From a virus (Duplodnaviria > Caudoviricetes), in the IMG/VR virus record IMGVR_UViG_3300038608_000011, positions 13,678 to 77,677 of that record: DNA of 64,000 nucleotides; one strand, given 5' to 3'. Positions 1-64,000 of this stretch are shown piece by piece (position 1 is the stretch's first letter; each line of letters begins with the position of its first letter). A program made the translations under genes and the position numbers. The notes below the pieces were generated by a model. That model worked only from the letters and a program-made list of their open reading frames with translations, searched no databases and had not been told where the DNA came from.

Positions 1-249
1 GCTTATCGTAACCAAGACAATCAGCTTGTTGTTACTCTGGATACTGTTCAAGTGATTGAGCATATTCCGTATGAGGGGAAGACAGCTGCTGATAGCGTAG
101 AAGATGATGTTTTGGGGGTGAGCTACAAGGTTAAGAAAGTGGAGAGTAAGTCTGCTGAAGAGGAGCCTGAAGCACCTAAGCCAAAAGCTAAAGTTGCTCC
201 ACAACCTGAACCGGAAGAGTTTGATGAATCAGGTTCACTACCTTTCTGA
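1..249 (+). CDS. C-terminal part (5' truncated by window) of a probable ssDNA-binding/replication protein
   Basis: Frame open from base 1 (AYRNQDNQLVVTLDTVQVIEHIPY...); acidic tail ending EEFDESGSLPF resembles SSB C-termini. Confidence 0.55.
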   Translation, partial: AYRNQDNQLVVTLDTVQVIEHIPYEGKTAADSVEDDVLGVSYKVKKVESKSAEEEPEAPKPKAKVAPQPEPEEFDESGSLPF

Positions 250-260
250 TCTAACACTAA

Positions 261-282
261 GGCACAAGGATGTGCCACTTTT
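261..282 (+). terminator. Rho-independent terminator
   Basis: GGCAC-aaggat-GTGCC hairpin followed by actttt. Confidence 0.6.
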
Positions 283-312
283 AAGTGATACCTTATTTAA
301 GGAGATACAAGC

Positions 313-768
313 ATGAGTGGACAAACGACATACAGCCCACCAATTAGTTGCACTGACCACACAAATAGTTTAGAATCAATTTCTAATGAGTGTCCCTCAA
401 AAGATAAATTCGACTTTATTTATTTGAAGACAATTCTATTTGAAAAAGATGGTGAATACTACGAAACAAAATGTTATCCTTTGGGTGATGTAATTCTCCC
501 CTCTGACCCTCCAGTATCGGAGGATGATTACGAGGCGTTGCTTGACTGTAAGCTAGAAAGACTTCGTAATTGTCACATACAGAGTTTAGAGCATCGTATG
601 CAGACTTATCTGGAAGATAATCCTAACAAACGAGGGACTGTATACTTTAGCCCAGCTAATAGGCTTGAATTTGTAAATACAGAAGCAAAAGAATTGTATG
701 TGTTTGGCTTCAAAGACTCTTCTGGTAAACTTGAGATACAATCTGAAAGTAATTTTATAATTTTGTAA
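313..768 (+). CDS. hypothetical protein
   Basis: 151-aa ORF with AAGGAG RBS. Confidence 0.75.
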   Translation: MSGQTTYSPPISCTDHTNSLESISNECPSKDKFDFIYLKTILFEKDGEYYETKCYPLGDVILPSDPPVSEDDYEALLDCKLERLRNCHIQSLEHRMQTYLEDNPNKRGTVYFSPANRLEFVNTEAKELYVFGFKDSSGKLEIQSESNFIIL

Positions 769-780
769 GGAGAAAAATAA

Positions 781-858
781 ATGAAAGAGAAGCAAAATTT
801 GTTTGATCGGGCATACCAACTAGCTCAAGAAGCAATCACCAATAAGGAATTCAAATAA
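781..858 (+). CDS. small hypothetical protein (25 aa)
   Basis: AAGGAG RBS, MKEKQNLFDRAYQLAQEAITNKEFK, TAATG coupling to next gene. Confidence 0.45.
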   Translation: MKEKQNLFDRAYQLAQEAITNKEFK

Positions 859-1085
859 TGAGTCAGTACACCGAAAAAGAATACTTCAATAATCTTGTCC
901 GCCTTTTTGAGCAGCAAATTAGCACTCGTGAGGCAATCAAGGGAGAAACTGAGCGGGCTAAAGAAAACGAACTTGATTTTAAAGTTATCAAGAAAGTTGC
1001 AAAGTTTTATGCAGATAATAATTTTGAAGAGGTTAGCGGGGAGTTTGCTTTAATCAAAGAGGCATATCAGCAGTTAACTGATTAA
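858..1085 (+). CDS. small helical DNA-binding protein, T4 DsbA/GapR-like
   Basis: IKGETERAKENELDFKVIKKVAK pattern resembles this family; recognised by eye. Confidence 0.5.
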   Translation: MSQYTEKEYFNNLVRLFEQQISTREAIKGETERAKENELDFKVIKKVAKFYADNNFEEVSGEFALIKEAYQQLTD

Positions 1086-1104
1086 CAGATACAGGGGGAA
1101 TATT

Positions 1105-2106
1105 TTGGATCTATTAGACGTGATAGATCCAAACTTTGGATTAGTAGAGAATCAAAATACTGGTAGGAAGTTTGGTAAAGACGGGCAAATTGAAATTATT
1201 GGCTGGAGTGGTAAATACAGGTCAGCTAAAAAGTATGTGCTTATTTGTAAGGAATGTGCAAAGGATCAGGAGATGTTTGGTGAAGGATACTTCAGTGCAA
1301 CACTGACCAACTTGACATCTGGGCGTATACCATGTGGTTGCGCAAAAAGTCATAAAAGAACAATAGCACAGTATGCTATTGAAGCAACTAGAACTTGTGA
1401 ATTCTTAGGGTTAAAATTCATCGATTGGGAAGGGGAGTTCAAGGATACACGTGTTAAGTGTAAGATTGAGTGCCCCGTTCATGGTATTTATGCGACAACA
1501 TCACTTAACAGCCTTATAAACCAGCAATCAGGTTGTCGGAAGTGCGCCGATGTGTATATTGCCAAGAGATTTACAAAACCGGACAATCAGATGGCAGATA
1601 AATTTATGAGCACTGGAATGTTCCAGAGTGGAACTATATTTACAAGGTCAGACTTACAAAACAAGAGTGGACATAAAACTTTCTGGAATATAGAATGTCC
1701 CCAATGTGGGTTTAGTGGAACATCACATCAGTCAAATCTTTCAGTAGGGAAAGTACCTTGCGAGTGCTCATATACAACAAAAATGACTGAAGCCTATATA
1801 AATATAATTTCAGACTCGGGTAATGACATTGCGATTAAGTTTGGAATATCTTCGTTGAGCCATAGAAGATTGAAAACACAGGGGAGGTATTCTGTCTATG
1901 ACATCAGGAAGTTTGGAGTTTGGACCTTCCCAAACTTTATTCAGTGTAGAGAAGCTGAGAATGAAGTTAAACAATGTGTTGTTAGTGGGATTTTAGGTAA
2001 AGAGGAAATGCCAGATGGCTTTACCGAAACTACCTACACATACAATGTAGATAAGGTTATTCAAATTTATGAAAGTAACGGAGGAGTTAGAATGAATGAC
2101 AAGTGA
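1105..2106 (+). CDS. putative homing endonuclease (Zn-binding repeats plus C-terminal GIY-YIG/T5orf172-like domain)
   Basis: CKEC, CPVHG, CRKC, CPQCG motifs; IKFGISS...EAENEVK...GFTET C-terminal pattern. Confidence 0.7.
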   Translation: MDLLDVIDPNFGLVENQNTGRKFGKDGQIEIIGWSGKYRSAKKYVLICKECAKDQEMFGEGYFSATLTNLTSGRIPCGCAKSHKRTIAQYAIEATRTCEFLGLKFIDWEGEFKDTRVKCKIECPVHGIYATTSLNSLINQQSGCRKCADVYIAKRFTKPDNQMADKFMSTGMFQSGTIFTRSDLQNKSGHKTFWNIECPQCGFSGTSHQSNLSVGKVPCECSYTTKMTEAYINIISDSGNDIAIKFGISSLSHRRLKTQGRYSVYDIRKFGVWTFPNFIQCREAENEVKQCVVSGILGKEEMPDGFTETTYTYNVDKVIQIYESNGGVRMNDK

Positions 2107-2323
2107 TGAAATGCAGTGGTTAAAACAACTTTACCAAGCCAACGATCTTGATGCCACTGTAGCCAACTTCTATCTAAATACTGATTCTCGTTCTACCCAT
2201 GTTGGCTTATTGCGAGCAATGGTGATTCAGCTACTAGCAGACAAGGGCGGATTGCAAGAGGAAAACAAGAAGATGGCTAGTATTCTTAAGAATCATAATT
2301 TGTATCATGAATTATTGGAGTGA
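2096..2323 (+). CDS. hypothetical protein
   Basis: 75-aa ORF coupled to neighbours. Confidence 0.7.
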   Translation: MTSDEMQWLKQLYQANDLDATVANFYLNTDSRSTHVGLLRAMVIQLLADKGGLQEENKKMASILKNHNLYHELLE

Positions 2324-2332
2324 GGAGGTATT

Positions 2333-3265
2333 ATGGGTAAACTTTTAGTTTTAGATTGTGATACGATTTTGTACAGCTCAGCTGCAATGCACCAAGAAAA
2401 TAAATGCAATGTAATCCATAAATCATCTGGACGTGAAAAACTCTTTGATTCAAAAACATCATTTAATGATTGGATCAAGTCTCAAGATAAGTGGACTAAA
2501 GATGAATTTGATTTTCAAGTTGTAAGTTCTATTGTTGGTGAAACTCGATTTGCTTTTCAATCAATCAAACAAAAGATTGAAAACATTCTTGAAGCAACTA
2601 AATGTACAGATTATAAAATTTGTATTGAAGGGGAGGGGAACTTCCGTAAAGACTTTGAATCCAAATATGTCCAATATAAATCTCATAGACCACCTAAACC
2701 ACTGTTGTTTGAAGAGTGCAGAGAGTTTGTAGTTAAGAAATACAAGAAGCAATTAGTAGAATCTGTACAGCGGGAAACTGACGATTCATGTAATATTTAC
2801 GCTTGGGAAAGTTATGAAAAAGCTTTGAAGTCTAAGAATAAAGATGGTGCAAATGTCATACTCGCGGCCTGCGACAAGGACTTGTTTGCAAATAGCCGAG
2901 GCTGGATGTTCAACTACTTCAAACCAGAGAAGGGGGTGTTCTGGAACGATGCCTTTCAACAGTCCTACAACTTCGCTACGCAGCTTTTGACTGGGGATAA
3001 TGCAGATGCTATCCCTGGTATTGAAAAGCTCTCAGACATCACTAGGGAACGTTTTAGCATCAAGACGAAGGGTGTTGGTCCTGCTACAGCTACAAAGATT
3101 CTTGCTGAATGTAAAACTGAAAGGGATTTAGCACAAAGAGTTTATGAATGCTATTCAGCAGCTTGGGAAGAAGATTGGGATGATAGGTTGAATGAGAATG
3201 GATTCTTTCTTTATTTGCTACGTAGTGAAAAGGATAAGTGGAATATGGATAGGTATTTGGAATGA
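2333..3265 (+). CDS. 5'-3' exonuclease (T7 gp6/FEN-like)
   Basis: LVLDCD, ETDD, CDKDL and LLTGDNADAIPGI (H3TH) motifs. Confidence 0.9.
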   Translation: MGKLLVLDCDTILYSSAAMHQENKCNVIHKSSGREKLFDSKTSFNDWIKSQDKWTKDEFDFQVVSSIVGETRFAFQSIKQKIENILEATKCTDYKICIEGEGNFRKDFESKYVQYKSHRPPKPLLFEECREFVVKKYKKQLVESVQRETDDSCNIYAWESYEKALKSKNKDGANVILAACDKDLFANSRGWMFNYFKPEKGVFWNDAFQQSYNFATQLLTGDNADAIPGIEKLSDITRERFSIKTKGVGPATATKILAECKTERDLAQRVYECYSAAWEEDWDDRLNENGFFLYLLRSEKDKWNMDRYLE

Positions 3266-3795
3266 AAGAGCCATGGATAGAATTTAATCACATTTGGGGA
3301 ACAAAAGCAGCTTTCTTCAACTACCTACGCGGGGCACTACGACAAGCTGTGTGGAATCGCTGGCCTGGGAAGATTGAATTTAAAAACTCTGTTGTAGACG
3401 TCCCCCCAGAAGATTACACTGGAAGGGCTAAATCTGGTGCATATTGTGCATTAAGTGGTGAGTGGGTGGGGAAGTCAGCCGCTGAAATTGACCATATTAT
3501 AGGTAACGTTTCTTTACAAGACTGGGAAGACCTGCTACCATTCGTTCAACATCTATGTGCTTCTAAAGAGAATTTACAATATGTGTCTCGTGAAGCCCAT
3601 AAAATTAAATCTTACGCTGAAAAACAAAAAATAAGCTTTGAAGAAGCTGTAGCTCAAAAGGCAGCAATTGCTATTTGTAAAGCTAAGAAGGATGTGGAAT
3701 GGCTTAAGGAGAAAGGGATTCGCCCAGAGAAGAATGGTCTTAAGCGTAGAGGGCAGATTGTTAATAAACTTTTAGAGGAACAACTAAATGAATGA
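3262..3795 (+). CDS. conserved HNH-type endonuclease
   Basis: YCALSG...EIDHIIG...NLQYV..EAHKIKS. Confidence 0.7.
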   Translation: MKEPWIEFNHIWGTKAAFFNYLRGALRQAVWNRWPGKIEFKNSVVDVPPEDYTGRAKSGAYCALSGEWVGKSAAEIDHIIGNVSLQDWEDLLPFVQHLCASKENLQYVSREAHKIKSYAEKQKISFEEAVAQKAAIAICKAKKDVEWLKEKGIRPEKNGLKRRGQIVNKLLEEQLNE

Positions 3796-4432
3796 CAAGA
3801 AAATAAGATTATGCAAGAGCCGAAAACTTGTTGCTGGTTTTGGTATAAATGACGCTGGTTACACTACAGCAATCAGCGAGAGTCGTAAAAATGAGAGCGG
3901 TAAATATGTAAAGAAAGTCCTCTGGACGTGCCCTTATTTTTCAAGGTGGACTTCAATGCTTCACCGAGCATATAACCATTTAGACCGCCCAACTTACGAA
4001 GGATGCTCTGTGGCCGATGATTGGTTGACATTTTCAAACTTCAAAGCTTGGATGGAGAATCAGTATTGGGAAGGACTTCAGCTTGATAAGGATATATTAG
4101 TGGAAGGTAATAAAGTTTATTCCGCGTCAACCTGTGCCTTTGTGCCAAACTATCTTAATGTGGTTGTCTCAATTGCCAGAATGGGGTCTAAATATGGCCC
4201 AGGCGTGTATGTGGTAGGTAAGAAGTTTGTAGCTAAGATGACTATTGAGGGGTCTTCTGTAGAGATAGGTAGGTTCAAGACACAAGAGGAGGCCACTAAT
4301 GCGTACAGGGCAGCCAAGGCTGAAGCCCTTGAAAAGGCTCTCCGTAGATACAAAGAAGAAAGTTTCTTTAATAAGGGTGTCGAATCTGCTATCCTAATGA
4401 AAATTAGGAATATGAGGGGTGATAATGTCTAA
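3788..4432 (+). CDS. HNH homing endonuclease with AP2-like C-terminus
   Basis: GFGINDA, WTSMLHRAY, LDKDIL..GNKVYS..TCAFVP; paralog of 48568-49194. Confidence 0.85.
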   Translation: MNDKKIRLCKSRKLVAGFGINDAGYTTAISESRKNESGKYVKKVLWTCPYFSRWTSMLHRAYNHLDRPTYEGCSVADDWLTFSNFKAWMENQYWEGLQLDKDILVEGNKVYSASTCAFVPNYLNVVVSIARMGSKYGPGVYVVGKKFVAKMTIEGSSVEIGRFKTQEEATNAYRAAKAEALEKALRRYKEESFFNKGVESAILMKIRNMRGDNV

Positions 4433-4772
4433 GTTATCCAAAGAAACAATGTTCACAGAACTTTCAATCCAACTTGCACGAATTGAAGCCAAGCTGGACA
4501 AGCTTCTTGAACAAAAGGTTGTTAAAATTAATCCACCAACTATTGGTTGGAAAGACCCTTTCTTAAGGGATTACAAGCAATCTGTTCAGACTAAATCAGA
4601 TTGCTTGTGGGATAATCTGCCTCCAGAATATAGACTGAAACCAATATCGATGAGTTGTCCTTGTCTGAAGTGCTCTGCTTATTGTGCTAGCGGTTCTGTA
4701 GTTGAGGCGTTGAATAAAGAATATTTCACACAAGATGGTAAACGAGTCACTGACTTTGGAGTGGAAGAATGA
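4425..4772 (+). CDS. hypothetical protein
   Basis: ORF with CPCLKC motif; start placed at MSKLS. Confidence 0.65.
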   Translation: MSKLSKETMFTELSIQLARIEAKLDKLLEQKVVKINPPTIGWKDPFLRDYKQSVQTKSDCLWDNLPPEYRLKPISMSCPCLKCSAYCASGSVVEALNKEYFTQDGKRVTDFGVEE

Positions 4773-4888
4773 ATGACTCACCAACCGTAGAAGAATCGTA
4801 CTGGGGCTTCTATTACTGGAGCCTTCTCCTAGAATTCGGTGTATATAGTAGTGTGTGGCAATGGCAAGTTTGGGGAGGTGGGTTTTGA
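4769..4888 (+). CDS. small Trp-rich hypothetical protein (39 aa)
   Basis: ATGA overlap upstream, TTGA overlap downstream; MNDSPTVEESYWGFYYWSLLLEFGVYSSVWQWQVWGGGF. Confidence 0.4.
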   Translation: MNDSPTVEESYWGFYYWSLLLEFGVYSSVWQWQVWGGGF

Positions 4889-5814
4889 AAGATTGGAAAA
4901 CAGAAGCTTTACTAATGAAGTCAGAGGGGTTTTCTAGCAGATACATTGCTAGTGTACTTGGTAAAGGTAAATCAACAATTAATGATTTGGTGAAGAAGTT
5001 TTACTCAGGCCAAGGTATTAGTGTTATCATCCCTGTCGTACAAAACGCTCCAAAGATTCTCTTCATCGATATAGAAACAAAACCGATCCTTGCCCATGTG
5101 TGGCGGTTGTTTGATCAGAATGTTGGGCTGAACCAAATACAAGAAGACTGGTCTATACTGTCCTATTGCGCTAAATGGAAAGGCTGTGATGATGTTATTT
5201 ATGAAGACCTCCAAGGAGCCGAAGACTTTGAAGATGATAGCAAGCTTCTAGGTAACCTTTGGAAATTAATGAATGAAGCCGATATTATTATCGGTCAAAA
5301 TAGCAAACGATTTGATGTGAAGAAAATCAATGCACGGCTTATTCTTAATGGATACCCTAAGCCGAGTACATTTCGTCAGATTGATACATTGAATATTGCC
5401 AAGGCTCAGTTTGGATTCACTTCGAATAAGTTAGCCTATATGACAGACCAACTATGTACTAAGTATAAGAAGCTTGAACACGGTAAGTTTGCAGGCCATT
5501 TGCTCTGGTCTGAGTGTATGAAGAATAATCCTGAAGCTTGGGCTGAGATGAAGCTTTACAACATCAATGATGTGTTGAGTCTGGAAGAGCTTTACGACCT
5601 ACTTAGCAGTTGGGATAACACTCTTCCTAACTTTGATGTTTATGTAGATGAAATTCTAGATATGAGTGTTTGGGAAGAAGATGGTTTCCACTACAGTAAT
5701 CTAGGGAAATATAAACGCTATCGTAATAAAATCACTGGTGTTCAGCGTAGATCACGAGTAAACTTGTTGACGAAAGCCAAAAGAGATTCACTGTTATCTA
5801 ATATCACAAGTTAA
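4885..5814 (+). CDS. DEDD/RNase H-like 3'-5' exonuclease with N-terminal HTH
   Basis: ILFIDIET, GQNSKRFD, YNINDV motifs; TTG start with GGAGG RBS. Confidence 0.85.
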   Translation: MKDWKTEALLMKSEGFSSRYIASVLGKGKSTINDLVKKFYSGQGISVIIPVVQNAPKILFIDIETKPILAHVWRLFDQNVGLNQIQEDWSILSYCAKWKGCDDVIYEDLQGAEDFEDDSKLLGNLWKLMNEADIIIGQNSKRFDVKKINARLILNGYPKPSTFRQIDTLNIAKAQFGFTSNKLAYMTDQLCTKYKKLEHGKFAGHLLWSECMKNNPEAWAEMKLYNINDVLSLEELYDLLSSWDNTLPNFDVYVDEILDMSVWEEDGFHYSNLGKYKRYRNKITGVQRRSRVNLLTKAKRDSLLSNITS

Positions 5815-5826
5815 GAAGGAATATAG

Positions 5827-6117
5827 TTGAAATACGAACAGGAAGTGATAAGCTGGGCAACAGCCAGAGGCATCTTCGACAAGGCCACTAAAGACACTCA
5901 ATGGGACAAAACTCAAGAAGAGGTGATTGAGCTAGTTTTAGCCATTGATCGTAACTCTGCGCACGAAGCCAAAGATGCCATTGGAGACATTATTGTAACG
6001 TTAGTGATCCAAGCAAAGATGTGGGGATTTTCTATTGACGAATGCGTAGAGGCGGCCTACAATGAGATCAAGGGTCGTACAGGCATTATGCAGAACGGGA
6101 TTTTTATTAAAGATTAG
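5827..6117 (+). CDS. MazG-like nucleotide pyrophosphohydrolase
   Basis: EEVIEL...DAIGDIIVTL...CVEAAYNEIKGRTG. Confidence 0.85.
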   Translation: MKYEQEVISWATARGIFDKATKDTQWDKTQEEVIELVLAIDRNSAHEAKDAIGDIIVTLVIQAKMWGFSIDECVEAAYNEIKGRTGIMQNGIFIKD

Positions 6118-6125
6118 GAGGTGTT

Positions 6126-6626
6126 ATGGTGATGTCACCGCTTGACGATGGGGATGTTTGTTTAATGAAAGTGGGCTTAAATTATCCGTTTAGAATAAAC
6201 GATCAGATAGTTGTAATTGGGCAACCTAACTACGTTAAAGGTACAGTACAAATTTGTAGTTATCCTTTTGAAGACAACTGGAAAATGAACATTCACACTG
6301 TTTCTTTTGGAGATATTGGTCCTGTACTTTGGAATAGGTTTGAAGAGGTTGTGGAGAAAACAAAAACAAAGGATATGATCAATTCACCCAACCATTATAT
6401 TCTCTTCAATAAAGATGAGATTGAGGGAGATTCGATTGAAGTGAAGCATGTAGTGAAGGCTATTCTTGAGCGTTGGGAAAGCCAAGAAAATATTTCATTT
6501 GATTTCTATCAAGCAGGTTGTTACAAGGAACTTCTTCAATATCTTCTACGTGCTCCTTTGAAGAATAATATTGAAGATGTACAGAAAGCTGAATACTACT
6601 TGAAAGAGATTATCAATGAGTGGTAA
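6126..6626 (+). CDS. DUF3310 (T7 gp1.7-like nucleotide kinase) domain protein
   Basis: INSPNHY...YLLRAPLKNNIEDVQKAEYYL. Confidence 0.75.
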   Translation: MVMSPLDDGDVCLMKVGLNYPFRINDQIVVIGQPNYVKGTVQICSYPFEDNWKMNIHTVSFGDIGPVLWNRFEEVVEKTKTKDMINSPNHYILFNKDEIEGDSIEVKHVVKAILERWESQENISFDFYQAGCYKELLQYLLRAPLKNNIEDVQKAEYYLKEIINEW

Positions 6627-7167
6627 AAGACAGCTTGCGATTGATGTAGACAACACAGTAATTGATACAAACCAAGGATGGTATGACTATTTGAAGTATT
6701 ACAATGGTCTCGCGAAGATGGTTAAACGGGAAGATGGGATGCTTCCTTACAATCTAGCTGAAATATTTCCGTCTGTACAGGAACCTATGTTATACTGGAA
6801 ACAGCTTGATTACTTCCAATTTGAGCCAATAGAGGGTAGTGTACGAGTACTGGAAATGCTTTCGCAATATTTTGATATTGTATTCTTGAGCCAACAAAGC
6901 GGGACACATGGACGTTCTAAATACTATTGGCTTGAGGAGTGGTTTCCGTTCAAGAAGGCTGTTGTACTTACGCATGAGAAGTTTGTATTCAACGATGCTG
7001 TTGTAGCGCTTGTAGATGATAGGAAAGAGCATCTGAAAGGCTTCGACCTTAACAAGCGGATATTGTTTGACACACCGTATGATCAAAGTGTAGAGTGTGA
7101 TGTAAATATGGTGATTAATAAATGGAGTGATGAAGTTGTTGAAAGAATTTGCAAGGAGTATCTATGA
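6616..7167 (+). CDS. HAD-family 5'(3')-deoxyribonucleotidase
   Basis: LAIDVDNT motif I, LVDD motif IV, LFDTPYD. Confidence 0.85.
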   Translation: MSGKRQLAIDVDNTVIDTNQGWYDYLKYYNGLAKMVKREDGMLPYNLAEIFPSVQEPMLYWKQLDYFQFEPIEGSVRVLEMLSQYFDIVFLSQQSGTHGRSKYYWLEEWFPFKKAVVLTHEKFVFNDAVVALVDDRKEHLKGFDLNKRILFDTPYDQSVECDVNMVINKWSDEVVERICKEYL

Positions 7168-7340
7168 ATCTACCATCTGAAAGGTACTTTGAGCTAGTGA
7201 AAACAGAAGAAGATTATGCTATGTTTATATCCAGCGGAATGAGTTTTGAGGTTGAATCATTTTGCCCATTCTCTTGGCAAGAACACTTGAGTATGGTAGA
7301 GTATAAACAGAATTTAGAATTGAATAAGGAGGAAGAATGA
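7164..7340 (+). CDS. hypothetical protein
   Basis: ATGA-coupled ORF with GGAG RBS. Confidence 0.6.
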   Translation: MNLPSERYFELVKTEEDYAMFISSGMSFEVESFCPFSWQEHLSMVEYKQNLELNKEEE

Positions 7341-8395
7341 TACAGATTAAAGTTGAATACCTGCGACATAGCGGGGATGACCTTGCTGTAGTAGATGCTG
7401 CGAGAACTTCTTTTGATAAGCAGAGTGAGTGGGACTACTCTTGTGATGAGATGTGCTTCACTTGTGTTTGTGGTGGACGAAATAAGAAACTGAAATCTTC
7501 GGATGAAAAACTTATCAAGTACCTCGCAAACCACAAGCATTATTCACCATTTAATCATAGCTTCATTAGTGTTCGTGTTACAGCTCCGGTATTTGTAGCA
7601 CGACAACTTGTCAAGCACAAGTTTATGCCATTTAACGAGGTGTCACGTCGTTATGTTACTGATACGCCAGAATTCTACAAGCCTGACCGCTGGCGCAAGG
7701 CAGCCCCAAATGTAAAACAAGGATCTTCTGCAACAGAGTTTGTAGATATTATTAACAGTAAATGGAAGCGTGATGAAGGTACACCAAGTGAACGACGCAA
7801 CCCTTGCACTATCAAGTTTGCACGTCTGGGGTGGAGAGTAAAGGCAGAAGGTCTTCCGTTTGATCTAAACATTGAAGATGTTGAGTGGAATGAAGTTTGC
7901 CCTTTGATGAATATCCCACTAAACTATGATGTTTCACGAGGTGGTATTTTTGATGATACCCCTACCTTTGACAAAATTTACCCTGACAAGGGGTATGTAA
8001 AGGGGAACGTTCGAGTTATTAGTGATTTGGCTAACCGAATGAAAAGCTCAGCCACGCCAGAACAACTAGAAACATTTGCACGGGCTACATTGTTGGAGTG
8101 GAAAGGTGAAGTGGGTTGTGGTCAAAGTCCTGAGAAGTTGGCTCAAGCAAGCCTTAAAGAATATGAACGGCTTTTGTCTTTAGGCGTGTGTGCCGAACAA
8201 GCCAGACAAGTTCTTCCACAATCGATGATGACGACATGGATTTGGAGCGGTACATTGGGGGCCTTCTGTGATATGCTTGTTCTTCGTCTTGATGAACATA
8301 CTCAATATGAAACACGAGTAGTTGCACAACAAGTGGCAGAGATTGTTAAAGAGTTGTTTCCTGTAAGTTATGTGGCTTTAGTAGAGGATAAATAA
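7337..8395 (+). CDS. thyX: flavin-dependent thymidylate synthase with in-frame HNH-type domain insertion (aa ~140-260)
   Basis: VDAARTSF, HYSPFNH, ARQLVKH, NEVSRRY, EQARQVLPQS, HTQYETR motifs; insert aligns to ORF 11722-12195. Confidence 0.92.
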   Translation: MIQIKVEYLRHSGDDLAVVDAARTSFDKQSEWDYSCDEMCFTCVCGGRNKKLKSSDEKLIKYLANHKHYSPFNHSFISVRVTAPVFVARQLVKHKFMPFNEVSRRYVTDTPEFYKPDRWRKAAPNVKQGSSATEFVDIINSKWKRDEGTPSERRNPCTIKFARLGWRVKAEGLPFDLNIEDVEWNEVCPLMNIPLNYDVSRGGIFDDTPTFDKIYPDKGYVKGNVRVISDLANRMKSSATPEQLETFARATLLEWKGEVGCGQSPEKLAQASLKEYERLLSLGVCAEQARQVLPQSMMTTWIWSGTLGAFCDMLVLRLDEHTQYETRVVAQQVAEIVKELFPVSYVALVEDK

Positions 8396-8396
8396 A

Positions 8397-8606
8397 ATGT
8401 TTGATCAACACGGTAACATAGAAGAACGAGATGATTATTCTCTTCCTGCTTGGGCAATGGATACAGTAAACATAATCAAACAAAGGGAGTTTCTTCCAGA
8501 TAAGTCAGGAGCCTTTCTGATCTTTATTGAGAATCTTACAGAGTTTCTAGATTGTTATTACTCTGGCCAAAGTCCATACGAATCGTATCGTGAAATGAAA
8601 GAATAA
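8397..8606 (+). CDS. hypothetical protein
   Basis: 69-aa ORF in operon. Confidence 0.65.
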   Translation: MFDQHGNIEERDDYSLPAWAMDTVNIIKQREFLPDKSGAFLIFIENLTEFLDCYYSGQSPYESYREMKE

Positions 8607-8615
8607 GGGGAATAT

Positions 8616-8987
8616 ATGAGTAGTACAGGTTTTTCGCTCTCGCTCTATGATCTAATTCAAATAGATAAATTCAAACAAGCTATTAAGGACGGGGACCAGA
8701 AGAAAGCAGAAGAAGTGTTGCATGAGAATGGCCTGGCCGTTGGCCTCGGCTACGAGCAAGTAGTATGTACACATCGTTGTCTTACTAGAAAGGAACCGTG
8801 GTACGGCGTACGATATGAAGGGTCAGAGCGCACAGATAAAGAATTCTTAGCCACAGGATCGGCTAGTCTTGACGCTCATATTGCAAGCTCTGGGGATATG
8901 ACTCTTCGTAAAGAATTGAAGAATATGAGCAAGACAAGTGAAAGCGTTTCAACAAACGAATTTAAGGAATGGGGAGAAGAGGATTGA
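8616..8987 (+). CDS. hypothetical protein
   Basis: 123-aa ORF with RBS, coupled to nrdB. Confidence 0.75.
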   Translation: MSSTGFSLSLYDLIQIDKFKQAIKDGDQKKAEEVLHENGLAVGLGYEQVVCTHRCLTRKEPWYGVRYEGSERTDKEFLATGSASLDAHIASSGDMTLRKELKNMSKTSESVSTNEFKEWGEED

Positions 8988-9976
8988 CGGATGTAAAGAC
9001 AAGAATTCAAACACCTAAGTCAACCTTCACAGTGGATTATCCCGAAGCTGTAGAGTTTATGAACAAACAACAAGCTGTCTTCTGGCCACACTTTGAGGTT
9101 AAGGTTGGGAAGGATAAACAAGACATTTTAGTCAACATGACAGAGGCAGAGAGTCACGGGACAATTGAAACCTTAAAGCTGTTTAGTAAATATGAGCAGA
9201 TTATTGGGAATGAATTCTGGATTAACTTTGTAATGAAGAAGTTCCCACGTCCTGCTGATATTCAACCGATGGCTGCAATGTTCGGTGCAATGGAGCTGGC
9301 GGTCCACCAGAAGTTTTATAGTACGTTGAATGAGGAGCTTGGGATTGCGACTGACAGTTTCTACAACGAATACTTGGAAGACCCTGAATTGAAGCAGCGC
9401 ATTGAGTTTATGGAAAACACCTTGTCTGCTAAAGATGATTTACGTGCTTTGGGTTGTTTCGTGTTTGGTGAAGGTGCAATTCTTTACTCTAGCTTTGCTT
9501 TCTTGAAGCACTTCCAGAGTCAAGGGAAGAATAAACTTTTGAATGTTGTAAGTGGAATCAACTTCTCTGCCCGTGATGAACATTTGCACTCGGAAGCAGC
9601 AGCGTGGTTATTTCGTACGCTTCTTCAAGAGAAGATTGAAGCTGGGTTGATTAGTGAACAAGAGCAAGAAGAGCTTAAACAAGATATTTATGAAGCTGCA
9701 CATACTGTAGATTTACACGAAAAAGCTATCATCAAGAAGATTTTTCAGAAAGGTAAAATCGATGGTATTACAGATGTACAACTAGAGTACTTTGAACAGA
9801 GTCGTATTAATCTTTGTTTGCGAATGCTTGGGTATGACAATTTGTTTAAGGTGGAGTATAACCCAATTGCTGAATACTTCTATAAAGGGATCAATGGTTA
9901 TTCATCGATAGACTTCTTTAATAGCCAAGGTAATCAGTACCAAAGAGATTGGGATTCTGAAGGGTTTAAATTTTAA
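8984..9976 (+). CDS. nrdB: ribonucleotide reductase class Ia beta subunit
   Basis: E..VHQKFY, EGAILYSSFA, RDEHLH di-iron motifs; probable TTG start at 8984. Confidence 0.93.
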   Translation: MTDVKTRIQTPKSTFTVDYPEAVEFMNKQQAVFWPHFEVKVGKDKQDILVNMTEAESHGTIETLKLFSKYEQIIGNEFWINFVMKKFPRPADIQPMAAMFGAMELAVHQKFYSTLNEELGIATDSFYNEYLEDPELKQRIEFMENTLSAKDDLRALGCFVFGEGAILYSSFAFLKHFQSQGKNKLLNVVSGINFSARDEHLHSEAAAWLFRTLLQEKIEAGLISEQEQEELKQDIYEAAHTVDLHEKAIIKKIFQKGKIDGITDVQLEYFEQSRINLCLRMLGYDNLFKVEYNPIAEYFYKGINGYSSIDFFNSQGNQYQRDWDSEGFKF

Positions 9977-9987
9977 AGGGGAATTGA

Positions 9988-11676
9988 GTGACAAACAGTT
10001 ATCGTGTTTTGAGTGATGAACGTAAGAAGCTACAAGAAGAGGGGTTGATGCCTGCTCACTGGTCTACGGGATCGTGGCAGCTATTTAAGAATAAATATTT
10101 ATACCAAGCCTCTAATCCAAGAGAACAATATCAACGTATCGCAGCTACATTGGCAGTACATACACCAGACCCATCTCATTGGAAGGAGAAGTTCTTTGAT
10201 ATTATGTGGAAAGGGTGGCTAAGTCCAAGTACACCGATTCTTGCTAATACAGGGACGAATCGTGGTCTACCAGTTAGTTGTGCTGGTAGTTATGTTCCAG
10301 ACAGTATTGATGGTATTTATAAAGCAAAGCATGAAACTGCAATGCTTACTAAGATGGGGTTTGGTACAGCAGGTTATTTAGGGGATGTTCGGCCACGAGG
10401 TACACCAATCACTGTAGGTGGTAAGTCTACAGGCGTTCTGCAAGTGATTGAGGGCTTCCAAAGTGATATGGAGTATGTAGCCCAGGGGACAGCTCGACGT
10501 GGCTCCTGGGCAGGTTATCTGCCTATTGATCACGGAGACTTTGATGAAGTGTGTACCTATCTGGAACAACACCCAGATGGTAACAATATAGGCTGGAACA
10601 TCTCAGATGAGTTTATTGAACGTCTAAAGTCTGGAGATGCCGATGCAATCAAACGTTATGGTAAAGCTCTAAAGACTAAGATGGTTACGGGGAAGGGATA
10701 CTTCTTCTTCCCTCAAAAGGTAGAACGTAAACGTCCACAGTGGTATGTTGATCAGAACCTTGATGTTAAGTCGCCTCAGTTGTGTAATGAGGTTATGCTT
10801 CATTCAAGTAAAATCTTTACTTACACTTGTGTACTTGCTTCAATGAATGATGAATTGTTCGATGAGTGGTGCGGTACAGATGCTGTGTTTACAGCCATTG
10901 TGTTTCTAGATGCTGTTTGTCAGGAATTCATTGAACGGGCTAAGAACATCCCTGGCCTTGAGAAAGCTGTAGCGTTTACAAAGAATAGTCGTGCTTTGGG
11001 GTTAGGTCAGTGTGGTCTTCATTCATACATGCAAAAGAATATGATTGCATTTGAAAGCTTTGAAGCTCATATGATCAACAACAAGATTGCTAAATATATT
11101 CAAGATGAAGCGATTAAAGCATCTGAATGGCTTGCAAGTGTTTGGGGTGAACCGAAGTGGATGAAAGGCTATGGACGTGCTAACACTCACCTAATTGCAA
11201 TCGCACCAACTAAATCAACCGCACTTATCATGGGTGGTGTTAGTGAAGGTATTAACCCAGACACAGCTATGGTTTATAATCAGAAGAGTGCAGGCGGCGA
11301 GGTTGATCGAGTTAACCCTTACCTTCTAAAACTGATGAAAGAGAAAGGTGTATTCACTAAAGCCAATGTAGAAGATATTCGTGACAAGATGGGCAGCGTG
11401 CAACACGTTGAGTGGCTCACCGATGATGAGAAGCTTGTATTCCGTACGGCATTTGAAATCAATCAACATACAATCATTCGCATGGCTGCTGCTCGCGGCA
11501 AGTTTATGGATCAGTGGCAATCATTGAACTTGTTCTTTGCTGCTGGTGAAGATGAGGCCTATATTAACGAGGTGCATAAGGAAGCCTTCTTGAATCCTGA
11601 CATTCTTGGCTTGTACTACGTTTACAGCATGGCAGGTGTGCAAGCCAGCAAGGACGAGTGCCTAGCTTGTCAATAA
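9988..11676 (+). CDS. nrdA: ribonucleotide reductase class Ia alpha subunit (no ATP cone)
   Basis: SPSTP, PVSC, QLCNE, CVLAS, IAIAPT, C-terminal CLAC. Confidence 0.95.
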   Translation: MTNSYRVLSDERKKLQEEGLMPAHWSTGSWQLFKNKYLYQASNPREQYQRIAATLAVHTPDPSHWKEKFFDIMWKGWLSPSTPILANTGTNRGLPVSCAGSYVPDSIDGIYKAKHETAMLTKMGFGTAGYLGDVRPRGTPITVGGKSTGVLQVIEGFQSDMEYVAQGTARRGSWAGYLPIDHGDFDEVCTYLEQHPDGNNIGWNISDEFIERLKSGDADAIKRYGKALKTKMVTGKGYFFFPQKVERKRPQWYVDQNLDVKSPQLCNEVMLHSSKIFTYTCVLASMNDELFDEWCGTDAVFTAIVFLDAVCQEFIERAKNIPGLEKAVAFTKNSRALGLGQCGLHSYMQKNMIAFESFEAHMINNKIAKYIQDEAIKASEWLASVWGEPKWMKGYGRANTHLIAIAPTKSTALIMGGVSEGINPDTAMVYNQKSAGGEVDRVNPYLLKLMKEKGVFTKANVEDIRDKMGSVQHVEWLTDDEKLVFRTAFEINQHTIIRMAAARGKFMDQWQSLNLFFAAGEDEAYINEVHKEAFLNPDILGLYYVYSMAGVQASKDECLACQ

Positions 11677-11683
11677 CTTTTAA

Positions 11684-11708
11684 AGCCCCTTAATTGGGGC
11701 TATTTTTA
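11684..11708 (+). terminator. Rho-independent terminator after nrdA
   Basis: GCCCC-ttaatt-GGGGC then tattttt. Confidence 0.7.
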
Positions 11709-11721
11709 TTTAAGGTTTAAA

Positions 11722-12195
11722 ATGGAATTAATAAAGAATAGAGAAGGTTGGCTAGTAAATGAAACACACAGACAATGTACAAATTGTTTAGTTATTTATG
11801 AAAGAACAAGTCCAACAGTCACTTTATGTAATATTTGTAATTCAGGTAGGGTTAAGAGTCAATCTCCTGAAATCAGGATGTGGAGACGTGCTAAAGCCAG
11901 GGTTGTGAAATCTGGAGTGCCTTTTGATATTGAAGTATCTGATATTATCATTCCTAAACTCTGCCCTATTCTAGGGATACCTCTCGTGGTCTACAGAGGC
12001 AGGCCTGGGGGAGAAAACAATTCCCCAGCACTTGATAGGATTGACAACACGCTGGGATATGTGAAAGGGAATATTCAAGTGATTAGCCACTTAGCCAACT
12101 GCATGAAAAGCTCTGCTTCACCTGAACAATTGGTGAAATTCGCACAGTGGGTGCTTGAGACCTATGAGACACATGCCTCTGCAAGAAATGTTTAA
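11722..12195 (+). CDS. free-standing HNH-type homing endonuclease
   Basis: CTNC/CNIC Zn motifs; SPALDRID..GYVKGN..VISHLAN.MK. Confidence 0.85.
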   Translation: MELIKNREGWLVNETHRQCTNCLVIYERTSPTVTLCNICNSGRVKSQSPEIRMWRRAKARVVKSGVPFDIEVSDIIIPKLCPILGIPLVVYRGRPGGENNSPALDRIDNTLGYVKGNIQVISHLANCMKSSASPEQLVKFAQWVLETYETHASARNV

Positions 12196-12202
12196 AAGAA
12201 CC

Positions 12203-12231
12203 TTGACGAATCTCTAAACGTCTGCAATACT
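12203..12231 (+). promoter_or_regulatory. possible sigma70 promoter
   Basis: TTGACG-17-AATACT, followed by a GCCCTG/CAGGGC hairpin. Confidence 0.4.
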
Positions 12232-12289
12232 AGCCCTGTGTCCTAATCAGACCAGGGCATTTTTCTACATAAATTTTAGGAGAAACAAA

Positions 12290-12806
12290 ATGAATCTAGT
12301 ACAATGGTTGGCTGTTGAGTTTGAAGAGAAGAAAATTGATTTTACCCAGTGGCCTGAAGATGCTGAGACAATCTCACAGGACAACTATGAAGTGACTATT
12401 GAGGGTTGTGCTTGCATATGTACAGAAACTCTATGATACTATCAAAGACAAAGAGACTATCGGAATTCCGATGTACTATGTTGAGAAACAAGCTCTGGTT
12501 CAAGGGATTGATGATAGATACTCAGATGATGTTGACCTAGATGCAGCTCATCAGCTACGCTTGCGAGACTTGGAAGAGTTGCTTTGGGTATTCTCAGATA
12601 ACGAACCAAATATCAAGGATTATGACTTTCATATGGGCTTTGTTTTCGGGGAGAAAGAAGAGGGTGCTGTAGGAGTACCTTGTACTATCACCTGTACAAA
12701 TGATACAGAGAGGGATCGTTACCATGTAGACCAAGAAGTTTACTGGGAACGTAAAATTGCAGGGTACGAATTGAGTGGAAAGTTGTGGCGAGAATTGCAG
12801 TGGTAA
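12290..12806 (+). pseudogene. hypothetical gene apparently split by a +1 frame discontinuity (ORFs 12290-12436 and 12399-12806)
   Basis: Strong RBS only on the upstream 48-aa ORF; downstream frame opens at 12396 with no clear RBS. Confidence 0.4.
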
Positions 12807-12835
12807 TTCGTTAAATTATCAGGAGGAATAGTAAG

Positions 12836-13762
12836 GTGGAATTTCGCAGATTTAGTAGCCTAGAAAACACGTACAGAGGGAACTTGATTGACAAGGTTCA
12901 ATATGAAGGAAAAGATGGTGGTTTGTGGATGGCCACGGAGAAGCTGCACGGTGCCAATTTCAGCTTCTGGTGTGATGGTACAGAAGTAAAGGTTGCATCT
13001 CGTACACAGTTTGTTGATGGGACATTCTATAATTGTCAGGCTGTGATTAATTGTTATTCTCAAGGTATCCTTGATTGGTGTATTGAGAAGGGTGTTAAGA
13101 GTTTTATTGCATACGGTGAACTATTTGGCGGTAATGTTCAGAAAGAAGTCAAATACGGGGAGAAAGATTTTTACGCTTTTGATCTTGTAGTTGATGGTAA
13201 AGTTCTAGATAAGCATACTGCTCAAAGCGTAGCTGATGATTGCGGCCTATTCTTTGTACCTGTCCTTAAAGTGGGTACATTTGCCGAGTGCTTAGCTCTA
13301 TCAAACACGTTTAAATCAACACTGACACCAGAGGGTTACGAAGAAGAGAACACGTCAGAAGGTCTTGTAATTGAGCCTGTAGAACCAGCTTGGTTTAACA
13401 ACGGAAGCCGTATCTACTTCAAGAATAAGACTGAAGGGTTTAGTGAGAAGAATCGTCAACCAAAAGAGAAACAAGTATTTGAGTTGTCAGAGGAAGAGTC
13501 TGATTTAATGAATGTGCTTCTTGAGTACAACACAGAACAACGGGTTTCTAACGTAATCAGTAAGATTGGTCAGATCACTAACAAAGACTTCGGTAAGATT
13601 CTTGGCCTTACTGTGCAGGATATACTGGAAGATTTTACTAAAGACAATGATTACGATGCTAAAGCACACGCAGAAGGGAACTGGAAACAATTCCATAAGC
13701 TGTTGTCTGCTGAAGTTGGTAAAACAGTTCGTGTTGAGTTTCTAAAGCAACTGGAGGAATAA
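12836..13762 (+). CDS. RNA ligase, T4 Rnl2 family
   Basis: TEKLHGANF, YGELFG, YAFDL, EGLVI, YFKNK motifs. Confidence 0.93.
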   Translation: MEFRRFSSLENTYRGNLIDKVQYEGKDGGLWMATEKLHGANFSFWCDGTEVKVASRTQFVDGTFYNCQAVINCYSQGILDWCIEKGVKSFIAYGELFGGNVQKEVKYGEKDFYAFDLVVDGKVLDKHTAQSVADDCGLFFVPVLKVGTFAECLALSNTFKSTLTPEGYEEENTSEGLVIEPVEPAWFNNGSRIYFKNKTEGFSEKNRQPKEKQVFELSEEESDLMNVLLEYNTEQRVSNVISKIGQITNKDFGKILGLTVQDILEDFTKDNDYDAKAHAEGNWKQFHKLLSAEVGKTVRVEFLKQLEE

Positions 13763-13890
13763 TGCCTAAAAGCTTTTTATTCATAGCTCTTGTAGCTTTC
13801 CTTGTACTAGGAGTATCTGCAATACCCTCTTATGACAAATACAAAGCAGGAGGTTATAAAGAATCTGTAAGAGTGAAGGAAATAAAGTAG
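13762..13890 (+). CDS. small membrane protein (42 aa)
   Basis: TAATG coupling; hydrophobic FLFIALVAFLVLGVSAI. Confidence 0.5.
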   Translation: MPKSFLFIALVAFLVLGVSAIPSYDKYKAGGYKESVRVKEIK

Positions 13891-13930
13891 TTTGTTGGTG
13901 GGTTAAATTGGAATATAAGGAGAGCATAGA

Positions 13931-14143
13931 ATGAAAGTGTCTTGTGAGAAAATACCATTTATACCTGTTGTAATAACTCTTGAAAGTCAGTTTGAGGTTG
14001 ATGTACTTAAGCAGTTAGTAGGTTCTGTTGGAGGTGACCGTAATAAAGTTCGTGCTTTTACAACTGAAATATATACCGCACTAGATGCATTTTCTGAAGG
14101 TGGAGGTGCATATTTTGAGGGGTATTTGACAGCTACAGAGTAA
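13931..14143 (+). CDS. hypothetical protein
   Basis: 70-aa ORF with GGAG RBS. Confidence 0.65.
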   Translation: MKVSCEKIPFIPVVITLESQFEVDVLKQLVGSVGGDRNKVRAFTTEIYTALDAFSEGGGAYFEGYLTATE

Positions 14144-14156
14144 ATTTTAGACAAAC

Positions 14157-14185
14157 AAAAGCCCGCCTATCTTGGCGGGCTTTCT
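14157..14185. terminator. bidirectional terminator between convergent replication and late blocks
   Basis: aaaaGCCCGCC-tatctt-GGCGGGCtttct. Confidence 0.9.
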
Positions 14186-14216
14186 CATAATTATAGATTG
14201 ATGAATCTACAGCTTA

Positions 14217-14594
14217 TTATTTTTTAGAGTTATTTTTATTCTCTTCATCTCCATTGACAACTACATTTTGACTGTTGAATTGTCTTTGGGTGATTCTGGC
14301 ATATCTATTCTGCTTTTCCTGCATCGCCATTCTTTCTTCAATAATCTCCACCTTACGAGACATGCTAAGTTGGTATGAGTCTGATAGTTCAGAAACCTTA
14401 TTGATCTTGCTTTCTAAATAGTATGTTCTATTATCCAGAACATCTAGAATAACCTTCTTCTCTGCCACAACTTGAGAAGAAACCTTGTCATCATTCCATT
14501 GCTTCGATAAAATAACGATTGCTAGTAGAAGGAAAACAAGGTTGGTACTTCTTTCTACAATCTTCCAAAACAAGCTGTCTTTCCTTCTATCCAT
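14217..14594 (-). CDS. single-TM coiled-coil protein in lysis cassette
   Basis: TM segment LVFLLLAIVILS, coiled-coil C-terminus. Confidence 0.7.
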   Translation of the reverse strand: MDRRKDSLFWKIVERSTNLVFLLLAIVILSKQWNDDKVSSQVVAEKKVILDVLDNRTYYLESKINKVSELSDSYQLSMSRKVEIIEERMAMQEKQNRYARITQRQFNSQNVVVNGDEENKNNSKK

Positions 14595-14597
14595 GAT

Positions 14598-14864
14598 TTA
14601 TTTAGAACGTCTATCAGAGACGTAGTTTAGAATTAACCCAAGCTTAGAATCCATATTGGAAAATCTGGCATCCATGTTTTGTGTAATACGCTCTTCAAGC
14701 ACCTTGGCTTTAGCCTCAGTGAACATCTCACCTTGCATATTAAACACACGTTCTTCTAGTCGGTTAATCGAGTTATATTGCCAAGTGACGATCAGACAAA
14801 GTGCTCCAACAGCCACCTTCTCCAAAATACCCACTAAACGGATGTTTTCAGTTGGTGTTGCCAT
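14598..14864 (-). CDS. single-TM coiled-coil protein in lysis cassette
   Basis: TM segment VAVGALCLIVTW, coiled-coil C-terminus. Confidence 0.7.
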   Translation of the reverse strand: MATPTENIRLVGILEKVAVGALCLIVTWQYNSINRLEERVFNMQGEMFTEAKAKVLEERITQNMDARFSNMDSKLGLILNYVSDRRSK

Positions 14865-15126
14865 TGTAAAGCTCCTCCTGCCTTTTCTTGAATTTTCTCT
14901 GTCTCTCTAGAAGCGCTCTGTAAGCCCCTATACAAGACGTATTCTTTACATAGCCCTTAGCTAACGACCCTACTGTTTCCCCCGCTCCTACAGCCTTACA
15001 GGGGTCTTGTAGAAGGCTATCGGGCATCATGATCACAATCTCCACTGGCTGCTTTACAATTTGCTGAGAGCAAGCGGATAAGACTGCTAGGAAGCTTGCT
15101 ATCAAGATCAACTGTACTATTTTCAT
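14848..15126 (-). CDS. o-spanin (Rz1-like lipoprotein)
   Basis: Lipobox VLSA-C, Pro-containing mature part, overlaps i-spanin 3' end. Confidence 0.8.
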   Translation of the reverse strand: MKIVQLILIASFLAVLSACSQQIVKQPVEIVIMMPDSLLQDPCKAVGAGETVGSLAKGYVKNTSCIGAYRALLERQRKFKKRQEELYNGNTN

Positions 15127-15454
15127 TAGACACATTCTCATTAGCTGTAGTCTTTTTAGATATGATTGGTTTAGTCACAGCTTCTAGTTTGTCTATTTCT
15201 TTAAGAGAATAGGCCATAGAAGATTCTATGGCTTGTTTATCTTTCTGATATTCAGCGACAACAGAGTCAACTATTTTGCAAGATTCTTTTTTCTTTTCTA
15301 TGGATTTTTCTAGGCTAGAATTGCTTTCAAGGGCTATCTTGAATGCTTGCTCAGCTTCTTGTTTTGCTCCATAAAAAGAGTAAGAAAGATAGCCAAACAA
15401 CCCATTGAAGGCTAAGGAGACAAGAAGAACAATAATTAGATTCTTAGTTATCAT
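15017..15454 (-). CDS. i-spanin (Rz-like)
   Basis: N-terminal TM then coiled coil and C-terminal Cys; start at MITKN with GGAG RBS. Confidence 0.8.
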   Translation of the reverse strand: MITKNLIIVLLVSLAFNGLFGYLSYSFYGAKQEAEQAFKIALESNSSLEKSIEKKKESCKIVDSVVAEYQKDKQAIESSMAYSLKEIDKLEAVTKPIISKKTTANENVSNENSTVDLDSKLPSSLIRLLSANCKAASGDCDHDAR

Positions 15455-15674
15455 TTTGATTGTCTCCATCAATAGCCTGATCAAGAATGCGCCCAATAAG
15501 ACCAAATACACCAAAGGTAGTAGCAAGAGAAGCCAGAATTGGAAGCGTAAGCTCACTTGTTAATACCCCCAATACAGACAATCCAGATACGGAAAGAGCA
15601 ACAAGAATATTAGCAATCAGAGATAGAGATGAATAAGATTTAAGGCGTTTCTTCCAATTCTTTGCTAATCGCAT
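15444..15674 (-). CDS. holin (two TM segments)
   Basis: MRLAKNWKKRLKSYS then two hydrophobic helices; GAGGAGG RBS; between endolysin and spanins. Confidence 0.7.
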   Translation of the reverse strand: MRLAKNWKKRLKSYSSLSLIANILVALSVSGLSVLGVLTSELTLPILASLATTFGVFGLIGRILDQAIDGDNQNDN

Positions 15675-16218
15675 TCCATTCCTCCTCAAATTGTTTATAT
15701 GCTTGTTGTTTATCCCAAGAGAGTTCGCTGAGGCAATACGGCATTGTGTTTTTACGTCTAATGACAAGACCTTTTAAAGTCTTCCCCTTAGCCTTCACCC
15801 AACGGGATAGTTGCTTACAAGCCTCTACATGTTTACCTTGTTTGATTAGGGCAATCAGCGTAGAAGGACCAATCAGTCCTGCACCATTATTGAAGGTCAT
15901 GTCTGTAACAGCTACCCTTTGCCACTCAGAAGCAAACCTGTCCTTACCACCAACCATCTTGTCTGTTTCTAATTGATGTTTCTTGAAATCCTTGGTAAAA
16001 AGAGTTAGACATTCTTCCTCAGAATATTTGTCTTTAATCTTCTCACCTCTCAAGGCAAGATGCCCAACACAATAAGTAGTTAAACCCACCGGATCAGGAT
16101 AAGGAGAATAAACAAGACCTTCAGAGGGTAATGTCAAATCATAGGCAACAAAAGCAGCAGGGGCCGAAAGCCCCGCTGTAATAAAAGATACTATCAGTTT
16201 CTGTTTAAGACTCTTCAT
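15640..16218 (-). CDS. GH24 lysozyme, probable SAR endolysin
   Basis: E-x8-D-x5-T triad (EGLVYSPYPDPVGLTT); weakly hydrophobic Ala/Gly-rich N-terminus. Confidence 0.88.
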   Translation of the reverse strand: MKSLKQKLIVSFITAGLSAPAAFVAYDLTLPSEGLVYSPYPDPVGLTTYCVGHLALRGEKIKDKYSEEECLTLFTKDFKKHQLETDKMVGGKDRFASEWQRVAVTDMTFNNGAGLIGPSTLIALIKQGKHVEACKQLSRWVKAKGKTLKGLVIRRKNTMPYCLSELSWDKQQAYKQFEEEWNAISKELEETP

Positions 16219-16245
16219 TTTATTTGCCTAGCATACTCAAATTAA

Positions 16246-18408
16246 TCAAAGATTACGAGTGATTCCAATATAGTTAGAAGCTGCATCCGTATCAAGAGTT
16301 ACAGCGCCGCCTTGGTTATGAATAACCCGCACATCCAATGTATCGGTTGTACCATTTAACAATATTGGAGGTGTCGATATGGAACTAGAAAGCTGGCCAG
16401 TAAATGCGGCTTGGGCTGCACTCCACTCACCTTTTGAAACCTCACTGCCATTCTTATAAACCCTTAATTCAAATCTTGATCCAAGAGGCCAAGCAACCGA
16501 CGCTGTTTGAGTCCTCGCCACAACTGTGTAATACCCAGCATTTTTAGCAGTGAATACACCAGTACCATTTGAAAATTCCGACAGCGTGTCTGTTGTTTCC
16601 GTGTTCCACGTAACAGTAGTAACAGTTGCATTACTGATTGACTGCGCATCGGTTGCAGAGGCGTAAACTTTAGTAGTTGGCGGACCAATAAGATATTGAT
16701 TTTGCGGGTAGGTGCCACCAGTGGTAAAACCGCCGTCTAATATTTCCCATACGTTTGTAGCAGTTACAGCTACGCCGCCGTTATAGGCTCGTGTAACCGC
16801 ATCTATTACCATGCTAAAATGATTTTGTCTTAGGGCACCTACTACATGATTGAAAGCATTTGTTCCTGTTTCAAAATAACCAGCAAATACGTTGGCATCA
16901 GCGGCCAATTGACCATCATTAGTGATGGCAGATTGGAAGTCTTGGTAGTAGGCGGTAGAGCGCCCACCAATGTTATTAGCATTGAAGACTTGAGTGCTAT
17001 TCCCAGAAATACGGATAGGATAATCTAGTTTGATTTTAAAATGATTAACATTGTTGAAATAGATACTAGCTATTGTTGTATCAAACTCTATTGCAACCTG
17101 CCCTGTTGCTGCACCAATTTTCTCTGCACGGAAGTTTGTACAGGCAAAAAAACTCATGCCGGGATTACGGATAAACACCAGATTATTGACAGCAGACTTG
17201 ATAAGAAAGTTATCGAATTTCGCGTGGAAATCCCCAATAACAAATTGCCCTGTGCCCGTTAGTGTAAATGCCGTTTGACCGTCATCTGCACCAGAACACT
17301 GGAATATTTGAGCTATTGTAATCGGACTATTTATTGTGAAGTTGCCATAACCTGCACGCAGGGATTTGCCGGTAGTAGCAGCGCTTTTAATTGCGAACGT
17401 ACTATCGGTAGAATCTTTTGCTCCAAACTGCTCAATAGTATAAAAGCCCTGGAATACTAGTTTCCATCGTCCACCATCATTAGCCACGATCAATGACCCA
17501 CCGTTGTCAGCGGAAATGGGGGTGCTTGATACTGTTTGCGATATGCTGACAGTATATGTTCCAGTACCACCGGTACCCGTTCCAAGTGCAGTGATATAGG
17601 TGCTATCAGTCACCCCTGTACCGCTAATACGTTGGCCAACTGCTAGCGTGCCATTTGTGACTGAAGTGACAGTGAGGGTAGTAGTAGATATTGATCCGGT
17701 TACATAGGCCCCAGAGGTTGTATCAGCAGAGTCGTGTAAATAATCACCACCACCGCCATCTAGAGCTGCATAGTATCCAGTGACAAAAGCTCTAGTATAT
17801 TTAGTTTTATCTAAGGCTTTAAGGGATACAATAGAATCTACAACTCGATTAAGCTTTAATTTAATTTGTTGATCTAGTGTTGTACTATCAAAACCAATTA
17901 AAGCCGCACCCTTGGTGGCTAGGGAATTATTTGCAACATCCGTTCTAAGAGTATCTGTATATGTATTGGCTTGGGCACTTGCAACATCTAGCCCTGCTTG
18001 TGTAGCAAAAAATGCAATATTTTGAAAAGCAGCAGTACCAAGAGTTGATACGGTTAATTCAACAGCATCTAAACGTGAATCTAACTGAGCAGGGGAGTCA
18101 ACCTGAGCAAGAGAAGTTCCATTGAACTGGTGTGTCTGACCTGTTGTCCTTACAACCACTGTAAACCATTTAGGGACAGGGGAGCTAAAATAAGTAGTTC
18201 CTACGGCAAAGTATAGACGATTATCCGTAGTTAAGTAGTGGGCTTGTCCATTTACAGCAGCAGGAAGAGAAGCAACAATGCTGTCTATATTTCTATCAAA
18301 CATGAAAGAGAATTTAAGCATATTCTCATCCATTCCTGTGTTCCAGAAAGATTCCCCAAAATTCCAACCGTACTTACTTTCCAGAAAAGGGCTGGTTTGT
18401 TGTGCCAT
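16246..18408 (-). CDS. tail fibre/tailspike receptor-binding protein (beta-helix-like middle, C1q-like C-terminus)
   Basis: KYGWNFGES head, GGGDY...[14 protein letters not shown] module, EQFGAKD beta-helix start, [12 protein letters not shown] / VYKNG. Confidence 0.85.
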
Positions 18409-18412
18409 CTAA

Positions 18413-18832
18413 TTACTCCTTATAATCTGGCGCAATAGGCCGGTATTCTATGTGGGGGAAATTTTCATGTGAAGACCATTGCCGTAGTAACTTCCTATAA
18501 TTTCTCCAATCCGTTACAGAGCCTGTAGAAGAAGGGTCGGAGTCTTGAACTTTCTCTAATTCCTCTCTTACCCTGTATATCTCAGAGGAAATCCATTCGT
18601 TCTCAAAAAAGACACGATCTTTTTCCGACAATTCCACGACCACCCAACAAACCTGATTGAGACTATCCACACCCCGCTGTTTCCCCACTGGTGCTGGGGT
18701 CAGGGCAAACTCTTTAAAAACACTTTCGGAAATTTTAAAACAATCTTGTGGCCATGTCTGAGTTTTTAGGTAGTCGTTTTTAAACTCTTCTGGGTAAAAC
18801 CCCAGTGTAGTGGGGCTAAAATAATAGCTCAT
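18413..18832 (-). CDS. tail fibre assembly chaperone
   Basis: YYFSPTTLGFY N-terminus, WRNYRKLLR C-terminus, follows fibre gene. Confidence 0.85.
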   Translation of the reverse strand: MSYYFSPTTLGFYPEEFKNDYLKTQTWPQDCFKISESVFKEFALTPAPVGKQRGVDSLNQVCWVVVELSEKDRVFFENEWISSEIYRVREELEKVQDSDPSSTGSVTDWRNYRKLLRQWSSHENFPHIEYRPIAPDYKE

Positions 18833-18835
18833 ATA

Positions 18836-19699
18836 TTAATTCCCTATTGCAATCCAGTAAGCACTGCTGGCAGCTGAAGCAACAATCCTGAAGGTGGATG
18901 TTGTAAAATTTTGTGTACCAACAGCAGTCGTATGGAGTCCAGTGGCACTATCAAATGCAATATCGGCCACCACTACAGAAAAAATATTATTTGGAAATGT
19001 GATGGGTAAGCTAACCAAAGTACCACTACCTGTACCGGATGCTGAAGTACCCCACTGTATAATTAACCCACCTGGAAGTTTTTGATAACCATTGGCAGCA
19101 AAACTTTGGTTTGAACCACCGAAGGCATCGGCCAAGCGTAGTGGAGTGATAATTGTGGTATTTGATGCAAGGGCTTGCGCTTGTGCGGTAGACGCTACTG
19201 TAGTTTTAGCATCCACTTCTGTTTTATTATGAACATCAGCGATAGCATATACACTAAGATTTGTACGTGCTGTTGCGGCATTAGTAAGATCAGATAGATT
19301 AGATGCTTTGGCTAGATAATTAGCGTCCGACTGTGTTTTGGTGTAGAAATCACCAGCATTCGCAAACGCAATTTCCCAGTGAGTACCTACCGTAGTGGTG
19401 GGGTTTTGGTTTGTATTAGTAGTAAGAGTACGATAAATAGTACCATTACTGCCCATTACAATAGACTTAGCACCACTTACAGCGTATTGATATTCTGTAA
19501 CTGAATCCCATAGGGGAATACCATGTTGGTTTGCGTGAGCTATGTACTGATCTTGTTTACCATCAATCTGATTGAAGTATTGACGTGGCGGAATCTCAAC
19601 TAGCCAACCTTGACTATATTTTGTATCCCCGGGGTAAATCTTATCCCCACCAGCGGCCCATACGTTATTTACGTTACTGGGTTTTGTAAATGCTACCAT
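18836..19699 (-). CDS. tail fibre protein
   Basis: PPRQYFN N-terminus, NLSDLTNAATARTNL, NGYQKLPGGLIIQWG tip domain. Confidence 0.88.
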   Translation of the reverse strand: MVAFTKPSNVNNVWAAGGDKIYPGDTKYSQGWLVEIPPRQYFNQIDGKQDQYIAHANQHGIPLWDSVTEYQYAVSGAKSIVMGSNGTIYRTLTTNTNQNPTTTVGTHWEIAFANAGDFYTKTQSDANYLAKASNLSDLTNAATARTNLSVYAIADVHNKTEVDAKTTVASTAQAQALASNTTIITPLRLADAFGGSNQSFAANGYQKLPGGLIIQWGTSASGTGSGTLVSLPITFPNNIFSVVVADIAFDSATGLHTTAVGTQNFTTSTFRIVASAASSAYWIAIGN

Positions 19700-19712
19700 T
19701 TAAATTGTTTCC

Positions 19713-20507
19713 TTAGTAAAGAGTTGCAAAGAATCCACCAGCAACAAGAGAATAATCGCTATCACCATAACCAACCCCGTAACCAAGGCCATATCCGAAA
19801 GTGCCATTGAATTCACCGAAGCCATCAGCACCAGGAGCACCCTGAAAACCAAAATAATTTCCAGCTACAAACTCACCATAATTAGCCCTTACTCCTACAG
19901 TCTTAGGGATAAGTCTTGAAGGAAAACCTTGTGATGTTGATACATAAGTTAGAAGAACTTTTTCAAAGTTTGTTAATGGTCTGCCAAACAGCAGGGTGAA
20001 TGCAGCCTCACCATCTGCGATTAAAGCAGAAGAAGTTGTCCCGAAGATTAGATTTATTACAGCGAGAAATTCTTCTGGAGTAGAGGCTGTAGTGTTTTTG
20101 AATATTTTTGCTTTGATAAACTTACGATAAGTAGCATCATCAAGTAAGATGTTTCCACCGAGAGGATTACCAAAACTATAAAACAAACCACCAACTGTAG
20201 TATCACCAACCTCTCCGAAAGATTGAGCATTCAATGCACTCTGCATACCGAAGTATTCATATAAGTCTGCTTGAATAAGTTCTCTTGGCTGGCCTACAAT
20301 CTCTCCAATATTATCTAATTGAACACCTTCTGCTGTATCAATGCTTCTTAACTGCATTAGTTGCTTTAGTGTTTCTTGAACCTCAGCTTGTCCAAAAACT
20401 AGGAGTTGGAGGTAACGATCAAATATATCTTTACCAACAAACTGTTGAGTTACTCGATCCCTAGCCTCTGTGAGATAATCCGTTATTTGAAAAGGATTAG
20501 TTGCCAT
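19713..20507 (-). CDS. baseplate wedge protein (DUF2612-like)
   Basis: IDTAEGVQLDNIGEIVG...LDDATYRKFIKAKI. Confidence 0.85.
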   Translation of the reverse strand: MATNPFQITDYLTEARDRVTQQFVGKDIFDRYLQLLVFGQAEVQETLKQLMQLRSIDTAEGVQLDNIGEIVGQPRELIQADLYEYFGMQSALNAQSFGEVGDTTVGGLFYSFGNPLGGNILLDDATYRKFIKAKIFKNTTASTPEEFLAVINLIFGTTSSALIADGEAAFTLLFGRPLTNFEKVLLTYVSTSQGFPSRLIPKTVGVRANYGEFVAGNYFGFQGAPGADGFGEFNGTFGYGLGYGVGYGDSDYSLVAGGFFATLY

Positions 20508-20517
20508 AATACCCTCC

Positions 20518-21963
20518 TTAAACGGTTATAATAATATTCGCAGAGCTTAGGCTTGCAATTTGATCAAAATTAATGACAATATTTGAAGTTCCAACAGGAG
20601 AAGGAGAGGTTCCAATTGTAAGACTGTTTACTTGATGACCAGGAATAGAGTTGATAGGGGTATATAATCGACTGTAAATAACATCGTCCCCAATACCAAA
20701 ATTAGCTTTAAAATAATCAATCAAAGCTGTTTTAATCTTAGTTTGACCATCCTGTGGAAAGTTAGCATCTGTAGTTAAAGTCATACTGATATAGATAGTT
20801 ACGGCAGTTGGGATCTTGTACCCTATAGGATGAGGAAAGCCTTGACTGTCTGTAATATTTACAACAGTAGTTCCTTGACTTCTAATACCTAGAGGCTTAT
20901 TTTCCCATATAGTTTCTGCAATGTTTGTACTGATTCCACCAAGGACAATAGGCATAAAGCTATGAGGTAGCACACCGTTGCTGTCTGTTACATCAGTGTC
21001 ATTCTCATAGATCACCACTTCCTCTGTACCGTCTAGATTGATCAGTGCAGAGTGCAAAGCCTCAAGAATATTAGAAGCTCTTTCAAATTTAGCATTCCTG
21101 AACCGAACGCGGAGTTCTTCATCAGTTTCTTTGTTCCTGCCAGTTGTGGCTGAAAGAGGGTTTGTTATACTATCCCAACCAAGAATTGGTGTGGCAATTG
21201 TAGTGATTGTATTAGCCGCCTGAGCAATGGGACCAGTCTTCTGTGCAAGCACTTGTCCAATCTTCTTGCACTTAGTAATACCAAGATTGGGCGTTGTTGA
21301 AAAAGTGACAGCTTGGAATACATCAACACGATCAACAACTAAAGTTGTACCAACTACGCTGGAAGATAGTGTGGGGTGGCTTGCTACAATTGCAGCTTGT
21401 AATCCTGCAAGAATCTCAGCAGCGGTTGCAGTAGCATCTGAAGTGAAACTTATGTTTAATGTTGTTGTACTTGTTGCATAAGTTATCGTGTATAGGGTAC
21501 TGTTAACCACTGTAGTAACAGTGAAGGTAGCACCAGAAGCTTGGGAAGGTGATAAAGCTACAGGAGCAACCACATTAAACTTCTCACTAGTAGTAGGCGA
21601 GCTTACTATACTGTTCTGAGTAACTAATACACCGTTGTCACCAGCAAATAAAACCTGAGCATTGGTTGCAGTAGCAGCAAATCGAGTAATACCCCCAATA
21701 GCGACGATGTTGTCTAAGGGAATACCTACTGCACTATTTGGATCAAAGGCTGAGTAATCTTCTTGTACTGCTTCCCAGAGGTCTGTTAAACTTGGGGCAG
21801 CTAGAGCCGTTAATCTCCCCAATGTAGAGCTATCAGAAGTATCTACAACCTCACCTGGAACTACAAGGTCGGAAAACAGTTCTACAGCTTTAGCTCTTAA
21901 ATTTACTAATACTTCATCTAGGCGGCGAATCACCAACCCTTCGGGTGTAATACCTGCCATCAA
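20518..21963 (-). CDS. baseplate J-like wedge protein
   Basis: GRNKETDEELRVR, VVIYENDT, PHSF motifs. Confidence 0.9.
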   Translation of the reverse strand: MMAGITPEGLVIRRLDEVLVNLRAKAVELFSDLVVPGEVVDTSDSSTLGRLTALAAPSLTDLWEAVQEDYSAFDPNSAVGIPLDNIVAIGGITRFAATATNAQVLFAGDNGVLVTQNSIVSSPTTSEKFNVVAPVALSPSQASGATFTVTTVVNSTLYTITYATSTTTLNISFTSDATATAAEILAGLQAAIVASHPTLSSSVVGTTLVVDRVDVFQAVTFSTTPNLGITKCKKIGQVLAQKTGPIAQAANTITTIATPILGWDSITNPLSATTGRNKETDEELRVRFRNAKFERASNILEALHSALINLDGTEEVVIYENDTDVTDSNGVLPHSFMPIVLGGISTNIAETIWENKPLGIRSQGTTVVNITDSQGFPHPIGYKIPTAVTIYISMTLTTDANFPQDGQTKIKTALIDYFKANFGIGDDVIYSRLYTPINSIPGHQVNSLTIGTSPSPVGTSNIVINFDQIASLSSANIIITV

Positions 21964-21976
21964 TAGCTCCTAATGA

Positions 21977-22339
21977 TCACACGTTTGGCGTGATTGTAAT
22001 TAACTGTGTCTCATCTCCTGTTGTGACTCTCACACGGAAACTGACACTATAAATCCTATTTGCAAATGTAGAGCTATAGAAAGTGATTTCTTTTACACCT
22101 TGCTCTTCAAGAATAGCTGTTTGAAAGATTAAATCTAAATCTTCTTTGCGTGCTTTGTGGCCTAATATTCTTTGCCAATAAGGGATGCCGTAAAGAGTGT
22201 TAATGAACCATTCACCTAAGAAAGAACGAAGTTTGATACCAAGTCTTTGGGAAACAACATCAACACGATCCCCCGTTACTGGTGTTTTACCATTAATCCA
22301 AATACAGTCATGTGTGTCTTTTGATAAGAGTATGTCCAC
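21977..22339 (-). CDS. baseplate wedge subunit
   Basis: QRLGIKLRSFLGEWFINTLYGIPY. Confidence 0.8.
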   Translation of the reverse strand: MDILLSKDTHDCIWINGKTPVTGDRVDVVSQRLGIKLRSFLGEWFINTLYGIPYWQRILGHKARKEDLDLIFQTAILEEQGVKEITFYSSTFANRIYSVSFRVRVTTGDETQLITITPNV

Positions 22340-22351
22340 TGTATTTCTCCG

Positions 22352-23137
22352 TCAGGGATTGGATGGGCCTGGCCCAGGTATATGGTCGTGTGTTCCGAAG
22401 ATAATTCCATTAAAAGTCACCGTACCAGTAGAAGTATAACTACCAGTCTGAATTATATTACCCATGAGAGTTATGTTACCTATCCACGTAGTCTCGGGCA
22501 CTTCAACTGTCATTGTTTCTGCTGTTATATCTACATGGCTTGTATCCACAATAACACTCGTATTGGCAGTTACAACCGCGTTATTACAGTTAATATCAAC
22601 ATCTCTCTGAGTATTTATAATTAGGTCACCAGTAGGCTTCATTCTAATCTCTACTTCAGATGGACCACCTATATTGTGAACAACAACAGCATCTTTGGTA
22701 TCGTGGGGCCAGAGTCTTTTAGCTGGATTATTCACAGCAGAACTCATAGGCTGGAGACCAGGGATAAAGACAGCATCGCTTTTATCCATTTTAGCGAAAT
22801 TCATTGGTGAGGCTGATCCACCATTACCGCTTTTCCAAGCATCTATGTTTCTCATAGAGAACACAGCAAGTCCTGTATCTCCTACATTTATAGGGAATGT
22901 AAAACCTGACGTCTTAGACACAGGGAAGACTACTGGAACCCCGAGGATCACAGCTCTTTCTTTAATTGTCCCATCTTTCAACTTTTGGTTGATTGTGGGT
23001 TGAATATCAACCATCTGTGTGTTTAAATTATCTCTAATGGCAACAACAATACACGGAAGAGCTGTATATACATTATTCATTTGGCTTTGGAAGGCTGCAA
23101 TTAAACCTTCCTGTGGTCCGCCTGCTCTATTACTCAT
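22352..23137 (-). CDS. baseplate central spike (Gp138-like)
   Basis: OB-fold N-terminus, beta-helix, C-terminal HDH metal motif. Confidence 0.88.
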   Translation of the reverse strand: MSNRAGGPQEGLIAAFQSQMNNVYTALPCIVVAIRDNLNTQMVDIQPTINQKLKDGTIKERAVILGVPVVFPVSKTSGFTFPINVGDTGLAVFSMRNIDAWKSGNGGSASPMNFAKMDKSDAVFIPGLQPMSSAVNNPAKRLWPHDTKDAVVVHNIGGPSEVEIRMKPTGDLIINTQRDVDINCNNAVVTANTSVIVDTSHVDITAETMTVEVPETTWIGNITLMGNIIQTGSYTSTGTVTFNGIIFGTHDHIPGPGPSNP

Positions 23138-24024
23138 GCTTTATTCACCTTCTCTATTGCTGTACAACGAAGTTCCGTATACCAATTTGATCCTCGGAAA
23201 TCTCCCGAGTGCCGTAGATCACTCACTTTATACCAGCCAGAAATAAAGGTATCTTCAAGTTTGACAATATCGCCAGCTTGAATGTCAGGATTAAGAAGGA
23301 TTTTCATTTGAACGCCTTGTTTCTTTGCTTTGTCTTTCTTACTACGCCGTCTATCACCAGTGACGCGGTAGGCGTTTTCAATTAAGCCTGTGTATTTAGA
23401 AAGAACATAAGCTTCTTCAAAGTTTTCCCTGTTACCTCTATCATTATCATGTATATAGAGGACGTTATCTTCTAGCTGCCATTCAAGTGCGTGCTTATCA
23501 CAGAACTCATCGAGCATTTCTTTAGGGGTTCCTGTCATGGGATACCCGTATAACAATGTACTATTCATGTTAGTGCCACTAAACACACCACGATCTGCAC
23601 CAATAGCTTTGACGAACGACTGTGCAGCTTCTTTTAGATTACTTCCAGGGGGAACTAATTCACTCATTAGCTCGTGATTCAAATTAGTATAACCGCTACC
23701 CATTGTAATCTGTGTTACTCTATCAGTGCCTGATTTTCTTGTTGTGACATTGTTAACTTGTCCACTGAACAAAAGTTTCATTCCTATGCCAACATATCCG
23801 GCAGAGAAATAGGCAGCAGGGTAATCAGTGTCTAACACTTTAAGGCTTTCGTCTGACAGGTTGTAGATTTCTATTGCTGCGCTATTTGTTTTGTTTTTGT
23901 TATCACTGGTTTTGCTTATATCAAAAGTTACTTGTAAACTGTTATTTATTAAAAGGCCATCACCAGACTGAGCATCACCAATTCTCAATTCATACTGTCG
24001 ATTTATTTGTAGTGGCTCAGTCAT
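23134..24024 (-). CDS. baseplate hub protein
   Basis: NSAAIEIYNLS, LLNPDIQAG, position in baseplate block. Confidence 0.8.
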   Translation of the reverse strand: MTEPLQINRQYELRIGDAQSGDGLLINNSLQVTFDISKTSDNKNKTNSAAIEIYNLSDESLKVLDTDYPAAYFSAGYVGIGMKLLFSGQVNNVTTRKSGTDRVTQITMGSGYTNLNHELMSELVPPGSNLKEAAQSFVKAIGADRGVFSGTNMNSTLLYGYPMTGTPKEMLDEFCDKHALEWQLEDNVLYIHDNDRGNRENFEEAYVLSKYTGLIENAYRVTGDRRRSKKDKAKKQGVQMKILLNPDIQAGDIVKLEDTFISGWYKVSDLRHSGDFRGSNWYTELRCTAIEKVNKA

Positions 24025-24033
24025 AGGTAATCC

Positions 24034-24369
24034 TTAATCCTCTGTTTGAAATAAGTAAAAGAGATTGTAATATTCATTGATTTTGTCTGGAAACTTTTTA
24101 TAAGGCTCCCCAGCTATGGTTGCTTTTTCCTGCAACCAAAAATATCCAGTTAAATCAGTAATAGCATAATCAATGAATATTGGATAACTTGGAACAAGGG
24201 CTTCACCAAGAACAATAGGAACTCTCTCTGCTGTCAGAAGGTTCATAAAGTAAAGCTTTGCTCTTTCATTGAACACAAACTGTAAAATATAAGAGTTGCC
24301 TTCAAGAGATACGGAGTATTCATAAAAAGCTTCATCAGATAAGACAAGAGAAACGTATTTTTCAGCCAT
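24034..24369 (-). CDS. baseplate/virion structural protein
   Basis: YSVSLEGNSYILQFVFN; position; start at MAEKY. Confidence 0.7.
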   Translation of the reverse strand: MAEKYVSLVLSDEAFYEYSVSLEGNSYILQFVFNERAKLYFMNLLTAERVPIVLGEALVPSYPIFIDYAITDLTGYFWLQEKATIAGEPYKKFPDKINEYYNLFYLFQTED

Positions 24370-24370
24370 A

Positions 24371-25177
24371 TTAGGTACTCGCTGCCTGTCTTTTTGGGTC
24401 AACGTCAGTGGCAGCTTTGTTAGGTGCTGTCTCCCCTTTTGGAGGATTACTAGCGTCTTTCACTGTACTGTCTGCTTTACTTAGTGTCTTTTTAGAAGAT
24501 GCTTTCTTACTCAAACCGCTCACTGTTTTTGGTATAGCTACTTTCTTGAGTGTGACGAAACTAACTTGTTCAAAAGACATATTACAATAAAGAGCATCAC
24601 CAGTTTCCGGTTTCTCATCAAAAGTTATATTTGTCAGAACAAGATTGTTTAATATGCGGACTAGGGAAGTTTGTTCAAACTCATACAAAGCAACAATCTG
24701 AACATTACTATCAAACTGCTGGGTCTTCTCATTAAACTTAACGCCAGACATAAGATTTATCAAAAGATTTCTAACTTGACCTAGAGAATTTTCTCTAGAA
24801 GCATCCATTGTAATTTCTGGTGCCGAGTCAGGGAAGAATTGACCAATACTGGTTGGGATAAATTTACTCAGAACACTATTATTAGTAGACTCAACAGAAA
24901 CAGCATTCGGGGCTGTTTTTACATTGAATGGGATATTATCATCCAAATCTCTAATGATATAGCTGCTGATAGAAATATCAGCAGCTGTAATCACTGCCTG
25001 GATAGTGAATTTACTGTTATCTTTCACAAAATGATCAGTGATTACGCCACCAGTATCTATAGGGTGCTTTGTAACTTGCCCCACATAGTTTTGAGTGTAC
25101 GATGTCACAGCATCAAAATAGATCAATCCTTGCTCTTCATCTTCGGGAGTAGTTCCCCAAGCTATTGCCAGTGTCAT
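24371..25177 (-). CDS. Dit-like tail tube initiator
   Basis: VTKHPIDTG..ITDH motif, follows tape measure. Confidence 0.75.
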   Translation of the reverse strand: MTLAIAWGTTPEDEEQGLIYFDAVTSYTQNYVGQVTKHPIDTGGVITDHFVKDNSKFTIQAVITAADISISSYIIRDLDDNIPFNVKTAPNAVSVESTNNSVLSKFIPTSIGQFFPDSAPEITMDASRENSLGQVRNLLINLMSGVKFNEKTQQFDSNVQIVALYEFEQTSLVRILNNLVLTNITFDEKPETGDALYCNMSFEQVSFVTLKKVAIPKTVSGLSKKASSKKTLSKADSTVKDASNPPKGETAPNKAATDVDPKRQAAST

Positions 25178-25179
25178 AC

Positions 25180-27156
25180 CTACTCCTTAACAGGGAATTG
25201 AAGCATAGCTCTTTCCCATATTTCTTGTGTTTTAGCTTCAATAGCAGCACCAAAATCTTCTGGTTCAGCAGATGCAACATTCACTGTCATCTCCACTTTA
25301 ACATCAGGCACCCTTGGTTGTTCTCTGTTAGCTATCGGGTAAGGAGAGACAAGAGGAAAGTTATCACGTCTTAAGTCTGCAAGAGCTTGTGCTTGCGTTC
25401 CCCTTACTTGACTTTCAAACTCAGCAGGATTACTAAGACTTTTGGTTGTTCTGTCATATAAAGAAGATAACCGTCCACCCGATACCGTGTCTACAGCACC
25501 ATACATGGGGAGCATACCGAGCCCAGCTTTACCAGCAGAGGCAAGCGTGCCTTGAACTTGTTCTCCAACCTTAGAGTAATCTCCCTTGGCGAGAGAATTA
25601 AACACACCGGCGGCATTTGAGATTGTATTTAAAGCATTGGTCAACTTAGTTAAACTTTCTGACTTGTCCATTAAACCTATCAGTCGTGACCATCCATTAC
25701 CAATGTTGTCAACAAGAGTATTAATTTCAAACATTGAAGTCTTAAAAGCACCCAGGAATTCAAAAACTTTTTGTCTGTCTTCCTCTGATGGGAAAAGACT
25801 ATCTGCAACAAGACTATCTCTGCCCTCAAGCATCCTCATAAAGGATTGTGGGAAAAGAAGTAAATCGTCAGCAAATTTTGTAGCTTCGTTGAAGCCATTA
25901 GCTAAAGACTTAACCAAACCACCAGATTCATTTAACCCTTGATTTAGTGTACGGAAGATACGAGCAAAGCCCTCTTCTACTCCGGACTGACTAGCAACAA
26001 TAGCCATATCACTAACTACGTTTTGAAATCTTGCCTGTTCTGCTTGAGAGGCTTTACCCGCTGCCCCAAGGGATGGTTGTGCCCTTTCTGAAGCTAGTTG
26101 TCCAGCGAAGGTAAGAATATCGCTCTTCACTTGCCCCTTCTTCATAGCTTCCATTAGAGCAGATGTTGCCTCTTTACCTGTTAGCTTACCGCCAATTTGT
26201 CTTTGGTAGGCCTGGGCAAACAAGGCTGTACCTCCAGGCAAGGCTTCTGCTATCTGGCCTGTAAGTTCTTCTGCCTGTAATTTACCTTTACCTGCTACCT
26301 GACTCAATGCTCTGAACAATCTGTTCTGAGTGGTCTTATCAAGCTTGTTTACACGGGCAAGTTCAGCAAACCCGGTAAATACTTTCTGACTTTCTTCTAA
26401 CCCAACACCAGCACCTGTAAGGCCAGCTAGTAATTTGTTGTAATCAGGAGCAGCTTCTAAATAATTAAATCCAACTCTATTTGCTTGTTGTCTAAGGTAT
26501 TCAAAAGAACCTTTACCTTGTTCAACCGTACCGCCTGCTTGTTGCACAACCGCTTGGGTTTGTAGCTGGGCACTAACCACCTGTTGGTTTCGTTGGTTTA
26601 GTTGAGAGAGGCCATAACCACCAGCAGCAAGAGCTAACGCTGGAGCATACGCCCTAGCTAAACCACCGCCGAGGGCACCACCTATCCCACCACCAAGAGC
26701 AGCAGATTGTCTAGTACTCCCACCACCCCTCCCCATTCGCATAGTTGCTAATTGGAGTCTTTCAGCTTGTCTAGCTTCAGCTTCTTGTCTGCGAAGTCTT
26801 GAGGATGTTAATGTTCTTCTATTCCACTCTTCGGGGGATAGCTGTTGTCGCCCTCCAAAACCTCCACCAACAGAACCCCCCATACCAGCAACAGCTCTAT
26901 TTAAAGCCCCTCTGTTCACAACAAAATTACTAATCTCAAAGGTCACTCTTCGACTGGCAGCATCTAAGGCATTACCTAAAGATGTCTCTAACTTCTTCTG
27001 ATTAACAGAAAAGTTGTTAATTTCAAAAGTGAGTTTCTTATCAGAGAAAGATTTGAACTTCTTTTCAAGGGCTTTAAGGTGGGAATCAAGTTGGCGTTGC
27101 TCGCGTTTATCAAATCTGAACGCAACAGATACCGTATACTTTGCAATATCTACCAA
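25180..27156 (-). CDS. tape measure protein
   Basis: ALSQVAGKGKLQAEELTGQIAEALPG tape-measure motif; Ala/Gly-rich helical. Confidence 0.93.
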   Translation of the reverse strand: MVDIAKYTVSVAFRFDKREQRQLDSHLKALEKKFKSFSDKKLTFEINNFSVNQKKLETSLGNALDAASRRVTFEISNFVVNRGALNRAVAGMGGSVGGGFGGRQQLSPEEWNRRTLTSSRLRRQEAEARQAERLQLATMRMGRGGGSTRQSAALGGGIGGALGGGLARAYAPALALAAGGYGLSQLNQRNQQVVSAQLQTQAVVQQAGGTVEQGKGSFEYLRQQANRVGFNYLEAAPDYNKLLAGLTGAGVGLEESQKVFTGFAELARVNKLDKTTQNRLFRALSQVAGKGKLQAEELTGQIAEALPGGTALFAQAYQRQIGGKLTGKEATSALMEAMKKGQVKSDILTFAGQLASERAQPSLGAAGKASQAEQARFQNVVSDMAIVASQSGVEEGFARIFRTLNQGLNESGGLVKSLANGFNEATKFADDLLLFPQSFMRMLEGRDSLVADSLFPSEEDRQKVFEFLGAFKTSMFEINTLVDNIGNGWSRLIGLMDKSESLTKLTNALNTISNAAGVFNSLAKGDYSKVGEQVQGTLASAGKAGLGMLPMYGAVDTVSGGRLSSLYDRTTKSLSNPAEFESQVRGTQAQALADLRRDNFPLVSPYPIANREQPRVPDVKVEMTVNVASAEPEDFGAAIEAKTQEIWERAMLQFPVKE

Positions 27157-27167
27157 TATAAAGCCCT

Positions 27168-27386
27168 CTATTTTTTATTCTGTTCGGCTATTCTTCTGTC
27201 ATCAGCCATTTTACGGGCAGCATCGTATACATCACATATCTCTGCCATCTTATATAGGTCTTTGATTGTCAAATAGCGATCAAGCTCCCATAGTTGACAT
27301 TGCTTTGTTTCGTGTGTAACTACCTTATAAACAAGCCAATCTTGTGAAAACTCATCTTGAATCTGCTGCTCTTCCTTTGACATCAA
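27168..27386 (-). CDS. tail assembly chaperone, downstream (T-like) frame
   Basis: -1 frame open from 27436 and continuous with this ORF. Confidence 0.7.
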   Translation of the reverse strand: MMSKEEQQIQDEFSQDWLVYKVVTHETKQCQLWELDRYLTIKDLYKMAEICDVYDAARKMADDRRIAEQNKK

Positions 27387-27406
27387 TCGCGATTCAGGAA
27401 CACTCT

Positions 27407-27724
27407 TTAGTCCTCTGAATCGCTTTCCATAAAAACATCTTCAAAGTTGTACTTAAGAACAGCATCGAACAGCTTTTGTAGATGTCCAGTTTTACGAGAG
27501 AAGATAATATCAAAAGTCTTCTCAGTGATTTGCATATTATCTTTCTGAACGTATTTACAGACAATCTGTTTAATAACAGAAAGATCAATCTTACCTTCGT
27601 TAATATCGGTAAGATGTTTTTCCATAAACTTTAGTGCATCTGTCGCGCTCATTGCAGTGACGAAGTATGTTACATCGCCCACTACTAGTTCCTGTTGTGG
27701 AAGAGCTAGAATCTGTGTAGCCAT
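27407..27724 (-). CDS. tail assembly chaperone (G-like)
   Basis: Position between tube paralogs and tape measure; GTTTTT near 3' end. Confidence 0.8.
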   Translation of the reverse strand: MATQILALPQQELVVGDVTYFVTAMSATDALKFMEKHLTDINEGKIDLSVIKQIVCKYVQKDNMQITEKTFDIIFSRKTGHLQKLFDAVLKYNFEDVFMESDSED

Positions 27725-27762
27725 TTATGTGCCCTCGAAAATATAAGCCCACTTAAGGCTGG

Positions 27763-28251
27763 TTAAAATATGTTTGAAACAAAATCTTTAGCTCCGCTAA
27801 TAATAGAGCTAAATGGTGAATTACCTGGATTGGAATTACCACTAACAGAGTAGTTACCAGTAGATTGACAGAAGATTCGCCACTCTCTGTATTCAAAATC
27901 ACCAGAGAATACAACAGCAGGATAAGAGACAATCCAAGCTTCAGCACTATCAAACACGCTTTGACCTGTTGTATCTTTGAGAGTTAAAGACAGTCTTCCT
28001 GTCCCCCTAGATAAATCTTGATCGTGGATAGTTGAAAACACATCGTTAGATGGGGATGTTTGTATTATTCTGATTGTAATATTTGCAGAAGTGTCTAGGT
28101 TTCTTACTCTGGTGTTCTTACCGCGAATTCCTTTAATGGTTTGAAAACCATCTGTACCTCTGGCGATAGATATACTATCCCAACCTGTAACTATATAGCC
28201 ACCAACTGTAAATAATACATCTGTAGGGCTGTAGGAATATATGTTTGACAT
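27763..28251 (-). CDS. tail tube-like protein (paralog 3)
   Basis: YSPTDV N-terminus shared with tube paralogs. Confidence 0.75.
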   Translation of the reverse strand: MSNIYSYSPTDVLFTVGGYIVTGWDSISIARGTDGFQTIKGIRGKNTRVRNLDTSANITIRIIQTSPSNDVFSTIHDQDLSRGTGRLSLTLKDTTGQSVFDSAEAWIVSYPAVVFSGDFEYREWRIFCQSTGNYSVSGNSNPGNSPFSSIISGAKDFVSNIF

Positions 28252-28751
28252 TAGAATATCCCCCCAAGCCCAGGCAGGGCACCAATAGCAAGGTTGGTGA
28301 TGTCTTCAAGTAAACCACTTGGTTCACCATTGCCGCCAATGTTTATTACAGCCTGAGTGGCTTTGAATACCCAAGTTCTGGAGTCAATTCCAGTGCTTTT
28401 AACGATAGGGGGAATACCCTCGATCCATGCTGTTGCAGAAAAGAATAAATCACTACCACTATGGTCTTTAATCATAAGTGGTAATTTTCCCATGCCAGTA
28501 ATATCATCCAATTGCCAGAGCTTTGTTAAAACTTCATTGGAATCACTACCACTTGCTAGAGTGATTTCTACTGTATAGTTTTTATCGTTATTTTTAAGTC
28601 TTGTGATAGTTCCATCTGTTGTTCTTCTGGACGAATAACTTGGCATATCTTTTGTAACACTAACAAAAGTCCCATCTACAAACCCATCCATATGGATAAA
28701 GCCAGCCACAAGAACATTTACTACGTCTGGGTTATAATTAAAAACTCCCAT
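28251..28751 (-). CDS. tail tube-like protein (paralog 2)
   Basis: YNPDVV, GFVDGTFV, ITLASGSDSN. Confidence 0.75.
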   Translation of the reverse strand: MGVFNYNPDVVNVLVAGFIHMDGFVDGTFVSVTKDMPSYSSRRTTDGTITRLKNNDKNYTVEITLASGSDSNEVLTKLWQLDDITGMGKLPLMIKDHSGSDLFFSATAWIEGIPPIVKSTGIDSRTWVFKATQAVINIGGNGEPSGLLEDITNLAIGALPGLGGIF

Positions 28752-28763
28752 CTTAGCTCCTTA

Positions 28764-28800
28764 GAAAAGAGAGGGAGGGGGTTTATTCTCCTCCTCCCCC
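28764..28800 (-). terminator. probable terminator after tube gene
   Basis: G-rich/C-rich imperfect stem followed by ctcttttct. Confidence 0.5.
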
Positions 28801-28805
28801 ATTAG

Positions 28806-29330
28806 TTAGCTAAGAATCCAGCGAGGATCAACAGTACCACCAGTGGCTTGAATAGCTGCTACGTTAGCTGCATCCAGTTGCATGTTGCCGCCAATGAATA
28901 GATCACTACCAAACATATAGATACTCCATTCACGAGTTTCAGTAGTTGTACTGAAGGCAGCAGATGGGGGAGCTTGAATGATAGCAGAGGTTGAAGACGC
29001 AATAGTCTGACCGCTCAGGTCTTTCATAGTGCAGCTAAATACCCACTCATTACCGGGGGAGTTAGCATCAGCCAATTGCAGCTGTTGTAGGACACTATTA
29101 GAAGGGCTATACTGCGACAGAGTAATAGCCACGTTCATGGTGGTAATCTTGCGTTTTACACGACCTTGTGCGTTTTCTCCTGCGCCCTGATAAGGTTCGC
29201 TAGAAGGAACTAGGCGATCCATGCTAACAAATGTACCATCAGCAAAGCCTGTAATTTTATGAATGAAGTTACCCTTGGATAGGATGATAGTGAAATCATC
29301 CGGGGCGTAGTTACCGATTATATTAGCCAT
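28806..29330 (-). CDS. tail tube protein (DUF3277-like)
   Basis: YAPDDF, GFADGTFV, ITLSQYSPSN; directly after sheath. Confidence 0.85.
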   Translation of the reverse strand: MANIIGNYAPDDFTIILSKGNFIHKITGFADGTFVSMDRLVPSSEPYQGAGENAQGRVKRKITTMNVAITLSQYSPSNSVLQQLQLADANSPGNEWVFSCTMKDLSGQTIASSTSAIIQAPPSAAFSTTTETREWSIYMFGSDLFIGGNMQLDAANVAAIQATGGTVDPRWILS

Positions 29331-29363
29331 TTAAATTGTTTTTCCTTTAAAATCAAGTAGTTA

Positions 29364-30988
29364 CTAGACCGATAAAAAGACTTCTAGGTCAACGAAGCGC
29401 ACACTTCCCTGTAGACGTGCTTTAATCACGAATACACCAGCGGCACGTTGAGCACGAAGAGTTTCTGGAATAGACAATACAGGAGGAGTTTGCACGGTCC
29501 ACCCTTGATCTACTAGGCCATTAGCTTGTGCTTGAGATAGCACACTACGAATTTCATTCTCTACAATCAAAAGACCAGCATCGGTCATGGGAATTTTGAG
29601 GGTGTTAATGATTCGGAAATAAATACCTTCTTGAAGGCGTGCTTTCAACCAATCCTTGCCAATTTGAACCGTTTATGTTCGCGTAAGGGCGTTAACCTTA
29701 CACCGCTCTCCTGAGCTGCTTACACTTTAATGTAAGACCAGACTATATCACCCTCTACAGCATTATCTGTTTAGAGGCTCCCCATTTCGGGTCACTTGAC
29801 CCTACGGCATTCCTGCCTAGTCGTTGAACATTCTCTTTCGAGCTTTGCTGCTGATTTACCAATATTTATTGTTTTTAACATTCACGCTCAAACCACACAT
29901 TATAGTAAGGTTTCACGTTGTAGTCAATAAATCTCTAAGGTAGTTCCAGCAATTAGAGGAGTTATTCGAAAGCCATTTCTGACTTAAGCGACCTTCATTT
30001 GATCGATAGGTTTTTTATCAAACATATTACCGTCTTGGAAAATATCAACGCCTGCTTTACGACGATAATAGTTCCAGCTCTTATTCTTAAGATTGGTAAC
30101 TTGAGTAGAAGTGAGCATAGAGCGAGTAACGCCATTAGCGCGCTTGAAATCCCAGTCGTTAGCACCAGGGGTTACTGCAAGTTGGCTGCCCATCCAAGCA
30201 GCTTCTGGGAACTCAGTGGCAGCGGTTGGGAGATAAACACCAAAAGTCCGTGCTGCTGATTTAGCATTTAGTTCATAGCCAATGTCAGTTGTACCTGTAG
30301 TTGGAGCTACAATATCGGCAGAACTAATACCATAAATCTTTTCACGGGCTTGGATAGCGTCAGAGAGGGCTTCTTGCTCTGCGTTTACTTGCGTTTCAGC
30401 AACCAGACCATACCAAGTATCGTTCTCTGCTTCTACAGCAGTCAGAGCATCGGGCCAAGTTTCAGTGGCAGCAGCATCAACTTTAACCAAATTACTTGAT
30501 ACTTTAATGCTCCAAGCTGTACCCGGAGTTGTGACAGCAACGGTAAGAGTACCGATGTTATCAGTGGCTGTGACACCTGTTGGGGAACCAATAGCGGCGT
30601 CAAGACCAGCAGTAATTTCAGCAGCAGTTGCAGTAGCATCTGAGGTAAAGTTATAAGCAATGCCGTTGATGGTTACAGTATAAGTTGAGCTGTTTGCAAC
30701 TGTTGGGGTGATGGTAACGCTATTTACTTGCCGACGACCAATAACAATGCTTGGAGGTTGTGCACCAAGTACACCAGACTGACCAAACAACTTACTTGCC
30801 AGTATGTATGCTTTATCAGTTGAAACAAAGTCTGAGCCTACACCAGCAATACTTGTGTAAGTACGGGTACGTTCAGAAAAGTTTGTAAATGTAGCGAGGA
30901 CCAAGGGGATTTGGAAGCTTGCTGTTGCAATAGCAGTAGTCTGGTCAAAAATGACTACGCGGACTACGTCATTTAATTCTGAGGACAT
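29364..30988 (-). CDS. tail sheath protein (DUF3383-like), join(30988..30002, 29669..29364), 430 aa after splicing
   Basis: Removing 30001..29670 restores frame and the KPID-VQIGKDWL junction. Confidence 0.9.
29670..30001 (-). ncRNA. group I intron, 332 nt, ORF-less, in tail sheath gene
   Basis: P AAUUGCUGGAA, Q AAUCAGCAG, R CAACGACUA, S GAUAUAGUCU; P1 CGAU/GUCG with G-U; P10 UUCA/UGAA; terminal G. Confidence 0.92.
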
Positions 30989-31023
30989 ATTTTATATGTT
31001 TCCTTATTGTAATGTAGCCACTG

Positions 31024-31581
31024 CTACGGATATGTAATTGTTTTTGGAATCTTTTGTGTTGAAGTCACACCGTTTATAACGTGATCTACTACAATACCAT
31101 CAACCCAATCAATAGTTTGCATCTCATTTGCAACATAGTTATATGTTACATCAATATTGAAATTTTCAATCCAAGTGGTATCCCGTTTCTGAGGGGCACG
31201 TCTTACAGTGCTTTTCCTCATAAAAGCGAGCTTACTTGTTTCTTGTTCTTGGAAAACAATAGGGCTATTACTGACTTTGTGGGAGAAGTCATGTGCCATA
31301 CTTCCAGCAGTAGAACCAGAAAAACTGTATTGAACCATCACTTCATAAAAAGCAGCCACTGAAAGTTGCTTAGCAGTGCTTGTGAGAGTTGAGGTTGAAT
31401 GATGCCCTTGTTGCTCTATACTCAATATATTGATTACAACATATGGAATAGAAGGCTCTGCACCTGATAGATGGCTGAAAATTATTCCAGCATCTTGATC
31501 TGCAACTGTTGGGAAATAAGAGATTAAAGATTGTATAATTGAATTACGAGAGGCTGTTCTAACATCTGTATAAATTGACAT
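31024..31581 (-). CDS. tail completion/terminator protein
   Basis: Position upstream of sheath; 185 aa. Confidence 0.7.
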   Translation of the reverse strand: MSIYTDVRTASRNSIIQSLISYFPTVADQDAGIIFSHLSGAEPSIPYVVINILSIEQQGHHSTSTLTSTAKQLSVAAFYEVMVQYSFSGSTAGSMAHDFSHKVSNSPIVFQEQETSKLAFMRKSTVRRAPQKRDTTWIENFNIDVTYNYVANEMQTIDWVDGIVVDHVINGVTSTQKIPKTITYP

Positions 31582-31590
31582 AAGCCTTCC

Positions 31591-31965
31591 TTAATTCGGA
31601 GTAAGTTCTTTACGAACACACTGACTTTTGCTATGTTCCAATATACCCATGGTTGCTGTATAATCTTCAACTTTCATCACTTTATAACGATGACCTTTGA
31701 AATCAAACTCATCGGAGTCATAACCGCCTACTCCCTCCTTTTGAGCCCTCAACAGAACATCTGTGTAAACAGTGAACCATTGTTTACTTCTCTCTGCTTC
31801 TGGGAGCATTAGAATTTCATGGTATCGCATTGGTTGTATGTTGGCTTGAATTACAAGATTAGTTGTTGTCCCTTCCACCCAATCCCCGGCAATGTAAGAA
31901 CCAGCAGCACGTCTGATAATTGTTATAGGGATTTTCTTAGTGAGAAGGAAGTTAGGTTTTAGCAT
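31591..31965 (-). CDS. head closure/stopper protein
   Basis: GSYIAGDWVEG, FKGHRYKV; head-tail joining position. Confidence 0.75.
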   Translation of the reverse strand: MLKPNFLLTKKIPITIIRRAAGSYIAGDWVEGTTTNLVIQANIQPMRYHEILMLPEAERSKQWFTVYTDVLLRAQKEGVGGYDSDEFDFKGHRYKVMKVEDYTATMGILEHSKSQCVRKELTPN

Positions 31966-32447
31966 TATCCTTTCTCCACTTTAAAATCTACACTATCCCT
32001 CATCAACCCTGTGTCGATAAGTGGGTCATTAAAAGTTTTAATGTCCACAGTTGCAGGACTGTTTGGTGGTGTTGTCCACTCATCAATTACTTGCTTCAAA
32101 TCAGAAACAGCTGTGGGACCGATTCTTTTGTATTCAGAGGTGAAAGTAGACTCACCTTCAAGAATTCTTTTTATGCTGGTTTTAAATATTTTTTCATATT
32201 TACTACTTTTGATGGCTGATTTAAAACCAACCCGCATAAACGGTCTGGGTGGTGTATAGGCATCCGGGAAAACTGCCCCAGGGCCATTCTTATGACCATC
32301 CTCGTTCAATGCAGCCACAAGAGCAACTTGTGTGCCATCGGGATAAACAGCATCTTCAAAAAACCCAATCTTAAGCTCAAGACTAGAACCTTTCCCTAAA
32401 CTCTTCTTTATATTTTCCCAAACTTTCTTATCCACTTGTACTGACAT
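31965..32447 (-). CDS. neck/tail completion protein
   Basis: PPRPFMR, PPNSPATV, DPLIDTGLMRDSV. Confidence 0.8.
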   Translation of the reverse strand: MSVQVDKKVWENIKKSLGKGSSLELKIGFFEDAVYPDGTQVALVAALNEDGHKNGPGAVFPDAYTPPRPFMRVGFKSAIKSSKYEKIFKTSIKRILEGESTFTSEYKRIGPTAVSDLKQVIDEWTTPPNSPATVDIKTFNDPLIDTGLMRDSVDFKVEKG

Positions 32448-32449
32448 GA

Positions 32450-32914
32450 TCAGCAACCACAATTATTAATGTTGAATGGATCGTCTGTTACTGCTGAATT
32501 GCAGTTACATTGACTGTCACATCCACACACTTTAATCTTAGTAAGAGGACTTCTTACATTATCTGAATTGGCATTATTTGCACACATATCTGCCCAAGAA
32601 ATACCTGAAGCATATGGCATCAAACCATTTGGGAGAGTTGATGCGGATGCATCATTTATAAAATTCTCAAGAGCTTTTAAATAAGCTGTTGATAGATTTG
32701 ACCATATTTCAATGTCTCCTGTACGTTCCCTTGAGGAATAACCGGCAAGTTGCATTGAAGCTGCGATTGCAGCCATTCGGGCTGCTTGTAAAACATTTTG
32801 TCCATTTAGGTCTAGGAATTGCTGAATTTCAGCCGAACTAAACAGTTGATAGAATGGACTAGTAGGCACGTCACCAATAAGTAGACGAACCGTTTCAATA
32901 GGGGTTAAAGCCAT
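32450..32914 (-). CDS. head-tail adaptor
   Basis: IETVRLLIGD...FSSAEIQQFL; first gene after capsid. Confidence 0.8.
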   Translation of the reverse strand: MALTPIETVRLLIGDVPTSPFYQLFSSAEIQQFLDLNGQNVLQAARMAAIAASMQLAGYSSRERTGDIEIWSNLSTAYLKALENFINDASASTLPNGLMPYASGISWADMCANNANSDNVRSPLTKIKVCGCDSQCNCNSAVTDDPFNINNCGC

Positions 32915-32927
32915 AGGGATACTCCTT

Positions 32928-32962
32928 AAAATAAAGGAAGGGGAGAAAATCCTCCCCTCTCC
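32928..32962 (-). terminator. terminator after major capsid gene
   Basis: GAGGGGAG-gatttt-CTCCCCTT then ctttatttt. Confidence 0.7.
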
Positions 32963-32986
32963 CTATATTACTTCTTAGTATTATTA

Positions 32987-34015
32987 TCAGTTGCTTGAGA
33001 AAGCGCGAGCAACAATTGCAGGGCGACGCATTACGTTCAGGAAGTTAGACTCGGACTGAAGAAGAATCTCAGTATCAGTTTGGTTTTTAAACTCAAACAC
33101 ATAAGCTTCTTGACCTACGGTGTTAGTGAATTCAAAACGGTCAGCTGGGCCGAAGTAGGTTTTGAATACATCAGCAGTACCCATAGGGACGAAGTAGCAA
33201 TCGCCGCTAGGAACGAAAGCAGTACCATCTGGAGCAAAGCCACGGTATTCAATGTAACGGATGTTACCGAGTACAAACTCACGATCCACACCATTACCAC
33301 CAACACGATTACGCAGAGGCTCTTGGGTGCTAGAATAGAACTTATAAGCATCCTTAATAGTAGGGTGAGTACTCAGCTTGTTCATGAAGGTTGGGGAAGC
33401 CAGACCTACAATCTCAGTGATAACGTCACCAGTGAAGGCGTTATCCTGAATATGAGCAGTGATTTCTTCTTGCTTCAGCAGAATCTCAGTAGTAGAAGTA
33501 CCAAGCAGGAAGTCTACTTCTTTACGGGTAACACCGAAGTCGGTATAGAAGTTACCAGCAATGGTGCCATTAGGTGCATACAGATCACCAGTGGTCAGCA
33601 GCTTCATACGAGCAGTTTCTAGGGTTTGTGCATGCATACGGCGAATACGCTCTAGCTTGCGAGCACGAACCAGATCAAGTTGCTCAGGGATACCTTGGCC
33701 AGAACCACCATAGGCAGCCTTGCCTTGAATATCACCGGGCTTGATTGCATCATCAAGTGGGAAGTGAGGAACAGGATAAGAACGAATCTTACGGGTGTAA
33801 TCCTTACTTACGTTGTTGCGCTCACCACGAATACGGTCGCCAATCAAACCAATATTTTGGTTGATTTCTTCAAAGGTGATTGTGTTAGTAGCAACACCCT
33901 CAACATCGAAAAGACCCATACGTTGAATCTTGCCATACATGTTAGGTACAACAAGCAGCTCTTGGGTCCAATCCTCAATCTTGAAAGGACTATCAAATGA
34001 ACGAATAATAGGCAC
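32987..34015 (-). CDS. major capsid protein (lambda E-like family)
   Basis: 342 aa, VPHFPLDDAIKPGDIQ, LLQSESNFLNVMRRP; biased codon use. Confidence 0.93.
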   Translation of the reverse strand: MPIIRSFDSPFKIEDWTQELLVVPNMYGKIQRMGLFDVEGVATNTITFEEINQNIGLIGDRIRGERNNVSKDYTRKIRSYPVPHFPLDDAIKPGDIQGKAAYGGSGQGIPEQLDLVRARKLERIRRMHAQTLETARMKLLTTGDLYAPNGTIAGNFYTDFGVTRKEVDFLLGTSTTEILLKQEEITAHIQDNAFTGDVITEIVGLASPTFMNKLSTHPTIKDAYKFYSSTQEPLRNRVGGNGVDREFVLGNIRYIEYRGFAPDGTAFVPSGDCYFVPMGTADVFKTYFGPADRFEFTNTVGQEAYVFEFKNQTDTEILLQSESNFLNVMRRPAIVARAFSSN

Positions 34016-34033
34016 GAATAATTATCCTTTATC

Positions 34034-34432
34034 TTAGTTAGTGGTCAATACGTTAATGTTCAGGGCCTCAAGGGAAGCGTATACAACAGCTTTCTCGGCA
34101 TCGAGGTCATAAGTAGCATCGAGTACAAGGGCACCCTTAGAAACTTCAGCAGGGCCTTTAACTAGAACAAGAACTTTGGTGTCAGTAGTAGCGGCGATGC
34201 TGTAGTCATCTAGGACAATAGCAGCAGCTGTCTGAGAACCATCAACAGCAGTTTGAACTGCAATTTTATATTTACCATCAGCGGTTACTTTACCGAGGAC
34301 AGTACCTACTTGATAGGTTTTAGCAGAAGCTTCGTTTACAGTTACAGCGAGGCGGCAAAAGCCAGTTTCTGGCCAGTGCTCGTGTTTAACTAGGTGAGAT
34401 ACGCGGGGGGTGTCAACTTTTACAGTCGCCAT
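34034..34432 (-). CDS. head decoration protein (lambda D-like)
   Basis: GTVLGKVTADGKY, DGSQTAAAIVL. Confidence 0.88.
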   Translation of the reverse strand: MATVKVDTPRVSHLVKHEHWPETGFCRLAVTVNEASAKTYQVGTVLGKVTADGKYKIAVQTAVDGSQTAAAIVLDDYSIAATTDTKVLVLVKGPAEVSKGALVLDATYDLDAEKAVVYASLEALNINVLTTN

Positions 34433-34449
34433 TTATAGATTCTCCAATC

Positions 34450-35439
34450 TTATTGTTTTTGGTATTTAGCTTTAAGGATTGCAGCAGTAGCGCTTTCCTC
34501 TTGTACATCATCTACTTCGGTATTTTTGCTCTTTTGAACAAAAAGATCGGAAGATTCTACTTTCTCTTCTTTTTCTTTCAGAGATTTCAGAACAACGTCA
34601 AAAGCTTCTTGTGGCGTAGTTTCGAGAGCTTTGAAAAGCTCTTCAGCTTTAGCAACATCTTTCTCTACAACAGCAATAGCTTCTTTGCGGGATTTGGAAA
34701 CAGCTTCTGCTTTAGCTTTATCAGCTTCTGCAATTTGCTCTTTAGCTTTCTTTAGTTCTTCTTGTACAGGAGCAAGAGCATCCTCTACGGCTTTAGTGAT
34801 TGCTGCTTCAAGTGCAGCCTTAGAAATAAACTCAGACATTAAGTCCTCTTCTTTTTTAATATCCACGGAGGGAGAAGGCGTGACACTTTTTAGGGTCACT
34901 GTTACGCCCTCGGCAGGTTTGCCAGAGGACTTCTTGAGAGCAACTGCTTTCGCAGTTGCGTTCTCAAAATTCTTTTCAAATATTTGTTGTACTTCTAGAA
35001 TTTTCAAATAGTCTTGAGGAGATAATTCGCCAACAGATTTCTTGATTTCATCTTGATCTTTGTCTAGAACAACAGACTTCATTACCTTGAATGCTGAAGC
35101 TCGTTCTTTAATGTTTTCTTCGTATTCATCCATATAATCCATATGTGAAGAACTATCAAAAGCATCTGTTTCATAGCCAAAGATCATTGCAAGAACAATT
35201 GCATCTTCATACCAAAGATTGAAGAAACGAGTAAGGAAATCAACTATATTCAGTGTTACTTGAACTTCAGAAGCTTTACTTACTTCTTCTTCAGTTACAT
35301 CTTTAAGACTCTTGGTTAGCAATGTAGTATGACCATTAGCTGCACCTCCTACGCTGGGGCCGACCAGTGCTACAGCGGCACCTTCATAATCAAAATTGAA
35401 ATCTGAAAGTTTACGTTTTGCTTTAATTTTTTCAGTCAT
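34450..35439 (-). CDS. capsid scaffolding protein
   Basis: AVALVG...GGAANG N-terminus; Ala/Glu/Lys coiled-coil C-terminus; position. Confidence 0.7.
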   Translation of the reverse strand: MTEKIKAKRKLSDFNFDYEGAAVALVGPSVGGAANGHTTLLTKSLKDVTEEEVSKASEVQVTLNIVDFLTRFFNLWYEDAIVLAMIFGYETDAFDSSSHMDYMDEYEENIKERASAFKVMKSVVLDKDQDEIKKSVGELSPQDYLKILEVQQIFEKNFENATAKAVALKKSSGKPAEGVTVTLKSVTPSPSVDIKKEEDLMSEFISKAALEAAITKAVEDALAPVQEELKKAKEQIAEADKAKAEAVSKSRKEAIAVVEKDVAKAEELFKALETTPQEAFDVVLKSLKEKEEKVESSDLFVQKSKNTEVDDVQEESATAAILKAKYQKQ

Positions 35440-35902
35440 TTAATTTCTCCGGGCTGGCACGACATTGCACGCTAACTCCATTTATTTCATTAGATTTAAC
35501 AGCTTGCCAAAGAACTTCCCCGACTTCAGTTTCAGGGAAATACCAACTTTGAAGCCATGTCCCCTTTTTGATAATCTTATCATCAAGCATGAAATCAACA
35601 GGAGCTGTGTAGTTTTCAACTATCTGAGCTTCTTCGGTTTCTACTTTATGAAATAGATTAGCTTTCATACAGTGTTGTCCGAAGTTATGGCAGGCCTTCT
35701 CTACTTCTTCAGCAGTATAAGTGTCGCCATGTAGATCGGTAGTTTCATCACCTTCTTGCGGCTCTAATACTACAAACAAGGCTAGGCGCTGTTCCTCATT
35801 GACCGATTTGGTAATTTGTTCAATTGGCAAAGCTTCTTGTTCGCTAGCACCAAAATATTTCTCTATCAATTCGCCAAGAGAATCATCGAAGCTTTTCTTC
35901 AT
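35432..35902 (-). CDS. prohead serine protease (XkdF-like)
   Basis: DLHGD, NLFH, GTWL, INGVSV motifs. Confidence 0.85.
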   Translation of the reverse strand: MKKSFDDSLGELIEKYFGASEQEALPIEQITKSVNEEQRLALFVVLEPQEGDETTDLHGDTYTAEEVEKACHNFGQHCMKANLFHKVETEEAQIVENYTAPVDFMLDDKIIKKGTWLQSWYFPETEVGEVLWQAVKSNEINGVSVQCRASPEKLND

Positions 35903-35947
35903 ATCTTTTTCCTTCTTCGTTGCTGCTAATCCAATAAACTATAGCCA

Positions 35948-37420
35948 TCAGGAATTCTCCGTGTTACCCACCGAAGCATCGTCACTACCAACAGGGCTCG
36001 TGCTCGTACCTTCTCCAGCAGTAGTTAGTCCGTCAGCAGCGCGAGAATCATTACCTGTCAATAAACTTTCAAATTTCTCTTGATCTTCATCTGGTTCAAA
36101 CTGAGCTGTCATGCCCATTTGTTCAGTAAGATAATTAACAACTTCAGGAGTCTTGGGAAGTAGACCAACACTAGCTACACGTTGTGCATACTTGGAGAGT
36201 ACGTCCAGATCAACTTGTTTAATTTCCCCAAAATCAAAATATGGTGTGACTGTTGTATCCCACCCATTTAATTGGAAAATTTGATTTACAAAATCGTGAT
36301 TCAGCACATCTCGAATTTCAATCAACTTACTCTCAATCGCCATGTCTGAAATACCTTGAAGGCTTTCAGCAAGGGAGAAGCTACCACCACCACCTTGACC
36401 AAGAATCAACTGAGAAGCCATAAGGCTAGAAATTATTTCATTCTTGTATCTCTGGATGATAGAATCTACATCGTGAGCCTTTTGGCCTGAGATACTAATT
36501 ACATCAAACTTGAAATATTGCTCACCTTGATCATCCAATACTTGAGGAAGAATAAGACCAGATTGCTCATTCATGTGAAGATTGCGCATAATCTCTTTAT
36601 AGTAAGCGTAAACCTGGGCATCTTCAGGACTAGCATCAGCAGCCATGTACCGAGGAGGAATATAAAGAACTTTAAGCCCCCTTAAATCTGAACTGACACC
36701 CATTGCTTCAAATTCTTCAAGGGATGTTTTATATTTCCAAGCAGCCCAGCAACTCTTAAGAGGAGATTCACCTTCAGGGTTATCTTTTAAAAGATTATTT
36801 CTAAAAAGAATAAACTTCTTACGAGGAATGAATTCATCTTTTGAGGAACTATTTACAATGAGTTGGTCTTTACCAGAAGGCTCTACAATGTATTGCAATA
36901 GTCCTTTTAGTTTCCGTCCTTTCTCTTCCCATTGCCAACTAGAGATAGTATCTTGAGCAATGATAGGGAGGGCAGCTAGACCAACAAGACCATCATCATA
37001 TTTACTGCCATTGCGTTTAAACCGTTTGCGATAAACTTTCTCATGAGCAGCAAAGCCATAACGATTAAATGTAACAGCTTGGCGAATGAAGGAGCCCCAG
37101 GTGTGGTCCATATCATTCATGCACTGACGAAGAAATTCAGCCTTATCTTTCAGAGCATCCTCATGACCTTCTGGAATTTTAACTGTCCAGGGAACACGAG
37201 CCATAGACATTTCTACTAAGGAAAGAGCAGGTGCAATAGTTGCATCCTTTGCCATTTTCTTATAAGTACTGATGGCTTGTGGCCACCTCAATTCATGCTG
37301 ACACTCTTCAAAGATACTTCCACCAAGAGTCCAAAGACCATTGTAACTAGATTGGCCAAGTTTTAATCGAGGAATACTAGCTTCAGTCCCTTGTTGAAGA
37401 GGGGCTTGTTCGTCTGGCAT
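35948..37420 (-). CDS. portal protein
   Basis: 490 aa directly after terL; NPEGESPLK, RDVLNHD. Confidence 0.9.
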   Translation of the reverse strand: MPDEQAPLQQGTEASIPRLKLGQSSYNGLWTLGGSIFEECQHELRWPQAISTYKKMAKDATIAPALSLVEMSMARVPWTVKIPEGHEDALKDKAEFLRQCMNDMDHTWGSFIRQAVTFNRYGFAAHEKVYRKRFKRNGSKYDDGLVGLAALPIIAQDTISSWQWEEKGRKLKGLLQYIVEPSGKDQLIVNSSSKDEFIPRKKFILFRNNLLKDNPEGESPLKSCWAAWKYKTSLEEFEAMGVSSDLRGLKVLYIPPRYMAADASPEDAQVYAYYKEIMRNLHMNEQSGLILPQVLDDQGEQYFKFDVISISGQKAHDVDSIIQRYKNEIISSLMASQLILGQGGGGSFSLAESLQGISDMAIESKLIEIRDVLNHDFVNQIFQLNGWDTTVTPYFDFGEIKQVDLDVLSKYAQRVASVGLLPKTPEVVNYLTEQMGMTAQFEPDEDQEKFESLLTGNDSRAADGLTTAGEGTSTSPVGSDDASVGNTENS

Positions 37421-37467
37421 TCAAGCCTCCTTGTTTGTAATGTAATGGAGAATAAGGAATCCTCCTG

Positions 37468-39405
37468 TTAATTTCTAAAGGGATTAGGTGTTGAAAGGTC
37501 TACGGATTTGAGGCCGTGGAGGAAGTTGGGGATGTTTATTTTTTGGGCTAAAGTGATAAATGAATCACTCGTGGCGTCCACTTGCATAAAAATCTTCAAC
37601 AGTGTTCGTTAATCACTGCCCGTTCACTTAGGAACTGCTGCATGTCACCATGCAGATGAGACTATATCTTCACTCTTTTCAGAGGCTCACCGCTTCGCCT
37701 CACTTGAGGCTACTCTACTCGCTTCCGTCTTTGACGTGCTTTCGATAGTCGTTACGCTTTCATGCTAATTTAATAGCAGGCTTAGCTCGGTATTGTCTAC
37801 TAGAGAGGTTCACCGAGTTCAATGAGTTTATAGACAACCAAGTTTAAAAATCGTCTTTGTTTTTGCGGCTTCCATCAAAAGACTCCAACTCCGAGAAGTA
37901 TTCGTCGTTCCAAGGGCCAGTTACATATCTAACAAGACCAGCTTCTGTTGCTGCTGCGAAAGGCTGAAATCTTATGACCTTAGATTTATTCGAAGGGCGC
38001 ATTCTCGCGTAAAATCCTTCAGAAATAAGCTCTTTAATCATCATTTGACCAGCAGCTTTACCAGCTTGCCCCGGCTCTTGCGGAAGTATAATTTGAGTGC
38101 CATCAGGGTCAGAAGCAGCTGTTTCAATAATCTTCTGTAGAACTTCACCGAACCTTGCCCTAAACCTAACTACATCCTCAATGATGTAAATACCGCCTTT
38201 GGTCTTAGAGATAAGAACTCCAGCAGTCCAGTCAGGATTTGGTAGACTTTCAGATGGTAAAGAACCAGCTATATCCCATGCGCGGCAATAAGAAACAACT
38301 TCTTGTTCAAAAGGATTTATAGGTTCCCCTAGCCAGTCAGCTTTCCAATAACCGCTGGTATCCTCTCTTATATCCCAATTACCCCAAAGATCGCGTTCTT
38401 GTTTTACGCGCTTAAGGCCTTGCAAGTTTGCAAGATAACCGGGGTTGGATTTAATTAGTGGTGGATTGTCGTAGATTGTTGCTGAAATAAATTGCAAGGA
38501 AAGGGGGAGTACATGACTACCATAAGTATCAAGAAGTTCTTGTCTACTATCAGCCCAAATCATTTCATTATTTTGACGAATAAACCAACGAATTTTACCA
38601 TCCCTTTCAGGATTAGATCGGCCGGCATTTTCCTCCCCTTTGGGAATTATCCACCAGTCAATCCACTTACGAATGAAACTATCCGGGGATGGGTTGCAAG
38701 TTAGAAAGAGGTTGGGTTTCATCTTTGCTTTAGAACGCAGACGTGACAGAATAACCAAAACATGGTCTTCTATGAGCTGGGTAGCTTCGTCTATCATACA
38801 AGCCGATACCTGTCTTCCCCTCCACTTCTCGGCGTCTTCATTTGTTTCACAGTGTCCCATGGCTACAATAGCGCCAGATGAGAATGTGAAAGTCATTGCT
38901 TTTTTATTTGGTTTTACTTTTGGATCAAATGCTCTATATAGTCCGTATGCCTCATCAAAAAGACCACCAGCAACCATAATGCTAGTTTGTTGCTTACGAA
39001 CAACATACCCCCTGTAATGAGGGTCATTAATCCATCGTAGATGTCGGAGCAGGCCGCAGTAAGATTTACCGCCACCCATTGCCTTTAAGTTATGAAGTTC
39101 GCTAAACTTCTCCACCCTTTCGGTGTGGTGTCGGACCAGCTCTTAATTCCTAAGAATTCTCTCTGTTTCAGAATCGCTTGATTCTTACTCTACTCACTTC
39201 CATCTTATGATGTGTTTTCGATGGCCTCTACGCACTGTCTTTAAACATTGGCACGGGATTGGCATAGACGTTGCCCTTAGCTTTCCCCGTTTAAAAGAGT
39301 TTTGAATGGAGGCGCAAGTTCACCACCATATACAATTATATCTGCATCACTAGATAAGAACCATTCTTGTTTGAGGGATGCGGGTGAAAACGAATACTCG
39401 CTCAT
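37468..39405 (-). CDS. terL: terminase large subunit, join(39405..39322, 39082..37850, 37584..37468), 477 aa after splicing
   Basis: Splicing restores Walker A YGG-AMGGGKS and nuclease KDD-QVDA; IDEATQ Walker B, WDIAG. Confidence 0.93.
37585..37849 (-). ncRNA. group I intron terL-I2, 265 nt, ORF-less
   Basis: P AACUCGGUGAA, Q AAUACCGAG, R UAACGACUA, S GAUAUAGUCU; P1 GACGAU/GUUGUC; P10 CAAGU/ACUUG; terminal G. Confidence 0.93.
39083..39321 (-). ncRNA. group I intron terL-I1, 239 nt, ORF-less, variant P7
   Basis: P AAACGGGGAA, Q AAUCCCGUG, P7 GGCCA/UGGUC; P1 GGUGGU/GCCUCC; P10 GCAA/UUGC; terminal G. Confidence 0.88.
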
Positions 39406-40139
39406 TTGTATCTCCCGTTGATCTTATCTAATGCTCTGGCATTAACTGCCCCAGCTGATTTGTTCTCATATTCTGTGACAAAAGAGCACATTTCTTTAGA
39501 GTATGTTTTGTTTCCACTGGTTTTTAGGTCTTTATCTAAGTTGTATAATGGACCGCCATTTTTACCTTCCAACCACTTTTCAAAGTTTTCAAGGGCTGGT
39601 AGATCAATGAGGAAACTTGCAAAACAATGCCAGTTTTCAGCCACAAATGCTTCACCGTAATAACCCATATAATCTTTAGGATTATAACAACGCTTCATCA
39701 TATTTGACCAAAGTTGTTTGGCAGGTTTCCAGTAAGAAACTTTATCAAATTCTCCTAGGTATCCGATATTAAGAAAACTACGTTCGTATGGATCACGAAT
39801 TTTACCTTTCTTAATATTCTCAATATAGGCTTCAGTTTCATATCCAGTATTAACAAATCTGACTTTAACTTTACCGCCACGCTTGGCAAATGCAACTAGC
39901 TTGTGGCCTGCATTACTTTCATATTCTGCATGATATGGCTTCCATTCTCCAAGTTTCTTTTTCTTATAAATTGGATCGAGGACTTTACCAGCCACAATAT
40001 TATCTATATAAGCTACCGCTTCATGCCCTGTTTCAAGAAATTTGACTTTGAATTTCTTACCATCAACTCTTTCAATTAACTCAAGAGTACCACTTGTATT
40101 AGTTTCGAACAATTGTCCAGCTTCATATTTCTGATTCAT
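39402..40139 (-). CDS. free-standing HNH homing endonuclease with duplicated N-terminal repeats
   Basis: KVKFLETG/KVRFVNTG repeats; WSNMMKRCY, LDKDL..GNKTYSKEMC; ATGA overlap with terL. Confidence 0.85.
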   Translation of the reverse strand: MNQKYEAGQLFETNTSGTLELIERVDGKKFKVKFLETGHEAVAYIDNIVAGKVLDPIYKKKKLGEWKPYHAEYESNAGHKLVAFAKRGGKVKVRFVNTGYETEAYIENIKKGKIRDPYERSFLNIGYLGEFDKVSYWKPAKQLWSNMMKRCYNPKDYMGYYGEAFVAENWHCFASFLIDLPALENFEKWLEGKNGGPLYNLDKDLKTSGNKTYSKEMCSFVTEYENKSAGAVNARALDKINGRYK

Positions 40140-40161
40140 AGAAATTCTCCTATGCTTTATA

Positions 40162-40371
40162 TTATTTAATAATTGCAATTACAGCTTCAGTGACCCATTC
40201 GGGGATGAAATCAAAATCAACAAGTTCTTCAGACTCTCCAATAATCTTGGTACAGAAACCAGGAGTATCAACCAAATAACAATATGTTTCTTCTTCACCG
40301 TTCGGTTGCACCAAAGAAACAATGAGTTTTCTTGAATTTGCAATCATTTCTTCTATATCTATTTCTTTCAT
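40162..40371 (-). CDS. hypothetical protein
   Basis: ORF with GAGG RBS; start at MKEID. Confidence 0.6.
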   Translation of the reverse strand: MKEIDIEEMIANSRKLIVSLVQPNGEEETYCYLVDTPGFCTKIIGESEELVDFDFIPEWVTEAVIAIIK

Positions 40372-40384
40372 TTTACATCCTCTC

Positions 40385-40500
40385 ACTAGGGGAAACCCTT
40401 TCGGGTATAAAGGTGCACACTATCACACTGAGTAAGCAATGTGAAGCTCTTGCAAAAGCTTTTCATGTGCATAATTTGCCTTTCGGCCAACTTTCTAGAA
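40385..40500 (-). ncRNA. candidate structured RNA leader
   Basis: GCC-GAAA-GGC, ACCC-GAAA-GGGU, AAGCU/AGCUU, CACAUU/AGUGUG, GCACA/UGUGC stems within ~115 nt. Confidence 0.55.
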
Positions 40501-40523
40501 TACTCTCTCAACTCAATAAACAA

Positions 40524-40551
40524 ATTATACCACGGAACTTCCCACTGTCAA
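40524..40551 (-). promoter_or_regulatory. sigma70 promoter for the HNH-terL unit
   Basis: TTGACA-16-TATAAT with TG extension. Confidence 0.8.
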
Positions 40552-40743
40552 GTGTTTATATAGATAAAAGTTATAAATAGTTTACTAAAAAGCTCTAATG
40601 CTCCCTTGTAAGTAAACAAATAAAGCTTTTGATAAGCTAATTAATAATAGATGCCTGCTGCTGTATTCCTGGCAGACGCAAGAAGGAGGAGACGTGACAT
40701 TCCTGTCACAGCGTTACAGCTACGCTTGAGGGAAGAACTTTCC

Positions 40744-40776
40744 AAAGAAAAACACTTGGCAGGAAAAGTCCCAAGT
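40744..40776 (-). terminator. terminator after accessory virion module
   Basis: ACTTGG/CCAAGT stem then gtttttcttt. Confidence 0.6.
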
Positions 40777-40794
40777 CCTCGATTTATACTGTTG

Positions 40795-42603
40795 TTAGGA
40801 GTTAGCTCTTATATCGCCCCAGTACAGACCAGTTAAGAACGCACCATTGTTACCATTGCGCTGCACGGTAATACTCCAACGGCTGTTTTCAGTGTTACGG
40901 ATGCTGAACTCAAACGACAAACGCTCATACGAGCCTGTTATGTTGAACGGAGCAGACGCTGCGTTCACGTATGTACCACCTGTACCGATGCTCTCGATGT
41001 TCAGAGTAGTTGTTCCTGTGATTAACCCAGAGCCGTTAATCTTGATAGCATCTGCATACAGTTGTGTTGGACTACCTGCTGTCGCTCGGGACACTTGCAG
41101 CACTACGCTACTTTCAGCACCTTCGATGCGGAACAGGAACCCACCCAGAGTTATCGGGGCAGATGTCACTACCGTAGCACCATTCATGGTCATACGGCGG
41201 GAGTCGGTCTCGAAGGTGCTTGCTACTGCCGAGCCATGCGAGCCGAGGGAGCGCCAGGTAGCGCCGGTAGCACCATGGGAGAACGCAGTACCAGCAGGAA
41301 TAGCACTGTTCGCTATGAACAACCCACGACCGTACAGAGGGTTACGCACGAGTGCTCCACTGTAGTATGCATCAGCCTGTACCCAATCCGACGCAGGGGC
41401 ACCCCATGCACCACTACCACGTAAGACAGCGGTGTTATCACCTATGGCTGGTTTAGGAACAGCCCCAGAACGTCCGGCTGTTGTAGCTGTAGCTGCATTG
41501 AATGCTGAAAGACTGGCTCCACCATAAAGCCTCTGTGTCCAACTCGATGCATCTGTACCTACAGGACCACCACTGGATGCGGCTGATGTATGGGCTGTTT
41601 CACAAATATACAGCCCAATATTAGCAGAGCCAATTGCAACCAAATCGTTAACAGCATATGCAGTGCTGTTAGCATATACACCACGGAAATTTAGCGGCCC
41701 TGTTGGCTCAGGCTTCCAAGTAGCCCCTGTTGTACCCCAAGCAAAGGCTGTACCTGCTGGGATAGCACCATTAGCTATTACGTTAATACCAAACCAAACT
41801 GACTTAGCTCCAGCGGGGTATTCGTAGGAAGTGTTGTAATCAACAGGGACATTACTATCAGAGAAAACTCTAACAGTAAGTTCACGCCAAGGTTGTGTAG
41901 GCTGTGAAGATGAAGCTCTTACTTTAAAGAAAGAAGCATCTTCTTTTGTAATCTTTACATTAACTACTGCACCAGTTCTTGCATCAAGAGGGTACTTGAA
42001 AGGAACATCGATAATATCCCCAGGAATACAGTTTACATCGAAAGTAAAAGAGCTAATTTCTTTACCGTCTGTATATGATGCAACCCAGCGAGCTTTACCT
42101 GTATAAGTTTCAGCAGATACAATCTTCACACCAAATACAGAAGTGTTTGAAGCAAAAGTTGTTTGGAATGAATAATCAATCTGACCACTTGAGGCTGCTG
42201 TAGCTCCTACTGGTTGTGATGCTATTTTGGCTTGGTATATTCTAGAAGCTGGTTGTACTACTGTAACGCCATCTGTGCTAACACCTTGCCACACAGGGAA
42301 CCAATTGACACCTGTTTCTTCATTCTTGAGGATTACATTTTCACCAGCACTACCAATGCTGTGTATTGCACCTAAGTGCAAACTGCCAACACCAGTCATG
42401 ACAGATTCAGAAACTAGAGTTTGGTCAACATCAGATGTTATGAGTGAAACCCAAACACCATCAACTCTTTTCTGTACTTTAAATTTATCTTCATGAGCTG
42501 TAATACGGATAGAACCGTCTGTTAGAGCATCTCCGACTAAATATTTATCGCTGGGAGATATTCCTGACCCACCAGAACCACCGCCACCATAATGAATTGC
42601 CAT
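40795..42603 (-). CDS. putative virion fibre/appendage protein
   Basis: Gly/Ala/Thr-rich; repeat AIPAGTAF..G.TGATW twice; YAVNDLV CBM-like segment. Confidence 0.65.
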   Translation of the reverse strand: MAIHYGGGGSGGSGISPSDKYLVGDALTDGSIRITAHEDKFKVQKRVDGVWVSLITSDVDQTLVSESVMTGVGSLHLGAIHSIGSAGENVILKNEETGVNWFPVWQGVSTDGVTVVQPASRIYQAKIASQPVGATAASSGQIDYSFQTTFASNTSVFGVKIVSAETYTGKARWVASYTDGKEISSFTFDVNCIPGDIIDVPFKYPLDARTGAVVNVKITKEDASFFKVRASSSQPTQPWRELTVRVFSDSNVPVDYNTSYEYPAGAKSVWFGINVIANGAIPAGTAFAWGTTGATWKPEPTGPLNFRGVYANSTAYAVNDLVAIGSANIGLYICETAHTSAASSGGPVGTDASSWTQRLYGGASLSAFNAATATTAGRSGAVPKPAIGDNTAVLRGSGAWGAPASDWVQADAYYSGALVRNPLYGRGLFIANSAIPAGTAFSHGATGATWRSLGSHGSAVASTFETDSRRMTMNGATVVTSAPITLGGFLFRIEGAESSVVLQVSRATAGSPTQLYADAIKINGSGLITGTTTLNIESIGTGGTYVNAASAPFNITGSYERLSFEFSIRNTENSRWSITVQRNGNNGAFLTGLYWGDIRANS

Positions 42604-42615
42604 GTCTCTTTCTCC

Positions 42616-42888
42616 TTAAGCTGTCTGAACACTTAGTTTGCAGCTAAAAGCAGCAGCTCTTGCAAACAAGCCTGCTTCACCAGCGTCAACTGTAAGTATT
42701 TCTAAAGGAGAAACAACCACACCATCCTCACTTGTGGCAGAAGGTAGGGTGGCTGTAGTTTGGAGAAAGACTGAAAAGTTACCTTTGTTTTGCAAAACTA
42801 CCGATGTTCCTACTGCAATCCCCGTTGCTGTGTAGACGTTAGTATATGCTGTGTTTTGTACTGTAATGTCAGGTATGGTCGTTGCCAT
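42616..42888 (-). CDS. small beta-rich hypothetical (probable virion) protein
   Basis: Resembles N-terminus of 43570-44406. Confidence 0.65.
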   Translation of the reverse strand: MATTIPDITVQNTAYTNVYTATGIAVGTSVVLQNKGNFSVFLQTTATLPSATSEDGVVVSPLEILTVDAGEAGLFARAAAFSCKLSVQTA

Positions 42889-43001
42889 GGAACACCTTTA
42901 TTTTTAATTGTTATGAGGTGTCTTTTTCAAGGTTGCTTTAAGACAGGTAGACTTTCCTGTCTACTTATTAGCTAGCCTTGGTCTAGCGTTTTACTTGTGT
43001 A

Positions 43002-43577
43002 CTAAGCTACGCGCTTGTTAGCGCGTACATACCAACCATTAACTACTACAGTAGCTGCTGCATCAGATTTTATCTTAAACAGGGCTGGATTATTATAGGT
43101 GTTTGTGTCGCCCATATAGATGCTATTAAATTCTATGAATCGTCTTGTACCAGAAGCCTTGAATACTTTCTCTACGGCCCATGGTATTTGATACTCACCG
43201 CCTGTTCCAGCAGCCAAGAATAGAGCAATATCAAAAGCTTGGTTTGCTGTTGTGCTGGTAAGAACCAGATCAAGACGTATATCTACAGTATCACCCAGAG
43301 CAAGGGATGTCCAGTTAAAACGCTGTGTGCCGGTAAACCAAAGATTGGGAACGCCGGGAAGTGAATAAGTGGTATTAGTAAAAGAACCAGCAGCATCATT
43401 TGTAAGATTAACAAATGTGCCGGGGGTTGGAAGGCTGATAGGTGTAGTTGTTGTAGCCAAGTCATTATAATCATATACACCAGCTTGTACCTTATCGTAC
43501 AATTCTGTGTAATTTGAATTATGAAGAGCTGCAATAGAGGACCATAGTCCACTGTTTGGAACTGTCTGTTTAGCCAA
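43002..43577 (-). CDS. beta-rich hypothetical (probable virion) protein
   Basis: 191 aa, operonic with neighbours. Confidence 0.7.
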   Translation of the reverse strand: MAKQTVPNSGLWSSIAALHNSNYTELYDKVQAGVYDYNDLATTTTPISLPTPGTFVNLTNDAAGSFTNTTYSLPGVPNLWFTGTQRFNWTSLALGDTVDIRLDLVLTSTTANQAFDIALFLAAGTGGEYQIPWAVEKVFKASGTRRFIEFNSIYMGDTNTYNNPALFKIKSDAAATVVVNGWYVRANKRVA

Positions 43578-44406
43578 AGGTACTCATCTCCGTAGTAGCG
43601 AATAGTTCTGTAGATGCTGTTAATCCGAAAGAAGATGCCCTTGGACCAATTTCCTCAAACGTCACCGTTAATCTCATAACAGTAGTTACTGCTGAAGTGT
43701 TCTTTACTAGAATGGCCGGTTTTTTATTAAAGCCTGCAACTACATATGGCTCTAAAACACCAACACCTGCCGATATTAACTTACCAACAGGAACAGCATC
43801 TGAAAATAATTGACCCTGTGTTGGGGAAGAATCTACTGACAGTAGATTCATATTGGCAGAAGTAAAGATGCCATCAGCTACACCTGTAGCAAGTGCATCA
43901 TAAACTTCTATAGGAAATCCTGCATTTGTCACAACCTTGTGTACTATAATGTCTGAGGCTGGGCTTAGATTTAGGGCTAGGTAATCTCCAGCATCAACAG
44001 AGAACGTTCCGCTTATCGTATAAGCAAAGCCATTGAACACTGCTGCGCCGATAGATGGCTCAGAGCTTACCTTATACCTACGTTGGTCCTCTACGTTGTT
44101 TGTATAAACATCGTGAGGAAAATCAACACTAGTAAATGGGGTGATTGTCTCTGTTGTAGATTGAACAACAATAGGACCAGTACCACCCCTAATCCAAATA
44201 GGGACATCACTACCTGTAATTAGAATAGTCTTGCCAGCGATTAAAGGAAATTGATCAGATTCAGCAAGAGGGGGTAAAGAAGCTTGTATTAAGAAGGCAG
44301 GGGAAGAACTATTACTTGTTACTAACAGGCTGGTTCCCTGTGGATAGCCAGAAAGAACATAGAGGTTACTGTAAGTAAAAGGACTAGGTATACTAATTAC
44401 TTGCAC
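43570..44406 (-). CDS. beta-rich hypothetical (probable virion) protein
   Basis: 278 aa, GTG start, GAGG RBS, preceded by ACATTACAATAAG motif. Confidence 0.7.
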   Translation of the reverse strand: MQVISIPSPFTYSNLYVLSGYPQGTSLLVTSNSSSPAFLIQASLPPLAESDQFPLIAGKTILITGSDVPIWIRGGTGPIVVQSTTETITPFTSVDFPHDVYTNNVEDQRRYKVSSEPSIGAAVFNGFAYTISGTFSVDAGDYLALNLSPASDIIVHKVVTNAGFPIEVYDALATGVADGIFTSANMNLLSVDSSPTQGQLFSDAVPVGKLISAGVGVLEPYVVAGFNKKPAILVKNTSAVTTVMRLTVTFEEIGPRASSFGLTASTELFATTEMSTFG

Positions 44407-44640
44407 ATAGGCATCCTCTAGGATTTCTTATTGTAATGTCTGATAAACTAGACATAGAGCTTTGGATGTAATGTTTGTTAAACATTAGCTATTTGAATAG
44501 AACACACGACATTTCAGCTCTGATTGCTTGGTGTGGGATGTGTTCTTAAAGATGGTGCTCCGTAAAAACGAATTTGAGCATTGTTAAGAGGCTTGTTTTG
44601 TTCCGAAGGCTTTGTAGAGGATATCACGTCTACTTCTGTA

Positions 44641-44717
44641 TGGTGCCGGAAGGTGAGATTTGCACTCACGGCTTATAACTTACAAGGTTATCCACTTAAC
44701 TACTAGCGTACTCCGGC
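44641..44717 (-). tRNA. tRNA-Thr(UGU), atypical
   Basis: Cloverleaf, anticodon arm ATAAC-CTTGTAA-GTTAT, encoded CCA; T-loop TGCAAAT and one extra nt in 3' acceptor strand. Confidence 0.8.
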
Positions 44718-44734
44718 AAAATAAATAGTTGAAA

Positions 44735-44939
44735 TTGCAGCCACACTTCCTGCCCAATTTACTCTCAGAGACTAAGATTATCTCTGCCTCACCACATTTT
44801 GGTTACGATAACGAGGAACCACTACGGCTAGTTTCTAACCTAGCTTAAGATTTATCAGAATTAACTCTTACGTGCACACTGGCTACAGCCTTGTTAGAGG
44901 AGAGTGCATCACCTATTGCTAGGTTTCTGGTCAGATGCT
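44735..44939 (-). ncRNA. candidate structured RNA upstream of tRNA-Thr
   Basis: At least six stems including ACCUA-GCAA-UAGGU, GCUAG/CUAGC, CAGAGA/UCUCUG, ACUCU/AGAGU. Confidence 0.45.
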
Positions 44940-45068
44940 CTATTTGTTTTTCCGATCTTCTTTAGCTCGTTTCTTCTTAGTAGCTCCAGTACGAGGACGT
45001 GGATGTTGTCCTGTAGCTTTGCTAACATCGAATGGAGTGAACTCTTTTGTTGCGTCGTAGTATTTCAT
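44940..45068 (-). CDS. small basic protein (42 aa)
   Basis: AGGAG RBS; MKYYDATKEFTPFDVSKATGQHPRPRTGATKKKRAKEDRKNK. Confidence 0.65.
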   Translation of the reverse strand: MKYYDATKEFTPFDVSKATGQHPRPRTGATKKKRAKEDRKNK

Positions 45069-45101
45069 ATCTTCTCCTAATGTTTTGTACTTGCATTAGA
45101 G

Positions 45102-45129
45102 ATTATAACACCGAAAGTCTAGAATGCAA
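45102..45129 (-). promoter_or_regulatory. sigma70 promoter (extended -10) for small ORF/tRNA unit
   Basis: TTGCAT-16-TATAAT with TG extension. Confidence 0.7.
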
Positions 45130-45153
45130 GCCCTAATTTGAAATTTATTTCAA

Positions 45154-45507
45154 TTATTTCTTAGAAGAATTATCTACAGTGAGACGAAGAACAGCACCAG
45201 TTGATTGTTCTGGTTCGTCTTCGTCTGCACGAGTCTGACTTTCTTTCTCTACTTTTAGTGTTTCGTTAACAAGCTCGGCTGTTTTGTCTGGGAAATACTT
45301 AGCAGCTTGTAGTCGAGTGTTAGCAGCAGCTTCTTTATCACGCATAATTTCAGCAATCACATCAATTGCTTCAACTACATGTGGTTCAATATAGCGCAAT
45401 AGTGCTGATTTTAGCTTCTGCTGACGAGCAGATGCTTTACTTACTGAGCCTTTTGGTCTTCCGCCTTTGGGATGCCCCGAGGCACTTAAATCTTTTTTAG
45501 TAGTCAT
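45154..45507 (-). CDS. probable terminase small subunit
   Basis: GGRPKGSVSK N-terminus, helical core, size 117 aa. Confidence 0.5.
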   Translation of the reverse strand: MTTKKDLSASGHPKGGRPKGSVSKASARQQKLKSALLRYIEPHVVEAIDVIAEIMRDKEAAANTRLQAAKYFPDKTAELVNETLKVEKESQTRADEDEPEQSTGAVLRLTVDNSSKK

Positions 45508-45558
45508 TTATTGTTTCCAAAATTCTGACGCCAATCTGTGGCGGTGATCTATAATAGT

Positions 45559-45587
45559 ATTATACCAAAAATGTTACAATATAGCAA
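45559..45587 (-). promoter_or_regulatory. sigma70 promoter
   Basis: TTGCTA-17-TATAAT. Confidence 0.7.
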
Positions 45588-45591
45588 ATAC

Positions 45592-45786
45592 TTATTCAGA
45601 ATATTTTTCTGGGACGTAAAAAGGATCAGAATATTGTTCCATCTGATATGACCTAGAATCACAAGCCTCTGGATTCATACCAACATTTCTACAAGTTTTA
45701 CACAAATCCTCCTCAATACCTGGGGCTTGTTCAAACTTAATATCCATCATTGTCATTGGGGTATTGCATGCATAACATCTACTCAT
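45592..45786 (-). CDS. small Zn-ribbon hypothetical protein
   Basis: CYAC...CKTC. Confidence 0.7.
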   Translation of the reverse strand: MSRCYACNTPMTMMDIKFEQAPGIEEDLCKTCRNVGMNPEACDSRSYQMEQYSDPFYVPEKYSE

Positions 45787-45795
45787 ATTTGTTCC

Positions 45796-46023
45796 TTATT
45801 TTAATTTTCTCAGTACATCTTCACGGTAGCTTATATAATCCAAAACCCCTCCAACCCTTTCGCTGTATTTAAGAGGGACTCCTAGCTGGCATGCACCTTT
45901 TACAAACCACACATAATTACTTGTAAAATCATTGTAGTCGGGTACATAACCTTCCATGAATATTTGCTCGGCTTCCTTGAATCCGTACCACCATGTGTTT
46001 GTGCTGTCAGAGATGCATTTCAT
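45796..46023 (-). CDS. hypothetical protein
   Basis: 75-aa ORF in coupled series. Confidence 0.6.
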   Translation of the reverse strand: MKCISDSTNTWWYGFKEAEQIFMEGYVPDYNDFTSNYVWFVKGACQLGVPLKYSERVGGVLDYISYREDVLRKLK

Positions 46024-46234
46024 TATAAACTTCCTTAATAATTGTGGGGTTTACTTTACCCCTTGTCAACCACATCATTCCTCGTAGGAATTCCTCCTCT
46101 GTAATGTCAGGGGGAAGGACCATCAGGCACTTCTTAATAGCGTATATGGTCTCACCTGCGTAGCCATCATCCCACATGCATAATGACTGCTCATAGACGA
46201 CCTTGTACCCGCAAATATAGCCTTCGTGGAACAT
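46007..46234 (-). CDS. hypothetical protein
   Basis: 75-aa ORF in coupled series. Confidence 0.6.
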   Translation of the reverse strand: MFHEGYICGYKVVYEQSLCMWDDGYAGETIYAIKKCLMVLPPDITEEEFLRGMMWLTRGKVNPTIIKEVYNEMHL

Positions 46235-46235
46235 C

Positions 46236-46448
46236 CTACCTTACCTCTAGCTCATTAGTTAGTCTTTCTATGGTTGAATATAGGGCATCAATTTCTGTTT
46301 TGTCAATCAAGGCCAGTTCTTTCTCTAACTCTTGAATCCGCTTACGGGAGTGGGAAAGCTGCTGTTCTTGACTGTATATTAAAGTACGGGCTGCTCTCCA
46401 TTGTTTCTCAGCGCATTGTCTGTCTTCGTGTAAGTCAGGAAGTTTCAT
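46236..46448 (-). CDS. coiled-coil hypothetical protein
   Basis: 70-aa ORF, ATGA coupling. Confidence 0.65.
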   Translation of the reverse strand: MKLPDLHEDRQCAEKQWRAARTLIYSQEQQLSHSRKRIQELEKELALIDKTEIDALYSTIERLTNELEVR

Positions 46449-46609
46449 TTAACTTCCCACTCATCTACCCAATAATACGTGTGCAAGGGGTCAAAGCAAT
46501 TCTTTGTCATGTTACCTTTATACAATTCTGCCAAGTACTTGTTTTGGAATATCTCATGAATACAGACATCCCCATAATACTCTTTCATCACAACAAATAC
46601 TGTTTTCAT
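46445..46609 (-). CDS. small hypothetical protein (54 aa)
   Basis: ATGA overlaps at both ends; MKTVFVVMKEYYGDVCIHEIFQNK...WVDEWEVK. Confidence 0.6.
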   Translation of the reverse strand: MKTVFVVMKEYYGDVCIHEIFQNKYLAELYKGNMTKNCFDPLHTYYWVDEWEVK

Positions 46610-46713
46610 TTCTTATCCACCTTACAGAATGTTGTATCGCCCAACACCGTCTTCCAAGCATTAATCATTGCTTCATACAAATCCTGTTCAGCTGACTCTT
46701 TAAGGCGCTTCAT
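46606..46713 (-). CDS. small hypothetical protein (35 aa)
   Basis: ATGA overlaps at both ends. Confidence 0.5.
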   Translation of the reverse strand: MKRLKESAEQDLYEAMINAWKTVLGDTTFCKVDKK

Positions 46714-47375
46714 CTTCCGCAAGACCCCACAACACTACAGTTTGGGAAGTTAGGACATCCAGCATGCAGATAGGAGAACGCATCAGAGTATCTTTTATCT
46801 AAGACCAAGGCTTTATTACTCCCTATTGATGCTAAATGTATTGTCAGTCCACACTTATGCAGCCAATGGGCTAAATTCTCATATGAATACTCATCTATAT
46901 CCGGGGAAACTTTAGCAAGCTGTTTGTAGAAGTCCACATGACTTGCCTCTTGATCTATCACAATACCTTTTATTTTTGAAATTATTGGTTGGGAAGCTGC
47001 ACTTGGATAAAGTTGCTTATTGTAAATGCCATTATCTTTCTCCTCCCATATCATATCTGTTTCGATTGCTTGTGCATCTGCACGGGTCAGTTTCTCAGCT
47101 ACCTTCGTCACGACTAACTCTTTACCGTCATGAAAATCTTTGTTCAATTGTGAGCAAGAACTTTTACCACTTACACAATGACTGAATCTGCTACCTTTAC
47201 CCATCCCAATATATCTTAGTACACCATCAACGTGACAAACATATACATAGTATATATTCTGGTGTTCTGGAGAAACAGGTGTTTGCATTTTAATCCTTTC
47301 TTCTTCGGTTGTCCTGCGGTCAGGACGTTTTATTTTTCGTTTAGTTGGGTCCATAAAATCTTTACTAATTTTCAT
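46710..47375 (-). CDS. GIY-YIG endonuclease
   Basis: YYVYVCHVDGVLRYIGMGKGSR...ADAQAIETDMI...GIYN. Confidence 0.8.
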   Translation of the reverse strand: MKISKDFMDPTKRKIKRPDRRTTEEERIKMQTPVSPEHQNIYYVYVCHVDGVLRYIGMGKGSRFSHCVSGKSSCSQLNKDFHDGKELVVTKVAEKLTRADAQAIETDMIWEEKDNGIYNKQLYPSAASQPIISKIKGIVIDQEASHVDFYKQLAKVSPDIDEYSYENLAHWLHKCGLTIHLASIGSNKALVLDKRYSDAFSYLHAGCPNFPNCSVVGSCGR

Positions 47376-47382
47376 ATTCATC

Positions 47383-47865
47383 CTAAAAAGGTAGCTGAGA
47401 ATCATCCCAGTCATCAACTGGCTGGTAAGTGTGTGCCTTTGGCACTTGTACAGGCTTAACTACTACTTTCTCCACGTATTTAGGCTTTTCTTCCTCAATC
47501 AATTTGAAGTCTGTAACACTACCTTCCCACAGCACCAAATCAGAATGTACTTTATAATAAAACCATCTCCACTGTCCAGTGTCAGGTTTTAGCTTCTTAC
47601 CTTCCAAAACACCATGATCTAGAAACGATCTTAGGATTGTCCCAGCTGCTTTATACTCTACACCACAACATTGAGCTATTGTCGCTTGAGCTTCATAATG
47701 TTGACCTTTTAAGGTTTCAGTAAAAAACTCATTCTTACTGAGCATGTAGGCATAAATAATCTTACCGCTTGCAGTAAGCTTTATAGCTTCGCCTGTTGTC
47801 CTGCTGATATACCCATCTGCCATTGCTAGGCTTTTGGGTAATTTATAGAATTCGTCTATGTTCAC
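47383..47865 (-). CDS. HTH DNA-binding protein, replication initiator-like
   Basis: FYKLPKSL, KIIYAYM, QATIAQCCG (HTH); acidic tail DDWDDSQLPF. Confidence 0.6.
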   Translation of the reverse strand: MNIDEFYKLPKSLAMADGYISRTTGEAIKLTASGKIIYAYMLSKNEFFTETLKGQHYEAQATIAQCCGVEYKAAGTILRSFLDHGVLEGKKLKPDTGQWRWFYYKVHSDLVLWEGSVTDFKLIEEEKPKYVEKVVVKPVQVPKAHTYQPVDDWDDSQLPF

Positions 47866-48236
47866 ATTTTGTACCTTAGTTATTTAAGTGTTTTTGAATC
47901 TAGAGTTTTTATGTATCTGTTTGTTATTTATTCATATCTTGAATCTCCTTTAACTTGAACATGCACTTCAGGATAAAAGATTGTCGGCTCATCTCACCAC
48001 GATTCTCATCAATCCAAGAAAGCAGTGGTCGAGGGATAATCAAACTCATTTTGTCACTCCTACTTAATTTATCTCATAGGTATAGGTCAATTTGTCCCAT
48101 ACACGGTTCTTTCTTCTTCACTTCGTTCTTGCACCAACAAATGATAAAAGAACAAAAGCCTTTGCACTCAGTAAAATCAAAATCTTGCTGGATACCGCAA
48201 ATCTACGCCCTAAAGGGCTGTTTGTCTAGTGTGGGT

Positions 48237-48353
48237 CATTTTATCCTATAAAGCTTTTAAAATCTATATTTTCTTTCTATTTTAATCATTCTATATAATG
48301 AGACATTTTATCCTATACATATGACCTCAAATGTCCTATACATATGGGATAAA
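48237..48353. repeat. iteron-like repeats in AT-rich intergenic region (candidate origin)
   Basis: CATTTTATCCTATA at 48237 and 48304; TCCTATACATATG at 48311 and 48334; inverted GGATAAA at 48347. Confidence 0.6.
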
Positions 48354-48400
48354 TTAAGTAGCTCTTATCTCCGCCTTTATTTCTCTTAATTCATTCACTA

Positions 48401-48429
48401 AGTCTAACCCCTAAAATCCATCCTGTCAA
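48401..48429 (-). promoter_or_regulatory. sigma70 promoter (leftward of divergent pair)
   Basis: TTGACA-17-TAGACT. Confidence 0.75.
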
Positions 48430-48472
48430 CCACTTTATGCCAAACAAATCTAAATAAATTTTCAACATCTAG

Positions 48473-48501
48473 TTGACATCCTACCAAACACATGCGACAA
48501 T
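48473..48501 (+). promoter_or_regulatory. sigma70 promoter (rightward of divergent pair)
   Basis: TTGACA-17-GACAAT. Confidence 0.65.
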
Positions 48502-48567
48502 CTGTTCACTGTCCCTTTAACCTAAACGTGGGGTGAAATTTAATTGAACGGGGAGGGGTTGAGAGAA

Positions 48568-49194
48568 ATGAAATTGTTATATGGGTTTGGTATTAACGAT
48601 GCTAATTATGTTGTGCAAGTAAAAGAAACAATAGGTTATGTTGAGGGTGAACGCAGGCAGCGGTCAATATGGAGATGTCACTTCTACCAGAAGTGGGTGA
48701 GTATGCTAGAGCGTTGTTATAGCAAGAAGTACCAAGAAAGATCCCCCACTTATATAGGTTGCACTGTATGCGAAGACTGGTTAACTTTTTCTAATTTTAA
48801 AGTTTGGATGGAAAAACAAGATTGGGAAGACAAACAATTGGACAAGGACATACTGTTTCCTGGGAATAAGGAATATGGCCCAGAGACTTGTGTGTTTGTT
48901 AGTCAACAAGTCAACTCGTTTGTCATAGACAGAGCACCGGGTAGAGGTAATTGGCCAACTGGGGTGAGTTGGAACAAGGCAATGCAGAAATTCAAGGCCT
49001 CGTGTTGTAATCCCTTCACTAGAAAGCAAGAACATCTTGGCTACTTTGCACGTCCTGATGAAGCACATCAAGTCTGGTTGACACGTAAACGCGAGCTTGT
49101 TAAAATGCTGGCTGAAGAGCAGAGTGACTCAAGGGTATCAAAAGCTTTGCTTGAGCGTTATGTAAATCCTCTTGACAACACCGTTTTTCCATAG
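48568..49194 (+). CDS. HNH homing endonuclease with AP2-like C-terminus
   Basis: GFGINDA, WVSMLERCY, LDKDIL.PGNKEY.PETCVFV; paralog of 3788-4432. Confidence 0.87.
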   Translation: MKLLYGFGINDANYVVQVKETIGYVEGERRQRSIWRCHFYQKWVSMLERCYSKKYQERSPTYIGCTVCEDWLTFSNFKVWMEKQDWEDKQLDKDILFPGNKEYGPETCVFVSQQVNSFVIDRAPGRGNWPTGVSWNKAMQKFKASCCNPFTRKQEHLGYFARPDEAHQVWLTRKRELVKMLAEEQSDSRVSKALLERYVNPLDNTVFP

Positions 49195-49200
49195 TATACT
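49172..49200 (+). promoter_or_regulatory. sigma70 promoter
   Basis: TTGACA-17-TATACT. Confidence 0.85.
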
Positions 49201-49234
49201 GTTTGTACATGACTTAACAAAAGGAGAGAAGAGG

Positions 49235-49588
49235 ATGAAAGAGATAACAAACGCATCTGAGCACTACAGCCAGCACATGGCTTGGGTATTTGATGATGGA
49301 ATCCCTGCGTGGGAGCGTTATAATGTGCAACGAGTAGTTAGTATGGCAGCTTGTATTGTTGATGGTCATCTGATTGTAGGTAATCGGCACTTCTGCCCTA
49401 TTATGCAAATGACTATTGAAAATCTCGGGATAGACCCTGAAGGTGAAATGAAGAATGGCCATCAAGGCTTTGTAGATCAATACGGTGTGTTCATGACTCG
49501 CAAGGAAGCTTGGGTTGTTGCTAAGGCAGCAGGACAGATCAAGCAAGTCTTTCAAGAAGGTGTTCTTTACTCCGAGTGCTATCTGTGA
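49235..49588 (+). CDS. conserved hypothetical phage protein
   Basis: GNRHFC, QGFVDQYGVFMTRKEAW..A...GQI; AAGGAG RBS. Confidence 0.8.
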   Translation: MKEITNASEHYSQHMAWVFDDGIPAWERYNVQRVVSMAACIVDGHLIVGNRHFCPIMQMTIENLGIDPEGEMKNGHQGFVDQYGVFMTRKEAWVVAKAAGQIKQVFQEGVLYSECYL

Positions 49589-49742
49589 AAGAACCCATTT
49601 ACCCTCTAAATAGCTGGGTAGGGTACTTAAACCACATAAAGCAATCCCTATCACGCCCTATAGAAGAACATGAAATTAAATTAGCTTTACAGAGATACAT
49701 CCACTCTGTTAAAGTAGAAGAAACGATAAAGGAGCTTAGAAA

Positions 49743-50027
49743 ATGAATAAACATTTTACATTTAAAGATGTCAGTTGGTGGGATAATCCTCCGTGTGATT
49801 GTTGTGAAAGCTGTCTGTATGATAGCTATAATTGCATATCACACGAAGAGATTTATCGGAGTCTTAGTTCTTGGACTGACATTTATCAAACTATTCTATT
49901 TGTAGTAACAGGAGTTGATCTTGATGATCGCCATACACAAGAAGCTAGTCCATACTACAACATGAATTTTGATCAACTTGAAGCAGAATGCACTAAGCTA
50001 GGAATCACTGTGGAGATAATTGAATGA
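49743..50027 (+). CDS. hypothetical protein
   Basis: CDCCESC motif; AAGGAG RBS. Confidence 0.7.
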   Translation: MNKHFTFKDVSWWDNPPCDCCESCLYDSYNCISHEEIYRSLSSWTDIYQTILFVVTGVDLDDRHTQEASPYYNMNFDQLEAECTKLGITVEIIE

Positions 50028-50242
50028 AAATCATCCTATACAAAAACCTGTCTTGGATGTTCTACTACATCGGAGACTTCCTTGGAAATATGCTAGACAA
50101 AGAATATTTCTCTTGGCTGTATCGCCCTTACAATTTATGTATGACACTCTCTGTTGATTTCCAAGATAAAGCTGTTAAACTAGGAACACCGTCAGAGCTG
50201 ATGCCCTGGCTTGATGAAATGAACGAGGAGTTTAAGGAGTGA
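50024..50242 (+). CDS. hypothetical protein
   Basis: ATGA coupling. Confidence 0.65.
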   Translation: MKIILYKNLSWMFYYIGDFLGNMLDKEYFSWLYRPYNLCMTLSVDFQDKAVKLGTPSELMPWLDEMNEEFKE

Positions 50243-50703
50243 TAAAATACAAGAAGGGGGATTTGATTAAAGCTGCCCTATCAGGTGAAGTTGATGTTAT
50301 CATGCATCAGTGTAACTGCTTCAATACTATGGGTAGTGGGATTGCCCCCAAGATTGCAAAAGCTTTCCCCGGTGCTTACGCTATAGACCAGTCCACAGAG
50401 AAAGGCGATGAAGGGAAGCTAGGCACCTATACAGTCAGTCATGAAAATCCCGTGTGCTCTGTTGTGAATCTCTATGGGCAATATGGGTTCTGGAAACAAG
50501 AAGGTGGTAAGATAAACACCGATTACTGTGCCTTGGCAGCCTCCCTTGAAGCAGTTGGCGACAAGTTGCGTAAATATAAACCTAATGCAAAGATAGGTCT
50601 TCCTAAGCTTGGTTGTGGTCTTGGTGGAGGTGATTGGATCATAGTTGAAGAACTTATTCAGCGTAAGCTCTACTCATTAGACGTAACAGTTTATGAGCTT
50701 TAG
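50239..50703 (+). CDS. macrodomain ADP-ribose hydrolase (DarG/TARG1-like)
   Basis: GDLI, HQCNC..TMGSGIA, VNLYGQ, LPKLGCGLGGGDW. Confidence 0.9.
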   Translation: MIKYKKGDLIKAALSGEVDVIMHQCNCFNTMGSGIAPKIAKAFPGAYAIDQSTEKGDEGKLGTYTVSHENPVCSVVNLYGQYGFWKQEGGKINTDYCALAASLEAVGDKLRKYKPNAKIGLPKLGCGLGGGDWIIVEELIQRKLYSLDVTVYEL

Positions 50704-50750
50704 CTTGACAACATCCCAAACAAATTTTAAATCAGAAGGAAGAAGAATAA

Positions 50751-51206
50751 ATGCAAAAGACGATTTTTGATACGAACATCGTAACTTTCCTAAAGGAAGT
50801 TATTAAAGCTATTCAATATGGGTATTACGCTGAAGCTAGCAATGCAGGCTATATCTCTTGTGCTCATATTTATGACATCAACCTCTACAAGAAAGAAGCT
50901 CCTGAAATTACAAAGCTTGAAATTGCAGATGTAGTGATTTATGAGCATGATGCTATGACAGCTGTATTGGCTGTACAGAATGCAGTGCTACAGGGTTATT
51001 CTCTTGATGAGGAATCTATTCTGTGGTACAATCAGGGAAGTAAGCGAATTAGGATGTATATTGAGATGCCTACTTACACTAAAGAGCAACTTGAGGAATT
51101 ATCTTGGGAAGAAGTGAAAGAAGTTGCGAAGAAACTAGGGGTAGAATTTAATCGTAGTCGCGATATTCTTACTAATAGAATTCTACAGAAACAGGATAAC
51201 TCATAA
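50751..51206 (+). CDS. hypothetical protein with C-terminal small helical domain
   Basis: YTKEQLEELSWEEVKEVAKKLG C-terminus. Confidence 0.7.
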   Translation: MQKTIFDTNIVTFLKEVIKAIQYGYYAEASNAGYISCAHIYDINLYKKEAPEITKLEIADVVIYEHDAMTAVLAVQNAVLQGYSLDEESILWYNQGSKRIRMYIEMPTYTKEQLEELSWEEVKEVAKKLGVEFNRSRDILTNRILQKQDNS

Positions 51207-51216
51207 GGAGGGTGAA

Positions 51217-52023
51217 ATGATTAAACTTCAAATTGGTTGTGTAGGACAAACTATAAAACAATTTGTATTCCCAGGTGGTGAAGTTGGTATACAACTCCAG
51301 AGCAACAGTAATGCTTCAAACGTAGCTGTTGTTAATGTTTTTGCACATTTAAAAAACAGTGATGATGTTATGTCGCTTCTCATGGCTAGTGATGCTGTCG
51401 ATAGACAGTATAATAACGCAAAGAAGAATTTGAATCTCGCGTATGTACCCTATGCCCGTCAGGATAGAGTTTGTAATGAGGGGGAGAGTCTTAGTATTTC
51501 TGTTCTAGCCAATTTAATCAACTCTTGTAATTGGAAGGAGGTAAATATTGTTGATCCGCATAGTGATGTTACGCCAGCTTTGATTAGGAATTGTAAAGTA
51601 AAAGAAAGCTATGAAGTTTTAAAAAAGAATTTGAATGATTACTATATCGTAGCCCCAGATGCAGGAGCTTATAAGAAAGCTCACAAATGGGCGCAGCAGA
51701 AACAAGCAAAAGGTGTCATAACAGCAAACAAAATACGAGATATAAGCACGGGAGAAATTAAAAACATATCTGCAAATACAGACGTAAAGAATTTGAAACT
51801 ACTTGTCGTGGACGATATACTCGATGGCGGTAAAACATTTATAGAGCTGGCTAAGTGTTTAAAGGGTTATGAAAAACTAGAATTATTTGTCACTCATGGC
51901 ATATTTAGTAAAGGAGTAAAAGAGTTGACAGATTCTTACGAACACATTTATACTACAAACTCATTTCATGGTATTGTTCCTGAAGAATTGAAACACGAAA
52001 AAATCACTTGGCTTGAAATTTAA
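51217..52023 (+). CDS. prs: ribose-phosphate pyrophosphokinase-like protein (Adps candidate)
   Basis: FPGGE, YVPYARQDR, DPHS, APDAGA, VVDDILDGGKTF, VTHG. Confidence 0.9.
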   Translation: MIKLQIGCVGQTIKQFVFPGGEVGIQLQSNSNASNVAVVNVFAHLKNSDDVMSLLMASDAVDRQYNNAKKNLNLAYVPYARQDRVCNEGESLSISVLANLINSCNWKEVNIVDPHSDVTPALIRNCKVKESYEVLKKNLNDYYIVAPDAGAYKKAHKWAQQKQAKGVITANKIRDISTGEIKNISANTDVKNLKLLVVDDILDGGKTFIELAKCLKGYEKLELFVTHGIFSKGVKELTDSYEHIYTTNSFHGIVPEELKHEKITWLEI

Positions 52024-52033
52024 GGAGAGAAGA

Positions 52034-53572
52034 ATGAAACTATATGCAGCAACTGTAACAGATGGGTATAAAGTAGGTCATGGTCCTCTGTACGCAGATG
52101 ACACTACTCAAGTGTACTCCAACCTCACCCCACGTTCAGACAAGATTTATCTGCGTAACTGCACCAAGTTTTATGACGGCATGCTTGTCTTCGTAGGCGC
52201 TCAGGGTGCGGTGCAAGAGATTCAAGAGATGTGGCAAGATAGCTTCTTTGGTGTACCGAAAGAGAAAGCCATCGGTAAGTTTGCTCGCCGTATGTCGGTG
52301 TATCTTGGTGGTAAAGTAAAAGCAGAAGACCAGCTCGCTGAGCTGCATGATTTGGGTTTTCTACCCCTGCACATCAAAGCTCTGGAAGAAGGCACTAAAG
52401 TGAAGATGGGTGTTCCTGTGCTCACCATCACCAATACCTTGCCTCCGTTCTTCTGGCTGGTGAACTATCTGGAAACTGTTCTGAGTGACCTCACTTGGAA
52501 AACTGCAACCAACGCAACCATTGCTGCGGAATACAAAGCAATCTGCAAGCATTACGCAGAAATCACTGACACCGATGACTTCACTGTCTCGATTCAATGC
52601 CACGATTTCTCGATGCGTGGTATGTCTGGCCCAGAAGATGCTGCTCGTGCTGGCTTTGCCCATCTTACAAGCTTTATTGGCACTGACACCCTACCAGCGA
52701 TGGATTATGCTGAGGATTACTACAATGCCGATCCAGATGGCTTGATTGCTATCAGTGTTGTGGCTACCGAGCATGCTGTTGCAACGAACAACATTTTGAG
52801 TATTGAGCAAGGTTTGAATCACGACCACAATACTCGTTTGGATGCTGAACTTATCTTTATGAAAGATTTGATCACTCGTAAACATCCAACAGGGATTGTG
52901 AGCTATGTTGCAGATAGCTTTGATTTTTGGAGTGTTCTAACAGATATTCTTCCTGCCCTGAAGAATACTATCCTATCACGAGGGTCTCAAGGCTTGACCC
53001 CCGGTAAGCTGGTGATCCGTCCAGACTCTGGTGATCCTGTGAAGGTTGTTTGTGGGGATGAAGAAGCTGAAGTTGGTAGCCCTGAATACAAAGGTGCAAT
53101 TGAAGTGCTGTGGGAAACCTTTGGTGGTACTATTACAGACAAAGGTTACAAGATGTTGGACAGCCACATTGGTCTAATCTATGGTGACAGTATTACTACT
53201 AAACGTGCTGAAGAAATTCTCCGTCGTTTGGTTGATAAGGGTTTTGCATCTGGTAACGTAGTTTTTGGTGTTGGCAGCTACACATATCAATGCAATACTC
53301 GTGATACATTCGGATTTGCTGTTAAGGCCACTTACAGTGTTGTGAATGGTATTCCTGTGAACATATTCAAAGACCCGAAGACAGATAGCGGGAAGAAGAG
53401 TGCGAAAGGTTTGCTGTTCGTAGGCTATAACACCGATGGTGGGATTTCACTCTATGATAACGTTAGCGAAGAAGAGGAAGCAGACGAACAGAATCGTCTG
53501 AAAACAATCTTCAAAGATGGGCAGTTCATGAAACGAACTACTCTTGATCAAATTCGTCAACGGCTCTCGTAA
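52034..53572 (+). CDS. nadV: nicotinamide phosphoribosyltransferase-like protein (Namat candidate)
   Basis: TDGYKVGH, HDFSMRG, GTDT, ATEH, DSFD, IRPDSGDP, IYGDSIT, KDPKTD. Confidence 0.93.
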   Translation: MKLYAATVTDGYKVGHGPLYADDTTQVYSNLTPRSDKIYLRNCTKFYDGMLVFVGAQGAVQEIQEMWQDSFFGVPKEKAIGKFARRMSVYLGGKVKAEDQLAELHDLGFLPLHIKALEEGTKVKMGVPVLTITNTLPPFFWLVNYLETVLSDLTWKTATNATIAAEYKAICKHYAEITDTDDFTVSIQCHDFSMRGMSGPEDAARAGFAHLTSFIGTDTLPAMDYAEDYYNADPDGLIAISVVATEHAVATNNILSIEQGLNHDHNTRLDAELIFMKDLITRKHPTGIVSYVADSFDFWSVLTDILPALKNTILSRGSQGLTPGKLVIRPDSGDPVKVVCGDEEAEVGSPEYKGAIEVLWETFGGTITDKGYKMLDSHIGLIYGDSITTKRAEEILRRLVDKGFASGNVVFGVGSYTYQCNTRDTFGFAVKATYSVVNGIPVNIFKDPKTDSGKKSAKGLLFVGYNTDGGISLYDNVSEEEEADEQNRLKTIFKDGQFMKRTTLDQIRQRLS

Positions 53573-53583
53573 GGGAGCCTCTT

Positions 53584-53892
53584 ATGACTAACACAAACAA
53601 CTCCTTTAAACAAATGCTGAACCAACTCTGTGAGAATCTATACGGAAAGGAATCATTTTACGAAGAGCAAATATACAAACTAGACTTCACTGAAGTAGCT
53701 GCTAAGTTTAATGAAGAGTTTTACAATAACGTAACAGAAATGGAGGTAGCCTTGGTAGAAGTATTTTTGACAACAGAAGCATATAAAAGGTATATTGAGG
53801 CTAGCAACATAGCAACACAGAGTATTGTGCCAGAGCTAGCAAATATGTTAAGTGTTGTAGTGTTAGATTGTAATAACAAGATGGCTAATTGA
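53584..53892 (+). CDS. hypothetical protein
   Basis: 102-aa ORF with GGAG RBS. Confidence 0.7.
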   Translation: MTNTNNSFKQMLNQLCENLYGKESFYEEQIYKLDFTEVAAKFNEEFYNNVTEMEVALVEVFLTTEAYKRYIEASNIATQSIVPELANMLSVVVLDCNNKMAN

Positions 53893-53902
53893 GGAGAGAT
53901 AA

Positions 53903-54058
53903 ATGACACAAGACGAGGCTGCAGAAAGTTTACTACGTCTAGCTTTTAGAGGAGCTTTTGAGGAAGCTAAGGAAAAGGGAAGTATAATAGATTCCAGTTT
54001 CATGGAAAATGTACTTGAAATGGCCGCATTGGTAGGCTTGATTAAATCTAACGAATAA
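53903..54058 (+). CDS. small hypothetical protein (51 aa)
   Basis: GAGGAG RBS; MTQDEAAESLLRL... Confidence 0.6.
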   Translation: MTQDEAAESLLRLAFRGAFEEAKEKGSIIDSSFMENVLEMAALVGLIKSNE

Positions 54059-54092
54059 CAGAATTAATATCAATTGAAGAAGGAATCCTATA

Positions 54093-54821
54093 ATGACTAA
54101 GCGTTCTGCTAAACAAACAGTTGAAGAGCGGTGGACCAAGAAAGAAGAGAAAGGTCGTGTAGTTAATGAGAAGTTTGCGGGAGAGGTTCGACCTCCTGTG
54201 CAAGCTAAAACAACCATCCAAAAGGAATTCCTTGCTGCACTACGAGAATATGATGTTGTGGCCTTCTCTGCGCCTGCTGGGTGTGGTAAAAGCTATTTGA
54301 CTATGTGTGAAGCTTCTGATTGGTTGAAGAAAGGATATTACGATAAAATCACTCTTAGTCGTGCAGTTATCCCAATGGGGCGAAGTCTTGGTATGCTTCC
54401 CTCTACCCTGCAACAGAAGTTTGAACCTTACCTGATGCCACTGCTTGAAGTTCTTTGGAATCGATATGGTAAAAGCTATTATGAAAATTGTCTCCATGAT
54501 GGCACAATAGAATTACTTGCTCCTGAATACGCTCGTGGCCGTAGTGTTTCAGGTATTATGGTTATTGATGAAGTTCAAAGCATGCATCCTGAAGAGCTTT
54601 ACACTATGCTTACTAGGGTTGAAGAAGGGGCGAAACTAATCCTCATCGGAGACCCAAATCAGTCAGATATTAAAGGTACAAATGGAATTGATTGGCTATG
54701 TAAATTTGTAGATAAAAACGTAGAACTTCAAAGCTACATAAAAGTAATTAAAGCAACCAGTGATGACATTGTTCGCAGTGGACTTTGCAAAGCTATGGTA
54801 AAAGCTAAAGAGAAGGAGTAA
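54093..54821 (+). CDS. phoH: PhoH-like ATPase
   Basis: APAGCGKS, LGMLP, YARGRS, IDEVQ, IGDPNQSD, DIVRSGL. Confidence 0.93.
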   Translation: MTKRSAKQTVEERWTKKEEKGRVVNEKFAGEVRPPVQAKTTIQKEFLAALREYDVVAFSAPAGCGKSYLTMCEASDWLKKGYYDKITLSRAVIPMGRSLGMLPSTLQQKFEPYLMPLLEVLWNRYGKSYYENCLHDGTIELLAPEYARGRSVSGIMVIDEVQSMHPEELYTMLTRVEEGAKLILIGDPNQSDIKGTNGIDWLCKFVDKNVELQSYIKVIKATSDDIVRSGLCKAMVKAKEKE

Positions 54822-54825
54822 TAAT

Positions 54826-55590
54826 TTGAACGAAAATAATGTATTTCCACTAATTCAACGTCCATCCCGGATTTCTACTAATTCTCAAGTGGCTCACACA
54901 CATGTCATAGAGATTATGGAGGATATTGGGGAGCCTACAGAATGGACAGAAGAGCTTAATCTTATTGACTCAGCAACAGAGCTAGACACAATTGTATTAA
55001 ACATATGCACACATGGGGGGTCTGGAGACACGGCCGCCCTGTTTAATCGTGCGTTGCGGTGCACAGCGGCACACACTGTAGCAATAATCGGGCCTTCTTG
55101 CGCGTCCGCTGGTTCAATAATTGCCCTCTCCGCAAAAGAATGGATTTTAGATGAAACAAGCTCCCTTATGTGCCATACTTCAACTTACGGGATGTTAGCA
55201 AAAGATACTGATATTTTTGAACACGCTAATTTCGCACGGAAACAGCTTCGTAGTTTATTTGAGAGTGTCTATTCAGGATTTATGAGTCCTGATGAAATTC
55301 AGGACTTGATTAAAGGAACTCCTTTGTACTTTGATGCTGAAGACCTTGAAGGGCGTCTCGATAATCTAACAGAGTACCGTAATAGTAAATCTTGCAATTG
55401 TGAAGAATGCATCCCTGACAACGACGAAGAACTAGACGAAAATATCTCCCTAGAAGAAATCATTTCAGAAATCGTAGATAAGAAGCTAGCTGAAAAGGAT
55501 AAACCTAAGAAACCATCGGCAAAACTAACAAAGTCTATGAAAGAAGCGGAAGAGATTAAAAAGAAATTTAATGAAGGAGAAGATGAATGA
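54826..55590 (+). CDS. ClpP-like (S14) protease
   Basis: ICTHGG, CASAGSII, LMCH; charged C-terminal extension. Confidence 0.85.
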   Translation: MNENNVFPLIQRPSRISTNSQVAHTHVIEIMEDIGEPTEWTEELNLIDSATELDTIVLNICTHGGSGDTAALFNRALRCTAAHTVAIIGPSCASAGSIIALSAKEWILDETSSLMCHTSTYGMLAKDTDIFEHANFARKQLRSLFESVYSGFMSPDEIQDLIKGTPLYFDAEDLEGRLDNLTEYRNSKSCNCEECIPDNDEELDENISLEEIISEIVDKKLAEKDKPKKPSAKLTKSMKEAEEIKKKFNEGEDE

Positions 55591-55787
55591 AAGATTTGTT
55601 TGCTGTAATACTTGCAATTGTGTTGATTCTTGGTGTGTTATCAGTGCCACCATTCGTAATTATGTTGGCGTGGAATATCGTAGCTGTTCCACTCTTCACC
55701 GTTAAAGTGATTACGTTCTGGCAAGCTGCTCTTGCTTACCTGTGCCTGGGTGTTGTAGGAGCTTGTTTTAAATCAGCCACAAAATAA
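55587..55787 (+). CDS. membrane protein
   Basis: Two hydrophobic helices, ITFWQAA. Confidence 0.75.
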   Translation: MKDLFAVILAIVLILGVLSVPPFVIMLAWNIVAVPLFTVKVITFWQAALAYLCLGVVGACFKSATK

Positions 55788-55790
55788 AGC

Positions 55791-55819
55791 TTGCAAACAA
55801 GAGGTGTAGCTTGTATGAT
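55791..55819 (+). promoter_or_regulatory. sigma70 promoter
   Basis: TTGCAA-17-TATGAT with TG extension. Confidence 0.75.
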
Positions 55820-55845
55820 TACACCTCAAACCTAAAGGAGGAATT

Positions 55846-56025
55846 ATGTCAAAGTCAGACGTTTGGAAAGAGAAGTACAGTAAAATAGTAAATGAGCGTG
55901 ACACTATTCTACAAGCTGTACTTAATGATCTTATGTACAATCAACCTGTTAAATATTCTCTCAGAACTAAGCTCATTAAACATTGCAATGAACGTGGTAT
56001 TGAGATTCCTGTACAAATTCAATAG
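55846..56025 (+). CDS. small hypothetical protein (59 aa)
   Basis: AGGAGG RBS; MSKSDVWKEKY... Confidence 0.65.
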   Translation: MSKSDVWKEKYSKIVNERDTILQAVLNDLMYNQPVKYSLRTKLIKHCNERGIEIPVQIQ

Positions 56026-56036
56026 GAGACTTTCTA

Positions 56037-56288
56037 ATGCAAAAGAAACTTATAAATGCCCATAAAATGTCCCGAATGGCAATGCATCCAGACGCCCTTC
56101 TCCTATCTGCTCACCTACGAGACGGCAATGACTTCTATAAAATAGTGCAAGCTGAGCTAGCCATTCGTGTAAATAATTATGTGTACCTAAAGAATGGCGA
56201 ACAGCACTATCGATATACAATCGAAGAAGGGGTGGCTTGTAAAGATAATCTGACGATGCATGTTATAGGGAAAGTAAGCCCTTTCTGA
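56037..56288 (+). CDS. hypothetical protein
   Basis: AGGAG RBS. Confidence 0.7.
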   Translation: MQKKLINAHKMSRMAMHPDALLLSAHLRDGNDFYKIVQAELAIRVNNYVYLKNGEQHYRYTIEEGVACKDNLTMHVIGKVSPF

Positions 56289-56300
56289 ATAAGGATACCT

Positions 56301-56576
56301 ATGAGCAGTAAAGTGAAGACAACTTTAGTTCTATATGAAGAAAGTTTACAAGAAGACTTTAAACACCCGTCAAAGTATTACATACGCATAGCTAGTGGAG
56401 ACTTACTATATATCCATTGCAGAGACAGGCTTGTTGCAGTACAATACGTAAAAGATAACTTTGACGGTAAATACGGAATTAGAACTGCAAAACAAAGTAA
56501 AGGTTCTGGAGAATATAGCTGTACTGGAGTAAATTCACGCAAGGGATTCGCAGCTAATTTGCGACCTACAAATTAA
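56301..56576 (+). CDS. hypothetical protein
   Basis: AAGGA RBS. Confidence 0.7.
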   Translation: MSSKVKTTLVLYEESLQEDFKHPSKYYIRIASGDLLYIHCRDRLVAVQYVKDNFDGKYGIRTAKQSKGSGEYSCTGVNSRKGFAANLRPTN

Positions 56577-56588
56577 GAGGAGAATAAA

Positions 56589-56822
56589 ATGATTTTGGTG
56601 TATATGTTTCTAGCATGGTGGTGTATAGGTATTCTTTCCTTTGCATTCGCTGTAACTTATAACTGGATGCAAGGGGCTAATATTTATACTGGTGATTTAG
56701 TTGGTGGTATGCTGTTCTCCCTTCTTGGCCCAGTGTATGCCTTTATTGTAGTTAAAGATTTGGCTTCCTCTTTCAAGCGGAATCGGGACATTGTTATAAA
56801 AGGTCGGCGAAAGGTGAAATGA
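56589..56822 (+). CDS. membrane protein
   Basis: Two TM helices; GAGGAG RBS. Confidence 0.7.
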   Translation: MILVYMFLAWWCIGILSFAFAVTYNWMQGANIYTGDLVGGMLFSLLGPVYAFIVVKDLASSFKRNRDIVIKGRRKVK

Positions 56823-56823
56823 A

Positions 56824-57099
56824 ATGGTGGAGGCATGGTACAAACACAAAGAGCTTGTCCTTATAAAGGATGTAGAGGGAATTTTCGTAGTTTCTTGCAT
56901 AAAACACGTGACATCCCCGGAAGGAGTGCAGCGGTATATGTATCAATTGCAAGATCGAGAAGGTAATCTTTACAAAGAAGGAAGTAATAGCTGGATTGTG
57001 CAAAAGCGTTTGACAAAGATATTGCAGCCGAGTAAACTCGCCTTCGTTGAATTGAAAACCATGCTCTGCGGAGTTATTGAAAGAGGAGATTTTGAATGA
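56824..57099 (+). CDS. hypothetical protein
   Basis: Coupled ORF. Confidence 0.65.
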   Translation: MVEAWYKHKELVLIKDVEGIFVVSCIKHVTSPEGVQRYMYQLQDREGNLYKEGSNSWIVQKRLTKILQPSKLAFVELKTMLCGVIERGDFE

Positions 57100-57515
57100 C
57101 AGCGAATAGGTGGCTTGCAGAGGAGAGGGGACTGGATGAGCAAACAATTGATCGAATAGACTTCATTCATGCTATGATTGATAGTTTGATTAAATGTAAT
57201 ATCGGAAAAGAGTTTTCAGAAAGTGTTTATAATGAAATTGAAAGCTTGGAATATATTTTGCAAGAGTGTTGGGGCTTTAATAAAGATTGTGGTCACCACA
57301 CTTGGAAACGGATTTATAAATTTAAAAACGAGTGGGTTGGTCGCACCTTCCGCTGCTGTTCTACAGAAGTAGAGTTTACAATTCCTTTTGAAGTGCAGGA
57401 AAGAGATTTTTATTCAATAGGGGAGTCGTTCATTGATGTTGGCAGATTAGATGGATACTGGCGATCTGGTGGTAAATTAGAGGAGGTTACAAATGAAATT
57501 CAAACGACTGATTGA
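57096..57515 (+). CDS. hypothetical protein
   Basis: ATGA coupling, GAGGAG RBS. Confidence 0.7.
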   Translation: MTANRWLAEERGLDEQTIDRIDFIHAMIDSLIKCNIGKEFSESVYNEIESLEYILQECWGFNKDCGHHTWKRIYKFKNEWVGRTFRCCSTEVEFTIPFEVQERDFYSIGESFIDVGRLDGYWRSGGKLEEVTNEIQTTD

Positions 57516-57702
57516 TAATAAGCCTGCATACACAGCAGGTAAAGAGTATACTGTCCTTGAGATTGAAGATGGGCGTGACTTTCGTCGATATAGAATAGAA
57601 AATGATATGGGTAGCTCTTTTAATTATTATGTAGATGATTATAGGCAAAGTGCGGGAAATAATTATTATTGTTGGTTCCATGAAATCTGGGAGGAAGTGT
57701 GA
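57493..57702 (+). CDS. hypothetical protein
   Basis: GAGGAGG RBS. Confidence 0.65.
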   Translation: MKFKRLIDNKPAYTAGKEYTVLEIEDGRDFRRYRIENDMGSSFNYYVDDYRQSAGNNYYCWFHEIWEEV

Positions 57703-58136
57703 CTAAATGGGATAAGCGTTATCTTGAGCTTGCACAGTTTGTAGCATCTTGGAGTAAAGACCCTTCTACTAAAGTTGGAGGCTGTATTATTGATGAAAAT
57801 GGAAATCCTGTCTCATTTGGGTTTAATGGATTCCCTAGAAATATGCAAGACACACAGGAACGCTTAGAAGATCGCACATTCAAATATGCCCATACGTTGC
57901 ACAGTGAAGACAATTGTATGTCGTTTGCAAATAGAACATATTTTGAAGGGTGTACGATCTACATAACCCATCCACCCTGCTCACAGTGTCTGTGTAAAAT
58001 GAAACAAAGAAATCTCACAAAGGTTGTGTGCCTAGATGGTGGAGAGGATTTCAAACAACGCTGGAATACAGACGAAGTGATCCTCTTAGCAGAGGAACTA
58101 GGAATAAATGTTAAAATCTACAACGAAAATGATTGA
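57699..58136 (+). CDS. dCMP deaminase
   Basis: SKDPSTKVG, GFNG, HSEDN, THPPCSQC. Confidence 0.92.
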   Translation: MTKWDKRYLELAQFVASWSKDPSTKVGGCIIDENGNPVSFGFNGFPRNMQDTQERLEDRTFKYAHTLHSEDNCMSFANRTYFEGCTIYITHPPCSQCLCKMKQRNLTKVVCLDGGEDFKQRWNTDEVILLAEELGINVKIYNEND

Positions 58137-58162
58137 CACAAAGCCGGCTGAGGAAGTAATAT
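58133..58162 (+). promoter_or_regulatory. possible sigma70 promoter
   Basis: TTGACA-18-TAATAT. Confidence 0.5.
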
Positions 58163-58196
58163 TCTTTATGCCGGTTTTTATTTTGACTGGGAGGAA

Positions 58197-58721
58197 ATGA
58201 TGGATTTGGTAGAAAAGGCTCTAAAATTTGCAGCATACGCACACGAAGGTCAGGTGCGTAAATACACCGGGGAACCTTATATTTTTCATCCGATTGATGT
58301 AATGCACATTGTTATGGATGCGGTTGGCCACAATATTCCAATGCTATGTGCAGCCCTACTACACGATGTAGTGGAGGATTGTGGTGTACAGTTAACCACA
58401 ATTGGAGAGTTGTTTGGTCAGGATGTTATGTGTATGGTTAACGATCTTTCTGATGTATCTATCCCAGAGGATGGTAATCGTGCAGAACGCAAAGAAGTTG
58501 ACCGGCAATGGATTAAGGAGGGGAGGCATCAATCTAAAACAATAAAACTTGCAGACCTCATCTCAAATAGCAAGTCAATCTGCGAACACGACAAAGAATT
58601 CGCAAAGGTTTACATCAAAGAGAAAGAATTACTCCTTGATGTATTGACAGAAGGTGATCCTACTCTGTATGCACAGGCTAAGGATATTGTGGAGAAAGCT
58701 AAGAAGGAATTAGGGATATGA
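58197..58721 (+). CDS. HD-domain hydrolase, SpoT/MESH1-like
   Basis: AHEGQVRK..GEPYIFHP, AALLHDVVED, IKLADLISN. Confidence 0.9.
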   Translation: MMDLVEKALKFAAYAHEGQVRKYTGEPYIFHPIDVMHIVMDAVGHNIPMLCAALLHDVVEDCGVQLTTIGELFGQDVMCMVNDLSDVSIPEDGNRAERKEVDRQWIKEGRHQSKTIKLADLISNSKSICEHDKEFAKVYIKEKELLLDVLTEGDPTLYAQAKDIVEKAKKELGI

Positions 58722-58879
58722 CAGGGCTAAGAATAGAGGTTGCTTTATTTGACAAGGTGTTGGACCTGAAAGCAGAGAATGCGCTACTTAAAGAACAAAT
58801 TAAATTTCTAGAATCCCAGCTAGAAGCGTTGACAAAAGATTCGTTAGATAATAGTATGGGTGTATCAAATATCAATTGA
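58718..58879 (+). CDS. small coiled-coil protein (53 aa)
   Basis: ATGA coupling; LKAENALLKEQIKFLE. Confidence 0.55.
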   Translation: MTGLRIEVALFDKVLDLKAENALLKEQIKFLESQLEALTKDSLDNSMGVSNIN

Positions 58880-58889
58880 GGAGAAAGAG

Positions 58890-59327
58890 ATGGAAGAAAT
58901 ATTGTCTACACAAGACATCCCACAAGACACTAAATCAATACAGCTACGAAGTGTAATTGAGTTTATGCGTCAGCTTGATTATGATTTTTATGTAAGCTCC
59001 TTTATTAAAAGAGGTTCTGATGATTATCATGGTCCTGCCGATATTGTATCTTTCGGTACAGCAGTGGCTATGCACAACAACATCTGGATCAAATCAGATC
59101 GTGAAGAAAGCCATTACATTCCTATGCTTCCTTTGTGGTGGTATGGTGATGCTGACCTTCCTTGTCCTTTCATCACAGATGCCTATACACTAGAGAAGGC
59201 GCAGAGCGCCTGCATTGTTTATCAAGCTCATTTGCAGTATTCTCGTCGTAAGGGTGTGATGTGTCACAAGCATTGGGTCCATTTCAAATCTCCTGCATAT
59301 GCGAAACTTTTCTTGGAGAAAGAATAA
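58890..59327 (+). CDS. hypothetical protein
   Basis: GAGGAG RBS before MEEIL. Confidence 0.7.
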   Translation: MEEILSTQDIPQDTKSIQLRSVIEFMRQLDYDFYVSSFIKRGSDDYHGPADIVSFGTAVAMHNNIWIKSDREESHYIPMLPLWWYGDADLPCPFITDAYTLEKAQSACIVYQAHLQYSRRKGVMCHKHWVHFKSPAYAKLFLEKE

Positions 59328-59329
59328 TC

Positions 59330-59539
59330 ATGGCAAGAGTTCCGCATCCACCACCAAAAACAGAACTGCCACTACTCAATAGTGAAAGGGCAGAGCTTAA
59401 GGAGAAACTTAAGCAAGAAACTATTCGCGCTGATTGCATGTGGGCAGCAGCATTACGTCACTGCACAAGAGTAATAAACGAAAGTAAAGATATATCAGAG
59501 GAAATTAAAATTTCCCTCTTGAAGGAGATTTGGAAATGA
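59330..59539 (+). CDS. hypothetical protein
   Basis: GGAG RBS before MARVP. Confidence 0.65.
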   Translation: MARVPHPPPKTELPLLNSERAELKEKLKQETIRADCMWAAALRHCTRVINESKDISEEIKISLLKEIWK

Positions 59540-59820
59540 GCAAAGAATATATCCCACCGCAGACAAGAATCCAAGTAGTGAAGAGTAGTGTACAAACAGA
59601 TTACTGGTCACAACGTAAGAATTGGTTAGGTTTTTGGGAATCATATTCCAGTCTAAGCTGGTGTGTACTACATGCCCTAGATATTGAGCTTGGTTCTATT
59701 GAGTATGCAAAGAAAGTTATTGATTTGCATCATGAAGCAGCAAAACGAACATGGGAAGATAATCGGTTGATTAAAAAGCACAAGGAAGAGCAGAAGACAA
59801 CGTATTTCAAATATCCATAA
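59536..59820 (+). CDS. hypothetical protein
   Basis: ATGA coupling, AAGGAG RBS. Confidence 0.65.
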   Translation: MSKEYIPPQTRIQVVKSSVQTDYWSQRKNWLGFWESYSSLSWCVLHALDIELGSIEYAKKVIDLHHEAAKRTWEDNRLIKKHKEEQKTTYFKYP

Positions 59821-59842
59821 CAACTCATTTATGAGGTGTACC

Positions 59843-60094
59843 ATGAAACTCTCTATTTTATTAACACTACTATTCCTCACAGCCTGTTCATCTGCTCCTA
59901 AACACAGCATCGTATATTCAAGCAGCTGGACACAAGACAGACAAGATGCTATTATGTATAAATGTAAATCAGAGGCTATTATCCTTACGCTAAAGATGTA
60001 CGAACAGAATAGATATTGGACAGGGAGTGATGTTAATAAAGTGGAGAGGTTTATTCTAGAGAGTTGTTATAAACATTATAGAATTGTTATATAG
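59843..60094 (+). CDS. predicted lipoprotein
   Basis: MKLSILLTLLFLTA-CSS lipobox; GAGG RBS. Confidence 0.75.
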   Translation: MKLSILLTLLFLTACSSAPKHSIVYSSSWTQDRQDAIMYKCKSEAIILTLKMYEQNRYWTGSDVNKVERFILESCYKHYRIVI

Positions 60095-60104
60095 GGAGTG
60101 CATA

Positions 60105-60290
60105 ATGAATAAGGAACAATATAGAGAAGAGTTTCTGGCTGAAATAGGTGTTATTATTCCTGAAGGCTTAGAGTATGACGATTATACTCAGATGGGTAAG
60201 CTTTTGGTTAAACTTACTGGCACGTTATATGAACAAGCTATAAAAATAGAGAAACTAGAACAATTAGTAGAGAGGCTTGAGAGATTGTGA
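60105..60290 (+). CDS. hypothetical protein
   Basis: GGGAG RBS before MNKEQ. Confidence 0.6.
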   Translation: MNKEQYREEFLAEIGVIIPEGLEYDDYTQMGKLLVKLTGTLYEQAIKIEKLEQLVERLERL

Positions 60291-60600
60291 AAACCTACAA
60301 TACCACATATTTTGCAACGACATTGAGGCGCATTAGGTTTTATATAGGTATTTATGGAGAGCACGGTATATTTAGAAATATGAAAGCAATTAGGCTATCA
60401 TATATACAGCCCCATAATTCCAGGAAAAATTGGTACATTAGTATAAACAGAAGTAAATATAAATGAATAATTGGAAGCTATACGGAGATATGGAGTGAGG
60501 GTATTGAAAATAAATAAGGAATAAATGTGACCTCGATAGAGATACTTTTGAAGAAGATGAAACGTCTAATAGGTGTAGCAACAAAGAAAAAGAGCAAAGT

Positions 60601-60861
60601 ATGTTTGAAGAGCAGTTGAATCAAGCCTTTAAACTATTGGAGAGAGATTATGATGGAGTACAAAGGGTATTGGAAAAACTAACACAAGAAGCATTAGATA
60701 ACCTAGACGCTAAGATAGCAGCTAACGCTGACGCCCTTATCACCATTGGTAACAAAGAGTGGTTGAGGCAACGAAGGAAGAAAGCAAATATGACAGAGCT
60801 TGAACAAAAAGAAGCTGTTAGGAAACTTGAGGATGAGAAGCTAGATGACAAGGGGGCGTAA
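60601..60861 (+). CDS. coiled-coil hypothetical protein
   Basis: 86-aa ORF. Confidence 0.6.
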   Translation: MFEEQLNQAFKLLERDYDGVQRVLEKLTQEALDNLDAKIAANADALITIGNKEWLRQRRKKANMTELEQKEAVRKLEDEKLDDKGA

Positions 60862-61267
60862 ACCAATTGTTCTTGTGAATGAGATCAAAGAGCAGATGTG
60901 TGAGCACTGGTATGGAAAAGATGATTATGATACATGGCCTGTGTGGATTGATGATATTGTATCTGGTGTAGCTAGGCTAGATTGGTATGGTGCTAGAGAC
61001 AACCAAATACCTTTGTCCACAGTATCCATTCTGAAATGTTTTTTGTTCCTAGGGGAAATATCCACAGAAACAGTTATGGAGCTTCTTGAAATAAAGAAAA
61101 GCCAGGCTAGCCTGTATATGAAAGCTTGTTCCCTTTGCTATAGATTCTTTGTAAAGTCTCTTGAGAACAAGCAAACATTGACTATGAAATATCCTAGGCA
61201 GAGTATTGTGTCTGAAGAACATGGTATTCGTTTAGGATACGACAATCAGAATAAAGCATATATTTAA
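60845..61267 (+). CDS. hypothetical protein, possible HTH
   Basis: ISTETVMELLEIKKSQASLY segment. Confidence 0.65.
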   Translation: MTRGRKPIVLVNEIKEQMCEHWYGKDDYDTWPVWIDDIVSGVARLDWYGARDNQIPLSTVSILKCFLFLGEISTETVMELLEIKKSQASLYMKACSLCYRFFVKSLENKQTLTMKYPRQSIVSEEHGIRLGYDNQNKAYI

Positions 61268-61284
61268 TTAAACAATTAGTCAAT

Positions 61285-61303
61285 CTAATTAATCCGGTAT
61301 AAT
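61285..61303 (+). promoter_or_regulatory. repeated motif copy 1 (CTAATTAATCCGGTATAAT)
   Basis: Near-identical copies at 62730 and 63973. Confidence 0.6.
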
Positions 61304-61318
61304 ATAATAGGGGTAATT

Positions 61319-62422
61319 ATGGAAGAAGAGTGGAAGGTTGTAGAGGGTTATGAAGGGAAGTACGAGGTTAGTGATTTAGGTAACGTAAGGAATGCTTGGG
61401 ATAACGTTTCAGTTGCTCAGGTGTTAAACGGACTGCCTCAATATTATTATATAAACTTCACACATCCTGATGGATGGAGAAAGATGGAACGGGTGCATCG
61501 CATAGTGGCACTGGCTTTTATAGAAAATGACAACCCTCCGTCAAAAAATGTTGTAGACCACAAAGACAGAAACAAAACTAACAATCACCACACCAATCTT
61601 CGTTGGGTAACTCATAAAGAGAACATGAGAAACAAAGAAGGTGCTTTGATGATAGACGGCATGTATCTAAAAGACTTTGTAGAGGGATATGACAATCCAT
61701 CAGCAGCCTACACCTATATTGCAATCAATGCCTTGAAGCTAGGTTCTATTGATTTAGCTGTACAGAAATATGAGAGTTACTTGTCTTATGGACAACGTAG
61801 ATTAGAGGTTGTGTGGAATGGTAAAACTATTAATCTGAACCACTTATGTGAAGAGCTAGGCTTGGAGTATGGTTCTGTTAGCTCTATACTTCGTAGTGGT
61901 TGGGACATCTGGAATGCTGTTTACAACATACTTCCAACAAGCAGTTACTATTTTAGTTTTGAGATTAAGGGTGATGGTGTTGACCATTGGTATCCAACTA
62001 AAGATTATTTCAGACTTATGCATGGAAGGTCTACAGAAACGTTGACGAAACTATTAGAACTGGACTATACCTTAGAGGAAGTTTTAGCATATACAGGCCT
62101 CGAATATTTAAAACACACTGTACAAGGTGTTACCGGAACCCTAACAGAGTTGTGTGCCTACTTTGAAGTAAGTGAAAGTGCTGTTCAGACAAATATGACC
62201 CGTAAAGGTATGTCTCTAGAAGAAGCACTAACTTCCCCTAGGCAGCGAGTTAAGAAACTTTCAATCAATGGTGTGTATAACAGTCCAAAATATTGGTATG
62301 AGAATTTTGGGATTAATGCTAAGAGAGCCAATGGATACAAGGCCAATAACGGTAAGACTTTCAGAGAAACACTTGAACATTTTGGTATAGATACGTCCGA
62401 GATGATTATTTCCCTCTTGTAA
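61319..62422 (+). CDS. NUMOD4-HNH homing endonuclease
   Basis: EEWKVVEGYEGKYEVSDLGNVR, VHRIVALAF, VDHKDRNKTNN..TNLRW. Confidence 0.92.
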   Translation: MEEEWKVVEGYEGKYEVSDLGNVRNAWDNVSVAQVLNGLPQYYYINFTHPDGWRKMERVHRIVALAFIENDNPPSKNVVDHKDRNKTNNHHTNLRWVTHKENMRNKEGALMIDGMYLKDFVEGYDNPSAAYTYIAINALKLGSIDLAVQKYESYLSYGQRRLEVVWNGKTINLNHLCEELGLEYGSVSSILRSGWDIWNAVYNILPTSSYYFSFEIKGDGVDHWYPTKDYFRLMHGRSTETLTKLLELDYTLEEVLAYTGLEYLKHTVQGVTGTLTELCAYFEVSESAVQTNMTRKGMSLEEALTSPRQRVKKLSINGVYNSPKYWYENFGINAKRANGYKANNGKTFRETLEHFGIDTSEMIISLL

Positions 62423-62729
62423 TTTCTAAAACCCCCTGAAAAATAAGGTCACTAATATAAGCTGACCTTTTCCCTATACCTTAAAAATATGGATATTTAG
62501 TACTAGCGTTAAGTAGGCCTACGGCCGGCCAACCTATCAGTGTACCAAAATGGGAAATATCTGTCTAATTGTATATTACTGTAGGCACAGACGTTACGAT
62601 AGATATTATTAATAGACAACCTATCCTGTAAGTGGACACTATTGGTATGATTAATGATGTTGCAAAGGACATGCCAATAAACACATTATGCGTAGTACAC
62701 ATCATAGGAATAGGCTATAGAGAGACTCT

Positions 62730-62748
62730 CTAATTAATCCGGCATAAT
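62730..62748 (+). promoter_or_regulatory. repeated motif copy 2 (CTAATTAATCCGGCATAAT)
   Basis: 18/19 match to copy 1. Confidence 0.55.
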
Positions 62749-63113
62749 AGTATAGAGGTAGCTAACAGGGCATCTGCAAGGATAGCTGATGGATGACTGA
62801 CAGGGGATAGGTATTGTTTGTTACGTTGTAACGAATGTTTGTTTACTAATGTTTAGTGTAAAAACCTTTAGTACACTAAGTAAAGTTGATTAAGGAATAG
62901 TGTTGTGCTTAACCAATAAGGGTATTTGAACACTATCACCAATAGTAATACATTAACCATTACCTATAAATAACAGTAATACTGATGGTAATGGAGACCC
63001 AGGAGGGTAAGGATTAGAGGGTATTGGCAAAGGTAGCCCTTGCAGGGCAAGTGAAGGGGATAGCTTATAGCTTCGCTATAGAGGGGACTAACTCGAAGAG
63101 TTAGCTTACAGAC

Positions 63114-63138
63114 AAAAGAAAGCCCTCAAAAGAGGGCT
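63114..63138 (-). terminator. Rho-independent terminator
   Basis: AGCCCTC-tttt-GAGGGCT then ttctttt on minus strand. Confidence 0.85.
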
Positions 63139-63157
63139 AAGGTATGTGTAAAGAGAA

Positions 63158-63472
63158 TTACTTAACTTTGTCTTCTGCTACGAACAGAATACTATCTTGC
63201 ATATAAGTACTGCTGCTGTGCTGATCTACAGAAGAGGCACCGTAGCCAACTACTTGGACCCATTTACCAGCTACTTTAACGTTTACCACTAAACGGGTAG
63301 TGGTGCTGTCAGATACCTGTTTAAAGGCTTCACAAGCCACATAAACACGCTTAGTACGCTTATAGCTAGGGTCAACCTTAGTGATGCAGGTATAGCCGTA
63401 AGGGAAGCCGTTGTAGAACTGAGGGGCAGTAAGTTCAGATTGGCAGCAAGTGCAACGAATCAGAGTGGCCAT
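63158..63472 (-). CDS. early hypothetical Zn-finger protein
   Basis: CTCC...GYTC; AGGAGG RBS; own promoter and terminator. Confidence 0.8.
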   Translation of the reverse strand: MATLIRCTCCQSELTAPQFYNGFPYGYTCITKVDPSYKRTKRVYVACEAFKQVSDSTTTRLVVNVKVAGKWVQVVGYGASSVDQHSSSTYMQDSILFVAEDKVK

Positions 63473-63524
63473 GTGAACCTCCTAGGTTCAAGCTTGGTTG
63501 GCTTGATTGCCTCCCATGTGTTGA

Positions 63525-63553
63525 ATATTAGACTAGGAGGGAAAGAGCGTCAA
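63525..63553 (-). promoter_or_regulatory. sigma70 early promoter
   Basis: TTGACG-17-TAATAT. Confidence 0.75.
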
Positions 63554-63635
63554 GAGAAGATTTGATTATTTTTCGTTAGCATTGAAAGCGTCAAACATAG
63601 CTTTGCAAGCATCCCAGAAGGCTCCGGGCAGCGGC

Positions 63636-63660
63636 AAAGAAAAGCCCCTTCACTGGGGCT
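63636..63660 (-). terminator. Rho-independent terminator
   Basis: AGCCCC-agtgaa-GGGGCT then tttcttt on minus strand. Confidence 0.8.
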
Positions 63661-63678
63661 GTTATTCAATCGTATCGG

Positions 63679-63798
63679 CTATGCTGCTAGTGCATTAACC
63701 TCTTTCAACCTCTTACACCAGTAGCAGTAACCAAACCTATCACCTTTATCCTTACAGCATTGTGCTAGCTCAGTGTACACCTGCTGCAATGTTTTCAT
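63679..63798 (-). CDS. small Cys-rich early protein (39 aa)
   Basis: ATGA coupling; MKTLQQVYTELAQCCKDKGDRFGYCYWCKRLKEVNALAA. Confidence 0.55.
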   Translation of the reverse strand: MKTLQQVYTELAQCCKDKGDRFGYCYWCKRLKEVNALAA

Positions 63799-63866
63799 AT
63801 TGAGAAGCTCCAGATGGCTACATCGATAACAAAGAGGGCTATGTGGATACTACCTATAGTGGTCAT
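63795..63866 (-). CDS. small hydrophobic early peptide (23 aa)
   Basis: AAGGAG RBS; MTTIGSIHIALFVIDVAIWSFSI. Confidence 0.5.
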   Translation of the reverse strand: MTTIGSIHIALFVIDVAIWSFSI

Positions 63867-63912
63867 TGTTGCTTCTCCTTTGAGACAGGATGTCTCTGTT
63901 CTCTATGGTGTA

Positions 63913-63941
63913 ACTATAGAGCATCCTAGAAAGGATGTAAA
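63913..63941 (-). promoter_or_regulatory. sigma70 early promoter
   Basis: TTTACA-17-TATAGT; spacer holds CATCCT/AGGATG inverted repeat. Confidence 0.65.
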
Positions 63942-63972
63942 GGATTATTTTATGAACATCGATTGAATGTTT

Positions 63973-63989
63973 TAATAATCCGGTATAAT
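63973..63989 (+). promoter_or_regulatory. repeated motif copy 3 (TAATAATCCGGTATAAT)
   Basis: Shares TAATCCGGTATAAT with copy 1. Confidence 0.55.
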
Positions 63990-64000
63990 AATATAGGGAT

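Follow-up and report, generated by a model that had tools for sequence, protein, structure and literature searches.

Free-standing homing endonuclease genes are familiar from phages, among them the seg and mob genes of T4 and mobE, which splits nrdA in Aeromonas phage Aeh1. They target genes of nucleotide metabolism, home without an intron while co-converting flanking DNA, and are patchily distributed among related phages. On the usual view, a homing gene can persist within an essential gene only in the company of a self-splicing intron or intein, and otherwise resides between genes. Two in-frame arrangements have been described that bear on this. In mycobacteriophage ShiLan, a 'hidden HNH' insertion lies in the DNA methylase gp65 (Gosselin et al., 2023, PMC9957025; Arsenault, Gosselin & Gogarten, 2025, PMC11855218), and in mitochondria of the Ophiostomatales, according to the account given in PMC7902536, rps3 and a LAGLIDADG endonuclease ORF form a single in-frame fusion (Gibb & Hausner, 2005). 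The enzyme most relevant to the domain described below is PacI, in which, according to PMC5714182 and PMC4081073, a tyrosine stands in for histidine as base or nucleophile and the metal is bound by Asp and Asn. PacI is a restriction enzyme that stands on its own, forms a homodimer and has two Cys4 zinc sites (PMC5714182, PMC4081073, PMC3384342). PacI-like proteins constitute 'group 20' of the His-Me finger classification of Jablonska et al. (2017; PMC5714182).

In this study, we analysed a thyX gene from an uncultured phage; the gene carries an additional domain and lies in a 64,000-nt stretch of viral DNA, referred to here as the window. We propose, with a probability of about 0.68, that the additional segment is a mobile, unspliced, in-frame cassette of homing-nuclease type, lodged in a length-variable surface loop of ThyX. 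An initial annotation of the window had suggested a nuclease cassette of this kind, able to spread without splicing from a tolerant loop, and at the level of sequence analysis this idea holds.

The thyX gene and its insert

The features on which the argument is built are the following.

7337–8395, + strand: thyX ORF, encoding the ThyX–nuclease chimera of 352 aa; a single unbroken frame in the ORF list
7337–7747, + strand: ThyX N-terminal core, aa 1–137, recognised from invariant columns common to insert-free relatives
7613–7654, + strand: ThyX motif KHKFMPFNEVSRRY, inside the N-terminal core
7715–7729, + strand: KQGSS, inside the N-terminal core
~7748–8122, + strand: in-frame insert of ~125 residues, aa ~138–262, with no counterpart in 78 of 120 related ThyX clusters
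7964–8050, + strand: predicted catalytic beta-beta-alpha motif TFDKIYPDKGYVKGNVRVISDLANRMKSS, from strands and helix in the model and the PacI profile alignment
8123–8392, + strand: ThyX C-terminal core, aa 263–352, corresponding to PDB 6j61 residues 134–217 and Pfam Thy1 positions 113–191
7682–8187, no strand assigned: recently exchanged tract, made up of the insert, ~65 nt upstream and 65–80 nt downstream
11722–12195, + strand: free-standing paralog of 157 aa downstream of nrdA, with a CxxC..CxxC ribbon and the same PacI-like domain

The Pfam family Thy1 (PF02511) matches the protein in two stretches on either side of the insert (E 9.8e-40), ThyX structures in the PDB match it with a best E of 3e-26, and the AlphaFold model of the full chimera (pLDDT 83) superimposes on T. 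maritima ThyX 1o27 with a target-normalised TM score of 0.75. The alignment to 6j61 falls into two blocks, query 47–132 with chain 36–121 and query 267–350 with chain 134–217, and the extra residues therefore take the place of a 12-residue loop. The protein had been credited with all ThyX catalytic motifs; its signature reads KHKxxxxNEVSRRY and not RHR. When compared with RHRxxSxxxxSxRY, both flanking arginines are lysines in 62 of 62 aligned relatives, insert-free ones included, which makes this a property of the whole subfamily, and H94, S103, R104/R105 and Y106 of KHKFMPFNEVSRRY are invariant in the same alignment. Judged by these matches, the ORF is a true ThyX that is intact apart from the loop insertion, and it is predicted to synthesise dTMP.

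In insert-free relatives the same loop is only 11–24 aa long, and DNA homology with them ends at 7722 and restarts at ~8181. The boundaries first assigned to the insert, 7754–8116, were approximately right and have been redrawn as given above; the variability of the loop leaves a margin of a few codons. The model shows the insert as an independently folded beta-beta-alpha-Me domain held on two flexible linkers: a linker, a helix, the beta-beta-alpha-Me core, a C-terminal helix and a second linker follow one another, with pLDDT values of 76–93 for the domain and 52–64 for both linkers in the chimera. The gapless match of ~120 extra residues to ORF 11722–12195 reported in the initial annotation was recovered (41 of 86 positions identical, 48%, E 3e-24), the G[LV]PFD, CP[IL].., D[KR]I, GYVKGN and ANxMKSSA[TS]PEQL motifs are all found in the insert, and on these figures the similarity of the two proteins is far above chance.

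An in-frame insertion in a conserved gene of nucleotide metabolism resembles an intein, a Ser or Thr often stands just after the insert (S264 in SPE), and a related phage, L096, carries a real intein with LAGLIDADG in its NrdA. It could therefore be argued that an intein of unrecognised type, or some form of RNA processing, removes the segment to leave a mature ThyX without it. However, Thy1 is the sole Pfam match in the ORF at E<=1, with no Hint or intein domain, a comparison of 42 inserts gave neither a conserved C/S start nor a His-Asn end, and Rfam gave no group I or group II intron at E<=1 between positions 6500 and 13000, all in keeping with the earlier remark that intein ends and intron elements are missing. 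In addition, the nuclease fold and its linkers fill the insert and so leave no room for a Hint domain of ~130 aa or a ribozyme core, and the frame reads through both junctions in 42 of 42 variants, with insert lengths of 118–157 aa. We consider such cryptic splicing very unlikely. The Rfam search also returned one sub-threshold sRNA match, located outside thyX. A repeat search found no target-site duplication and no terminal inverted repeats, only short two-copy matches; two imperfect copies of an 11-nt direct repeat, which lie near the ends of the exchanged tract at 7677 and 8197, are probably due to chance.

A His-less, PacI-like nuclease domain

The domain had been described as 'HNH-type'. 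With regard to the fold this was correct, since structure prediction of the insert, which had been proposed as a check, yielded a beta-beta-alpha-Me arrangement: in the AlphaFold model two antiparallel strands (209–213 and 225–229) are followed by a helix (230–237) bearing the metal-binding Asn of a His-Me finger, at a pLDDT of ~90. The label is nevertheless imprecise. The catalytic His expected at the end of strand 1 is not present, its place being taken by K213, and the nuclease is therefore not a canonical H-N-H protein but fits a His-less, PacI-like branch. The motif residues are D212, K213, Y220, N224, S229, N233 and K236, and in the wider family the position that follows the Asp is occupied by R in 216 cases, K in 56, Q in 3, E in 1 and H in none.

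Among the family resources searched, only PHROGs gives the insert and the free ORF a name, 'endonuclease' (phrog_3322, E 1.9e-24 for the insert), whereas Pfam and NCBIfam returned no family for either, even at E<=1 / E<=0.1. When the insert is modelled in isolation (pLDDT 85), PacI is the top structural match both by Foldseek (E 0.026, probability 0.99) and by VIA-align (Z 6.1, 109 residues, rmsd 7.5 A), followed in the hit lists by Gme HNH, McrA, Cas9 HNH, Hpy99I and Endo VII. PacI is also the only PDB profile match, in which D-R..GY..N..N..K is aligned, but with a weak E of 1.4; D212, Y220 and N233 align with D-R..GY..N of PacI. A PDB search with the single sequence of the free ORF returned designed TPR proteins, which were set aside as spurious. 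The D/Y/N motif is retained in 41 of the 42 ThyX inserts, and Tyr in 41/41 motif matches. Both Cys4 zinc motifs of PacI are missing in the window's insert, whose only cysteines are C156 and C188; an N-terminal CxxC..CxxC ribbon is seen in the free ORF and in insert subtypes of 148–157 aa, but not in the window's insert. The best reading of these comparisons is that the insert is a His-Me finger protein of the PacI-like, Tyr-type branch and would accordingly be expected to have nuclease activity; a Tyr mechanism is suggested by analogy, as the similarity to PacI is weak.

The PacI-like family as a whole is large, with 14,271 clusters at E<=1e-3. Tandem duplicates of the domain account for 114 of 147 newly retrieved representatives (the best 150 of the search minus three ThyX rows that were not scanned again). 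A free-standing member adjoins thyX in Streptomyces phage Targaryen. Among the isolated phages of the collection searched, none has the insert inside thyX; the match in phage Bobbio is a free-standing gene.

Distribution and recent exchange

The insert occupies the same loop in 42 of the 120 best ThyX clusters and is lacking in the other 78. It is also lacking in the syntenic relatives L004, L007 and L009, whose NrdA proteins are 92–94% identical to that of the window. The patchy distribution that the initial annotation anticipated is thus borne out, and the insert is not a universal part of related ThyX proteins. An IMG/VR scan with P0001, an insert-bearing row, returned close relatives that were all insert-free, and no long-form ThyX was present among 67 loci returned from a scan of 185,579 prokaryote genomes. 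None of the 42 inserts is decayed or of intermediate length; 0/42 degenerate copies would rarely be expected of a nuclease gene that is selfish and nothing else, and a useful function would fit this as well.

It had also been suggested that the insert might derive from the nearby paralog, which the comparisons do not bear out: the window's insert is 80–81% identical to other thyX inserts (98% to that of L096 in DNA) and 48% identical to ORF 11722–12195. Syntenic ORFs 81–87% identical to the latter are found in L004 and L009, and none is found downstream of nrdA in L007. From these identities ORF 11722–12195 is best described as a resident syntenic gene and not the insert donor.

For the ThyX core we used a carefully rebuilt tree of 62 rows, which replaced a quick 120-row tree because the latter had been poorly searched, a constrained tree being 88 log units better. 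In the rebuilt tree 20 insert-free rows form a clade together with the insert-bearing P0001 and P0011 (support 100/96), and the inserts of these two fall in separate, strongly supported insert clades whose other cores are distant. Insert groupings were rejected on the core alignment with AU p values of 0.012 and 0.025, while the grouping of P0001 with five of its insert relatives was not rejected (AU p 0.18). Discordance is also evident in single pairs, one sharing 83% of the core and 36% of the insert and another 75% and 82%, respectively. Together, the two sets of trees and identities show that the histories of insert and ThyX core conflict.

This conflict, strongly supported on both sides, is difficult to reconcile with an ancient structural domain of a ThyX subfamily that was inherited, lost once and never mobile. 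A single split that separates the insert-bearing rows from the insert-free ones withstands the AU test on the core alignment (p 0.43), and the deep history could therefore consist of one ancient gain and one loss; 40 of the 42 insert-bearing cores likewise fall outside the insert-free clade. Against this stand the occurrence of filled and empty alleles together in one metagenome and a nearly identical tract within divergent thyX genes of otherwise unalignable genomes, and we regard an immobile ancestral domain as highly improbable.

The tract in question spans 7682–8187 and is 98–100% identical to the allele of L096 and of run X5 record 9, which are the same allele, so that the mosaic evidence comes from one allele pair. 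The rest of thyX is 63–88% identical to this allele and the neighbouring genes do not align. The tract has 7 differences in 506 nt and the thyX sequence on its flanks 25 in 294 nt (Fisher p 1.6e-6), identity at third codon positions is 93–100% inside and 45–73% outside, and a 60-nt identity profile has its maximum at the tract and drops below 0.5 outside thyX. The metagenome run with the filled allele also contains an insert-free one. The decisive result is that a tract of ~500 nt centred on the insert appears to have been copied recently between phages with otherwise unalignable genomes; given such copying at the DNA level, the insert resembles a selfish homing element that dispenses with splicing. 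Patchiness at one fixed site, a discordant history and co-conversion of the flanks, which are among the marks of homing elements, are all present in the alignments.

The window is a metagenome assembly, and a chimeric contig might be thought to have produced the fusion. However, the same allele is found without differences in contigs of three runs (X1, X2 and X3), a 95% variant is present in another study, and ten more members of the cluster as well as 41 further clusters with an insert were assembled independently, which makes the likelihood of an artefact negligible.

A domesticated accessory domain that is useful to the phage, and moves by ordinary homologous recombination without cutting empty alleles, is a further explanation. 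Such a domain might feed dUMP/dTMP synthesis by breaking down DNA of the host or of competitors, keep out co-infecting phages or anchor ThyX on DNA. Between the window and L003, a pair that cannot be dated by dS because synonymous sites are saturated, dN is 0.15 for the insert and 0.32–0.36 for the ThyX core, which shows the insert to be under strong purifying selection and would suit domestication. The same is true of the near-universal motif and the lack of decayed or intermediate-length copies, of further thyX breakpoints away from the insert (L096 and L097 share 94% in the C-terminal core and 85% in the insert), and of the single deep origin that was not rejected. On the other hand, the nearest syntenic relatives manage without the insert, insert subtypes swap within near-identical cores, the identity maximum has the insert at its centre and short tracts on either side, and the family also occurs as patchy free genes adjoining thyX or nrdA in the manner of homing genes. 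On balance we consider domestication without homing unlikely, and favour the mobile homing-type cassette.

Proposed mode of spread and comparison with known systems

For a cassette of this type the following course of events can be envisaged. The segment would stay in RNA and protein, and the chimera would still assemble as an active ThyX tetramer. This tetramer could pair the nuclease domains, as might be expected from PacI, which is a homodimer, and from the many family members that are tandem duplicates. The paired domains may then cut the insert-free thyX of co-infecting phages near the KQGSS and loop codons, and recombinational repair would copy the cassette together with short flanks. 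Cleavage and homing by the chimera are steps that we infer; if they take place, the element would persist through its tolerance as an extra domain and not through splicing. That the obligate ThyX tetramer is a scaffold for homing, and the chimera both a thymidylate synthase and a site-specific nuclease of insert-free thyX, is in our estimation about an even bet; the tetramer would provide the dimerisation required by a lone PacI-like domain, so that one protein would unite the two activities.

The locus indicates that a metabolic enzyme can tolerate a complete nuclease domain as an addition, an arrangement widespread in uncultured phages, and the insert marks where ThyX accepts large insertions. 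Should the chimera cut empty thyX alleles, a splicing-free mode of homing would be established, with a tractable one-gene model in which thyA complementation and cleavage could serve as read-outs. At the same time, a large family of PacI-like nucleases of Tyr type, for which neither Pfam nor NCBIfam has a curated entry, would be added, possibly offering new long recognition sites.

Inteins with homing endonucleases are likewise in-frame selfish insertions that occupy conserved dNTP-module genes and spread through homing accompanied by co-conversion, as we suppose for the ThyX insert, but they excise themselves by means of a Hint domain, which the ThyX insert does not have. Genes of the seg/mob type are separate ORFs that lie between genes or split them, whereas the ThyX nuclease is fused into its target protein; a likeness to them is that the PacI-like family also has free-standing members next to thyX in Targaryen and nrdA in the window. 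The rps3 fusion shares with the ThyX insert a homing endonuclease sequence in frame with the host gene and no splicing element, yet as described in the source cited above it is organellar, of LAGLIDADG type, reported from a few fungal taxa and not nested in an enzyme loop. PacI (PDB 3LDY/3M7K) and the insert have in common the beta-beta-alpha-Me core, the D-R..G-Y..N..N..K pattern without a catalytic His and the Tyr in the loop between the strands, and both groups are mainly viral and have no Pfam family. PacI is, however, a free-standing homodimer with two Cys4 zinc sites, while the insert is embedded in ThyX and has no zinc sites.

The closest published precedent is the ShiLan insertion. Both it and the ThyX insert are read through in frame within a phage gene, have no detectable intein or intron, show homing-like patchiness, involve a nuclease of the HNH superfamily and are predicted to protrude from the host protein. 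In ShiLan, however, the nuclease is out of frame, so that the host protein, a dispensable methylase, gains only a loop, whereas the nuclease of the ThyX insert is translated within the enzyme, belongs to the His-less PacI type and recurs across dozens of diverse phage lineages.

The insert and its host enzyme

The ThyX of the window is intact and carries, in frame, an inserted domain with a predicted beta-beta-alpha-Me fold and conserved PacI-type residues. Its gene lies in a nucleotide-metabolism module (NT5C, thyX, nrdB, nrdA, a free-standing ORF and an Rnl2-type RNA ligase) of an IMG/VR virus record of 77.7 kb in total.

7337-8395 (+): thyX ORF, 352 aa in a single frame (ORF list)
11722-12195 (+): free ORF for a PacI-like nuclease (157 aa; N-terminal CxxC..CxxC ribbon), a short way downstream of nrdA
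12836-13762: T4 Rnl2-type RNA ligase (Pfam RNA_ligase and T4_Rnl2_C), adjoining the module

The ORF at 7337-8395 is ThyX by three measures: it matches Pfam Thy1 (PF02511, E 9.8e-40) in two separate stretches, it aligns with the solved ThyX 6j61 in two parts (chain 36-121 with query 47-132, chain 134-217 with query 267-350), and its AlphaFold model (62 relatives, pLDDT 83) superimposes on Thermotoga maritima ThyX with a TM score of 0.75 normalised to the target. By the two-part alignment, about 125 extra residues take the place of a 12-residue loop of 6j61. In the ThyX signature (7613-7654, KHKFMPFNEVSRRY) Lys replaces both Arg residues of the usual RHR; the same is seen in 62 of 62 aligned relatives, insert-bearing or insert-free, which indicates a phage ThyX subfamily with a variant active-site motif. 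A second variable loop (7442-7471, aa 36-45) is Cys-rich, CDEMCFTCVC, and may be a small metal-binding loop, the model being of low confidence there (pLDDT 64-75). Some insert-free relatives have this loop too (P0018, P0019, P0024 and P0029; CDGMCF[ST]C.C), and other relatives have unrelated loops of 0-40 residues in its place.

The initial annotation had described the insert as free of intein and intron machinery, and our searches bear this out. At E<=1, Pfam finds Thy1 alone on the ThyX ORF, with no Hint, intein or LAGLIDADG domain, and Rfam finds no intron over 6500-13000. A repeat search gave no meaningful terminal repeats flanking the insert, and the 42 insert variants have no conserved junction residues. 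In the model, the insert is one folded domain (pLDDT 76-93) with a linker of low confidence on either side (pLDDT 52-64, about aa 137-150 and 255-262); domain and linkers account for the whole insert, so that neither a Hint domain nor a ribozyme core would fit. A comparison of the window with L003, a distant phage that also carries an insert, finds saturation at synonymous sites throughout (pS 0.85-0.89). At non-synonymous sites the divergence is 0.15 for the insert, 0.11 for its beta-beta-alpha part and 0.32-0.36 for the ThyX core. Strong purifying selection thus acts on the insert as read in frame, and the insert is no decaying remnant.

A PacI-like nuclease domain and its family

The extra ThyX residues align without gaps to the free ORF, as had been noticed from the sequence (41/86 identical, E 3e-24), and these are the only two copies of the domain in the genome. 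Pfam and NCBIfam hold no model for it; PHROGs assigns the insert to phrog_3322 'endonuclease', with weaker matches to endonuclease VII and HNH families. Modelled by itself, the insert (pLDDT 85) shows a strand-strand-helix at model residues 74-99. Foldseek places PacI first (3ldy, E 0.026, probability 0.99, 119 columns), as does an independent all-against-representatives structure alignment (3m7k, Z 6.1, 109 residues), and in both rankings the next matches are other HNH nucleases. PacI is also the sole, weak PDB match of a 32-member family profile (E 1.4), in which slDRid..GYvkGN..viS..ANrmK of the family is aligned with vDRsd..GYspqN..laC..CNriK of PacI.

PacI is known as a His-Me finger nuclease that lacks the catalytic His; a Tyr in the inter-strand loop acts in its place, and Asp and Asn bind the metal (PMC5714182, PMC4081073, PMC3384342). 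The counterparts in the window are D212, Y220 and N233, with K213 at the His position; across the family this position is R in 216 sequences, K in 56, Q in 3, E in 1 and H in none. The full motif is kept in 41 of 42 ThyX inserts, all 41 of which have the Tyr. However, both Cys4 zinc motifs of PacI are missing from the window insert, the N-terminal CxxC..CxxC ribbon being kept in the free ORF and in longer insert subtypes, and the overall similarity is marginal. We therefore regard the domain as PacI-like in mechanism and only in part as a member of the PacI family.

The family is very large, with 14,271 clusters when grouped at 50% identity (E<=1e-3). Among the best 150 representatives of the search, less three known ThyX sequences, 114 of the 147 newly retrieved (P0121-P0267) contain tandem double copies, often behind HTH domains, which suggests that the working unit may be a pair of domains, like the PacI homodimer. 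In Streptomyces phage Targaryen, a free-standing member annotated 'HNH endonuclease' lies directly upstream of an insert-free thyX with a 14-nt overlap (L005:1339-2473, genes 24 and 23), and thus the family is tied to thyX in more than one arrangement. The nearby free ORF had been put forward as a possible source of the insert. This is rejected, as it shares only 48% identity with the insert but is 81% and 87% identical to the ORFs at the same place in the syntenic relatives L004/L008 and L009. A third relative, L007, lacks such an ORF downstream of nrdA despite a 92% identical NrdA. The free ORF is thus a resident, itself patchy free-standing family member, and looks like a separate homing-type gene.

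Distribution and exchange of the insert

Among the 120 best-scoring ThyX clusters at 90% identity, 42 have this loop (KQGSS.. to ..S-x-E..Y..LL) filled by an insert of 118-157 aa, in several subtypes, some with a zinc ribbon; the other 78 have a loop of 11-24 aa there, and none is of intermediate length. The nearest phages by gene order and sequence (L004/L008, L007 and L009; nrdB-nrdA DNA 79-80% and NrdA protein 92-94% identical) are without it, and thyX DNA homology with them breaks off at 7722 and starts again at about 8181; the insert is patchy among relatives. The long form was found in no isolated phage of the phage collection and at none of 67 loci in 185,579 prokaryote genomes; as far as these collections show, ThyX with a nested nuclease is known solely from uncultured phages.

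In a carefully rebuilt tree of ThyX cores with the insert columns removed, the window protein (P0001) and P0011 fall within a clade of 20 insert-free ThyX (support 100/96). The tree of the inserts has other groupings: P0001 joins P0002-P0010 (98/94), P0011 joins P0059 and P0107 (100/99), and the cores of all these partners lie elsewhere in the core tree.

Identity of ThyX pairs (core; insert)
P0001-P0011: 76%; 36%
P0001-P0009: 65%; 80%
P0081-P0094: 83%; 36%
P0081-P0040: 75%; 82%

AU tests on the core alignment reject {P0001-P0010} (p 0.012) and {P0011, P0059, P0107} (p 0.025), and this conflict of groupings excludes purely vertical inheritance of the inserts. A single split into insert-bearing and insert-free ThyX stays acceptable (p 0.43), so that an old gain and a loss may be part of the deep history.

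Public contigs were compared over 7000-8700. The window's own allele was found in three runs. Run X5, from another study, contains a contig with the insert, of 95% overall identity, and a second contig in which 210 different nucleotides stand between 7629 and 8185 in place of 555; being 115 codons shorter, the latter is an insert-free thyX allele. The insert-bearing contig is a mosaic relative to the window (Fisher p 1.6e-6), and its allele is also found on a 90-kb phage contig, L096.

Differences between the X5 contig and the window
7559-7681: 14 in 123 nt, nearly all at third codon positions
7682-8187: 7 in 506 nt
8188-8358: 11 in 171 nt

Identity of window and L096 thyX by codon (nucleotide; third position)
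1-60: 63%; 45%
61-115: 85%; 58%
116-137: 100%; 100%
138-257 (insert): 98%; 98%
258-284: 98%; 93%
285-351: 88%; 73%

Identity profiled over 60 nt climbs from under 0.5 through 0.8-0.9 to 0.97-1.00 over the insert and then drops; outside thyX, blastn aligns the two phages over one 310-nt stretch only (65%, window 2438-2745). Such identity at synonymous sites, beyond protein constraint, indicates that two different phages recently exchanged a tract of about 500 nt, in which the insert is flanked by about 65 nt on its upstream and 65-80 nt on its downstream side. Homing with co-conversion leaves such a pattern, seen here in one allele pair (L096 and the X5 contig, record 9, being the same allele); other pairs also have breakpoints elsewhere in thyX. 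In the syntenic relatives NrdA (9003-11676) is 92-94% identical at the protein level and the ThyX core only 76-79%, which together with the several breakpoints marks thyX as an exchange hotspot relative to its neighbours. An 11-nt imperfect direct repeat (7677-7687, ACAAGCCTGAC; 8197-8207, ACAAGCCAGAC) lies at the two ends of the tract but is probably due to chance, because the same 700 nt holds other two-copy matches of that size. L096 has nrdA ahead of nrdB, and its 949-aa NrdA (L096:7658-10507) contains a classical intein with a LAGLIDADG endonuclease; with the thyX insert, spliced and unspliced selfish insertions thus occur within one gene module.

Proposed mechanism and precedents

Lateral movement of the insert is indicated by its patchy distribution, the tree conflict, the recent tract exchange and the empty alleles that occur alongside it. 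On these sequence comparisons we consider the feature real and probably a homing-type nuclease element, in frame and unspliced within its target enzyme, for which we infer cutting and homing. A ThyX-nuclease chimera would be made, kept unspliced and still produce dTMP. ThyX is a tetramer, which would pair the nuclease domains; the paired domains would cut insert-free thyX of co-infecting phages, and repair would then carry the cassette over together with short flanks. The chief alternative is that the domain, as a nuclease or a DNA binder, has been domesticated for its usefulness and moves by ordinary recombination only; degenerate copies are wholly absent, which speaks for some benefit. The two readings are compatible.

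A full-text literature search gave no description of a nuclease domain nested in ThyX. A partial precedent is mitochondrial rps3 fused in frame to a LAGLIDADG ORF (PMC7902536). The closest published case is the 'hidden HNH' insertion of ShiLan in mycobacteriophage methylases (PMC9957025, PMC11855218); there, however, the nuclease is read out of frame and the host protein gains a loop only, whereas in the window the nuclease domain is in frame with ThyX.
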